Part shown: positions 1 through 40,000 of the stretch, piece after piece
Numbering within the stretch: the stretch's first letter is position 1
Layout: each line of letters begins with the position of its first letter
Source: Megasphaera sp. AM44-1BH
Lineage (GTDB): Bacteria; Bacillota; Negativicutes; Veillonellales; Megasphaeraceae
NCBI RefSeq assembly: GCF_003467125.1
Contig: NZ_QSFA01000011.1
Coordinates: 17,980 to 57,979, forward strand
Reading direction: 5' to 3'
Length of the DNA: 40,000 nt
Notes under the pieces: generated by a model
Database searches by the model: none
Told to the model about the DNA's origin: nothing
The model's input: only the letters and a program-made list of their open reading frames with translations
Program-made: the position numbers and the translations under genes

Positions 1-117
1 TGCCGTAATGAAGCACGCAAGGCCCTGCGGAGGCTGACCGGGGCCATGTTCGGGGAGGAATCCATCCCAATCCAGACGCACCTGGTATTTATCGACAATG
101 ATGATGGAAATTGTGGA
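1..117 (+). CDS. 3' end of an unidentified phage gene (partial). Possibly a late-gene regulator, judged only from its position upstream of terS
   Basis: Frame 1 is open from nt 1 to TAA at 115-117 (..CRNEARKALRRLTGAMFGEESIPIQTHLVFIDNDDGNCG*). No family recognised. Confidence 0.35.
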
Positions 118-140
118 TAACTTTTTTTTCGTGTCGTTTT

Positions 141-169
141 TTGACAGAATCGAGCAGAAAATAAAATAT
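141..169 (+). promoter_or_regulatory. Candidate sigma70-like promoter upstream of the tRNA-Trp unit
   Basis: TTGACA at 141-146. TAAAAT at 162-167 gives a short 15-nt spacer, and AAATAT at 164-169 gives a 17-nt spacer. A T-rich tract lies upstream. Confidence 0.3.
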
Positions 170-380
170 TTGAATACGGAAAAAGTTGGTCGGACGTGGT
201 ACGATAATAGCGTGGGAGTTGGGGATGACGCGAGGGAGGCTAATGCCCCGTACAAGTTCATCGGCTGACCTTGCGCATCCCACACACTGTCACGATATGC
301 CCCTTCTTGTTTTCGGACTGCGGCGCCATGATGAATAATCATTGTGCCGCTTCCCTCTCCTTTGAGGGCATATTTATCAT

Positions 381-456
381 AGGCGCGTAGCTCAATCGGT
401 AGAGTGGTGGTCTCCAAAACCATAGGTTGAAGGTTTGAATCCTTTCGCGCCTGCCA
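381..456 (+). tRNA. tRNA-Trp (anticodon CCA), phage-encoded, with encoded CCA end
   Basis: Cloverleaf by hand: acceptor AGGCGCG/CGCGCCT, D arm GCTC/GAGT, anticodon arm GTGGT-CTCCAAA-ACCAT, T arm GAAGG-TTTGAAT-CCTTT, discriminator G plus CCA. Confidence 0.9.
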
Positions 457-468
457 AATTGAATATAT

Positions 469-528
469 AGGGACTTAGCTGTGCTTGTCTGCGTGAATAG
501 ACCGGACATGGCAGCGGGTCCCTTTTTT
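469..528 (+). terminator. Hairpin plus T-tract after tRNA-Trp
   Basis: AGGGAC..GCTG (469-480) pairs with CAGC.GGTCCCT (512-523) and is followed by TTTTTT. The loop is large, so the structure is imperfect. Confidence 0.45.
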
Positions 529-570
529 CATGCCTGAAAGAATGAAAGAGGATGGTGGTGAGCATGTGAC

Positions 571-1101
571 ATGGCTAAACTGACGGAGAAACAGAAACGA
601 TTTGTTGATTATTATATCGAGACCGGGAATGCCAGCGAAGCGGCAAGAAGGGCCGGGTATAGTAAGGGAAGTATCGCAACTGCAAATAAGTGGTTAATCC
701 CCAGAAATCACCATTTTAAGCCCGATTTGGCCGCGGCTATAGATGAACGCCTGCAGGAGCTGAAAAACGAGCGTACAGCGTCTCTCAGCGAAGTTTTGGA
801 GTTCATGACGAGTACGATGCGCGGGGAAATAGAAGAAGATGTCGTGGTGACAGAAGGAACCGGCGACGGCTGCAGTGAAGCGCGGATTATTCAAAAACAG
901 GTATCAGCACGGGATAGGCTGGAAGCGGCGAAGGCCCTTGAAAAACGATTAGGCCGGTTCCTTGCTCTTGAGAAGGAAGAGCAGGAACTCCGTAATGAAA
1001 AGCTCAGGGCGGAGGTCGCTGAGCTGAGCGCTGAAAAAGCGGATGATGATACGGTGCAGATTATTGACGATTTGTGTAAAGCTGAAGACGAGAAATTATA
1101 A
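571..1101 (+). CDS. Terminase small subunit (Terminase_2-like)
   Basis: N-terminus KLTEKQKRFVDYYIETGNASEAARRAGYSKGS is the typical terS HTH. Coiled-coil acidic C-terminus. Lies upstream of terL. Confidence 0.85.
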   Translation: MAKLTEKQKRFVDYYIETGNASEAARRAGYSKGSIATANKWLIPRNHHFKPDLAAAIDERLQELKNERTASLSEVLEFMTSTMRGEIEEDVVVTEGTGDGCSEARIIQKQVSARDRLEAAKALEKRLGRFLALEKEEQELRNEKLRAEVAELSAEKADDDTVQIIDDLCKAEDEKL

Positions 1102-1105
1102 TTGC

Positions 1106-1141
1106 AAAAAAAAGACTGCGCATCGCACTGTGCAGTCTTTT
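1106..1141. terminator. Bidirectional intrinsic terminator between terS and the convergent DUF2188 gene
   Basis: AAAGACTGC(G) at 1111-1120 pairs with (T)GCAGTCTTT at 1131-1140. It is flanked by an A8 run on the left and T4 on the right. Confidence 0.65.
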
Positions 1142-1157
1142 AAGAGAAAAAAGATTC

Positions 1158-1376
1158 TTAACCCTTTGGTGGATATGGATCGTTGCCATGGGAATCTTTT
1201 TGGCTGATTTTGCCATCTCGATTGTGAATGACCAATTCCGTTCTTTGATTTTTGGAAATTTCACGGGCTTTATCAATGGCTTCTTGTTTTGTGTTGGTTA
1301 AGATGGTTGCGCGAGAATTTCCTTCCCCTTTGACGGCCCATTTGGTTCCGCGTGGGACAACATGTTGATTTGGCAT
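1158..1376 (-). CDS. DUF2188-family small protein (moron, opposite strand to the late operon)
   Basis: 72 aa. The pattern WAVKGEGNSRA...TKQEAIDKAREISKNQRTELVIHNRDGKI...SHGNDPYPPKG matches the DUF2188 pattern as I remember it. GGAGGTG RBS. Confidence 0.8.
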   Translation of the reverse strand: MPNQHVVPRGTKWAVKGEGNSRATILTNTKQEAIDKAREISKNQRTELVIHNRDGKISQKDSHGNDPYPPKG

Positions 1377-1399
1377 AAATAATCACCTCCTTTTACTAA

Positions 1400-1428
1400 A
1401 TTATATCATCAGGGAGGATATATGTCAC
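1400..1428 (-). promoter_or_regulatory. Sigma70-type promoter for the DUF2188 gene
   Basis: On the minus strand GTGACA (1428-1423), a 17-nt spacer and TATAAT (1405-1400), followed by GGAGGTG and the ATG at 1376. Confidence 0.5.
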
Positions 1429-1601
1429 AGAAGGTAATCAATCTGTATCGATGGGAAGTAGTTACTTTTCCATGGGGCACTGCTGTGAAAGAGCAGCGTA
1501 CAGGTAAATGGATAGCACTTTTTTTGAGCCCTACAGGACAGATGGTCAATGTAGAAAAAATATCAGTTAAGCTTCATGAAAATGGGATTGAATTCTTGTG
1601 A
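1422..1601 (+). CDS. Hypothetical 59-aa protein (below the ORF-track cutoff)
   Basis: ATG at 1422 lies 4 nt after AGGGAGGA (1411-1418). Hand translation MSQKVINLYRWEVVTFPWGTAVKEQRTGKWIALFLSPTGQMVNVEKISVKLHENGIEFL*. No family recognised. Confidence 0.45.
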   Translation: MSQKVINLYRWEVVTFPWGTAVKEQRTGKWIALFLSPTGQMVNVEKISVKLHENGIEFL

Positions 1602-1624
1602 TTACAAGATGAGAGGTTAGATAA

Positions 1625-2869
1625 ATGAAAATAGTGAAACTGAGTAATATCATAGCCCCTCATTTCTGGGAACTGCATCGGGATATCCGGAGTCATGGCC
1701 ATACGTATTACTGGCTGGAAGGCGGGCGCGGATCCACGAAGTCATCTGATATCAGTATTGAGATACCGCCGCTCATGATCAAGAATCCGGAGTGTCATGC
1801 TGTTGTGCTCCGGAAAGTCGGCAACACTATCAAAAACAGCGTTTATCCGCAGATGCAGTGGGGCATTGATGCCCTGGGGCTGACGGATAAGTTCCGCTTC
1901 AAAACGTCGCCTCATGAGATTACGTATAAGAAGACCGGCCAGAAGATTCTGTTCTTTGGTGTCGATGACCCACAGAAAATCAAGTCCATCAAACTGCCGT
2001 TCGGTTATGTCGGGATCTGCTGGATAGAAGAACTGGACCAGTTCAGTGGTATGGAAGAGATCCGCAACCTCAACCAGTCACTGCTTCGTGGTGGTCCAAT
2101 TTTCTGGGAGTTCTGTTCATTCAATCCGCCGAAGTCACAAAACAACTGGGTCAATGAAGAGAAACTCTTTGATGATCCGGACAGACTGGTCCATCATTCG
2201 ACGTATCTGGGCGTGCCCCGGAAATGGCTGGGAGAACGGTTCTTTGAAGACGCGGAAAAGCTCAAAATCAAGAATGAAATGGCTTACCGTCATGAGTACC
2301 TGGGTGAAGTCACAGGCACAGGCGGGGCTGTCTTCGAGAACGTCGAAGATATGGACATGAGTGACAAATTTGTCGGAAATTTTGACAGGTTGTACTACGG
2401 CCTGGACTTCGGTTTTGCCGTAGATCCATTAGCTTATGTCGCTATGTACTACGATGCGAAACGAGAAGATCTGTATATTTTCGATGAAATCTATCAGCAG
2501 AAACTGACGAACAGCCAGGCGGCTGGATGGATAGCACAGCGAACCGGCGACAGGCTGATTATTGCTGATAGTGCAGAACCGAAATCTATCAAAGAAATGA
2601 AAGATTACGGACTACACATTACAGGTGCACGTAAAGGGCCGGACAGCGTAGAGCATGGAATCAAGTGGCTGCAGGACCGAGCGCATATTTATATCGATAA
2701 ACGGCGATGCCCGAATACATTCCGTGAATTTATCAGTTATGAATACGAGCGGAATCGGGAAGGGCAGTTCATCAGTGCCTACCCGGACAAAAACAACCAT
2801 GCTATTGATGCAGTACGATACGGCATGGGACCGGCAATGCCGCGGGCAGGTATCCATATTTTGAGGTGA
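1625..2869 (+). CDS. Terminase large subunit (PBSX/Terminase_3-like)
   Basis: Walker-A-like LEGGRGSTKSS, an acidic ATPase motif (WIEELDQF) and a C-terminal nuclease region. The length and position are typical. Confidence 0.9.
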   Translation: MKIVKLSNIIAPHFWELHRDIRSHGHTYYWLEGGRGSTKSSDISIEIPPLMIKNPECHAVVLRKVGNTIKNSVYPQMQWGIDALGLTDKFRFKTSPHEITYKKTGQKILFFGVDDPQKIKSIKLPFGYVGICWIEELDQFSGMEEIRNLNQSLLRGGPIFWEFCSFNPPKSQNNWVNEEKLFDDPDRLVHHSTYLGVPRKWLGERFFEDAEKLKIKNEMAYRHEYLGEVTGTGGAVFENVEDMDMSDKFVGNFDRLYYGLDFGFAVDPLAYVAMYYDAKREDLYIFDEIYQQKLTNSQAAGWIAQRTGDRLIIADSAEPKSIKEMKDYGLHITGARKGPDSVEHGIKWLQDRAHIYIDKRRCPNTFREFISYEYERNREGQFISAYPDKNNHAIDAVRYGMGPAMPRAGIHILR

Positions 2870-2873
2870 TTAC

Positions 2874-4265
2874 ATGGATTTAGAGACAGCAAAAAAGGTA
2901 ATCAAACGATACATGGCAGGGCATGGAGAGTTCCAGGCACATGCGTGGACCGCAGAACGGTATTATCGTGTGCAGAATGATATCTTATTCCCTCCGTCAA
3001 AAAAAGAAAAGGAAGAAAAAGAAAATCCGCTCCGCCATGCAGATAACCGTCTGCCACACAGCTTCTATAAGCTACTGGTCAATCAGAAAGTAGCGTATAT
3101 GTTTACGATACCGCCTACATTCGATGTAAAGAACGATGACCAGAACCAGCTGATTACGCAGTCATTGGGGGATTATTATGGAAAACGTTGTAAGGATTTG
3201 GCCGTCAATGCATCCAACGCAGGGATAGCATGGGTACATTACTGGATGGACAGCGAAAACGGTTTCACCTGGGGCGTCGTCCCCTCGGGAGAAGTGATTC
3301 CGGTCTGGTCTCCTAAACTGGATCATCAGCTTTTGGCTGTGCTCAGAGTATATCGCGATTTTGATGACAACGGGGATGTATACGACGTTTATGAATACTG
3401 GAATGATACAGAGTGCCAGGCATTCCGTAAGCGGGCCAGTGACGATATTGCTACAGGTTTGATGCCATGGCCATGTTTTACGGAATTTTATGATGCCGGT
3501 ATATCGTCTGCAGCCAACCAGTTTATTCATCAGTTAGGAGACGTCCCTTTTATCCCGTTCTGCAATAATAATCTGACAAGCAGTGATCTGGACGACGTGA
3601 AGCCACTGATTGATGCATATGACAAAACCTATAGCGGATTCATGAATGACCTGGAAGATGTGCAGGAGGTTATTTTCGTCCTTACCAACTATGGCAGCGA
3701 AGACCTGGCGCCTTTCCTGAAGAACCTGAAATATTACAAGGCAATCAATATTGAGAACAATGGCAATGGTGATGCTTCCGGTGTTTCCACGCTGACTATC
3801 GAAATACCTGTCGAGGCGCGGGATAAAATGCTGGAACTGACCCGGAAATCTATTTTCGATATGGGACAGGGAATAGATCCACAGCAGCAGGGACTGGATA
3901 AGACGTCCGGAGAAGCGATGAAATTCCTGTATGCTCTGTTGGAACTCAAAGCGGGGATGATGGAAACGGAATTCCGGTTGGGATTCAACAAGCTGATACG
4001 GGCTATTTTACGTGTCCATGGACAGCAGTGCCAGAACATCATACAGACCTGGACCCGTACCAGTATCCGAAATGACGCAGAACTGGTTGATATGTGTAGT
4101 AAATCCAATGGTATTATCAGCCGTAAAACCATTCTCAAGAATCATCCTTTTGTCGAAAACGTAGATGATGAAGAAAAAGAGCTGGATGAGGAAGAAAAGA
4201 ATCAAGCTGATAAAGACGATATCTATGGCGATTTGGACGGCAAGGGAGGTGATGGCGATGTATAA
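2874..4265 (+). CDS. Portal protein (SPP1 gp6-like)
   Basis: 463 aa, immediately after terL, with an acidic C-terminal tail. The overall pattern matches SPP1-type portals. Confidence 0.85.
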   Translation: MDLETAKKVIKRYMAGHGEFQAHAWTAERYYRVQNDILFPPSKKEKEEKENPLRHADNRLPHSFYKLLVNQKVAYMFTIPPTFDVKNDDQNQLITQSLGDYYGKRCKDLAVNASNAGIAWVHYWMDSENGFTWGVVPSGEVIPVWSPKLDHQLLAVLRVYRDFDDNGDVYDVYEYWNDTECQAFRKRASDDIATGLMPWPCFTEFYDAGISSAANQFIHQLGDVPFIPFCNNNLTSSDLDDVKPLIDAYDKTYSGFMNDLEDVQEVIFVLTNYGSEDLAPFLKNLKYYKAINIENNGNGDASGVSTLTIEIPVEARDKMLELTRKSIFDMGQGIDPQQQGLDKTSGEAMKFLYALLELKAGMMETEFRLGFNKLIRAILRVHGQQCQNIIQTWTRTSIRNDAELVDMCSKSNGIISRKTILKNHPFVENVDDEEKELDEEEKNQADKDDIYGDLDGKGGDGDV

Positions 4266-4425
4266 ATGGCTCAAACGATATGCAGAGCAGTTCAGCGAAG
4301 ATTTCCCGTTTAAATCTGTGATGGATAAGACGGAATATGAAATCTGCCGGATCATTCAGGAATGCTGTGAAAGAAATACAAAGTATGGGGCATCCGGGAC
4401 TGGCTCCACAGGAACGACTACGTAA
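4258..4425 (+). CDS. Hypothetical small protein (55 aa)
   Basis: The ATG overlaps the portal stop (ATGTATAA) and AAGGGAGGTGA lies upstream. I chose the internal start of track ORF 4165-4425. Confidence 0.4.
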   Translation: MYKWLKRYAEQFSEDFPFKSVMDKTEYEICRIIQECCERNTKYGASGTGSTGTTT

Positions 4426-4488
4426 ATAGGCTGGTATTACTTTGGCGCGGGTCGGTAACCGCGGTAAAAACCGGAAAGGAGATATAAA

Positions 4489-5121
4489 ATGACGATTGAA
4501 GAATTAATCCAGAAATTGGGGATTGCTGATGATAAAAGAGAAGAAGCTTCCAAAACTCTTCATGATTATCTGGATGGCAATTATGTAACAAAATCTCGTT
4601 TCAATGAGGTCAACGAGGAAAAGAAGACCCTGAAGACAACAGTTGCAGAACGAGACAAGCAACTGGAAACCCTGAAGAATAGCAAAGGCGATACAGAAGC
4701 CTTGAAAGCGCAAATCAAACAGCTTCAGACGGAAAATAATCAGGCAAAAGAAAAATATGAAGACCAGATGAAGAATCTGAAACTGACTACGGCCATTCAA
4801 CTGGCTATAGGTGATAGTGCGCAGGATGTCGGGATTGTTTCCGGATTATTTGACAGGGATAAGCTCATCCTTGGTGAAGATGGAAAAGTCACTGGCCTTG
4901 ATGAACAGCTTAAGGCACTCAAGGAAAGTAAACCATTTTTGTTTAAAGCAGCACCTGGTAATCCGCCGAAATACAGCCCTAATGGTGGCGGCGGAAATAA
5001 TTTGAAGAATCCCTTTGCTAAAGAGACATTCAATATGACAGAACAGGGCAAGCTGTTGCGTGAAAATCCAGAACAGGCCAAAGCCTTTGCAGCGGCCGTT
5101 GGAGTCACACTCAATGTATAG
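4489..5121 (+). CDS. Scaffolding protein (Phage_GP20-like)
   Basis: The N-terminus MTIEELIQKLGI..., the ..NYVTKSRFNEVNEEKKTLK.. motif and the long coiled coil are typical GP20 scaffold features. It precedes the capsid gene. Confidence 0.8.
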   Translation: MTIEELIQKLGIADDKREEASKTLHDYLDGNYVTKSRFNEVNEEKKTLKTTVAERDKQLETLKNSKGDTEALKAQIKQLQTENNQAKEKYEDQMKNLKLTTAIQLAIGDSAQDVGIVSGLFDRDKLILGEDGKVTGLDEQLKALKESKPFLFKAAPGNPPKYSPNGGGGNNLKNPFAKETFNMTEQGKLLRENPEQAKAFAAAVGVTLNV

Positions 5122-5134
5122 GAGGTAATGAATC

Positions 5135-6103
5135 ATGGCAGGAACAACTTTGACAGACGTCATTGTACCGGAACTCTTTAATCCGTATGTCATCCAGCGG
5201 ACAATGGAAAAATCGGCATTTTTCAGTAGCGGTATCATTACACGGAATGCAGCTTTCGATGCATTAGCCAGTGAAGCGGCCCGTACACATAATATGCCTT
5301 TCTTTGAAGATCTTTCTGGTGATGCCCAGAATATCGTAGAAGGAAAGTCAATCGAATTCCAGAAAATCACGTCTAATAAAGACGTATCGACAACTATCAT
5401 GCGTCAGCAGAAATGGAGTGCTACCTCTCTTTCGGCGGCACTGGCAGGTAGTGACCCGATGCGTGCCATCGGAGACCTGGTTGCTGATTACTGGGCCCGT
5501 CAGTATCAGAAAGAACTGATTAATATTTTGACTGGCGTCTTTGGAGCCGATACGATGGCGGACCATGTGCTGGATATTTCTAAAAAGACAGGCAATGCCG
5601 CTAATATCAGTGCGTCTGCCGTCATTGATACTCTGCAGCTTCTGGGTGACGCTCAGGATCAGCTGACAGCGGTTGTTATGCATTCCGCAACCAAAGCATA
5701 CCTTAAAAAACAGAATCTCATTACGACGGAACGGGATAGCACTTCCGTGGAATTCGATACGTATCAGGGACGCCGCGTCATTGTAGACGATGGATGCCCG
5801 GCCGCTGATGGTGTTTATACGACGTACTTCTTCGGATCGGGAGCAGTAGCTTATGGTGAAGGGAACCCGGTAGGTTTCGTGCAGACAGAAACGAAACGCG
5901 ACCCGGACCTTGGCGCCGGTATCAACATGCTTTACAACCGTCGCTGCTTCATCATGCACCCCCGTGGAATCGCATGGCAGAATGCTGTACGTGCCAACGT
6001 AGAATCTCCATCCAGAGAAGAACTGGCAACGGCAACGAACTGGAAACGCGTGTATGAACCGAAAGCCATCCGTATCGTAGCATTGAAACATAAAGTAGGC
6101 TGA
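5135..6103 (+). CDS. Major capsid protein
   Basis: 322 aa directly after the scaffold gene with a strong RBS (TAGGAGGT). The composition is typical of HK97-fold coat proteins. The family was not pinned down. Confidence 0.75.
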   Translation: MAGTTLTDVIVPELFNPYVIQRTMEKSAFFSSGIITRNAAFDALASEAARTHNMPFFEDLSGDAQNIVEGKSIEFQKITSNKDVSTTIMRQQKWSATSLSAALAGSDPMRAIGDLVADYWARQYQKELINILTGVFGADTMADHVLDISKKTGNAANISASAVIDTLQLLGDAQDQLTAVVMHSATKAYLKKQNLITTERDSTSVEFDTYQGRRVIVDDGCPAADGVYTTYFFGSGAVAYGEGNPVGFVQTETKRDPDLGAGINMLYNRRCFIMHPRGIAWQNAVRANVESPSREELATATNWKRVYEPKAIRIVALKHKVG

Positions 6104-6112
6104 TAAGGTCAG

Positions 6113-7549
6113 GTGATGGATGTGGACAGCGAAGAGTATTGGGCACAGAGAGCCATAGAGCGGGAAAAAGAATGGCACAAGAAATGCCAGGAAACCATTG
6201 AAAAGGAACTGGCCCGGTACTATCTTGCATCGCTGGGCCATATCCAGACCGATATAGCGGCACTGTATGGCCGGTTTGCCAAAGATAATGCACTGTCAGT
6301 CGAAGAAGCGCGCAGGCTGATTACGGGAAGTGAATACCGGCAGTGGCGTATGACGATTGAGGAATATATCAGGCAGATAAAGGAAAACGGGGACAAAGGT
6401 CTTGAACGGGAACTGAATGTCCTGGCCATGCGCAGCCGTATCAGCCGGCTGGATAAGCTGTACAGTGAAACCTTGATGGAACTGGATGCGTTAGGACATA
6501 AGGTTTCTGAGACTATGACGGATTTCCTCACAGATGCATACAAAGACAATTATTATCATGGGCTGTTTGATATTGGGAAGGAAATCGGATTGCCGGCCTC
6601 CTTTGCTAAAGTCAACCGTGATGATCTGACGCAGGTGCTCCGGAATCGATGGAGCGGGATGAATTACAGCCAGCGAATCTGGAAAAATCAGCGGCTGCTG
6701 GTACGAACACTAAAGTCTGAGATGATGACAGCCGTTCATCGAGGGGAAAGCATAGATGCTATCTCTAAGAGGGTATCCCAGCGGGTGGATGTCGGAATCA
6801 GTAATGCACGACGTCTGGTCCGGACAGAGCTGAATTACGTTGAAAATCAGAGTGCCATGGACGGTATCAAAGAAGCAGGGATGAAGTATTACCGCTTTTC
6901 TGCGACACTGGACCGCCGGACGTCAGCGACCTGCCGGGGACACGATGGCCATGTTTATCCCATTGGCGAATATCAGCCAGGCAGTACGGCCCCACCACTT
7001 CACCCGAACTGCCGTTCCACAATCGCCGGCAGCCTGTACGGGCCGGATAAAAAGAAGACCGGGACACGCATTGCCAGGAATGACAAGGGCAAGACGTATT
7101 ATGTGCCAGCTGACATGACGTATGAAGAATGGTATAATAAACATATCGAATCAACTATTATACCAACTGGCAATGCAAACTGGAAAACTAATGAACAAGG
7201 ATATGTTATTGTCACGAAGCAAATTCCCAAGATTATTAAACATTACCGGACTGCCACACATGCAGAACCTAATTCTGTAGTTATGCATTATGGAAAACCC
7301 GGACCACATGAGCAAATGGACTATGATTTTTATGATGAGAATGGGTATTTGGCAATGCAGATTCATTGTGGAAATCATCTTATGCCAAGAAAACATAAAT
7401 TCGGTGAGTTTGGTGAACATGCAGCACATTGGGAATGGACGCAAAAAGAGGGGAAGTGGAAAGGGCACCCATTACCAAATACTGAATTAACAGAGAAGGA
7501 AAGGAGGCTGGTACATGATGGTATTGAGTTTAAACGAACTCAGAGATGA
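6113..7549 (+). CDS. Head morphogenesis / minor capsid protein (MuF, SPP1 gp7 family) with an extra unassigned 133-aa C-terminal domain
   Basis: MuF hallmarks are RRLVRTELNYVENQS and PPLHPNCRST. aa 346-478 (nt 7148-7546) are His/Trp-rich, low-GC and unrecognised. Confidence 0.85.
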   Translation: MMDVDSEEYWAQRAIEREKEWHKKCQETIEKELARYYLASLGHIQTDIAALYGRFAKDNALSVEEARRLITGSEYRQWRMTIEEYIRQIKENGDKGLERELNVLAMRSRISRLDKLYSETLMELDALGHKVSETMTDFLTDAYKDNYYHGLFDIGKEIGLPASFAKVNRDDLTQVLRNRWSGMNYSQRIWKNQRLLVRTLKSEMMTAVHRGESIDAISKRVSQRVDVGISNARRLVRTELNYVENQSAMDGIKEAGMKYYRFSATLDRRTSATCRGHDGHVYPIGEYQPGSTAPPLHPNCRSTIAGSLYGPDKKKTGTRIARNDKGKTYYVPADMTYEEWYNKHIESTIIPTGNANWKTNEQGYVIVTKQIPKIIKHYRTATHAEPNSVVMHYGKPGPHEQMDYDFYDENGYLAMQIHCGNHLMPRKHKFGEFGEHAAHWEWTQKEGKWKGHPLPNTELTEKERRLVHDGIEFKRTQR

Positions 7550-7766
7550 AATGGAAAATTGGACCGCTTATGAAAATTCTTTTGTTTATAAGGGCGTTGA
7601 ATATGGACTACTCCATAATGCAAAAGATGGCAGTTATTATTTTGGACTGTGCAATACTCTGGATGATCATGGCCAGACTTTTCCCGATTTTGACTCTGCA
7701 GTAAATGCTTTGCTTGTAGATGGCCATTCTATTGCGGAGTTAATGCCGCAACTCAATTGGACTTAA
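7515..7766 (+). CDS. Hypothetical 83-aa protein, candidate immunity/partner of the MuF C-terminal domain
   Basis: AAGGAGG at 7501-7507 lies 7 nt before the ATG. The ORF overlaps the MuF ORF by 35 nt, has the same low GC, and is followed by a terminator. Confidence 0.6.
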   Translation: MMVLSLNELRDEMENWTAYENSFVYKGVEYGLLHNAKDGSYYFGLCNTLDDHGQTFPDFDSAVNALLVDGHSIAELMPQLNWT

Positions 7767-7782
7767 GCCCAGTTGAATACTT

Positions 7783-7808
7783 AGCACTCACGATGTGGGT
7801 GCTTTTTT
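7783..7808 (+). terminator. Intrinsic terminator after the MuF cassette
   Basis: AGCACTCAC-GAT-GTGGGTGCT forms a 9-bp stem with one G-U pair and is followed by TTTTTT. Confidence 0.7.
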
Positions 7809-7832
7809 CATGCCCAAATGGAGGTGGCAGGT

Positions 7833-8204
7833 ATGCAGTGTGTAACGGCAGATGAAGCGGTAACGCGCATTATTGCCAATGTGCAAAGTATCCGTGGTGA
7901 GCCGGCAGAGGATGCATCTCTTACGATGTATGCAAATAAATTTGTCGGTTTTGTCCTGGATTATTGCAACCGGGAAGATTTCCCTAAAACGCTGATCTAT
8001 ACAGCAACGGATTATATATCCAAATGGCTGGAAGACAAAGCGAATGGCGGGCGTCAGGGTGCATTGAAGAGCCTGGAGCAGAATGATACAAAATTCCAAT
8101 TTGCCGTATCAGATATGACGCAATCGGGAAGCCAGACCGATGCAGATCTGCAATCTTTTACAGCCTGTCTTGCACCGTATCGAAAAGTCAGGTGGCCCGT
8201 ATGA
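7833..8204 (+). CDS. Head-tail connector protein (gp6/gp15-like)
   Basis: Position after the head genes and size ~123 aa. I prefer ATG 7833 (GGAGG 8 nt upstream) over the track start 7818. Confidence 0.55.
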   Translation: MQCVTADEAVTRIIANVQSIRGEPAEDASLTMYANKFVGFVLDYCNREDFPKTLIYTATDYISKWLEDKANGGRQGALKSLEQNDTKFQFAVSDMTQSGSQTDADLQSFTACLAPYRKVRWPV

Positions 8205-8569
8205 CGATGCCATGGAACCGATGTAAGAATCTGCTCATGAAGTACATGTATAAAGACAGCGTCACCGTGTACCGGCAGCAGCCAGTAAAAGACGACGAAA
8301 GTGCCGATGATTATACGACGCAAGCCATCTATCAGGATATTCCGTGCCACCTGACACAATATGGAAAGGAACTGCAGAGCGGACAGAATCCGCGGGAATT
8401 CTTCACGAAGACGGACCTGCGCATCTGCCTGGATCCAGAATACGACATTTTGCCGAACGATGTCCTAGTCATCGTGCATGTCGGCCAAACCTTTACGCTT
8501 AATGCCGCGAAGGCTTTCAAGTATCCGGACCATCAGGAAATCAGCGTCCGCAGAGAGGATGAGGCGTAA
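8201..8569 (+). CDS. Head closure / head-tail adaptor protein
   Basis: ATGA overlap with the upstream stop. Size and position are typical of SPP1 gp16-like adaptors. The track start at 8192 is a GTG. Confidence 0.5.
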   Translation: MTMPWNRCKNLLMKYMYKDSVTVYRQQPVKDDESADDYTTQAIYQDIPCHLTQYGKELQSGQNPREFFTKTDLRICLDPEYDILPNDVLVIVHVGQTFTLNAAKAFKYPDHQEISVRREDEA

Positions 8570-8946
8570 TGGGAATGCATTTTGGTGGCTTCGACGCCTT
8601 CGATGAGCGATTAGCCAAAATCGAGGAACAGGGAGCCAGAAAGATGAATCAGTTCGTCGCCCAGGAAGCAGAAGTAATCCGAGGGAAAGTCCAGAACAAT
8701 ACTCCTGTAAGAAAGGTTAACGGCGGCCGACTGAAAGGCGGCTGGAAACGGTCACGGGCCGTGCAGGGTAAAGCTGTGGTCTATAATAACGTTGAATATG
8801 CTGCCCATGTCGAGTATGGGCACCGGACGCGTGGTGGCAAAGGCTTCGTGAAGGGAAGTAAGATGCTCCATCGCGGGATGCTGCAGGCGGAAAAGACGTT
8901 CCGGGATGATGCCGATACTATCATAAAGGCGGTGCTTGATGAATGA
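8569..8946 (+). CDS. HK97 gp10-family tail-completion protein
   Basis: The motif NNVEYAAHVEYGHRT is characteristic of the family. TAATG coupling with the upstream gene. Confidence 0.8.
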   Translation: MGMHFGGFDAFDERLAKIEEQGARKMNQFVAQEAEVIRGKVQNNTPVRKVNGGRLKGGWKRSRAVQGKAVVYNNVEYAAHVEYGHRTRGGKGFVKGSKMLHRGMLQAEKTFRDDADTIIKAVLDE

Positions 8947-9410
8947 TTACACTGCGTGAAATCAAAGCGGCCATCGTAAACGTACTGAAAACAAAATACC
9001 CGGAATGCAGGGTGCACTTCGATAATGTAGAAAAATCGGATGCGCCTTATTTTTATGTCGAACTGATGCCGACAGCGACAACAGTCGATGATGTATATAG
9101 TGACCGGCTGGTACAGGTGGATATTACCTACATCCACCCGAAAGACGCCATGGGCCGGGTTAACCGCACAGCTGTTTATGATGTAGCAGATACTCTTGAC
9201 AGGACAATCCGGCCGGTGCTGGCCATTATGGACCGGCACATCACTATTTTGGATGCAGAGATGACTGTCGTGGATGACATCCTGCATTATATTTTTAATC
9301 TTGATTTCCGTGACGCCTGGACCGATGAAGAAGCCGGCCGTGTCCAGTATGAACTGATGCAGTCGATGCAGTTGCAGGTGAACGGGACTGATCTGACAGA
9401 GGAGGAATAG
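8943..9410 (+). CDS. Tail terminator / tail completion protein (XkdJ position)
   Basis: Synteny only: it lies between the gp10-like gene and the sheath gene. ATGA overlap with the upstream gene. Confidence 0.45.
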   Translation: MITLREIKAAIVNVLKTKYPECRVHFDNVEKSDAPYFYVELMPTATTVDDVYSDRLVQVDITYIHPKDAMGRVNRTAVYDVADTLDRTIRPVLAIMDRHITILDAEMTVVDDILHYIFNLDFRDAWTDEEAGRVQYELMQSMQLQVNGTDLTEEE

Positions 9411-9413
9411 ACT

Positions 9414-10547
9414 ATGCCAGCACAGGAACAGGAATTATTCGGTCTGCCGCAGGTACTGATTAATTTCCGTACGAAAGGCACGACAGCAATCAAACGGAGT
9501 GCCATGGGGATCGTTGCGATGATTCTCCACAATGAATCGAAAGATGAAATCCATAACTATACGATCCGGGATGTATCGGATATCCCGGAAACGGGTCTTA
9601 CCGATGAAAACGTAGACCTTATAAAGAAATGTCTGCTCGGGACGCCGCTCCGGGTCCTGGTATATACACTGCCCCTTTCCACTGTAGAAGGAGCGACTAA
9701 GACACAGGCCAACGTCCTCAAGATGCTGGCCAATATCAAATGGAACTGGCTCTGTGCCCCGACATCCACGACGCAGGAACAGAATGACCTGGCATCTTGG
9801 ATTAAGACGCAGCGCACGACGAAACGGAAAACTTTCAAGGCCGTATTGTCTGAACAGGCCGCCGACCATGAAGGTGTTGTCAACTTCTGCACGAACGATA
9901 TCAAGGTGCAGACTGACACCGACAGCTCTGGCAATCCTGTCTATACAACGTATACGTCGTTACAGTATACAGCCCGAATTGCTGGTATTTTGGCAGGACT
10001 GTCTCTGGACCGCAGCGCTACGTACTTTAAGCTGACGGAAGTCGAAAGCGTAGAGGTCTACGAAGATATCGATACACTGATTGATAAAGGCGAACTGCTC
10101 CTGATTGATGAACAGGACGGCGATGGCGTCAAGATTGCCCGCGCCTGCAATTCCCTTACGACCTTCACCACGGACAAAGGTGAAGAATTCCGTAAGATTA
10201 AAATCATTGAAGGCATGGACATGATTACCGATGATATCCGGGATACGTTCAAGAAATATTACGTCGGCAAGGTCATCAACGACTACAACCATAAGATGCT
10301 GTTCATTTCGGCCATCCTGGTCTATTTCTCAGAAATCAAAGGGAACGTACTGGATGCCGATGCAGATAATACAGTTGACATCAACGAACAGTATCAGAGC
10401 AATTATGCCAAGCTTCACGGCGATGATCCGACAACGATGTCGGTCATGGAAATCCGCCAGTACAATACCGGTGATACGGTTGCTCTGGTCGGCAATATCC
10501 GTCTCGTAGATGCTATGGAAAATCTGACGATTGATTTTACCCTGTAA
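9414..10547 (+). CDS. Contractile tail sheath protein (XkdK-like)
   Basis: 377 aa. The N-terminus ..GLPQVLINFRTKGTTAIKRSAMGIVAMIL.. is typical of XkdK-type sheaths, and the tube gene follows. Confidence 0.85.
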   Translation: MPAQEQELFGLPQVLINFRTKGTTAIKRSAMGIVAMILHNESKDEIHNYTIRDVSDIPETGLTDENVDLIKKCLLGTPLRVLVYTLPLSTVEGATKTQANVLKMLANIKWNWLCAPTSTTQEQNDLASWIKTQRTTKRKTFKAVLSEQAADHEGVVNFCTNDIKVQTDTDSSGNPVYTTYTSLQYTARIAGILAGLSLDRSATYFKLTEVESVEVYEDIDTLIDKGELLLIDEQDGDGVKIARACNSLTTFTTDKGEEFRKIKIIEGMDMITDDIRDTFKKYYVGKVINDYNHKMLFISAILVYFSEIKGNVLDADADNTVDINEQYQSNYAKLHGDDPTTMSVMEIRQYNTGDTVALVGNIRLVDAMENLTIDFTL

Positions 10548-10560
10548 GGAGGTCTTATAA

Positions 10561-11016
10561 ATGGCAAGAAGCCCATTTGATGTGCAGTATCGAGGTTGTA
10601 GACGCTGGAACGGGTCCCACGGCAAGGTATGGTGGGACAATGAATTGCTTTTTGAAATCGAAAAGTTTGAGGTAAACGTAGAGCCACAGCGTGAAGATGT
10701 GCTGATCGGTAACAGCGTAGACAGCAAAATCGTATCACTGAAAGGCACCGGGACGATTACAATCAAGAGCGTCATTAACCGCAATCTGAATAAATTCCTC
10801 GAAGAATGGAAAGCCGGGCACGATCCGCGGACGACACTGGTAGGTCTGCTGGAGGATCCAGATATGATTGATGCCCAAAAAGAACGCGTCTCAATCGATA
10901 ATGTCTGGTTCAACAAATTGGATCTGATGAGTTTTGAAAAAGGCAAGGTAGTTGAAAAAGAATATCCCTTCGGCTTCACGCCGGAAGATACAGCTTATGT
11001 AGAAACCGTAGAATAG
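10561..11016 (+). CDS. Tail tube protein (XkdM-like)
   Basis: 151 aa with the pattern GSHGKVWWDNELLFEIEKFEVNVEPQREDV...LKGTGTITIKSV. Lies after the sheath gene. Confidence 0.85.
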   Translation: MARSPFDVQYRGCRRWNGSHGKVWWDNELLFEIEKFEVNVEPQREDVLIGNSVDSKIVSLKGTGTITIKSVINRNLNKFLEEWKAGHDPRTTLVGLLEDPDMIDAQKERVSIDNVWFNKLDLMSFEKGKVVEKEYPFGFTPEDTAYVETVE

Positions 11017-11028
11017 GAGGAGTGTTAC

Positions 11029-11391
11029 ATGGCAGTCAGTGTGCAGGATCTGATTAATCAGAAAGAAAAAATCGAGCAGAAGAAACAGGAAACATTTGAT
11101 ATCACTACCAGCGTCGGGGTAATGACCGTAAAGAAAATGTCTGGGAGCCTGATGGCCGACATTATCGATATGTCGGATGGCGGGGATGAATACTGCATCC
11201 TCAACAGCGTCGTAGCTCCGAATCTGAAAGACGCGGCACTGCAGCAGGCGTATGGCTGTGCAGAACCGACGGATATTGTCGATAAGCTCTTTGACGCCGG
11301 GGAAGTACCGGCTATTGCAAGAAAAATAGCCAGCCTGTCCGGATACGGAGAAAACATCGAAGCAAAGGTACATGAAGAAGTAAAAAACTGA
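11029..11391 (+). CDS. Tail assembly chaperone (XkdN-like), short form
   Basis: VAPNLKDAALQQAYGCAEPTDIVDKLFDAGEVPAIARKIASLSGYG matches the XkdN pattern. Lies upstream of the tape measure gene. Confidence 0.75.
   Translation: MAVSVQDLINQKEKIEQKKQETFDITTSVGVMTVKKMSGSLMADIIDMSDGGDEYCILNSVVAPNLKDAALQQAYGCAEPTDIVDKLFDAGEVPAIARKIASLSGYGENIEAKVHEEVKN
11382..11388 (+). promoter_or_regulatory. -1 programmed ribosomal frameshift slippery heptamer A_AAA_AAC
   Basis: The 0-frame reads GT[A AAA AAC] TGA. The -1 frame is open from here to 11576. Confidence 0.6.
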
Positions 11392-11576
11392 TTGAGGAGA
11401 ACTGGGAAGCGGCTACGGCCGCTTTTCTGGTTCTCAGGGGTCATACACTGGACTGGTTCTTCCATCTGGATCCAGTGGAAAAGATATTCTGCTATCAGGC
11501 CATGATGCATGAACAGGAACGGCAGGAGCGGCTGATACTGCTGCCATTAAAAGTGAGAGGAGACCGGATGCTATGA
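11388..11576 (+). CDS. -1 frame extension of the tail assembly chaperone (G/GT-like long form, joined to 11029-11388)
   Basis: Hand translation LIEENWEAATAAFLVLRGHTLDWFFHLDPVEKIFCYQAMMHEQERQERLILLPLKVRGDRML*. There is no plausible start/RBS of its own, and its stop overlaps the tape measure ATG (ATGA). Confidence 0.55.
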   Translation: MIEENWEAATAAFLVLRGHTLDWFFHLDPVEKIFCYQAMMHEQERQERLILLPLKVRGDRML

Positions 11577-14368
11577 GCAATTACATACTGAGCGCTACAC
11601 TGGAACTCAAGGACCAGTTTACGGCGCAGGTCAATAAAGCAAGGTCCGGCTTCAAGGGCTTGACGGAAACCCTGAAAAACACAGGGAGCGCTTCGGATGC
11701 GGCCGCCGCCGGAATGGGAAAAGCCGGCACAGCGGCTGTCAAAGCAGCCGGCCAGGCGGACCGTGCCAAACGGGCCTTCCAGGGCATCCGCGGCATCTAC
11801 GAAGCGACTATCCGCGCCAAGGATGACGCCACGGCGAAGATTCAGAGGGTCAAGACGGAGCTGAACGGACTCAAGGGGAAAACATACACAGTTGCCCTTA
11901 ATATCAAACAGAATGGCGGTCTAAACGGGTTGAAAGACAAAGCTGGCAGTGTGGCCAACGGCATGTTGCTAGGAACGAGCGCTCAGATGTTGGCCGGTGC
12001 TGGTATCGGCTTCGGTATTTATGACACATTGAAAACCAGTATGGATTTCAGTGCAGCACTTTCTGGAGTAAAAGCCTTAGTGCCTGCAGGTGAAGATGCC
12101 GAAGCTGTAATGGATGCCGTTAAGAACAAAGCTATGGAATTGGGGCAAGCCACTGCGTTCGGGGACGTGGATGTTGCAAATGGCATGGCTGAGCTTTTAA
12201 AAGCGGGCCTTAGCCTGCAAGAGGTCTTAAATGGCGCAACGAAAGCTGCACTTGACCTTGTAACAGCTGGGGATTTGAGCCTGCCAGAAGCCGCAAAGAC
12301 TATGTCAATTATGATGAATGTCTTTGATTTAAACGATGCATCCCACGCAGCCGACATCCTTACCGGCGCGGCTAATGCCTCGGCAACCAATGTACATGAA
12401 ATGTCATATGCTATGGCCGAAGCTGCAGCCGGGGCCAAGTCGATGGGGGTGTCCTTTGAGGATACAAATGCGACGTTGGCACTATTTGCTAAAAATGGGT
12501 TGCTTGGCTCTGACGCTGGTACTTCTTTAAAAACGATGCTTTCTCGTCTGGTCCCTCAAACAGATCAGGCAGCTAAAGATTTCCAACGGTTAGGGCTTAT
12601 GTCAGAAGATGGCTCAAACAAGTTCTTTGATGCTACGGGCAAGTTAAAGCCTATGAGAGAAGTGGCTGAAACCCTGAAAAAATCCTTGCAAGGCATGACT
12701 GCCGAGCAGAAACAAGCGGCATTATATACTATATTTGGGTCCGATGCCATTCGGGCAGCTACTTTCTTAGCCCAAGATGGTGCTGAAGGTATTGATAAAA
12801 TGACGGCTGCCATGAAGCGTTTTACTGCATCTGGTGTGGCCGAAACCAAGATGGCTAACCTGCGTGGCGACATTGAGCAGCTGTCTGGGTCTTGGGAGAA
12901 TCTTCAGATACTGATTATGGACGGCAAAGGGGAGAACGGCCTGCGGAGCTTCGTCCAAGAAGCAGATAAGCTCTTGAGCCACTTTAGCGGGAACGTAGAA
13001 AAGAATGGCCTTGGTATACGCTCTATCTTGTCCCTAATTGGGGAGGGCATCAAGGATTTGAAAGATAAATTCCTGGCCTTTGACGGTATCGGGTCTGTAC
13101 TGGCAGGAGGTGCCCTGGCATTCGGGCTGAAGAAACTATATGACTTAGCACAAAAAGTACGCAGTTCCGTCCAGGGGCTGATAACGAAATCATCGAAGCC
13201 GCCTGCAGGACCAGAATCAAGTACGACAGGCGTAAAAGATATGATGGTATCAGCCAGGACCGTCATTGTAAATGGGAAGGAATCGCCATCGAATACGCCT
13301 TCCACTCAAGTACCGGGAACTCCAGGGACAAAGACACCATCTAAAACGAAGACGCCGTCATCGTCCCGTATCGGAGGTGTAATGAGGCGTCTTCCTGTAT
13401 TGGGTGGATTGACGTATCTGGCTGGATCTGCGCTGAATGTTGCGTATGCCCCGGAAGAAGAACGGGGCGCAGCGATAAGCGGTGCTGTTGGTGGTGGGCT
13501 GGGATGGCTCGGCGGTGCGAAATTAGGAGCTATGGCCGGCGGTTTGGCTGGGCCTGTCGGCGCTGCTATAGGCGGTTTAGCTGGTGGGATAGGCGGTGGC
13601 CTTTTGGGCGAAAAACTAGGTGATGCGTTCGCGCGGATTGACTGGAACCGGATGAAGCAGCCATTCTCCCGTGCCCTGTCTGAAATGAAAGCCGATTTTG
13701 CTAACATGGGACCACGGTTTGATGCTGATGTACAGGACATGGCACAGAAAATGGGCCAGGCATGGGAGGATATGAAGACATCGGCAGGGCAAAAACTGGA
13801 CAGCCTGAATGACTGGGCCAGTGATACCTGGGACGATATCCAGCAGGGAGCTGAATACACTGGGCAGGGAATCGTGAATAGTTTTTCCGAAGCCTGCGCA
13901 AATGCAGAAAATGCCTGGGCTGATTTCTGTAGCTGGTTTGATAGCAATGTTTGCCAGCCTTTGGCAGGGCTGGCCAGTTCCGCTGCAGATAAACTGACGG
14001 AATTAGGCTCTGCAGCGGCATCCGTCCCTACGTTTGGTGGTTCGGGACCGTTAGACAGTGCGTTTTCATCTATTTTCCCGCTCGGGCACAACGCATCCGG
14101 CTCGTCCTATTATTCCGGTGGCTGGACAGAAATCAATGAACGGGGCGGCGAAATCGTAGACCTGCCGCAGGGAAGCCGTATCTATCCACATGCTACGACT
14201 GAACGCATGATTCAGAATGAACTGGATGGCAGCATGCCGGCAGGCGGCCCGGTCGTCGTCAAAGGCAATACCTTCTATGTCCGGGAGGAAGCCGATATAG
14301 ACCGCATCGCCTATAAACTAGCTAAACTGATTTCCCAGGGACATGTCAATTACGGAGGTGGTTACTGA
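11573..14368 (+). CDS. Tail tape measure protein (TP901-type core)
   Basis: 931 aa, Ala/Gly-rich helical protein with a Gly-rich hydrophobic segment (GGLGWLGGAKLGAMAGGLAGPVGAAIGGLAGGIGGGLLG). Position is typical. Confidence 0.9.
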   Translation: MSNYILSATLELKDQFTAQVNKARSGFKGLTETLKNTGSASDAAAAGMGKAGTAAVKAAGQADRAKRAFQGIRGIYEATIRAKDDATAKIQRVKTELNGLKGKTYTVALNIKQNGGLNGLKDKAGSVANGMLLGTSAQMLAGAGIGFGIYDTLKTSMDFSAALSGVKALVPAGEDAEAVMDAVKNKAMELGQATAFGDVDVANGMAELLKAGLSLQEVLNGATKAALDLVTAGDLSLPEAAKTMSIMMNVFDLNDASHAADILTGAANASATNVHEMSYAMAEAAAGAKSMGVSFEDTNATLALFAKNGLLGSDAGTSLKTMLSRLVPQTDQAAKDFQRLGLMSEDGSNKFFDATGKLKPMREVAETLKKSLQGMTAEQKQAALYTIFGSDAIRAATFLAQDGAEGIDKMTAAMKRFTASGVAETKMANLRGDIEQLSGSWENLQILIMDGKGENGLRSFVQEADKLLSHFSGNVEKNGLGIRSILSLIGEGIKDLKDKFLAFDGIGSVLAGGALAFGLKKLYDLAQKVRSSVQGLITKSSKPPAGPESSTTGVKDMMVSARTVIVNGKESPSNTPSTQVPGTPGTKTPSKTKTPSSSRIGGVMRRLPVLGGLTYLAGSALNVAYAPEEERGAAISGAVGGGLGWLGGAKLGAMAGGLAGPVGAAIGGLAGGIGGGLLGEKLGDAFARIDWNRMKQPFSRALSEMKADFANMGPRFDADVQDMAQKMGQAWEDMKTSAGQKLDSLNDWASDTWDDIQQGAEYTGQGIVNSFSEACANAENAWADFCSWFDSNVCQPLAGLASSAADKLTELGSAAASVPTFGGSGPLDSAFSSIFPLGHNASGSSYYSGGWTEINERGGEIVDLPQGSRIYPHATTERMIQNELDGSMPAGGPVVVKGNTFYVREEADIDRIAYKLAKLISQGHVNYGGGY

Positions 14369-15108
14369 TGAGGATGGGCACGTTAGGCAATACGATTCAG
14401 GTCCTTTCGGCCATCTTCTCCAGTGGCGGAGTAAGCGGAAGACGGCAGATCATCATTGAAGGTCCTACAGGGCGCCTGGTCATACCGGTAACGCCGGCAA
14501 AGTATACTGTCGGAGATGGCCAAAAGAATAAAGTCGTCGATATTACACAGGTTGGGGAAGCTACAGTGTTTGGGATGCCCAAAGCCCGGACACTGTCATT
14601 TTCCTGCTTCTTCCCGTCTACTGTGCATGATTATCCGTTCGTCGTAGGTGATTACACAGACCCGACTGCTTGTGTTGAGAAGCTGACAGAATGGAAAGCG
14701 TCCCGGAAGCCGGTACGTGTCATCATTACAGATTCTCCAGTAAACATGCAGATGGCCATCATGGAGTTCTCCTACTGGGAGCAGGACGGCAGCCGGGATA
14801 TCTACTATACGCTCAATTTCATGGAGTACAAAGAACTCAATGTCCCGGCGGCCAATAATGATAAGCCGATTGATGACGCGACAGGGCTTAAAGTGCGGCC
14901 GGTTGACCTGGATGCCAAAATCAAGGAAGAGCAGGCCAATGTCTCTAAAGGGAAAGCGTTGTTCCAAAAAGGATGCGACGTAATGGATATCGCTAAGAAG
15001 GCCTACGGGGATTATACCCATTGGCGTCGCGTTATCAAGAGTAATAACCTGAAGAGTCTGGTCATCAATAACGCCGGGCAAATCCGGAAGTGGGTGATTA
15101 AGAATTGA
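14368..15108 (+). CDS. LysM-domain tail protein (XkdP-like)
   Basis: C-terminal LysM-like segment (..DVMDIAKKAYGDYTHWRRVIKSNNL..). Position after the tape measure gene, as in PBSX. Confidence 0.65.
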   Translation: MRMGTLGNTIQVLSAIFSSGGVSGRRQIIIEGPTGRLVIPVTPAKYTVGDGQKNKVVDITQVGEATVFGMPKARTLSFSCFFPSTVHDYPFVVGDYTDPTACVEKLTEWKASRKPVRVIITDSPVNMQMAIMEFSYWEQDGSRDIYYTLNFMEYKELNVPAANNDKPIDDATGLKVRPVDLDAKIKEEQANVSKGKALFQKGCDVMDIAKKAYGDYTHWRRVIKSNNLKSLVINNAGQIRKWVIKN

Positions 15109-16595
15109 TCATCAAACATAAGCAGGTTGTCACTGAAACAACAAAAGACGCAAGCGGACGGGAGACAACGACTCAGAAAGACGTGCTGAATGACATATCA
15201 CGTCTGACAGTTGGTAAGATTACATGGGAAGGCTCGCGATTGCAGGTGGCCCGGAAACTGACATTTTCTTATGTCCAGGACGCCCGGGACCCGAACCTTC
15301 CGAACTATGTCATCAACTGTGGTGAGACGGTCTATGGTTATGATGAAGACGGGAACCTACAGTTCCAGGGCAATGTGTACAGTGTCGAAAAAAATGTACA
15401 GCAGTCTACCGTCACAGTCATGGCCTACGATAATCTGTTCATACTTTGCCGGTCTAAAACGACGCGGAAATTCACGAATATGCTGGCTGAGGACATTGCA
15501 AAAGCGGTCTGTAGTGAACTGGGTATCAAAGTCGGGAAACTGGCTGAAACAGGCAAGAAAGTCTCGTTTATTGCCCAGGAGAAAACAGGTTATCAGATCA
15601 TCATGATTGCCTATACAGATGCAGCCAATCAAATCAACACCCAGAAGGAAAACAAGGATGATCCGGACGTTCTCTTCCATCCGGTCATGCGCGGCGATGA
15701 ACTGGATGTCATCAAAAAAGGCGAACTCATCGAAGGGCTGGATGCCAATCAATACGTAAATATTGAGAACAGCCAGTATAAAGAATCCATCGAAAGCATG
15801 GTCAACAGCGTCATGATCACCGACCAGCAGGGCAACGTCACGGGCTACCAGACAAAAGATGAATGGATCCAGAAGTATTCCATGGTCCAGGACGTCTATA
15901 AGACGAATCCGAACGACAATGCCCAGGCAGAAATCAACAAGCTGTTCAAAGGGCCGGAACGGTCCGGGGTATTAGAAATGATTGGGGATTATGCCGCAAA
16001 GTCTTCCTACTCCATCCAGATTAGGGATATCCTGACGGAATTGTGCGGGAAATTCTGGATTAAATCTGATACGCATACATTTGAAAACGGTATCCATGAA
16101 ATGCAATTGGAAATCGAGTTCGAAAACATTATGAACAAAGAAGAAAAGCCGAAAGAGATACAGACGAAGACAGGCCGCACATCGTCTGCGATTGGCAGTG
16201 CGAATTTGGCAGCGTCTGAAGGTGTACAGGCCGGTTTTGCCGCCTGGGAAGGAGCTACCATGCCAGACGGGCCGAATGGCTGTGTCGAAGCGGCTACACG
16301 TATTGGCAGCTATTACAGTCCTTTCCTGAAGCAGGAATGTGACAATGGTGTTGCCTCGGTCCCGACCTTGATGTCTGATGCCGGCGACGCCGTCATTCCT
16401 TTCGATGAATCGAACCTGGAAGTCGGGGACTGTGTTGTGTTCGATGGTGATGCGCACGTGGTTGTCTATGCAGGGGACGGCACGTATGTAGGAAATAACT
16501 CCAGTGGGAATGGAGGTGCTGGAGCTGTTGGTACTGGCGGTATCTATAATATTGGCATGACCCCGACGTCTATTATCAAGACGAGCCGGATGTAA
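15105..16595 (+). CDS. XkdQ/YqbQ-like baseplate hub protein with a C-terminal Cys/His hydrolase-like domain
   Basis: N-terminus ITWEGSRLQVARKLTFSY...VTVMAYDNLFIL is XkdQ-like. The C-terminus GCVEAATR...GDCVVFDGDAHVVVYAGDG resembles NlpC/P60 or CHAP. TTG start overlaps the upstream stop. Confidence 0.65.
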   Translation: MIIKHKQVVTETTKDASGRETTTQKDVLNDISRLTVGKITWEGSRLQVARKLTFSYVQDARDPNLPNYVINCGETVYGYDEDGNLQFQGNVYSVEKNVQQSTVTVMAYDNLFILCRSKTTRKFTNMLAEDIAKAVCSELGIKVGKLAETGKKVSFIAQEKTGYQIIMIAYTDAANQINTQKENKDDPDVLFHPVMRGDELDVIKKGELIEGLDANQYVNIENSQYKESIESMVNSVMITDQQGNVTGYQTKDEWIQKYSMVQDVYKTNPNDNAQAEINKLFKGPERSGVLEMIGDYAAKSSYSIQIRDILTELCGKFWIKSDTHTFENGIHEMQLEIEFENIMNKEEKPKEIQTKTGRTSSAIGSANLAASEGVQAGFAAWEGATMPDGPNGCVEAATRIGSYYSPFLKQECDNGVASVPTLMSDAGDAVIPFDESNLEVGDCVVFDGDAHVVVYAGDGTYVGNNSSGNGGAGAVGTGGIYNIGMTPTSIIKTSRM

Positions 16596-16607
16596 GGAGA
16601 TGATATT

Positions 16608-17006
16608 ATGCCGGAACATATTCCATCTGCATCTCAATCAGCATCAGCCATTGTAGATATCATGCATACAGTAGCCCGGGGCGAACTGCCAAGAGGCGCC
16701 CAGGTCGGCATCGTCGAAGCCCCGCCTCCTGATATCGTTGTCCGGATGAATAATATACCATTGACGAAGAAGGACCTGTATATTTCAAGGTATCTGATGC
16801 CGGATTATACCCGTCATATGGTCGGGCAGACCAGTAACCGGGCTGGTGGTTCCGGAGACGCAGCGTATGAAAGTCATAACCATCCCATCGATAACGATGA
16901 GACGTGGACGGATACACTGAAACCGGGGACGCTGGTCCTCCTGATACCAATTTACGGCCAGAATGAGCAATTATACTGGCTGGCAGACAGTGGGGTGAAG
17001 TTATGA
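16608..17006 (+). CDS. XkdR-like baseplate protein (DUF2577-like)
   Basis: Synteny (after the XkdQ-like gene), size 132 aa, strong RBS TAAGGAG. Confidence 0.55.
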   Translation: MPEHIPSASQSASAIVDIMHTVARGELPRGAQVGIVEAPPPDIVVRMNNIPLTKKDLYISRYLMPDYTRHMVGQTSNRAGGSGDAAYESHNHPIDNDETWTDTLKPGTLVLLIPIYGQNEQLYWLADSGVKL

Positions 17007-17428
17007 GTGCAGAATACCCCTTTACTGGGGCTGTATCGGTCAATACTTATACGTCAGATCTGCCAGTCCCTAAGGAATATGCCTGGGACTTCGATAAGGA
17101 CTGTTTTTTGTATGACAAAATAGGCAGGCACGTCGTCGTTGAAAAGGACGAGGCCATCAAGGTATGGATCTACAAAGCCCTCAGCACGGAGCGTTTCCGC
17201 TACCTGGCATACAGCTGGCAGTATGGCATTGAACTCAGGCCGTTCATAGGCAAGGTCATGGGGGTACAGCAGAGATACAGTGAAATCAAACGGATTATCA
17301 TTGAATGCCTGATGGTAAATCCGTACATCAGGAGTATTGACAATGTAGATATATCACATGATGGAGACAAAGTTTCTATTGCTATTACGATTACGACGAT
17401 TTATGGGGAGGTGAGCGTCGATGTATGA
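17003..17428 (+). CDS. XkdS-like baseplate protein (DUF2634 / gp25-like)
   Basis: The N-terminal ..EYAWDFD.. motif, size 141 aa and synteny. Confidence 0.6.
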   Translation: MSAEYPFTGAVSVNTYTSDLPVPKEYAWDFDKDCFLYDKIGRHVVVEKDEAIKVWIYKALSTERFRYLAYSWQYGIELRPFIGKVMGVQQRYSEIKRIIIECLMVNPYIRSIDNVDISHDGDKVSIAITITTIYGEVSVDV

Positions 17429-18452
17429 AGCCAGAGAGCAGGATGAGATTTTAAAAGAACTGCAGGAAAACTCGAGTTCAACTGTATCGAGTTTTGAAGG
17501 CACCTTTACGTATGATTCGTTTGCTGCCAATAGTATCGAGTTCGCCAAACAGGAAGTTGAACGGGAACAAGCCTATAAAGCCATGTTTGCCCGGACCAGC
17601 TGGGGCGAATACCTTGAAATGAGGGCGGAGGAACATGGCATTTTCCGGCGACAGGCCGTCAAGGCCAAAGGAACGGCCACGGTATCCGGCAATGGGACTG
17701 TGCCACAAGGAAGTGTATTCCAGACGGCCACAGGTGTTGCTTTCTACACGACGAAAGCCGTCACAATTACCCGGTCCGGTGATGTACCTATTGAGTGCAG
17801 TACTGCGGGGGCAACTGGAAATGTAAAAGCTGGTACGATTACCGTCATCCCTATGTCTATCCCAGGTATCAGCTCCGTGACGAATGCCGACGCTACCTAT
17901 GACGGATTTGATGAAGAGGACGACGCCACCTTATACAACCGGTTGATTTTTAAAGTACGGCAACCAGCTACTTCCGGGAATGTGAATGATTATATCGAGT
18001 GGGCGACATCTATAGCTGGTGTTGGTCATGTGACAGTCGTTCCACTCTGGAACGGTAACGGCACGGTAAAAGTCATCATTACAGACTCTAGCGGAAATCC
18101 GGCGTCATCGAATCTGTTGACACAAGTGGCCACCGCTATTGAAGCAAAACACCCTATCGGGGCTACAGTGTCTGTGGTCGCGCCGGCTATTTTAGAATTG
18201 CATATTGCGCTGACACCTACTGAGGGCAAAGGCGATGCCAACGCTATCAAAACGCTGTTGAACAATTACTTCGCGTCAAAAAATTTCGGTGGCGAGAAAG
18301 TTTCTTATGCGGTTGTAGGTAAAATGATTATCGACGATGAATCGACAAATGTCACAGATTATGATTCTCTCACTATCAACGGCGATACGAAAAACATTTC
18401 CTTAACAGACAAGCAGATACCGAAAGTAACGGAGGTGGTGCTGAATGGCTGA
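17421..18452 (+). CDS. Baseplate J-like protein (XkdT-like)
   Basis: 343 aa. The N-terminus ..REQDEILKELQEN...SFEGTFTYD.. and the overall pattern are typical of the Baseplate_J family. Confidence 0.8.
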   Translation: MYEAREQDEILKELQENSSSTVSSFEGTFTYDSFAANSIEFAKQEVEREQAYKAMFARTSWGEYLEMRAEEHGIFRRQAVKAKGTATVSGNGTVPQGSVFQTATGVAFYTTKAVTITRSGDVPIECSTAGATGNVKAGTITVIPMSIPGISSVTNADATYDGFDEEDDATLYNRLIFKVRQPATSGNVNDYIEWATSIAGVGHVTVVPLWNGNGTVKVIITDSSGNPASSNLLTQVATAIEAKHPIGATVSVVAPAILELHIALTPTEGKGDANAIKTLLNNYFASKNFGGEKVSYAVVGKMIIDDESTNVTDYDSLTINGDTKNISLTDKQIPKVTEVVLNG

Positions 18453-19095
18453 TACTCCGGATTTTCAATTCTTACGGAATACAAAGGTTGACTTAAGCCG
18501 ATATCTTCCGGCCTTCCTGTTCCGCGATGCCGTTTTTTCCAATACGTTGAATACCTTATCCTATGAGCATGAATTGCAACGGCTGACACTAACAGACGCT
18601 GCCAAGCAGGCATTTGTCCAGACCGCAACCTGGGGTCTGGATGACTGGGAAGAATTTGTAGGACTAGAACATGCCCAGGTAGATACAGTACAGACTAGAA
18701 GAAATAAGATCCTGATGAAGCTGACAGGCGTTGAGTCTGTGACGGTACCATTTCTTGAGGCTCTTATTAATCAATATATCGATGATAAAAGCGGCACCGT
18801 AACAGACCATCCTGAAACGTATAGCGCAGATTTCAACATCCCGCTTGTTGATAAAGCGAGTCTGCTTGGTATTGCCAAAGACGTGCGTACATATATTCCA
18901 GCTCATATCGGACAGGTGTATAAAGCGCACGCAGATACAAACGTAGAGAACCACATTGCCTTGCTGAAATCCACGGTAAAAACCATTGATGTTTATCCAG
19001 CAGCCATCGAAAAAATCGCCCCAGAATCGACATTCTACGTTGCTATGGCGATGACAACGACAGAAAGACTTACTTTGTATATAGGAGGTATTTGA
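18445..19095 (+). CDS. XkdU/YmfQ-like tail protein (DUF2313-like)
   Basis: Synteny after baseplate J, size 216 aa, and the YLPAFL..LN.L..E...L pattern. Confidence 0.6.
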   Translation: MADTPDFQFLRNTKVDLSRYLPAFLFRDAVFSNTLNTLSYEHELQRLTLTDAAKQAFVQTATWGLDDWEEFVGLEHAQVDTVQTRRNKILMKLTGVESVTVPFLEALINQYIDDKSGTVTDHPETYSADFNIPLVDKASLLGIAKDVRTYIPAHIGQVYKAHADTNVENHIALLKSTVKTIDVYPAAIEKIAPESTFYVAMAMTTTERLTLYIGGI

Positions 19096-20057
19096 TGGCA
19101 ACTTACAACCAATTTGTAGTGACAGATGCCGGGCGCGCCCTGCTGGCTAAAGCGGTCGCGAATAAAGGCACGTTCACGGTATCGTCTATCAAGACGAGCT
19201 CACATACGTATACGCAGAGCGCGATTGCAGCGCTCACATCGCTCGACGATATAAGACAGAGCTTCCCACTGGCATCAGCCACTACAGTAGACAGTACAAC
19301 TATCAAACTCGAATTCAATGTTACCAATGTCGGCCTGTCCGCGTCGTATACGCTGGCCACGCTAGGCGTCTACGCGACGTACAATAACTCCGAGACGCTT
19401 TTTGCCGTCAGCACGGCGAATAACCCTGACGTGATGAATGCCGAGCAGGCAGGCGCGCTGGTACGCAATATCTTGACCACGGTCTACATCAAGACCTCGA
19501 ATGCATCGAGTATCAGCATCGCCGTCGCAATGGACACGTACGTTACAAAAGCGATGCTCGACGCCGCAGAGACAAAAGCCCTGGATCGCGCACACCCGAT
19601 TGGCAGCGTTTATTTGAATATCGGTGGTACAGATCCCGCAACGGCTTTTGGCGGCACCTGGAAGAAAATTGAAGGGTCGTACCTGCTGGCGTCGGGAAGC
19701 TATGCCGGAAAGACGCTTACAGCTGGCAAGACGGTCGGCGAGGAAATGCATAATATTACTATCACAGAGATGCCAATGCATAGCCACGGAGGCACGACAG
19801 ATACGGGTGGTAAGCATAGACACTGGACGAATGGCGCGCTACCGCGCGATTTACAATGGGATGCGTGTGAAGGAAATGATAACGAGCCGGCAATAGGCTA
19901 CGGCGACGGTTGCTGGCGGGGCCATCGAGTGGATGGCCATACGTCTTCGGACGGCGACCACACACACGAATTCACAACAAACGACGCAGGCGGCGGCGCG
20001 GGGATGTTGATTATGCCGCTCGCCACCGTCGTTGATGCATGGTATCGCACAGCATGA
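19095..20057 (+). CDS. Tail fibre protein (tail-collar fibre N-terminus, C-terminal HxH-rich tip)
   Basis: N-terminus ATYNQFVVTDAGRALLAKAVANKGTF (DUF3751-like). C-terminus PIGSVYLN..FGGTWKKI..EMPMHSHGG..HRHW..DHTHEF. I prefer ATG 19095 over TTG 19092. Confidence 0.7.
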   Translation: MATYNQFVVTDAGRALLAKAVANKGTFTVSSIKTSSHTYTQSAIAALTSLDDIRQSFPLASATTVDSTTIKLEFNVTNVGLSASYTLATLGVYATYNNSETLFAVSTANNPDVMNAEQAGALVRNILTTVYIKTSNASSISIAVAMDTYVTKAMLDAAETKALDRAHPIGSVYLNIGGTDPATAFGGTWKKIEGSYLLASGSYAGKTLTAGKTVGEEMHNITITEMPMHSHGGTTDTGGKHRHWTNGALPRDLQWDACEGNDNEPAIGYGDGCWRGHRVDGHTSSDGDHTHEFTTNDAGGGAGMLIMPLATVVDAWYRTA

Positions 20058-20071
20058 GGAGGTGAAACAGC

Positions 20072-20893
20072 ATGTCAAATTTTTCGAGTGGCTACGCGCT
20101 GACGAATGCCGGAGCAAAGCTCATGGCAGATGTCGAAGCTGGCAAGCTCACGCTCAAGCTGACAAAGATGCAGCTCGGCAGCGGGCTGGCAAATACCGTC
20201 GATGATTATGCCGCACGATCGGCGCTCTTTGCACCGCAGAATACGATGGTCATCACGAGCATCACGACAGAGGACGTCGGCGATGTGCGCACGTGCTTAC
20301 TCACTGCATCCCTGACAAGCGAAGCAGTAAACTCTGGCTATGAAGCGACAGAGCTAGGCGTTTTCGCGCAAGACAGTACTGACAAAGAAATCCTTTACGG
20401 GGTTTGCTATGACAGCATGCCTGGCTACATTGCATGTAAGACTGACGGTAATAATGTACAGATGGTTTTCCATGTGCGCATCGTCACGACGAGTAAAGCA
20501 ATTGTCGAATTGGTACTACCAAAGACCGCCGAAGAGCTTGTTGCGCTGACACAGGAAAATTCCGCCAAAGCCATTGACTTCGCTACCGCTGCGGCAAAAA
20601 GCGCAGCTGATGCATCTACAAGCGATAGCTACGCTCAGGCCGCGATGAGTAGTGCGGCAGATTATGCCAGCAAAGCAAAAAGCAGCGCTACAGACGCAGC
20701 CTTGAGTGCCACCACCGCATCTAATCAGGCCGCCGCGGCTGCCGCATCGCATTCCGCGATAGCTGACGTGCAGGTCAGCGTAGAAAGGATGTATCGCGCC
20801 ATGCGCTACGACATCGTAGGACCGCCGCCGGAGTACATGACGATTGCGAATTTCATTGTCGGCGCAGGCCCGGCGGCCATGGCATCGAGATAA
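20072..20893 (+). CDS. Second tail fibre protein (DUF3751-like N-terminus, Ala/Ser-rich coiled coil)
   Basis: N-terminus GYALTNAGAKLMADVEAGKLTLKLTKMQLGSG. The C-terminal half is low-complexity and Ala/Ser-rich. Confidence 0.65.
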   Translation: MSNFSSGYALTNAGAKLMADVEAGKLTLKLTKMQLGSGLANTVDDYAARSALFAPQNTMVITSITTEDVGDVRTCLLTASLTSEAVNSGYEATELGVFAQDSTDKEILYGVCYDSMPGYIACKTDGNNVQMVFHVRIVTTSKAIVELVLPKTAEELVALTQENSAKAIDFATAAAKSAADASTSDSYAQAAMSSAADYASKAKSSATDAALSATTASNQAAAAAASHSAIADVQVSVERMYRAMRYDIVGPPPEYMTIANFIVGAGPAAMASR

Positions 20894-20908
20894 AGGAGGT
20901 GAGGACAC

Positions 20909-21331
20909 ATGGCAGATACAACAACGGAAGGAACCGGCGGCTACTCTCGCATACAGCACTCCATCGCAACCGCAGCAGAATGGGAGAAATACAACCCGGC
21001 CATACGCCCGGGCGAATTGCTCTTTGTCAAAAAGCCCGACGGAAAGACAAGCGTCAAAGTAAACACCGGAGACAGCGACGCCCGATATGAGGACATCGAC
21101 ACTGTGTGGGACCAGGGTGTAGCAGAGCAGCTACAAACCAACCTGGCTGACACAAAAGCGGCATCCAGCGCGGCAGTAGACGCAAAGAACGCGGCCCAGA
21201 CATACGCCCAGCAAGCGGAAGCGACAGCGAATGCTATCAAAGAAAAGGAGATTCTGGCCATCACGGACAGCGTGAGTCTAGCAATTAACACCGAGGATGG
21301 CGGCCTGGATCTCGTCATTACGACACAGTAA
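20909..21331 (+). CDS. Fibre-associated protein with an Mtd-N / hyaluronidase-N-like segment
   Basis: The segment IQHSIATAAEWEKYNPAIRPGELLFVKKPDGKTSVKVNTGDSDARYEDI resembles the N-terminal domain of major tropism determinants, followed by a coiled coil. Confidence 0.5.
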   Translation: MADTTTEGTGGYSRIQHSIATAAEWEKYNPAIRPGELLFVKKPDGKTSVKVNTGDSDARYEDIDTVWDQGVAEQLQTNLADTKAASSAAVDAKNAAQTYAQQAEATANAIKEKEILAITDSVSLAINTEDGGLDLVITTQ

Positions 21332-21343
21332 GGAGGATGAAAC

Positions 21344-22567
21344 ATGGCAACAGATATTGTAAATTTTCCGCGGCGCGAAGACTACACGCGCATCGCCGCG
21401 GCCATTGAATCACAAAACGATATTTTTAGGAATCATTTTAAAACAGCTGGAGAATCGGCAGTAAGGTCATGGGAGGGATTCCGCAACCTTTGCCGTGCCG
21501 GCGGCATCCGCACATACTACAGTGTAGGCGACCAGCTCCAATGCAAAAAAGGAGACACGACATTAACATGGGATATCGTGCATATCGGCGATGTCGAAGA
21601 GACGGGCGGCAACTACGTCATCTTGCAGACGCACGACTGCTTGCCAATGGACACAATGGAGTTTGACTCGCGTGAGGCGATTTTCTGCACGAAGACAGAA
21701 CTTCCGGCAGGCACGTACCATTTTACGACGTCCACGTCCGGCATTACGGACCCGAATTGGACAGACTCTAGCAAATCTGGCTGGACAAAGAGCTGGCAGT
21801 TTACGACGACAAAAGCTGTGCCAGCTGGCGGCCAAATCAATTTTGCAAAAGGGATGGACTGGAATACGAGCCTTGCTCCGCTCGGCATCGCGACATACTC
21901 GACGCCGGCGGACACGACAGCGCTTGAGACGGTCACGCTTACAGAGGGCACCAATGGCACAGACCTTGCGACACTTGGCACGGTCAATCATGCGCAGCGC
22001 GTCTGCTATGGCTACAACCGCTGGAGCCAGTCTGGACTCAGACAATGGCTCAACAGCAAAGCAGGCGCGGGTGCATGGTGGAGCCCGCGCAATGATTTTG
22101 ACCGACCTGAGCATTATGCGACATGGGCGGGCTTTATGAATGACCTCGATGCCGATTTCCTCGCCGTCGTCGCAAAGTCGAACCTCATCACGGACATCAA
22201 TAAAATCAGTGACGCCGGCGGTCACGAAACGACACAGGACTACTTCTTCTTGCCGGCGATGGTCAATCTCAATGGTGGCAATAACTTCTACTCTAATCCC
22301 GGCTCGGCCGTGCAGGACATCGAAGATACGGTCGTCTGGGATTACTACACGAAATTCCGCCGCGATGGCAAAACAGGAACAAATGCCGAACAAGACGATA
22401 ACCGCCGCAAGTACAAACAGGGGACCTCAACGGAATGGTCCTGGTGGGAACGGTCGCCGCACTGCGATCTTGCGTACTGCGTGCGCGTCACCGATGGCGG
22501 TCGCACCTGGTGGTTCAACAGCGCGTACAGCTGGAACGGCGTCGCCCCGGCTTGCCGCATCGAATAA
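21344..22567 (+). CDS. Receptor-binding protein (DUF6273/C-type-lectin-fold-like), probable DGR target
   Basis: Motifs YGYNRWSQSGLRQWLNS, FDRP and the C-terminus WSWWERSPHCDLAYCVRVTDGGRTWWFNSAYSWNGVAPACRIE. avd and an RT remnant follow. Confidence 0.7.
   Translation: MATDIVNFPRREDYTRIAAAIESQNDIFRNHFKTAGESAVRSWEGFRNLCRAGGIRTYYSVGDQLQCKKGDTTLTWDIVHIGDVEETGGNYVILQTHDCLPMDTMEFDSREAIFCTKTELPAGTYHFTTSTSGITDPNWTDSSKSGWTKSWQFTTTKAVPAGGQINFAKGMDWNTSLAPLGIATYSTPADTTALETVTLTEGTNGTDLATLGTVNHAQRVCYGYNRWSQSGLRQWLNSKAGAGAWWSPRNDFDRPEHYATWAGFMNDLDADFLAVVAKSNLITDINKISDAGGHETTQDYFFLPAMVNLNGGNNFYSNPGSAVQDIEDTVVWDYYTKFRRDGKTGTNAEQDDNRRKYKQGTSTEWSWWERSPHCDLAYCVRVTDGGRTWWFNSAYSWNGVAPACRIE
22436..22564 (+). other. 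Putative DGR variable region (VR). The 5' boundary is approximate
   Basis: Adenine content is 16/120 in 22441-22560 against 42/120 in 22321-22440 (hand count). The 3' end is GC-rich (GGCGTCGCCCCGGC). Confidence 0.5.
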
Positions 22568-22574
22568 TCAATAA

Positions 22575-22598
22575 ATCCGCCGCCCCTCGGCGGCGGAT
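22575..22598 (+). promoter_or_regulatory. GC-rich hairpin downstream of the VR (DGR target-recognition-type stem-loop)
   Basis: ATCCGCCGCC-CCTC-GGCGGCGGAT is a perfect 10-bp stem with a 4-nt loop, starting 8 nt after the stop. No T-tract follows. Confidence 0.55.
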
Positions 22599-22616
22599 GG
22601 ATAGAGGAGAAGAGAA

Positions 22617-23150
22617 ATGGCTATACCGAAATCAAAGCGCACGACCACGCCGCTCAGCGTGCTTGTCGAAGCCGATACACTCGCATGCTACACGATACTA
22701 ATTTGCACCGACGAAAGACGCTTTCCAAAGCGCTACCGCTGGTGTCTGACACAGCAGATTATTGATGTAGCCGTGCAAGCAAAGATGCATATCGCAAAAG
22801 CGAACTCAGTCTACGTCAATGACCGCGAGAGCGCGACACTCCGGCGCACGTATCAGCAGAAAGCCGTTGCTGACATTGCGGCACTCAGCGCCGCGATGGA
22901 TACCGCTTTCAAGCTTTTCAGTGGCTTGCGTCACATCGACACGACGAGCAAGCCGAAGAAACGCATCAATATTGCGACGTGGACGGCGCAGCTCGATAAA
23001 GTCAAATCACTGCTCCTCGCGTGGAAGAAATCAGATACCGATTACAACTGCACCCGAAGAAGTGCCGTGTCGTGCCTGTGTCACGCGGCTTCAAATGGCT
23101 CGGTTTCCGGATGCGCGTCAAGCCGTCTGGCAAGATACTCGTCACGCTGA
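22617..23150 (+). CDS. avd: Avd-like accessory variability determinant (four-helix bundle) with an aberrant 37-aa read-through tail
   Basis: RFPKRYRWCLTQQIIDVAVQAKMHIAKANS...RRTYQQKAVADIAALSAAMDTAFKLF...LLLAWKKSD. After ~nt 23037 the frame continues into RT-derived DNA out of frame. Confidence 0.55.
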   Translation: MAIPKSKRTTTPLSVLVEADTLACYTILICTDERRFPKRYRWCLTQQIIDVAVQAKMHIAKANSVYVNDRESATLRRTYQQKAVADIAALSAAMDTAFKLFSGLRHIDTTSKPKKRINIATWTAQLDKVKSLLLAWKKSDTDYNCTRRSAVSCLCHAASNGSVSGCASSRLARYSSR

Positions 23151-23347
23151 ATAAGGACAAAATCTATCACGAGCGCAGAAAGCTCAAGAAGATGGTCAAG
23201 CTCATCAAAGCTGGCAAGCTGCCACGCGATACAGCCGAGGTAAGCCTGCGATGTTGGGCCGCTCATGCCGAGCATGGCAACAATTATAACGTCATCAAAA
23301 AGATGTATGAATATTATAGAAATCTATGGAGGGATGAAGATGTTTAA
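23021..23347 (+). pseudogene. Reverse transcriptase remnant (C-terminal third of a DGR-type RT)
   Basis: IRYRLQLHPKKCRVVPVSRGFKWLGFRM...SLRCWAAHAEHGNNYNVIKKM. An in-frame TAA at 22997-22999 closes the frame upstream. No fingers/palm motifs and no YxDD. Confidence 0.6.
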
Positions 23348-23519
23348 AGCAATCACAATGGAAGAGCGCTTACAGAAGGCGGAAACAACAAACCGAGCCC
23401 TGCGCTCTCAGCTCGATCAGAGCGTAGCACAAACGGCGTATGTCGCAATGATGAGCGGCGTAGACCTGCCGACAACAGAAACGACAAATATGGCGGAAGG
23501 AGGCGAAAACGATGAGTAA
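23334..23519 (+). CDS. Hypothetical small protein (XkdW position)
   Basis: MKMFKAITMEERLQKAETTNRALRSQLDQ.... TGGAGGG lies upstream. I chose the internal start of track ORF 23265-23519. Confidence 0.45.
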   Translation: MKMFKAITMEERLQKAETTNRALRSQLDQSVAQTAYVAMMSGVDLPTTETTNMAEGGENDE

Positions 23520-23655
23520 ATGGTACGCAAAAATCAAGGGCTGGTATGAAGCCGGATGGTGGACGAAAAAAATGGTCAAGAATGCAGTCGTGAAAGAAAA
23601 AATTACGGCTGACGAATATAAGACGATTACGAGCGAAGACTATGTCGCTGATTGA
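23512..23655 (+). CDS. XkdX-family small phage protein (47 aa, below the track cutoff)
   Basis: Hand translation MSKWYAKIKGWYEAGWWTKKMVKNAVVKEKITADEYKTITSEDYVAD*. The pattern is typical of XkdX. GGAAGGAGG RBS. Confidence 0.75.
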   Translation: MSKWYAKIKGWYEAGWWTKKMVKNAVVKEKITADEYKTITSEDYVAD

Positions 23656-23803
23656 AATTATTGACGTGCAGTGCGAAATCATCAAGATGCAGAGCAAACT
23701 AATAAAAAATATGGCCATTGAAATTGGTCAGGAAAATATCTTTGCAGAAGAGATGAGCCGCATTAATGCACTGAAAGAAAGAATCGAGGCGCAGAATGAA
23801 TGA
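23642..23803 (+). CDS. Hypothetical 53-aa protein (below the track cutoff)
   Basis: Hand translation MSLIEIIDVQCEIIKMQSKLIKNMAIEIGQENIFAEEMSRINALKERIEAQNE*. It overlaps both neighbours, and the RBS is weak. Confidence 0.35.
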   Translation: MSLIEIIDVQCEIIKMQSKLIKNMAIEIGQENIFAEEMSRINALKERIEAQNE

Positions 23804-24008
23804 AAGCGAATTGGCAGTAAAATTAGATCGAATCGAGCAGCAGTTAACAGAGCTAAACAGAGAAGTCGTGCAAGCGATTGAATCCGGCAAATCGGCACAT
23901 CATCGAATCGATGACTTAAAACGTGACATCTGCTGGACACTAGGCACAAGTGTGACAGTAGTTGGGATTTTTGCGTCAGTACTTACGTCGGTGCTGTCGC
24001 GTATGTAG
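23796..24008 (+). CDS. XhlA-like membrane protein (lysis accessory)
   Basis: 70 aa with an N-terminal coiled coil (LDRIEQQLTELNREV) and a C-terminal TM segment (WTLGTSVTVVGIFASVLTSVL). Precedes the holin gene. Confidence 0.65.
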   Translation: MNESELAVKLDRIEQQLTELNREVVQAIESGKSAHHRIDDLKRDICWTLGTSVTVVGIFASVLTSVLSRM

Positions 24009-24209
24009 GTGATGCCTATGATTGATAAAATCAATATCGTGGATTTAACGGTCATCATCGGTCTCGTCGTAGCGCTGGTGCTGGCCATTTTTTATGATCA
24101 AAATGAACTGGCTATGAGCATTGCCAGCGGGCTACTCGGCTATATCGGTGGCAATATCAAGACCGCCGCTACGACGAATAGGAGGAATGACGATGAAAGT
24201 GTACATTAA
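24009..24209 (+). CDS. Holin (two TM segments, charged C-terminus)
   Basis: TM segments LTVIIGLVVALVLAIF and LAMSIASGLLGYIGGNI, then KTAATTNRRNDDE. It overlaps the amidase start. The start could be 24009, 24012 or 24018. Confidence 0.7.
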   Translation: MMPMIDKINIVDLTVIIGLVVALVLAIFYDQNELAMSIASGLLGYIGGNIKTAATTNRRNDDESVH

Positions 24210-24762
24210 TCCCGGCCACGATTTAGAGTATGACAGCGGCGCCGTACATACTGCCACGGATGGTACGGTAGACCTCAGAGAGTGTGACGTAGCCGCAAAA
24301 ATCGGGGCAAAAGTAAAAGAATACCTCGAAGCGGCCGGATGTGAATGCCGGCTCCTGCAGTCCGATAATCTTTACTATGACAGCGACCACGACGACCGCC
24401 CCGTTGCTGTTTGCGCAGATGCCAACGACTGGGGAGCAGACGTTTTCGTGAGCATCCATTGCAATGCCGCTAATACGCTTGCACAAGGCACGGAAGTAGA
24501 ATGCTATAAACGTCTGTCTGACGGAGGAGCATTGGCCGTCTTCATCCAGCGCCAGATTGTAAATGCCCTGGGCACGGTAGACCGTGGCGTCAAAGAGATG
24601 CCCCAGCTTATCGTGCTCAAACATACGGATATGCCTGCAGTACTCGTAGAGACGGCGTTTATTGACAATGACGATGATGCAGATCTGCTGGCTACCCGGT
24701 CGGATGAATTAGCTGCAGCCATTGCAAGAGGAATTACAGATTATCAGTGCAGTTTATGTTAA
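24193..24762 (+). CDS. N-acetylmuramoyl-L-alanine amidase endolysin (Amidase_3)
   Basis: Motifs MKVYINPGHD, FVSIHCNA and VLVETAFIDN. I prefer ATG 24193 (GGAGG 7 nt upstream) over the track start 24121. Confidence 0.9.
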   Translation: MKVYINPGHDLEYDSGAVHTATDGTVDLRECDVAAKIGAKVKEYLEAAGCECRLLQSDNLYYDSDHDDRPVAVCADANDWGADVFVSIHCNAANTLAQGTEVECYKRLSDGGALAVFIQRQIVNALGTVDRGVKEMPQLIVLKHTDMPAVLVETAFIDNDDDADLLATRSDELAAAIARGITDYQCSLC

Positions 24763-24866
24763 TACTGGGAGGTGATCATTATCTGTCACTCTGAAAGGTG
24801 GTGATTGTCTCGGTATTTAAAATGCTATATATTATTGTGTTTATTGTATATATGGAGGAATGAATC

Positions 24867-25151
24867 ATGAGCAAATGGACAGAAGTACGTGATGGATTAG
24901 TGTCTGCATTAGATGTTAATGAAGTGGCTGAAGCGGCAAAAGACCAGCTGACAGCCAGCTTAATCAATGATGGTATGCCGGCAATCGAAGCGGTAGCGGA
25001 TAAATTTGTAGAGCAGGTACAGGCACAGGCCGCGTCTGAAACCGGCTGGAATGCGATTCGTGATAAATTTGTGTTGCCGCTGTTAATCAACGGCATGATT
25101 TGGCTGGCAAAATTGGTGCTGAACAAGAGCACTACAACAAAAACTGAATGA
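24867..25151 (+). CDS. Hypothetical 94-aa protein at the prophage end (moron position). The C-terminal stretch is hydrophobic
   Basis: Own RBS (TGGAGGAATGAATCATG). Separated from the amidase gene by 104 nt. Followed by a long hairpin terminator. No family recognised. Confidence 0.5.
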   Translation: MSKWTEVRDGLVSALDVNEVAEAAKDQLTASLINDGMPAIEAVADKFVEQVQAQAASETGWNAIRDKFVLPLLINGMIWLAKLVLNKSTTTKTE

Positions 25152-25161
25152 CAGCTAAAAT

Positions 25162-25209
25162 AAAGAAATCCCGTCAAGTCAGTATGCACTGGTTTGATGG
25201 GATTTCTTT
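25162..25209. terminator. Long hairpin terminator, probably bidirectional
   Basis: AAAGAAATCCCGTCAA (25162-25177) pairs with TTGATGGGATTTCTTT (25194-25209), 16 bp with one G-U pair. The flanks are T-rich on both strands. Confidence 0.65.
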
Positions 25210-25267
25210 GTTTGTTCTACATTACTATTTACATGCAATTATATTTATTTTTACGTAGTTTCAATGT

Positions 25268-25293
25268 AATAAGCGGCAAAAATAAGCGGCAAA
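25268..25293. repeat. Perfect tandem 13-bp direct repeat AATAAGCGGCAAA x2, with a third diverged copy at 25300-25310
   Basis: Read directly from the sequence. It lies in the AT-rich spacer between the last prophage ORF and the tRNA. Confidence 0.7.
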
Positions 25294-25298
25294 GTAAA

Positions 25299-25337
25299 AA
25301 ACAAGCGGCATCACATCGCTGTGAAACCGCTTGTTTA
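25299..25337 (-). terminator. Intrinsic terminator of the minus-strand tRNA
   Basis: AAACAAGCGG (25299-25308) pairs with CCGCTTGTTT (25328-25337), with an inner TCACA/TGTGA stem. On the minus strand the hairpin is followed by a T-run. Confidence 0.7.
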
Positions 25338-25341
25338 CTGT

Positions 25342-25415
25342 GGTGCGCCTAGAAGGATTCGAACCTTCGCACCCGGTTCCGGAGACCGGTGCTCTATCCC
25401 CTGAGCTATAGGCGC
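25342..25415 (-). tRNA. tRNA-Arg(CCG)-like gene with a non-canonical 6-nt anticodon loop
   Basis: Acceptor GCGCCTA/TAGGCGC, D arm GCTC/GAGC, T arm GAAGG-TTCGAAT-CCTTC and an encoded CCA are all perfect. The anticodon arm is CCGGT-CTCCGA-ACCGG. Confidence 0.7.
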
Positions 25416-25437
25416 ATGTCATATAACGTACTTTCAT

Positions 25438-25466
25438 ATAATATCACGAATTAAAAATTATTTCAA
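25438..25466 (-). promoter_or_regulatory. Sigma70-type promoter for the minus-strand tRNA
   Basis: On the minus strand TTGAAA (25466-25461), a 17-nt spacer and TATTAT (25443-25438), ~22 nt upstream of the mature 5' end. Confidence 0.5.
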
Positions 25467-25519
25467 GCCCGGACTGGCAGGTTCTTGTCATATTTTTACT
25501 GGCAACGTGTATCTATATA

Positions 25520-25528
25520 TGGTATTAT
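25520..25528 (+). promoter_or_regulatory. Candidate extended -10 promoter for nifS-mnmA
   Basis: TGgTATTAT at 25520-25528. The -35 (TGGCAA) is weak. Confidence 0.3.
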
Positions 25529-25558
25529 ATACAATAGGCTAAAAATGGAGTTGACGCG

Positions 25559-26707
25559 ATGATGGAACGTATCTATCTGGATCATGCAGCGGCAACTCCT
25601 CTGGATCAGAGGGTGCTGACTGCCATGATGCCGTATCTGACAAGTCAATATGGAAATCCGTCCAGCCTGCATTATTTTGGGCAGCAGGCCCGTGCGGCTG
25701 TACAGCTGGCACGACGACAGCTTGCTCATTGCCTGGGCGTTGCAGCCGGTGATGTGGTATTTACCAGCGGCGGCACGGAAGCAGATAATCTGGCCATACA
25801 AGGTTACCTGCGGGCCAATCATCCCCATGGTGGTCACTTGATTACGTCTGCTGTGGAGCATCAGGCTGTGCTGAATACGTTCAGGGCATTGGAGGCAGAA
25901 GGATATTCCCTGACCGTGCTTCCCGTTGATTCTGATGGCCGCGTCTGTCCGGAAACGTTACGACAGGCAATCCGTCCCGATACGGTACTCATTTCCATCA
26001 TGTATGCCAATAATGAGACCGGCACGGTACAGCCTGTACAGAAACTAGGGGCTATAGCCAGGGAACATGATATCGTGTTTCACGTCGATGCCGTCCAGGC
26101 CTTTGGCTATCTGCCGGTACATCCTATAGAGGACGGCATTGATCTGCTGACTGTGTGCAGCCATAAAATATATGGACCAAAAGGAATGGGCGCTTTGTAT
26201 ATCCGCAAGGGAATACAGCTGGCTTCAGAGGCCCATGGGGGACCGCAGGAGCACCGGCTGCGTGCGGGAACCGAAAATGTAGCCGGCATCGTCGGATTTG
26301 GTATGGCTGCAGCCCTGCTTGAAGCGGAACGGCCGGAACGAATCGAAAAAGTCCGTATGTTAAAAAATCTGGTGTATCACGAGATGATTGAAGGTAACGG
26401 GATATTGCATCTCAATGGCACGTTATCCGGATCTTTGCCCAACATCATTGATTTCAGTGTAGACGGTATGGAAAGTCCGGTCCTTTTGATTGCCCTGGAC
26501 CGGCAGGGAATTGCCGTGTCGGCCGGCTCGGCCTGCGAAGCCGGTGCTGTTGAGCCTTCCCATGTGCTGATGGCTATGGGAACTGATGATAAATGGCTCC
26601 GCAGTAGTATCCGCATGTCCTTTGGTCCGGAAAATACAGTCGAAGAGGTCAGGAAGACTATACAAGCCATCCGGGATATTACCAGACCTCTTAGAAAAGG
26701 AGTATAG
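25559..26707 (+). CDS. nifS: Cysteine desulfurase (NifS/IscS-type class V aminotransferase)
   Basis: Motifs IYLDHAAATP, TSGGTEADNLA, SHKIYGPKGMGALY and RAGTENV. Paired with mnmA, like the YrvO-MnmA arrangement. Confidence 0.9.
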   Translation: MMERIYLDHAAATPLDQRVLTAMMPYLTSQYGNPSSLHYFGQQARAAVQLARRQLAHCLGVAAGDVVFTSGGTEADNLAIQGYLRANHPHGGHLITSAVEHQAVLNTFRALEAEGYSLTVLPVDSDGRVCPETLRQAIRPDTVLISIMYANNETGTVQPVQKLGAIAREHDIVFHVDAVQAFGYLPVHPIEDGIDLLTVCSHKIYGPKGMGALYIRKGIQLASEAHGGPQEHRLRAGTENVAGIVGFGMAAALLEAERPERIEKVRMLKNLVYHEMIEGNGILHLNGTLSGSLPNIIDFSVDGMESPVLLIALDRQGIAVSAGSACEAGAVEPSHVLMAMGTDDKWLRSSIRMSFGPENTVEEVRKTIQAIRDITRPLRKGV

Positions 26708-26710
26708 ATT

Positions 26711-27796
26711 ATGACGAAATGTGTCGCCGTGGCTATGAGCGGCGGTGTCGATAGTTCTGTAACGGCAGCGCTCCTGAAGGAACAGGGCTACGATGTCATT
26801 GGCATTACGCTGCGTTTATGGGAAGAAGATCCATCCTGCCCGGCAGTCGAAAATGTTCATTCCTGCTGTTCTCTGTCTGCCGTTGATGATGCCAAGGCAG
26901 TGGCTTCTGTCATTGGCATTCCCCATTATACCCTGGATTATAGAGAATTATTCCATAACGATGTCATCGATTATTTTGTCCAGTCCTATGTAAAAGGACA
27001 GACCCCCAATCCATGCATCGCCTGCAATAAATGTATTAAATTCGGCCTGCTCTGGCAGCAGGCGCAGCAATTTGGCGCCCAATACCTGGCAACGGGCCAT
27101 TATGCCCGCATTGTGTATAATGAAGCGCGTGGCATTTATGAACTGCTGCGGGGAACGGACCGGCGCAAAGATCAGTCATACGTCCTGTATCAGTTGACAC
27201 AGGATTTGCTGCCACATATTGTATTTCCCATGGCAGAACTGGAAAAAGTACAGACGCGGGAACTGGCAAAACAATTCGGGCTTCCTGTTTTCAATAAGCC
27301 GGAAAGCCAGGATATATGCTTTATTCCCGATAATGATTATAAAGGTTTTTTAAAGAAGCGGGTCCCGCAATGCTTTAAACCGGGGAATTTCGTTGATGTA
27401 CACGGCCATGTTGTCGGACGTCATCAGGGCATTCCCTGTTATACTATCGGCCAGCGCCGTGGCCTGCATCTCGGCGGTCCCGGAGGTCCGTATTATGTCG
27501 TCGCACTCGATGTGAAACGCAACCAGGTCATCGTCGGTTCAGAAACGGATTTGTTCCGTACAGAAGTCCGGGCCCGGGACCTCTCGTGGGTGGAAGGCCG
27601 GCCGCAGGGGACGTTTGCAGCATTGGGAAAGATACGTTATGCTGCCAAAGAATCTCCTTGTACGGTGTATCCCGGCAAGGATACGATGCGCGTCGTATTT
27701 GACACGCCGCAGCGGGCTGTGACGGCCGGACAGGCACTGGTATTGTATGACCGGGAAACGGGAGAACGGGTTCTCGGCGGTGGTGTCATTATTTAA
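26711..27796 (+). CDS. mnmA: tRNA 2-thiouridine(34) synthase MnmA
   Basis: PP-loop [24 protein letters not shown], and the length of 361 aa. Confidence 0.9.
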
Positions 27797-27809
27797 TGCT
27801 AGAGGAGTA

Positions 27810-29618
27810 ATGAACGTGGCAACTAAATATATCCGTAATTTTTCAATTATTGCACACATTGACCATGGCAAATCGACGCTGGCAGACCGGCTTCTGGAAA
27901 TGACCGGTACCGTTTCCAAAAGAGAAATGGAAGACCAGCTCCTGGATACGATGGATCTGGAACGGGAACGGGGCATAACGATCAAAGCCCAGTCGGCCCG
28001 CCTGATTTATGATGCCAAAGACGGTCATCAGTATACGCTGAATCTGATTGATACGCCGGGGCATGTTGACTTTAATTATGAAGTATCCCGCAGCCTGGCT
28101 GCCTGTGACGGGGCACTCCTGATCGTCGATGCGACCCAGGGCGTAGAAGCACAGACGCTGGCCAACGTATACCTGGCTCTGGAACATGACCTGGAAATCA
28201 TCCCGATCATCAATAAAATCGACCTTCCCAGTGCAGACCCCGAACGGGTGCGCAAAGAGATAGAAGATGTCATCGGCCTCGATGCCAGTGATGCTATTGA
28301 AGTCAGTGCCAAAACAGGGCTTGGTGTCGATAAGGTGCTCGAAGCCATCGTACAGCGGATTCCGGCACCAGAAGATGCACCGGATAAGCCGCTGCGGGCC
28401 CTGATTTTCGATTCACATTTTGATTCGTACAAAGGAGCCATTGCCAATATCCGCATCATGGAAGGTAGTCTCAAAACAGGGGACCGGATCCGCATGATGT
28501 CCAGCGGGATGGAATTTGAAGTGACAGAAACAGGCGTCTTTATTCCCCAGATGCACCCCGTCGCGTCCCTTGAATGCGGCAGTGTCGGCTATCTGGCGGC
28601 GAGCATGAAAAATGTCCGCGATTGCCGCGTCGGTGATACGGTCACGCTGGCGGACCGTCCGGCAGCAGAACCACTGCCGGGATACCGCAAGGCGACGCCT
28701 ATGGTATATTGCGGGCTTTACCCTGTAGAAACCAATGATTATGATAATCTGCGGGATGCCCTGGAAAAACTGCATCTCAATGATGCGGCCCTGTTATTTG
28801 AACCGGAAACATCGACGGCTCTGGGATTCGGGTTCCGCTGCGGCTTCCTGGGACTTCTCCATATGGACGTCGTCAAGGAACGGCTGGAACGGGAGTATGG
28901 TCTGTCTCTGATTACGACGGCTCCGTCGGTTATTTATCATGTATATTGCACAGATGGCACGATGGTCGCCGTCGATAATCCATCTCTTATGCCGGATATG
29001 ACGAAAATTGATCATATCGAAGAACCCTTTGTCAAGACGACCATCATCATCCCGAAAGATATGGTAGGGACGGTCATGGAAATTTCCCAGAACCGGCGCG
29101 GTCAGTATCTGACCATGGATTATCTCGATGAAACCCGGGTTTCCGTCGTGTATAATCTGCCGTTGTGTGAAATACTGTATGATTATTTTGATACGTTGAA
29201 ATCTTCGACGCGGGGATATGCTTCTCTGGATTATGAGCTCAATGGGTATCAAGCATCACCTATGGTGAAGATGGATATCCTGATCAACGGGGAAGTGGTC
29301 GATGCGCTGAGCGTCATCGTACATAAAGAATTTGCAGCCCGCCGTGGCCGGGCTCTGGTAGAAAAACTCCGCAGCCTCATCCCGCGGCAGCTTTTCCAGA
29401 TTCCTATCCAGGCTGCTATCGGCAATAAAATCATTGCCCGGGAAAATGTAGCGGCTTTGCGCAAAGACGTACTGGCCAAATGTTATGGCGGTGATATTTC
29501 CCGTAAGCGCAAACTTCTGGAAAAACAGAAGGAAGGGAAGAAACGCATGAAGCAGGTTGGCAGTGTTGAAATCCCTCAGGAAGCCTTTATGGCCGTATTA
29601 CAGGTAGATGAAAAATAA
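27810..29618 (+). CDS. lepA: Translation elongation factor 4 (LepA)
   Basis: Motifs [30 protein letters not shown] and NKIDL, and the LepA C-terminus. I prefer ATG 27810 (AGAGGAG RBS) over the track start 27747. Confidence 0.95.
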
Positions 29619-30739
29619 TGACAGGTCTGTATATTCATATTCCGTTCTGCCGTCATAAGTGCCGATATTGCGATTTTCCCTCTTATGGCGGAGTAGAATC
29701 GTATATACCGGCTTATACGGAGGCCCTCTGCCGGGAAATCAGCACTTCTCCCCGGGAGGGCCTCGCTGTCGATACGATTTATTTTGGCGGCGGCACACCG
29801 TCGCTATTGACCATTCCTCAGATTGCATCCGTTCTGCAGGCGGTGACACAGCATTTTGTCGTCGATTCCCATGCGGAGATCACACTGGAAGGCAATCCGG
29901 ACAGTCTGGACGGAGACTATCTGAAACAACTGCGCAGGCTGGGGATCAACCGGCTGAGCATGGGTATACAGAGTTTCCAGCCGCAGCTTCTGCACTCTCT
30001 GGGACGGATTCATTCACGCCGTCAGGCTGTAGAGGCAGTGGAATATGCAGTGCGGGCTGGTTTTGACAATCTGTCTGCCGATCTGATGTATGGCCTGCCC
30101 GGACAGACTCTGCAGATGGTATCCGATGATTTGGAGCAGCTTTTTCAGCTTCCCCTGTGTCATACCTCCGTATACAGCCTGATTCTGGAACAGGGCACCT
30201 GCCTGCATCATGATGTGACAACCGGTGCAGTATCGTTGCCGCCGGATGAACAGGTAGATGCCATGGCGTCTTTAGTCCATCAGGCTTTTGATGCGCATGG
30301 TTTTGACCATTATGAGATTTCTAGCTATGCCCGTCCGGGACGGCGGTCCCGTCATAATGTCAAGTATTGGACTTATGTACCCTACCTGGGATTCGGCGTT
30401 TCGGCTCATTCATTTGATGGCAGTGTACGGACAGCGCACATTGCCAATATTCCTCAGTATATCCGTGACGCCGGCAGACAATCTGTACTGGCGGAATCCG
30501 TCATTATTGATACAAAACGGGCACAGGAAGATTATTGTTTTCTCGCATTGCGTATGCGTGATGGCATCCTATATGATGACTTTGCCCGCCGTTTCGGCGT
30601 CTCGGTGGAATCAGAGTTTGGCAAAGTGGTGGAACGGCTGATGGCACAAGGGCTGCTGGAACAGACAGAGCGTGGCTGTCGTCTCACCAGCCTGGGACTG
30701 GCCTATGGAAATTATGTATTCAGCCAGTTTATCCGCTGA
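29618..30739 (+). CDS. hemW: Radical SAM heme chaperone HemW (HemN-like)
   Basis: LYIHIPFCRHKCRYCDF is the CxxxCxxC radical-SAM motif. The lepA-hemW pair is conserved. TAATG coupling. Confidence 0.85.
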   Translation: MTGLYIHIPFCRHKCRYCDFPSYGGVESYIPAYTEALCREISTSPREGLAVDTIYFGGGTPSLLTIPQIASVLQAVTQHFVVDSHAEITLEGNPDSLDGDYLKQLRRLGINRLSMGIQSFQPQLLHSLGRIHSRRQAVEAVEYAVRAGFDNLSADLMYGLPGQTLQMVSDDLEQLFQLPLCHTSVYSLILEQGTCLHHDVTTGAVSLPPDEQVDAMASLVHQAFDAHGFDHYEISSYARPGRRSRHNVKYWTYVPYLGFGVSAHSFDGSVRTAHIANIPQYIRDAGRQSVLAESVIIDTKRAQEDYCFLALRMRDGILYDDFARRFGVSVESEFGKVVERLMAQGLLEQTERGCRLTSLGLAYGNYVFSQFIR

Positions 30740-30778
30740 TCCGGGGGAAGCGGCAGATATGGAAGGGAGTGTACCCAT

Positions 30779-33139
30779 ATGGTAGCAGATATTATCATCA
30801 ATATAACGGCCAAACAAGTACAACAGACGTTTTCCTACGTCATTCCCGATGGTCTTCCCGTACGTACCGGATCCCGTGTTCTCGTCCCTTTCGGTCCGCG
30901 CCGGGAAGAAGGGATTGTACTGGCTGTACGGGAAGAACGGGATAGTGACCGTCAGTATCAGCTGAAGCCTGTCCTTTCTCTGTTATCATCACAGGCCGGG
31001 TTCCGGGACGAAATGATTCAGACCGCCTTGTGGATCAGCCAGTATTATCTTTGCGGGCTGGCAGATGCGCTGCGGCTTTTCATGATTGAAAAAAAGGGCA
31101 TTACCCGGCGGGTTTATGTCCGCCCGGGCCCTGAACCGGCCGTGACAGAGGAAGAGAAGAGCATAGCAGCCTATGTGAAGGACCATAGTCCGGCAGAAAA
31201 AAAGCAGGTGTGCCGCCGGTTTGCTCCTGATTGTGTGGAGCAAATGATCCGGCAGAACCAGCTGGTCCAGGAGGATTATCTCCAGAATCAGATTGCCGAT
31301 AAAACGGAAAAATGGCTGGCCTTCCAGTCCGACGATACGGCGGGTATCCTGAAACGGCGCCCCAGGCAGGCGGCTTTGCTGGAAGAACTGAAACGTGTCC
31401 GATCCGCTCCTTTCTCATACTGGATCCGCAAGGGGTATTCGCGGGATGTTCTGCTGCACCTGTGCCAGAGTGGATGTGCTGTGATGGAAGAAAAGCTGAG
31501 TCAGACCAGGGACCTGACACATCCGCTCAAAGGAGATGTTCCGTTTACGCTTACGGAAGAACAGCAGCGGGCTGTTGATGCGGTGCGGAACGACAGGGAC
31601 GGATGCACCTATGTCCTTCACGGCGTCACGGGCAGTGGCAAGACGGAAGTGTATATGCAGCTGACAGAAGATGTACTCCAAAAAGGGGAACAGGTACTGG
31701 TCCTCGTTCCGGAAATCGCCCTGACCGGGCAGATTGTACGCCGGTTTATCCGCCGCTTTGGCAATGATGTCGTTGTCATGCACAGTCAGTTGTCTAAAGG
31801 GGAACGGCGGAATAACTGGCTGCGTATGGCAAATGGGGAGAGCCATATCTGTATCGGCGCCCGTTCGGCCGTCTTTACGGCAGTCCGCTCCCTGGGACTG
31901 GTCATCGTCGATGAAGAACACGACAGCTCCTATAAACAGGAAGAGTCACCGCGGTATCATGCTGTCGAAGTGGCGCGCAGGCGGGCTGCGTATTATGGCT
32001 GCCCCGTCCTGCTGGGAAGCGCTACCCCGTCTATTGCCGATTATTACCGGACACAGACCGGTCAGTACGTACTCCTGGAATTGACGCAGCGCGTGCTCAA
32101 CCGGCCGCTGCCGTCGGTGCAGGTCGTTGATATGCGGGAAGAACTGGCCCGCGGCAACCGGCGCGTCATATCAGATGCCATGACAGACCTCTTGCAGGAA
32201 ACGCTGCAGCAGAAGCAGCAGGCGATTATCTTGTTGAATCGTCGTGGATTTTCTACGTTTGTCATGTGCCGTAAATGCGGCTACGTTGTCAAGTGTGACA
32301 CCTGTGATGTCGCTATGGTCTACCATAAACAGCAGGACCGGCTGCGCTGTCATTACTGTGATGCGGAAAAGCCGGTTCCCCTGCGGTGTCCGGCCTGTGG
32401 TAGCAAATATATCAAATTTTTCGGAACGGGTACGGAAAAAGTAGAAGAACAGCTTCGGGAACAATTTCCCCATGCCCGGATTGTCCGCCTTGATCAGGAT
32501 ACAACGGCCCGTAAGAATAGTGGTGACCATATTATTGAAGCCTTCCGGCGTCATGAATATGATATTTTACTGGGAACCCAGATGGTCGCCAAGGGGCATG
32601 ATTTTGCCGATGTCAGTGCCGTGGGGATACTGGCTGCGGACAGTCTGCTCAATCTGCCGGCCTACTGGGCGGGGGAACGGACATTCCAGCTGCTGACCCA
32701 GGCTGCCGGCCGTGCCGGGCGCGGCACGATTCCCGGACGGGTCGTCATGCAGACCTATGCGCCGGAACATTATGTCATTCAATGTGCACAGCGGCAGGAC
32801 TATGCGGCCTTTTATGCACAGGAAATACAGTACCGGAAGGAACTGTTGTATCCGCCATTTCATCAGATATTGAAAATCGTCATTACTGATGAGAATGAAA
32901 AAGCCTTGTGGGATACGGGAAATACACTGTCCCTCCTGCTGCAGAACTGGCATAGTGAAAGTGGCAGTGACACGGCCGTCATCGGTCCCTTTGTCGATAT
33001 CATCAAAAAAGTGCGGAATAAATACCGCATTGTTATTTTATTGAAAGGACCGGATCTGGCATCAGTGAAAGAGTTTATCCGCACGAAACGGGAATTCTGG
33101 CGTCCCGGTGTTATCCTCGATGTAGACAGCATGGGCTGA
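30779..33139 (+). CDS. priA: Primosomal protein N' (replication restart helicase PriA)
   Basis: Motifs GVTGSGKTEVY and DEEHD, and a Cys-rich zinc region (CRKCGYVVKCDTCD...CHYC...CPACGS). 786 aa. Confidence 0.9.
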   Translation: MVADIIINITAKQVQQTFSYVIPDGLPVRTGSRVLVPFGPRREEGIVLAVREERDSDRQYQLKPVLSLLSSQAGFRDEMIQTALWISQYYLCGLADALRLFMIEKKGITRRVYVRPGPEPAVTEEEKSIAAYVKDHSPAEKKQVCRRFAPDCVEQMIRQNQLVQEDYLQNQIADKTEKWLAFQSDDTAGILKRRPRQAALLEELKRVRSAPFSYWIRKGYSRDVLLHLCQSGCAVMEEKLSQTRDLTHPLKGDVPFTLTEEQQRAVDAVRNDRDGCTYVLHGVTGSGKTEVYMQLTEDVLQKGEQVLVLVPEIALTGQIVRRFIRRFGNDVVVMHSQLSKGERRNNWLRMANGESHICIGARSAVFTAVRSLGLVIVDEEHDSSYKQEESPRYHAVEVARRRAAYYGCPVLLGSATPSIADYYRTQTGQYVLLELTQRVLNRPLPSVQVVDMREELARGNRRVISDAMTDLLQETLQQKQQAIILLNRRGFSTFVMCRKCGYVVKCDTCDVAMVYHKQQDRLRCHYCDAEKPVPLRCPACGSKYIKFFGTGTEKVEEQLREQFPHARIVRLDQDTTARKNSGDHIIEAFRRHEYDILLGTQMVAKGHDFADVSAVGILAADSLLNLPAYWAGERTFQLLTQAAGRAGRGTIPGRVVMQTYAPEHYVIQCAQRQDYAAFYAQEIQYRKELLYPPFHQILKIVITDENEKALWDTGNTLSLLLQNWHSESGSDTAVIGPFVDIIKKVRNKYRIVILLKGPDLASVKEFIRTKREFWRPGVILDVDSMG

Positions 33140-33165
33140 AAGACCTGTTCCTTTCAAAAGAAAGC

Positions 33166-33174
33166 TGTTATAAT
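33166..33174 (+). promoter_or_regulatory. Candidate extended -10 promoter for the def-fmt operon
   Basis: TGtTATAAT at 33166-33174 in the priA-def spacer. No good -35. Confidence 0.3.
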
Positions 33175-33236
33175 GAATATGAATAGTTTTTATGAGCAAC
33201 AGAATTGTATTATTACTATGTATTGAGGTGGGTATT

Positions 33237-33698
33237 ATGGCACTCTTAAAAATTGTCAAAGCAGGTGCGCCGATTTTAAAAGAAACGGCTGCTCCGGTCA
33301 AGACTATTACGAAAAATACAAAACGATTACTGAATGATATGGCAGAAACCATGTATGAAGCAGAAGGCGTCGGGCTGGCAGCTCCGCAGATTGGCAAATC
33401 TCTGCAGATGATTGTCCTCGATGACGGTAATGGCCTCATCGAACTGATCAACCCGGAATTATTGGAAGCATCAGAAGAATTGCAGGATGGTCCTGAAGGC
33501 TGTCTCAGCGTTCCCGGATATTACGGCGACGTAAAGCGGAGCCAGCGTATCAAGGTACGGGCCCTGAACCGTCATGGCAAAGTTATCGTATATGAACCAG
33601 AAGGATTTCTGGCCCGGATTTTCCAGCATGAAATGGATCATCTCGTGGGAACCCTGTTTATTGAAAAAGCAACGAACTTGCGGAAAGTAGAAGAATAA
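33237..33698 (+). CDS. def: Peptide deformylase
   Basis: Motifs GVGLAAPQIG, EGCLS and QHEMDHL. I prefer ATG 33237 (GAGGTGG RBS) over the track start 33192. Confidence 0.9.
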   Translation: MALLKIVKAGAPILKETAAPVKTITKNTKRLLNDMAETMYEAEGVGLAAPQIGKSLQMIVLDDGNGLIELINPELLEASEELQDGPEGCLSVPGYYGDVKRSQRIKVRALNRHGKVIVYEPEGFLARIFQHEMDHLVGTLFIEKATNLRKVEE

Positions 33699-34630
33699 TG
33701 GAACCATTACAAATCGTCTTTATGGGTACGCCTGATTTTTCTGTCCCGTCGCTGAAAGCGATTCATGCTGCCGGTTTTACGATCCGGGCTGTTTACACGC
33801 AGCCGGACAAGCAGCGGGGACGGGGCAAAAAAGTATCGGCTTCTCCTGTCAAAGAATGTGCGGAAAAGCTGGGAATCCCTGTGTTTCAGCCACAAACTCT
33901 GAAAGACCCCGATATCATTGCAGGGCTGGCTGACCTGAAACCTGATGTCATCGTCGTCATTGCGTATGGCAAAATTCTTCCAAAGGCAATCCTCGATATT
34001 CCCCGGTATGGATGCCTGAATGTACATGGCTCGCTCCTGCCGGCATACAGGGGGGCAGCTCCTATACAGTATGCCATCAAGGATGGGGTACGGACCAGCG
34101 GCGTCACGATTATGATGCTGGACGAAGGTATGGACACGGGGAAAATGCTGAAAAAGGCAGAAATCGTCCTCGATGCCAAGGAAACGACGGGCACGTTATT
34201 TGATAAACTGGCTATTGTCGGTGCTGAAACGCTGATTCCAGTACTGAAAGACCTGCCTGCCTATGAAGCGGCAGCACAGAGCCAGGACGAATCGAAAGCG
34301 ACCTATACGGCAAAAATTACAAAAGAAATGACTCATATCGATTTTTCCCAGCCGGCTGTCGTCATTGAACGGCTTATACGCACACTGGACCCTCATCCGG
34401 GTGCCTATATCCTTCATGAAGGACACCGCCTGAAACTATGGGCAGCCGATGTCGTTCCAGGTACGGAAGCCGAACCGGGGACGATTATTGAAGTCACGAA
34501 AACCTATATTACCGTACAGACCGGCTGCGATGCCCTGCGTATTCGGGAAGTACAGCCGGAAAGCCGTAAACGTATGGCGACGGCACAATTCCTGCAGGGG
34601 TGCCATCTGACCGTTGGCAGCATGTTATAA
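33698..34630 (+). CDS. fmt: Methionyl-tRNA formyltransferase
   Basis: IVFMGTPDFSVPSL, NVHGSLLPAYRGAAPIQ, and the def-fmt pairing. Confidence 0.9.
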   Translation: MEPLQIVFMGTPDFSVPSLKAIHAAGFTIRAVYTQPDKQRGRGKKVSASPVKECAEKLGIPVFQPQTLKDPDIIAGLADLKPDVIVVIAYGKILPKAILDIPRYGCLNVHGSLLPAYRGAAPIQYAIKDGVRTSGVTIMMLDEGMDTGKMLKKAEIVLDAKETTGTLFDKLAIVGAETLIPVLKDLPAYEAAAQSQDESKATYTAKITKEMTHIDFSQPAVVIERLIRTLDPHPGAYILHEGHRLKLWAADVVPGTEAEPGTIIEVTKTYITVQTGCDALRIREVQPESRKRMATAQFLQGCHLTVGSML

Positions 34631-34636
34631 GGAGAG

Positions 34637-35443
34637 ATGTGCCATATGGCCAAAGAGATGAATTTCTTCCTCGGCTATGCCGCACTGGCCGCCGGTGTTA
34701 CGGCTGTCTGTTTATGGCTGGTATGGGCTGTGATGAAACCGGGGCTGGCGTATTACATATCCGATATGGCACTGGCAGTGGATATCTTCTTTGGACTCCT
34801 CCTATGCGGAACGGGATTGTTGTTTCTGCTGCTTCTGATGCTTGGTTTCACGTCGTGGGAACAGCCTGTACGGATCCGGCAGATTCTCCTGCAGTACATT
34901 GGATTTCTTTATCCGGTGATGCGGAAGCTTGCCTGGACGGATACGCGGAAAGAGATGCTGGCCCGCTCTTATATACAATTTTTAAACGGACTGGTCCTGA
35001 AACAGAATCTGCGTATTCCTGCAGAACAGGTACTGATTCTGGCACCTCATTGCCTGCAATGGGATCAGTGTCCCCATAAAATAACGCGCTGTGTAGATAA
35101 CTGCCGGCAGTGCGGTCATTGTACGATTGGCAGTCTGCTGGCTGTTTCCCGCAGTCTGGGCGCCCATCTGGCCGTTGCGTCCGGCGGGACCCAGGCCAGA
35201 CAGCTCGTTGGCACATTGCGCCCCAGGGCCATCGTGGCTATTGCCTGTGAGCGGGATCTCATCAGCGGCATGGAAGACGTCCTTCCGCTTCCCGTCTTAG
35301 GCCTTTTAAATGAAAGACCCTATGGTCCATGTTTTAATACTCAAGTAGATGTACCGGTCCTGTGCCGGCTTTTAGAACGACTGACAGGAGAAGATTATGA
35401 ACGTACGCGAAACAGCATTTCACAGTTTACTCACCATATGTAA
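34637..35443 (+). CDS. DUF116 family membrane protein
   Basis: N-terminal TM segments plus a Cys cluster (CPHKITRCVDNCRQCGHC). The position between fmt and rsmB is conserved. The start may be ATG 34646. Confidence 0.65.
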   Translation: MCHMAKEMNFFLGYAALAAGVTAVCLWLVWAVMKPGLAYYISDMALAVDIFFGLLLCGTGLLFLLLLMLGFTSWEQPVRIRQILLQYIGFLYPVMRKLAWTDTRKEMLARSYIQFLNGLVLKQNLRIPAEQVLILAPHCLQWDQCPHKITRCVDNCRQCGHCTIGSLLAVSRSLGAHLAVASGGTQARQLVGTLRPRAIVAIACERDLISGMEDVLPLPVLGLLNERPYGPCFNTQVDVPVLCRLLERLTGEDYERTRNSISQFTHHM

Positions 35444-36734
35444 AGATGATGGATATAGCAATATCGTCGTCTCCAGGACGATTCAGAAAGACCATATGAC
35501 GGACAGGGACCGCCGTTTTTATACGGAACTGGTTTATGGAACCATCCGCTATCTGAATTATCTGGACTGGATCATTGAAAAGCTGAGTTCCCGTACCATC
35601 AAAAAGCTTGACCCTGTGTGTCTGGTCATTTTACGCATGGGATTATATCAGATATTTGGTATGTCCAAAATACCCGAATCGGCGGCTTGCAATGAAGCGG
35701 TCAAGATGGCACGGCGTTTTGGCAACCGCGGTATGGCTGGCTTTGTCAATGCCCTGTTACGGAATAGTATCCGCCGCCGCTTGGAATTCCAGATTCCCGG
35801 TCTTGCTGAAGATGCTCCGCTTCATCTGTCTCTGACGTATCATCAGCCCCTGTGGCTGGTCAAAAAATGGATTCATGAGTATGGTACAGATGACTCGGTA
35901 CGTATTTGCCAGTACTTCGATTCTATTCCCGACCTGTGTCTGAGGACGAACACACAGCGTATCAGCCGTGATGAACTGTTGCAGCGGTTTTCCCAGCGGG
36001 GACTAGAGGCTGTGGCGGCCTCTTTTGCGCCGGAAGGAATTTATCTTAAGGATAATCCGGGCATTCAGGATTTGCAGGAAATCCATGACGGACTGGCCAT
36101 GATACAGGATGAACCGTCCCAGCTCGTCGCCCATGCACTGGATCCGCAGCCTCATGAACTCATTTTTGACGTCTGCGCGGCCCCAGGAGGCAAGACGACC
36201 CATATAGCGGCCCTGGCCGGCCCGGATACTACCGTCTATGGCTGTGATATCTATGAACATAAACTGAAACTCATTGAAAGCAATGCCCGTACGTTGCACC
36301 TTGCCAATGTACGGACCTTGTTGCAGGATGCCTGTACCATCGGCGAAAAGTATAGAGGAAAGGCCGACCGGGTACTGGTAGACGCACCCTGCTCCGGTCT
36401 TGGTGTCCTTAGGCGCAAACTGGATCTGCGCTGGCGGAAACGGGCAGAGGACTTGCAGAAACTGCCTGCACTGCAGAGCCGTATTCTGGAAAGCGCAGCT
36501 GCCTGCGTCCGGCCAGGTGGTGTTCTTGTCTATAGTACCTGCACGATGAATGATGGGGAAAACAGTCAGGTTGTCCAGAATTTCCTGCAGAATCATCAGG
36601 AATACAAGGCAGAAAACATCGGTACTCTCTGCGGACTCAATAAGTCCGGTCCATTCATCCAGCTCCTGCCGCAGGATGATGGGATGGATGGTTTCTTTAT
36701 CGCACGTCTGAGAAAGGAAGAACATTGTGACTGA
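35397..36734 (+). CDS. rsmB: 16S rRNA (cytosine967-C5)-methyltransferase RsmB
   Basis: NusB-like N-terminus, SAM motif DVCAAPGGKT, and catalytic DAPCSG and YSTCT. Confidence 0.85.
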   Translation: MNVRETAFHSLLTICKDDGYSNIVVSRTIQKDHMTDRDRRFYTELVYGTIRYLNYLDWIIEKLSSRTIKKLDPVCLVILRMGLYQIFGMSKIPESAACNEAVKMARRFGNRGMAGFVNALLRNSIRRRLEFQIPGLAEDAPLHLSLTYHQPLWLVKKWIHEYGTDDSVRICQYFDSIPDLCLRTNTQRISRDELLQRFSQRGLEAVAASFAPEGIYLKDNPGIQDLQEIHDGLAMIQDEPSQLVAHALDPQPHELIFDVCAAPGGKTTHIAALAGPDTTVYGCDIYEHKLKLIESNARTLHLANVRTLLQDACTIGEKYRGKADRVLVDAPCSGLGVLRRKLDLRWRKRAEDLQKLPALQSRILESAAACVRPGGVLVYSTCTMNDGENSQVVQNFLQNHQEYKAENIGTLCGLNKSGPFIQLLPQDDGMDGFFIARLRKEEHCD

Positions 36735-37752
36735 TATTTTGAGCATGACAGAAAAGGAATTGCGTCATTTTCTGGAAACGAATGGCATGAAGCAGTTCCG
36801 GGCCAGTCAGATTTTTCATTACTTGTATAAGGATAATATCTGGCAATGGCAGGATATGCGCCTGCTTCCGCAAAAAGACAGAGAGTATCTCCAGGAGAAA
36901 GCACCGCTCTATATTCCTGATGTCGTGTCCCGGCTGGATGCGCCTGATGGGACCGTCAAGTTGCTGTTGAGGCTTTTTGATGGCAACACCGTGGAAACTG
37001 TACTCATGCGCCATCCCTACGGCAATTCGATCTGTCTGTCATCCCAGGTAGGCTGTGCCGTAAATTGTGCTTTCTGTGCATCAGCTAAAAATGGTTTTGT
37101 CCGCAATCTGACAACGGGAGAAATGATATCCCAGCTCCTGGCATTCCGGAAATATGTGACGGCAGACCTCCATTCCATCGTGCTCATGGGAACTGGTGAA
37201 CCGCTGCTGAATTATGATGCTGTCATCAAATTTATGCGGCTGATTCACGAAAAGGATACTTTTTATCTTGGATATCGCAATATGACTCTTTCTACGTCAG
37301 GTATTGTTCCCCGCATGTACGATCTGGCAGCGGAACAGATGCCCATTACGCTGGCTGTTTCCCTCCATGCGCCGACAGATGAACTGCGCAGGCAGATTAT
37401 GCCTATTGCACAGCAGTATCCTCTGGAAAAGGTACTGGAAGCAGCAGACCATTATTTCCAGGAAACAGGGCGGAAGGTCACCTTTGAATATATCCTGATC
37501 AAAGATGTGAACTGTAATTCTGCCTGTGCCCGCGGTCTCATTGATTTACTGGGAGGCAAGAATGTATTAGTCAATGCCATCCCTATTAATGATAACTATG
37601 ATGTAGGATTATACCGGCCCGGTCATAAAGCTATACAGGATTTTGTGGAAACACTGCAGCGCCATGGTCTGTCGGTCACACTGCGCCGGGAAATGGGCAG
37701 TAAAATCCAGGCTGCCTGCGGACAGTTGCGCATAAAGCATCTGAATCCGTAA
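36727..37752 (+). CDS. rlmN: 23S rRNA/tRNA (adenine-C2)-methyltransferase RlmN (radical SAM)
   Basis: Motifs SSQVGCAVNCAFCAS and GTGEPL, plus a C-terminal Cys (AACGQL). The start is GTG 36727 or ATG 36745. Confidence 0.9.
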   Translation: MTDILSMTEKELRHFLETNGMKQFRASQIFHYLYKDNIWQWQDMRLLPQKDREYLQEKAPLYIPDVVSRLDAPDGTVKLLLRLFDGNTVETVLMRHPYGNSICLSSQVGCAVNCAFCASAKNGFVRNLTTGEMISQLLAFRKYVTADLHSIVLMGTGEPLLNYDAVIKFMRLIHEKDTFYLGYRNMTLSTSGIVPRMYDLAAEQMPITLAVSLHAPTDELRRQIMPIAQQYPLEKVLEAADHYFQETGRKVTFEYILIKDVNCNSACARGLIDLLGGKNVLVNAIPINDNYDVGLYRPGHKAIQDFVETLQRHGLSVTLRREMGSKIQAACGQLRIKHLNP

Positions 37753-37759
37753 GAAGCAA

Positions 37760-37788
37760 TTGACAGCATTCTTCAGATATGCTATGTA
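37760..37788 (+). promoter_or_regulatory. Candidate sigma70 promoter upstream of the phosphatase/kinase pair
   Basis: TTGACA (37760-37765), a 17-nt spacer and TATGTA (37783-37788). Confidence 0.35.
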
Positions 37789-37833
37789 TTATAGGAGTAT
37801 AGAGTATACGCACCGTCGAGAGGACGTGAGAAT

Positions 37834-38544
37834 TTGGGAACATATGGTGAATCTAAAATAGGCCTGGTGCGCAAAGTCAATGAAGATTCATACTATATCA
37901 GTGCTGATCAGGATGTATTGGCCGTTGCCGATGGCATGGGCGGATACGTTGGTGGCGAAATAGCCAGCAAGACAGCTGTTAAAGCGATTGCCTATTATTT
38001 TGATAATTACACATTTACAGCTCCCGTACAATTGGAAAAAGCCGTTCAATATGCCAATTCCTGCATTCTCAGCAAGACGATGATTGATCCGTCGCTGAAG
38101 GGGATGGGAACGACTGTATCGTTAGTGACCTTATCGGGCGAACGGGCTTTCTGGGCACATGTCGGCGACAGCCGGATTTATCTGTATCATGATCATGAAT
38201 TGCAGCAAATCTCGAAAGACCATACGATTGTACAGGTCCTGATGGAAAAAGGAAAAATCACAGAAGAAGAAGCCAAGGATCATCCGAAGCGGCATGTTCT
38301 TACCCGTGCCGTCGGCGTTGACCGCAATTTATTAGTAGACAGCGGAATTTTCCAGATACATCATGGTGACCGGCTGCTCCTTTGTTCTGACGGATTAACC
38401 TCTTTTGTCAGCCAGGAAGAATTATGTGAGGCACTGGGGAATACAGCACTCAGTGAACGGGAAATCATTAATACGTTATTTGACCGTGTGTATGAAAATG
38501 GTGCAAAAGATAATGTGACAGCTGTACTTAAAACCGTTGAGTGA
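37834..38544 (+). CDS. PP2C-family Ser/Thr protein phosphatase (Stp/PrpC)
   Basis: Motifs RKVNEDSYY, VADGMGG, GMGTT, GDSR and CSDGL. TTG start. Precedes the PASTA kinase gene. Confidence 0.85.
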   Translation: MGTYGESKIGLVRKVNEDSYYISADQDVLAVADGMGGYVGGEIASKTAVKAIAYYFDNYTFTAPVQLEKAVQYANSCILSKTMIDPSLKGMGTTVSLVTLSGERAFWAHVGDSRIYLYHDHELQQISKDHTIVQVLMEKGKITEEEAKDHPKRHVLTRAVGVDRNLLVDSGIFQIHHGDRLLLCSDGLTSFVSQEELCEALGNTALSEREIINTLFDRVYENGAKDNVTAVLKTVE

Positions 38545-38579
38545 ACAGATACCTGCTATGAAAGTGGTGGAAATCAGAA

Positions 38580-40000
38580 ATGATTGGTCATATCTTAGAC
38601 AATCGATATAAGATATTGGAAAAAGTGGGTAGCGGCGGCATGGCCAGCGTGTACAAGGCACAGGATATCCTCCTGGACCGTATTGTCGCGGTCAAGGTCC
38701 TGCATAGCAAATATGCCAGTGATCACGATTTCGTCGTGCGCTTCCGTCAGGAAGCCCAGGCTGCGGCCAAATTGTCCCATCCCAATATTGTAAATATATA
38801 TGACGTCGGTTACGACGAAAATGCGCATTATATCGTTATGGAATATGTGCGCGGCGAAACACTGAAGGAATATATTGAAAAACATGGACATCTGCCAATC
38901 AATACGTCTATCCAGATTACTTTTGATATTGGCGAAGCATTGGAACACGCCCATGCGAACGGGATTGTCCATTGTGATATCAAACCGCACAATATCCTGG
39001 TGACAGAAACCGGGCGGATCAAAGTGGCCGATTTTGGCATTGCCAGAGCCATTAATTCCAGTGCGACTAATAAAGGGGATAACTCTGTTCTTGGATCGGT
39101 TCATTATTTTTCACCGGAACAGGCCAGCGGTGGTAAAATCGATGAACGGACGGATATTTATTCCCTCGGCGTCGTCATGTATGAAATGATGACCGGCGTC
39201 GTCCCCTTTGAAGGAGATACGGCTATCAGTGTGGCCCTGCAGCATGTGCAGGACGATATCCCCCTGCCGAGCAAGTACAACCGCCGGATCCCGCAGCTGG
39301 TAGAACGATGCATACTGAAGGCCATGGCCAAGAATCCGGACGACCGGTTCCAGTCTGTTACAGAAATGATGTCGGAACTGCGAATGGCCCAGGGATTTGT
39401 CAATACTAATAAGGCCAAGGGCGCACCGCCGATTATCAAAAATAATTTTAATACGCAGAAACTGCAGCCGCTGAAAGAACGGCAGGAACCCAGAAAGAAG
39501 GGCATTATTGCCCGTTTTGTCGATTCAATCAGCAATCATTCCAAAAAATCTATTATTATCGGGATGATGCTGGTATTTGTAGCGACTTTTGCCTGGGCCT
39601 TTTTCTCCTTCGGTAACTTCTGGAGTACAGAAAATATCACCGTACCCGATGTGACGGGAAAACAGGTGGAAATCGCCAAGAGTATATTGAAGAAGAAAAA
39701 TCTCGATGTGTCTGTCAAAGAAGTGGAAAGCTCCGATGTGCCAATTGGTGAAGTCATCAGTCAGACTCCGTCAGGTGGTGCTGTCGTCAAAGCACAGCGG
39801 ACGATCCATCTGACAGTCAGCAAGGGCAATAAGGGAGAAGAAGTGCTGATCCCGGATCTGAAAGGGCTGACGATGGATGAGGCAGAAAAAATCCTGAAAG
39901 AAATAGGCCTTTCCATTGGTAAGGTCAAGTATGAAGCCAGTGATTCTGTCGAAAATGGACATATCATCAGTCAGAGCCCCAAATCGCCTAATAAAGTAGA
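38580..40000 (+). CDS. prkC: Ser/Thr protein kinase with PASTA repeats (PrkC/PknB-type). The 3' end is outside the window
   Basis: Hand translation is open from ATG 38580 to the window end. Motifs GSGGMASVYKA, HCDIKPHN and DFGIA, a TM segment (IIIGMMLVFVATFAWAFF), then PASTA-like repeats (VPDVTGKQ.., IPDLKGLT..). It is absent from the ORF track because no stop falls in the window. Confidence 0.9.
   Translation, partial: MIGHILDNRYKILEKVGSGGMASVYKAQDILLDRIVAVKVLHSKYASDHDFVVRFRQEAQAAAKLSHPNIVNIYDVGYDENAHYIVMEYVRGETLKEYIEKHGHLPINTSIQITFDIGEALEHAHANGIVHCDIKPHNILVTETGRIKVADFGIARAINSSATNKGDNSVLGSVHYFSPEQASGGKIDERTDIYSLGVVMYEMMTGVVPFEGDTAISVALQHVQDDIPLPSKYNRRIPQLVERCILKAMAKNPDDRFQSVTEMMSELRMAQGFVNTNKAKGAPPIIKNNFNTQKLQPLKERQEPRKKGIIARFVDSISNHSKKSIIIGMMLVFVATFAWAFFSFGNFWSTENITVPDVTGKQVEIAKSILKKKNLDVSVKEVESSDVPIGEVISQTPSGGAVVKAQRTIHLTVSKGNKGEEVLIPDLKGLTMDEAEKILKEIGLSIGKVKYEASDSVENGHIISQSPKSPNKV

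Follow-up and report, generated by a model that had tools for sequence, protein, structure and literature searches.

A recently swapped, low-GC end domain of a prophage MuF protein and its small acidic partner form a putative, widespread and unannotated toxin/immunity-like pair

The window, that is, the whole stretch of 40,000 nucleotides of Megasphaera sp. AM44-1BH DNA that we analysed, carries a prophage whose MuF protein ends in a low-GC domain that was swapped in recently; as far as can be judged from sequence, this tail domain and the small protein encoded after it constitute a widespread, unannotated toxin/immunity-like pair. The region from ~7113/7196 to ~7780/7797 is probably a horizontally exchanged cargo of the MuF polymorphic-toxin/polyvalent-protein kind, composed of an effector domain and a translationally linked, small acidic neutraliser. 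The choice between a toxin with its immunity protein and an anti-defence effector with its chaperone is not settled, and is narrowed toward toxin/immunity because of partner genes that occur without the tail, remnant loci in which the tail is broken but the partner intact, and a promoter-like element embedded ahead of the partner gene.

Prophages of gut and respiratory Firmicutes often carry effectors fused to MuF, and most of the C-terminal extensions, two-thirds by the count of Jamet et al., have no assigned domain (PMC5576092). An ORF of <150 aa follows 89% of predicted MuF toxin genes, and 75% of MuF toxin domains are also found on non-phage secretion scaffolds (PMC5576092). Experiments on prophages of pneumococci and Pasteurellaceae have shown their MuF C-terminal domains to be toxic, and immunity proteins encoded next to them to neutralise them (PMC12226406). 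One such extension family is now defined here, with its tail, its cognate partner family and a confident structural model that has no solved relative. The features of the locus, in window positions, are the following.

6113-7549, + strand: ORF of the MuF protein, 478 aa (ORF call)
6113-7147, + strand: MuF (SPP1 gp7-type) minor head protein core, aa 1-345, the conserved delivery scaffold (Pfam, TIGR and PHROG matches)
7110-7138, + strand: near-consensus sigma-70-like promoter, CTGACA-17 nt-TGgTATAAT, inside the ADMTYEEWYN codons and reading into the cassette (11/12, extended -10)
7113-7196, no strand: left recombination boundary zone of the cassette (end of DNA homology in close relatives)
7148-7549, + strand: 133-aa C-terminal tail, unannotated family, predicted effector/toxin domain (profile search, AlphaFold2, residue table)
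7168-7177, + strand: direct repeat TGGCAATGCA, copy 1, 10 nt (alignment, BLAST segments)
7209-7236, + strand: weaker promoter-like site, TTGTCA-16 nt-GATTAT, 9/12, 306 nt 5' of the partner ATG (consensus scan)
7350-7359, + strand: direct repeat TGGCAATGCA, copy 2 (alignment, BLAST segments)
7501-7507, + strand: Shine-Dalgarno sequence AAGGAGG of the partner gene, 7 nt 5' of its ATG (sequence)
7515-7766, + strand: 83-aa acidic partner, pI 4.2, charge -10, predicted cognate immunity/neutralising protein (partner-family profile)
7783-7808, + strand: intrinsic terminator-like hairpin and T-run, right boundary of the variable cassette (scan, folding)

The scaffold is a MuF protein, matching Phage_Mu_F (PF04233; aa 200-304, E 1.2e-18 in Pfam), which places its N-terminal part in the MuF superfamily, and TIGR01641 (aa 204-306, E 9.5e-25 in NCBIfam), while the whole protein matches phrog_115 (E 1e-114, the profile match extending as far as residue 392) and phrog_2841 (E 1e-109), both annotated 'minor head protein' in PHROG. 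The hallmarks listed in the first-pass annotation (RRLVRTELNYVENQS, PPLHPNCRST and TYEEWYNKHI) are all present in the translation, and the arrangement that it described, a 478-aa MuF ORF overlapping the 83-aa ORF by 35 nt, with the ribosome-binding site at the position listed above, is the one found. The muf gene lies in the head module of the prophage, which has host genes on either side; it comes after the scaffold and major head genes and is flanked by the major head protein gene and by head-tail adaptor genes. MuF toxin genes are typically directly 3' of the portal gene, whereas here muf follows the major head protein gene and the portal gene is not directly upstream. A megablast search with window positions 5000-9500 returned no near-identical phage record.

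Recombination exchanges the cassette, as a discrete unit, between MuF backbones that are nearly identical. In 45 viral loci with core identities of 29-96%, the proteins part ways at residue ~340-345; the extensions beyond this point measure 10-401 aa, and every one of them is accompanied by a small ORF of its own. This is the pattern that had been predicted for an alignment of homologues, ~345 conserved aa followed by C-termini and downstream ORFs that are unrelated. Some of the alternative extensions are known toxin/effector domains: ADPrib_exo_Tox, the PBECR2 nuclease and DUF4258 score above the cut-off and CdiA_C below threshold, and HExxH types also occur. Conservation of the tail in all MuF orthologues, which had been named as the observation that would count against a cassette, is not what is seen, unrelated extensions being attached even to cores that are up to 96% identical. 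On the left, DNA homology with close relatives ends at 7113 (L092, L094), 7132-7136 (L093, L095), 7188 (L216) or 7196 (L091) and restarts on the right at 7775-7798, essentially where the edges had been drawn by eye. Three relatives with 96% identical cores illustrate the exchange: L091 lacks 7197-7688, that is, most of the tail together with about two-thirds of the partner gene, and has lost the cassette without losing the phage backbone, and L092 and L094 carry a different allele of both the tail and the partner family.

Base composition marks the cassette as foreign to the head operon. The five hand counts of G+C made in the first-pass annotation (39, 32, 21, 20 and 31 per 60) are exact on recount, and the step that it placed at ~7.14 kb persists when computed properly: 7148-7808 has 39.3% GC vs 49.5 +/- 3.7% over all 661-nt windows, of which 0.2% are equally low, and the lowest-GC windows of this size in the entire 40 kb begin at 7041-7141. 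GC3 falls from 56% in the MuF core to 30% in the tail and 32.5% in the 83-aa ORF; the next gene has 44.5%.

The tail is His-rich as claimed (11 His in 133 aa vs 9 in the 345-aa core). Neither it nor the 83-aa protein could initially be placed in any family; the lack of annotation stands, but the two proteins are not orphans, and both belong to sizeable families. At E<=1e-3, the tail family comprises 164 cluster representatives (clusters at 50% identity), and the profile of the window clade reaches remote members at E 1e-8 to 1e-33. The family is present on 261 viral contigs, among which are pneumococcal and S. mitis phages. The tail is always the extreme C-terminal domain of its carrier. The window protein is MuF plus this one domain. 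The family as a whole sits on three phage scaffolds, and its carriers are Phage_Mu_F, Phage_min_cap2, DUF5662-DUF7211 and multi-effector proteins, among them an 812-aa relative (Phage_min_cap2, an HExxH domain and the tail) and a 1924-aa protein; the DUF5662 carriers, which have no MuF domain, lie outside a head context, next to NTP-pyrophosphohydrolase-like and RtcB genes. No Pfam, PHROG, NCBIfam or PADLOC entry matches the tail, nor do PDB sequences by single-sequence or profile search, nor the species-representative genomes; none of the 64 longest family members has a T5, T6 or T7 secretion or Rhs scaffold. The lack of a known toxin family or fold, and of non-phage secretion scaffolds among the 64 largest members, speaks against a typical MuF toxin and suits a phage-specific role no less than a toxin. 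The one hint of a toxin domain is a weak match of streptococcal tails to the end of phrog_18811 'toxin' (E 3e-4 and 7e-3), and we found no paper mentioning DUF5662, DUF7211, phrog_3711 or phrog_15041.

The AlphaFold2 model of the tail is confident (pLDDT 94.7, pTM 0.88) and matches no PDB fold; this covers ordinary head-structural domains, the prediction of which had been named as a possible objection to the cassette. It shows no similarity to solved BECR RNases, HNH/His-Me, PD-(D/E)xK, ART, deaminase, zincin or M23 structures. The resemblances to M23, HNH, metallo-beta-lactamase and colicin E3 that H-x-H-D and His-rich motifs call to mind found no backing in fold or profile searches. Among 56 tail-partner pairs, none departs from H77, E90 or H91 (tail numbering), and Y62 and E118 have one exception each; the family thereby offers clear candidates for catalytic residues. 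The window subclade has changed R59 to Y/F, H93 to A and D94 to H/V, positions that nearly all other members keep, so the window copy may have altered activity or none. Y62, H73, H77, H83, E90, H91 and E118 are retained in the subclade, which has also acquired a conserved Cys74.

The link between the tail and partner families is close to obligatory. Of 82 loci besides the window, 81 have an ORF of 71-86 aa from one family after the tail, nearly always with an ATGA overlap. The window partner is a divergent member of this family: among 371 window segments, a profile built from 49 partners at other loci matched the 83-aa ORF and no other, over its whole length (16.2 bits, conditional E 3.5e-7). 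It also matches the partner of IPP38 over its full length (BLASTP E 0.01), and Pfam, PHROG, NCBIfam and PADLOC give nothing beyond a weak match to phrog_3711 (E 8e-5). The partner family is uniformly acidic (pI 4.05-5.17, median 4.4) and has no recognisable DNA-binding domain or family; one of five AlphaFold2 models of the window partner reached pLDDT 84.8, with no PDB match. The CG[VI]DP motif is absent from the window partner, having been lost in the window subclade. Partners evolve much faster than tails, the window partner scoring 16 bits with its family profile vs the E-values given above for the tail profile.

A partner can persist alone, and an intact tail almost never does. Seven of 67 metagenomic partner genes have no upstream tail, four of these lying behind a different MuF effector (L251, L254, L257, L282) and one behind other immunity-like ORFs, compared with 1 of 81 tails without an intact partner (Fisher p = 0.023 for two collections that were sampled differently). 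The same asymmetry appears in chromosomal remnants, which are pieces of a prophage head operon adjoining a serine-recombinase prophage attachment region. In L001-L008, the two TGGCAATGCA copies are the endpoints of a 182-bp frameshifting deletion that inactivates the tail, the BLAST segments (6709-7177 and 7350-8183) overlapping by the repeat. Remnants L002 and L216 share the same outer junctions (window 6709 and 8183) and differ solely in the replacement of ~7189-7797. A broken tail with an intact partner is found in two of the three remnant types, which represent few independent events, and the sequence of P0003 looks frameshifted when compared with the window. Cassette exchange at defined breakpoints, and the survival of partner genes after their effector is gone, are thus documented with unusual directness.

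A sigma-70-like promoter appears to be kept inside the tail-coding sequence, upstream of the partner, by synonymous-site constraint; this is supported by comparison across the family and is new here, the literature that we found containing no description of an embedded promoter ahead of the partner in MuF cassettes. Promoter-likeness is taken as a match to the consensus. In 26 of 26 non-redundant loci the embedded site scores at least 10/12, and in 20 of 26 at least 11/12, vs 0/26 and 1/26 in two controls; in most family members the strong site lies 296-299 nt 5' of the partner ATG. The hexamers are retained in two reading phases and over differing peptides, with varying spacers. Synonymous recoding gave a median p of 0.0185, with p < 0.05 in 19 of 26 loci, and a combined p-value for the 26 loci overstates the evidence because the loci are related. 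For the window site at 7110-7138, recoding its peptide synonymously gives an equal or better score in only 2.4% of cases, and remnant L216 keeps the same element. Other cassette types, which are AT-rich too, reach at least 10/12 in 14 of 24 cases, a weaker version of the trend.

The terminator claimed at the end of the unit was recovered by scan as a hairpin at 7783-7803 with a T-run (-14.3 kcal/mol, z = -2.0 vs shuffles). The 3' half of its stem, the T-run and the ribosome-binding site of the next gene belong to the conserved backbone, outside the variable part, and allele B of L216 has its own stem with the same GGTGCTTTTTTCAT end. In a simple scan, neither IPP38 nor L016 showed a terminator behind the partner gene, so that the promoter-gene-terminator picture is not general and a terminator as the usual right edge of the cassette is unsupported by these scans.

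In the reading that we prefer, the tail may be an enzyme, a metal-dependent one being our guess from its conserved His, Glu and Tyr, that would be taken into the virion with MuF, set free in the infected cell and harm cells lacking the partner, and the partner would bind and block it in the producing cell. The embedded promoter could allow lysogens and chromosomal remnants to make the partner while the late operon is silent, which might confer immunity to the same effector arriving with related phages; if this is true, a promoter kept by synonymous-site selection within the effector gene would explain how a lysogen is protected with its late operon off. A bolder version, which we regard as rather speculative, has the tail as a new-fold metal-dependent enzyme injected to establish infection, with the partner, made from the hidden promoter by both lysogens and conserved chromosomal remnants, neutralising it and so serving superinfection exclusion or defence against phages. 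The exchange of cassettes at the MuF junction would then reflect a phage-phage and phage-host arms race over one injected protein, and synonymous-site selection would maintain a promoter inside the toxin gene family-wide.

Part of this evidence could be read differently. Were the acidic partner itself the payload (a DNA mimic or another anti-defence protein, for example), and the MuF tail a non-catalytic domain docking it into the capsid and then bringing it to the host, strict linkage and the same asymmetry of presence and absence would also be expected, because an adaptor without its cargo is useless. DNA-mimic anti-restriction proteins are acidic, as the partners uniformly are, and the restriction of the tail family to phage proteins (64 largest members) suits such an arrangement. 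It is nonetheless unlikely, given that the orphan partners L251, L254, L257 and L282 sit in a late operon with no docking domain and could not be packaged, that the conserved His/Glu/Tyr set of the tail resembles an active or metal site more than a docking surface, that a promoter expressing the partner apart from MuF has no obvious use for a packaged cargo, and that the partner evolves far faster than the tail. We give an equally small chance to a non-toxic anti-defence or host-takeover enzyme, whereby the injected tail would eliminate a defence signal or alter a host factor and the partner would be a folding or packaging chaperone. A phage-restricted family on capsid-internal scaffolds is consistent with the early-injected effectors proposed for polyvalent proteins (PMC5512222), and the conserved E-H-x-H-D and His-rich loop could form the site of a metal-dependent hydrolase or phosphodiesterase; however, a harmless enzyme needs no strictly co-inherited, translationally coupled partner (81/82 loci), enzyme-less partners and broken-enzyme/intact-partner remnants would be left unexplained, and the cassette matches no PADLOC or other known anti-defence family. 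The RtcB RNA ligase gene that follows the cassette in one lineage could be cited in favour of such an enzyme, but it is confined to that near-identical lineage, and we also discarded it as a general clue to RNA cleavage.

Two further readings concern the window copy and the head operon. The changes at R59, H93 and D94 and the missing CG[VI]DP motif raise the question of whether the window tail is catalytically dead and kept as a partner-binding or structural appendage, the cassette being a fossil toxin/immunity pair; broken versions of the window allele do circulate (the 182-bp deletion in L001-L008, the frameshift-like P0003), and L091 dropped the cassette while keeping its phage backbone. 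This is quite improbable, since the ORF is intact, the AlphaFold2 model is confident and the other conserved residues are retained with Cys74 gained, and since the QIHCG[ND]H...G[EA]H core is whole across subclade members at 72-74% (P0002) and 44-52% identity (P0011-P0014, L217), which argues for purifying selection on a functional variant. That tail and 83-aa protein serve capsid structure or morphogenesis (the tail binding the portal or DNA ends, for instance, with the small protein as its assembly factor) and have no role in conflict is the least probable of all and would be surprising, even though the genes lie within the head-morphogenesis block and the 'minor head protein' match to phrog_115 extends to residue 392: 96%-identical backbones lack the cassette (L091) or bear unrelated domains in its place, the tail also occurs on non-MuF DUF5662 proteins in a non-head context, and the GC and GC3 step is foreign to the head operon.

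Compared with known systems, the preferred effector/neutraliser pair is closest to the MuF polymorphic toxins (PMC5576092; Apk2, PMC12226406), with which it shares the N-terminal MuF, a C-terminal extension that varies between close homologues, a small ORF immediately 3', and residence in prophages of Firmicutes-type hosts and of the human gut. The MuF domain, polymorphic extension and small (<150 aa) downstream ORF used by Jamet et al. (2017) are all present, whereas a recognised or shared toxin domain is not: the window tail matches no catalogued toxin domain, and among the 64 longest family members it was found on no other polymorphic-toxin scaffold. Toxicity and cognate immunity have been shown experimentally for the Apk2 MuF toxins (PMC12226406) and are predicted for the present pair. 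Polyvalent proteins (PMC5512222) likewise place enzymatic effectors on virion-packaged MuF, predicted to be injected with the DNA, and some tail relatives would carry two effectors; that framework stresses anti-defence and requires no immunity partner, whereas the partner is nearly obligatory here, and the tail is none of the polyvalent-protein domains now in Pfam (PBECR1-5, MuF_C and others). T4 Alt and IPI* and P1 DarA/DarB are head-packaged, delivered with the DNA and act at the first moment of infection (PMC5512222). Unlike the window protein, these are stand-alone proteins that are not known to have a cognate inhibitor gene, and there is no homology.

We rejected assignment to the type II toxin-antitoxin modules, in which a free-standing two-gene operon usually has the antitoxin first, with a DNA-binding autoregulatory domain; here the first position is taken by the toxin-like domain, as part of a virion protein, and the partner has no recognisable DNA-binding domain. 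In nuclease colicin operons (E3, E9 type), a promoter inside the toxin gene ensures that immunity protein is made when the toxin operon is repressed. The present locus is alike in having a small acidic protein directly 3' of a putative cytotoxic domain and a predicted promoter ~300 nt 5' of the partner, in the tail-coding sequence; it differs in its vehicle, a phage capsid instead of secretion and receptor-mediated uptake, in that its promoter is a predicted one, and in that colicin domains and the tail share no sequence or fold similarity. In CDI and Rhs loci, truncated toxin fragments and intact immunity genes persist in chromosomes and swap cassettes by homologous recombination. The remnants L001-L008, L216 and L218-L220, together with the orphan partners that persist without a tail, are comparable to these modules, with the difference that the remnants here derive from a prophage head operon, not from arrays 3' of a secretion-system toxin.

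The low-GC segment at the end of the MuF gene is a MuF-type cargo cassette, an already known kind, composed of the C-terminal 133 aa of the MuF protein (the tail, aa 346–478, with its own residue numbering) and the small acidic protein encoded right after it (the partner); the effector and partner families found here are unannotated and widespread. Its new aspects, both directly testable, are an embedded promoter-like element and chromosomal remnants with swapped cassettes. The genes lie in the order large terminase, portal, scaffold, major head protein, MuF, 83-aa ORF, two head-tail adaptors, neck protein and tail sheath, with the two genes concerned at

6113–7549, MuF protein, 478 aa (core, aa 1–345)
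7515–7766, partner ORF, 83 aa

The core was matched by Pfam PF04233 (aa 200–304, E 1.2e-18), TIGR01641 and minor-head-protein PHROGs, and the MuF motifs quoted in the first-pass annotation were found in the translation. Its account of the junction also held, with a 35-nt overlap of the two ORFs, AAGGAGG 7 nt before the ATG of the 83-aa ORF and, in our scan, a terminator-like hairpin at 7783–7803 followed by a T-run (folding energy −14.3 kcal/mol, z = −2.0). All five hand counts of GC were correct on recount, and the reported drop is real (39.3% at 7148–7808 vs 49.5 ± 3.7% for all same-length windows); the lowest-GC windows of the entire 40 kb fall in this segment, and GC3 runs from 56% in the core to 30% in the tail, 32.5% in the 83-aa ORF and 44.5% in the next gene. 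At 2874–7549 the order is portal, scaffold, major head protein and MuF; published descriptions mostly place the MuF gene directly after the portal gene (PMC5576092).

In 45 viral loci whose MuF cores are 29–96% identical to that of the window, the proteins split at residue ~340–345 into extensions of 10–401 aa, every one with its own small ORF behind. Alternative extensions included an ADP-ribosyltransferase exotoxin domain (E 3e-18), the phage BECR nuclease PBECR2 (E 1e-10) and DUF4258, with HExxH motifs in several and a below-threshold CdiA_C match in one. L092 and L094, viral loci with a 96% identical core, carry another allele of both the tail and partner families, and a deletion of 7197–7688 in L091 (core 96%) takes away the greater part of the tail along with roughly two-thirds of the partner gene. 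DNA homology to relatives stops at 7113–7196 and picks up again at 7775–7798, at the terminator; the cassette is exchanged as one unit. A 98%-identical relative (P0003) reads ...HLMPKKNINSVSLVNMQHIGNGRKKRG, which is the window tail in a shifted frame, the shift falling at the A-run AGAAAACATAAA (window ~7386–7392); it is either a naturally broken tail or a homopolymer assembly error.

A short chromosomal remnant of the prophage head region, corresponding to window 6709–8183 plus an HTH_59 gene, occurs in many assemblies of the same species and adjoins the host genes that flank the window prophage from 25341 on. Its two versions have both outer junctions in common and differ by replacement of window ~7189–7797. 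Allele A (L001–L008) is 97–98% identical to the window and has an intact partner, its tail being destroyed by a 182-bp frameshifting deletion between TGGCAATGCA repeats (7168–7177 and 7350–7359); in allele B (L216) the tail is intact and different, and the partner has 71 aa. The third type of remnant (L218–L220) lies in a different chromosomal setting and carries an allele B tail that ends early after GEHKHL, together with an intact partner.

Window 25341–30472 is host chromosome (cysteine desulfurase, MnmA-like, LepA, HemN-like), 99% identical to remnant loci L001–L008 and L216. The HTH_59 gene is present in the remnants and not in the window, and in L008 it is followed by a large serine recombinase and prophage early genes. 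Since the host flank is common to both and L008 carries the recombinase and early genes, the remnant island seems to adjoin the attachment site of the window's prophage family. Among species-representative genomes, the host cysteine desulfurase (25559–26704) was matched best by an uncultured Megasphaera sp. (L136, UQHB01000063.1), at only 64% identity; the host is probably a Megasphaera-related Negativicute.

Word-indexed searches with the tail returned just a handful of near relatives; its profile, in an exhaustive search of 1.84 billion cluster representatives, matched 164 of them at E ≤ 1e-3, and the tail is a member of a family, not a singleton. The match was at the very C-terminus in all 164, ending 0–9 residues from the terminus in 152/154. 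Among the 64 longest tail proteins, 25 had an N-terminal Phage_Mu_F and 25 a Phage_min_cap2 domain, and none had an Rhs scaffold or one of type V, VI or VII secretion; other architectures had DUF5662 and then a short DUF7211 motif (GVKGQKWGVRNGPPYP), or an additional HExxH domain preceding the tail, and one protein reached 1924 aa. The tail consensus was PNAV..R..YD..G...KQIH...HG.PK.HPYG..GEHAHDY.W...RELT..ER.EN.DIL, with H77, E90 and H91 invariant over 56 unique tail-partner pairs and one deviating pair each for Y62 and E118.

The DUF5662-DUF7211 scaffold, the third, formed ORFs of ~290–345 aa in ten loci (L031, L034, L037, L043, L051–L055, L079), with HIHRNPHHWQYW and ICDWWAFSW conserved in DUF5662 (PF18907) ahead of the 16-residue DUF7211 motif and the tail; we found no literature on either domain. 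One near-identical phage lineage alone (L051–L055, e.g. L051:3055–4257) has, directly behind this gene and its partner, an RNA ligase gene of the RtcB type (phrog_1075, E 2e-131); upstream there is a weak NTP-pyrophosphohydrolase-like match.

Annotated phages of pneumococcus and S. mitis (IPP38, Spn1, Javan316 and others) have the tail at the end of a "head morphogenesis" or "minor capsid" protein, whose stop codon is overlapped by a 75-aa gene. Altogether 261 loci were detected; in 81 of the 82 considered here (80 on viral contigs, two from these annotated phages) a 73–86-aa ORF stands right behind the tail, almost always overlapping it by ATGA, and these ORFs are one family. Among the remaining loci, L079 has an apparently truncated copy, and the L047 ORF is cut by the contig end. 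A profile of 49 distinct partners, built without the window protein, matched the 83-aa ORF alone among 371 stop-to-stop segments, aligning end to end (16.2 bits, conditional E 3.5e-7). Partners are acidic throughout (median pI 4.4; window partner pI 4.18, charge −10); tails are mostly near-neutral to basic (median pI 7.4). Of five AF2 models for the partner, one reached pLDDT 84.8; as with the tail, no solved structural relative was found.

The window belongs with P0001/P0002, P0011–P0014 and L217 to a subclade with R59 replaced by Y/F, H93 by A/T and, in the window and L217, D94 lost; Cys74 is gained, and the main-clade CG[VI]DP motif is missing from the partner. Because the QIHCG[ND]H...G[EA]H core is kept throughout, we regard the subclade tail as a probable functional variant; an inactive window copy is conceivable. 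Elsewhere in the family, tails carrying A, S or E in place of H83 (loop HGHK[AV]E...; L083, L088, L069/L074/L078/L086) have partners with CGVDP altered to CNIDP, GNVDP or GHVDP, so that the His-rich tail loop and the partner motif possibly co-vary.

A metagenome scan with a partner profile gave 68 loci, 60 with a tail immediately before the partner (full-length in every case where the contig extends far enough), one too near a contig edge to judge and seven orphans. In four orphans the preceding genes are a MuF carrying an HExxH extension and a small ORF of another kind; one follows a 117-aa ORF resembling the small ORFs of other cassettes, and two have no upstream ORF. Tails without an intact partner numbered 1/81 vs the seven orphan partners (Fisher p = 0.023, the two samples not being equivalent), an imbalance in the sense that a protective partner and a dangerous tail would produce. 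The same asymmetry is predicted if the partner is a packaged payload and the tail its docking domain. A toxin with its immunity protein is the reading best supported by these sequence comparisons, and we hold it with moderate confidence. The 117-aa ORF (L237:189–542) looks like two small proteins fused, its halves resembling the ORFs that follow MuF in two other cassettes (L133-type, MDIKECDIVQLKDG...; L130-type, Cys-rich, ...CLKCQYHPE), which suggests a putative array of immunity-like genes.

The best promoter-like site in our scan lies at the left edge of the cassette:

7110–7138, CTGACA-17-TATAAT with TG before the −10

The unrelated members IPP38 and L016 have 11/12 sites where the tail-coding region begins. 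Across 26 loci with partners <80% identical to each other, a coding-strand site of ≥10/12 was present in 26/26 (≥11/12 in 20; 12/12 in L089), mostly 296–299 nt upstream of the partner ATG; controls gave 0/26 in the preceding 430 nt and 1/26 on the opposite strand. The hexamers sit on codons of L-[KT]-N-A-x-G-x-x-I-I (TTG AAA or ACA ... xxT ATA ATx), and are found in a second reading phase and on different peptides too (in the window, the non-homologous ADMTYEEWYN), with spacers varying freely from locus to locus. When each peptide was recoded synonymously with the codon usage of its own locus, the observed score was attained in a median 1.85% of trials (p < 0.05 in 19/26; window p = 0.024); because the loci are related, a combined p would exaggerate the evidence. 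Among Leu codons in these genes the share of TTG is only 13%, and among Ile codons that of ATA is 26%. The partner would be transcribed from this predicted embedded promoter independently of the late operon, much as colicin immunity genes are transcribed apart from their toxin operon. In the window this promoter would be self-contained together with the partner gene and the terminator, and the remnants keep the unit.

In other cassette types (L092–L135), coding-strand sites of ≥10/12 lay between the MuF junction and the small ORF in 14/24, with 1/24 in the core and 5/24 on the minus strand, a weaker trend than in the tail family; internal promoters may be a general, weaker MuF-cassette feature or a by-product of low GC.

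Follow-up and report, generated by a model that had tools for sequence, protein, structure and literature searches.

A decayed DGR in a Megasphaera prophage: fragments of avd and reverse transcriptase joined by a deletion beside an orphaned VR

Downstream of the tail-fibre genes of a prophage in Megasphaera sp. AM44-1BH, most of an avd gene is joined out of frame to the end of a reverse transcriptase (RT) gene, next to a target gene that still carries its VR, whereas the template repeat (TR) is missing. This arrangement raises the question of whether the locus is a DGR that was killed by a deletion, a product of faulty assembly, or a local remnant whose VR is still being diversified from elsewhere in the same genome. 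The answer that we regard as very probable is that of a dead DGR in a myovirus-like Megasphaera prophage, inactivated by one deletion of about 1.0 kb and left with a fixed VR. Here, the window is the whole stretch of DNA that was analysed, 40,000 nucleotides in length, and positions refer to it unless a relative is named. The features on which the argument is built are collected in Table 1.

Table 1. Features of the window, the intact cassette of L003, and deletion alleles of the cassette in the window and in related loci (allele end points mapped on L027)
Feature	Position	Strand	Basis or remark
tRNA-Trp	381-456		directly upstream of the small terminase gene (571-1101)
DGR target gene, 407 aa, intact ORF, C-terminal DUF6273	21344..22567	+	Pfam, E 5.9e-14
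VR, orphaned	22452..22553	+	82-88% match to the TRs of relatives
GC-rich hairpin, 10-bp stem, loop CCTC	22575..22598	+	DNA folding
avd-derived segment, codons 1-142 of a 148-151-codon accessory gene	22617..23041	+	PHROG, synteny, fold model
Fused ORF, 177 aa: Avd residues 1-142 and 35 residues from out-of-frame RT DNA	22617..23150	+	
Deletion junction	23041..23042	+	blastn end points, alignments to intact relatives
RT-derived segment, aa 248-348 of 348 and stop codon	23042..23347	+	PHROG, nucleotide identity to relatives
Small ORF, 59 aa, downstream of the RT remnant	23340..23519	+	tblastn with orf62 of L003
tRNA-Arg (CCG)	25341-25415	minus	
mnmA, host gene	26711-27796		identical to WP_118022789.1 of Megasphaera sp. 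AM44-1BH
Intact cassette of L003	target 4733-5959, avd 6001-6453, TR about 6454-6560, RT (348 aa) 6697-7743 (in L003)		
Window allele	avd aa 142 to RT aa 248		also L032, L033, L034
Allele of L001	avd aa 25 to RT aa 216		
Allele of L035 = L053 = L054	avd aa 81 to RT aa 229		three samples
Allele of L036	avd aa 28 to RT about aa 311-317		
Allele of L052	avd aa 88 to RT aa 147		
Allele of L055	avd aa 50 to RT aa 173		in frame; 11-nt overlap
Allele of L056	avd aa 109 to RT aa 309		in frame
Allele of P0063	avd aa 70 to RT about aa 291		protein level only
Allele of L002	RT aa 58 to RT aa 186		GCTCGG repeat; plus frameshift; TR kept
Allele of L040	VR to TR crossover		avd deleted; target gene ends in TR sequence

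The gene order of the window is that of a phage. Genes for the small and large terminase, portal, scaffold, major head and minor head/morphogenesis proteins are followed by those for the tail sheath, tape measure, baseplate and tail fibres, then by the target gene and the DGR remnant and, after these, by an XkdX/XhlA/amidase lysis block that ends at the tRNA-Arg gene. Three independent contigs (L032, L033 and L034) all stop at 25370, within this tRNA gene, which suggests that it is the attachment site of the prophage. A second copy (attL) of the 3' 30-mer of the tRNA-Arg gene was not found in the window, so that the left end of the prophage would lie outside it. On the host side, other strains whose mnmA gene is identical to that of the window (L045-L049) have the same host genes, but the region upstream of these contains different phage-like genes (Phage_Mu_F, HTH_59).

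What the locus looked like before its decay can be read from its relatives. Ten distinct close relatives (L025-L031, L038, L039 and L041), all of them IMG/VR or metagenome contigs found by searches with Avd and the RT tail, carry an intact cassette in the order target gene, avd, TR and RT (348 aa), with 85-89% nucleotide identity between the window and the closest of them, L025-L027. Acidaminococcus fermentans WCA-389-WT-5B (L003) carries a more distant intact cassette. Nothing on DGRs in this genus turned up in a literature search, and blastn against the INPHARED phage collection gave no match. Two peculiarities of the relatives may be recorded here. A second fragment that resembles the VR, to which it is about 80-84% identical, is located some 1.3 kb upstream of the target gene and outside any long ORF in L027 (1930-2050), and likewise in L025, L026, L002 and L036; it has no counterpart in the window, and has the appearance of a relic left by the 3' end of a target gene. 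In L031 (4360-4497), the VR of an otherwise intact cassette carries a 21-nt tandem duplication with respect to its own TR.

The breakpoint and the size of the deletion follow directly from alignment to these relatives. In the seven that were aligned across the junction (L025-L031), homology to the window runs unbroken up to 23041 and starts again at 23042, and between these two bases they carry 1014-1023 bp that are absent from the window. In the coordinates of L027, the left end falls at avd codon 142 and the right end at RT codon 248, and the missing stretch comprises the last six to nine avd codons, the TR, the spacer and RT residues 1-247. The YMDD motif occupies residues 218-221 of the L027 RT, inside the missing part, and the Pfam RVT_1 domain covers residues 114-271, so that with the breakpoint at RT codon 248 not only the TR and the spacer but also the fingers and the catalytic palm of the enzyme have been lost. 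A previous interpretation of the locus made without database searches (the sequence-only reading) had predicted a deletion of roughly 1 kb from the end of avd to the RT thumb, with loss of the TR and the active site, and had expected the breakpoints near 23030-23045; the alignments bear out both expectations, whereas the end of the avd part, which had been set at about 23037, has to be moved to the junction itself. A candidate microhomology at the window junction amounts to at most three bases (CCG, followed by a mismatch) and varies with the relative chosen, and no claim is made for it.

The left-hand part of the junction is 94% identical to the avd of L027, and residues 4-141 of the fused ORF match the PHROG family phrog_3206, annotated as 'Avd protein of DGR' (E 2.1e-11). 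Pfam and NCBIfam gave no match for either this 177-aa ORF or the 108-aa RT-like ORF discussed below, so that the identification of both rests on PHROGs, synteny with the intact relatives and the fold model. By direct sequence tests the Avd assignment is weak: searches against PDB sequences with phmmer and hmmsearch found nothing, and hhalign comparisons of two Avd alignments with Bbp7 of BPP-1 gave a probability below 1%. In addition to the PHROG match, the assignment is supported by the position of the gene, by its homologues and by its predicted fold. Orthologues lie between the target gene and the RT in L003, L025-L031, L038, L039 and L041, and the TR directly follows the 3' end of avd in the eight cassettes aligned (L002, L003, L025 and L027-L031). 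Among 44 Avd homologues, 11 match the Pfam families bAvd (best E 1.7e-7) or 23S_rRNA_IVP (PF22296, PF05635), and one has been named 'four helix bundle protein' by NCBI. The AF2 model built from the 44-sequence alignment (pLDDT 84) shows long helices at residues 12-31, 38-64, 70-100 and 119-139, and in the PDB it comes closest to 2gsc, to 2rld and to chains B, C and E of 8ub7, the latter being the non-RT, Avd chains of that entry (query-normalised TM 0.48-0.67, E 0.01-0.35). The description of the 22617 ORF as Avd-like in the sequence-only reading agrees with the PHROG match, the four-helix fold and the position between target gene and RT.

Since the modelled helices end at residue 139, before codon 142, the four-helix bundle of the window Avd is predicted to be complete, with only its short C-terminal tail replaced. 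The replacement arises because the avd and RT parts are in different frames, so that the Avd frame reads 35 codons of RT DNA before it stops at 23150, which gives rise to a Cys-, Ser- and Arg-rich tail. The novel out-of-frame tail and its end had been correctly described before, but its length had been given as 37 residues. A single-sequence AF2 model of the whole fusion reached a pLDDT of only 49.7, with values below 35 in the tail, and was dropped from the fold search.

The right-hand part is the end of an RT. The 108-aa ORF at 23021-23347, which has a GTG start and lies in a frame other than that of avd, matches phrog_1423 'Reverse transcriptase' (E 7.5e-19) and can be aligned with residues 250-323 of Brt from BPP-1, a protein of 328 aa (31% identity, E 7e-9), in agreement with its earlier assignment to the region that follows the YxDD motif. 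RT homology starts at 23042, and the residues EEIRYR of this ORF are avd DNA read in another frame. What is left of the RT are thus its last 101 codons, encoding the end of the palm and the thumb, in a frame different from that of avd, with 84-86% nucleotide identity to the same RT part in the closest intact relatives (L025-L027 and L029). Upstream, the frame is closed by a TAA at 22997-22999, as had been noted, and no Shine-Dalgarno sequence precedes either of the candidate starts of the remnant, GTG 23021 and ATG 23111. The fingers and palm motifs, which had been reported as absent, are indeed so: tblastn finds no RT core in the 40 kb window. As for the kind of enzyme that was lost, the best solved relative of the full-length L027 RT is 8ub7_A (E 9e-24 over residues 9-339), described in its entry as the reverse transcriptase of a DGR ribonucleoprotein, with a score that far exceeds those of group II intron, Cas-linked and retron RTs. 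The last RT codons overlap the RBS and the start codon of the small ORF downstream of the remnant, an ORF that is kept beside the RT in all relatives.

The target gene, placed 3' of the tail-fibre genes and 5' of the lysis genes, encodes a protein with 76-79% amino acid identity to those of the intact cassettes, and its VR keeps the signature of a DGR. Compared with the TR of L027, all nine substitutions of the window VR fall at TR adenines, which make up 24 of the 102 TR positions, and the non-adenine positions are the same in both. Because the VR differs from this TR at adenines alone, the locus was once an active DGR with an L027-like template, the signature showing past and not present activity. 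In the intact relatives, the own VR and the own TR differ at 10-19 positions, nearly all of them adenines. The window VR additionally carries one 3-nt gap with respect to the L027 TR, which removes an AAC codon. Since homing would restore this codon, it would have been lost at the last homing or later. The gap lies at 22486-22491 in the alignment to L027:5021-5125, and leaves the VR one codon shorter than the TRs and most of the VRs of the relatives.

Some 20 nt downstream of the VR, whose 3' end is conserved with the relatives, the hairpin listed in Table 1 has a folding energy of -14.1 kcal/mol (z -3.25, with no shuffled sequence as stable), and its stem is also present in L002. It resembles the target-recognition hairpin described for BPP-1 (PMC3240598), and may have played the same role. 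Neither a TR or second VR copy nor another RT, the latter sought with tblastn, was found within the 40 kb window, which extends to the whole of it the previous statement that the VR stands without a second copy.

The VR is identical in the window and in L032, L033 and L034. That the VR is frozen, as had been claimed for the case that no other DGR serves it in trans, is supported by this identity but not proven by it, since the four carriers differ by 0-1 SNP outside one recombinant patch and assemblies so nearly identical overall have little power to test it. The patch itself becomes visible in the comparison with L033, where 80 of the 81 differences fall within 14580-16844 and the remaining one at 22431, outside the VR. 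This 2.3 kb segment holds post-tape-measure and baseplate-region genes, and the other 8.5 kb compared contain that single difference; it looks like the product of recombination between related phages.

From these elements we infer a history of the locus that includes the mechanism of the deletion, the loss of activity and the neutrality of the remnants. The ancestor would have had a target gene with a 3' VR, followed by the hairpin, avd, the TR, the spacer and the RT. A single deletion of about 1.0 kb, by illegitimate recombination with little or no microhomology at the junction, would then have joined avd codon 142 to RT codon 248, at the cost of the TR, of the region for the spacer RNA and of every catalytic motif of the RT. 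As neither a template RNA nor a polymerase could come from the locus any more, mutagenic retrohoming would have stopped, and the VR of the tail fibre would have been fixed at the variant of that moment, also with one codon lost. The avd::tail ORF and the RT remnant would be by-products for which no function is expected. For annotation, this means that the 177-aa and 108-aa ORFs are better labelled as remnants, and that the tip of the tail fibre is probably no longer variable.

Whether the junction exists at all has to be asked, given that VR and TR repeats may mislead short-read assemblers and that a collapse or chimera could have produced it from a genome with the full cassette. However, the junction is located inside unique avd and RT sequence and not in the repeats. 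The identical 177-aa fused ORF is on record in five contigs, and three contigs that carry it come from independent runs (ERR12816264, DRR354946 and SRR8898523) and are 99.25-100% identical to the window over about 5-12.8 kb. The presence of the same ORF and junction in contigs of three different runs excludes an assembly artefact, to which we therefore concede a negligible chance. Contrary to this, diversification in trans accepts the local loss of the DGR core and supposes that another DGR of the same genome, with a matching TR and IMH*, still serves the VR. DGRs with several targets or with remote ones are known, Treponema denticola (PMC4891356) being one example, and a second DGR with a compatible TR could use this VR, whose 3' end and downstream hairpin are intact. 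Nevertheless, the VR is the same in four independent assemblies, it is one codon short of every orthologous TR even though homing would have restored that codon, and the window holds neither an RT nor a TR, all of which makes such a supply in trans very improbable.

The reading as a DGR killed by a deletion leaves the question of whether the loss was neutral, and this has to be judged in the light of related phages. The search for intact relatives also yielded at least nine further distinct deletion alleles in the same cassette, namely seven avd-RT fusions, one RT-internal deletion and one VR×TR crossover. Several pairs of these alleles are not nested and are therefore independent deletion events: avd residues 26-142 are kept in the window and lost in L001, whereas RT residues 216-247 are kept in L001 and lost in the window. 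The crossover allele, located at L040:1943-2077, has removed avd and the 3' end of the VR while the RT is intact, and TR sequence now encodes the Asn-rich end of its target protein (…WWNNNAYNWNGVAPDYMSQIK*).

Repeated deletion of the cassette in one phage family would be accounted for if the loss of the DGR core were adaptive, either by locking a receptor-binding variant or by shedding a costly RT and Avd from the lysogen. At least ten distinct alleles with different end points occur in close relatives, the window allele and that of L035, L053 and L054 were each found in several samples, and every one of the deletions would abolish activity. On the contrary, the frozen VR peptides differ among the alleles, with no sign of convergence on one variant, and the end points are scattered in the way expected if dispensable DNA flanked by two needed genes is deleted at random. 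Furthermore, the count of alleles is inflated by ascertainment, which favours odd-length fusion ORFs because these are conspicuous in protein searches, whereas just one of the 11 informative loci was decayed in the sample for which the RT tail served as anchor. Adaptive loss is for these reasons possible but unlikely, and it seems quite doubtful that the DGR core constitutes a hotspot of recurrent loss favoured by selection, with fitness gained from a fixed receptor-binding variant or from the removal of a mutagenic RT; the pattern of recurrent loss is to be taken as a lead and not as a result. If a hotspot of selected loss were true, this family would amount to a natural experiment in what targeted hypermutation costs. 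At least ten deletions in a single 1.7 kb cassette of closely related gut phages could serve to measure the natural rate of DGR loss, and the selection acting on it. To our knowledge, published surveys of DGRs count intact systems and seldom address their rate of loss or the selection on it, and independent deletions mapped to the base, many of them within a single lineage of phages, are less often documented.

The DGR of the window, understood as one inactivated by a single deletion, represents a known system in decayed form, and its decay is of an ordinary kind. With its intact sisters (L025-L031, L038, L039, L041 and L003) it shares the target gene, avd, the RT tail and the lysis genes; unlike the window, these have kept the TR and the 348-aa RT, and the differences between their own VR and TR are almost exclusively at adenines. 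The intact relatives, in turn, have the same order as the DGR of BPP-1 (mtd-avd-TR-brt, with its layout taken from the annotation of the record), that is, a target with a 3' VR, hairpin, avd, TR, spacer and RT. The likeness to BPP-1 extends to the adenine differences between VR and TR, to the alignment of the RT remnant with Brt, to the best match of the L027 RT with 8ub7_A and to the resemblance between the Avd model and the Avd chains of 8ub7. Contrary to BPP-1, the window lacks the TR, the spacer and RT residues 1-247, its avd and its RT remnant are joined in different frames, its Avd has no detectable sequence similarity to Bbp7, and its target is a DUF6273 protein instead of Mtd.

Loss of a DGR has been suggested to occur in culture (PMC3575424), and in isolates of Treponema denticola the RT and TR of a DGR have been lost while former target genes were kept (PMC4891356). 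The window resembles these isolates in that the machinery is lost and a former target with a VR-like region is retained. It differs from them in its location, which is a prophage and not a chromosomal locus, and in the fragments of avd and RT that it keeps at both flanks of the deletion; since both flanks survive in this form, the deletion can be mapped to the base.
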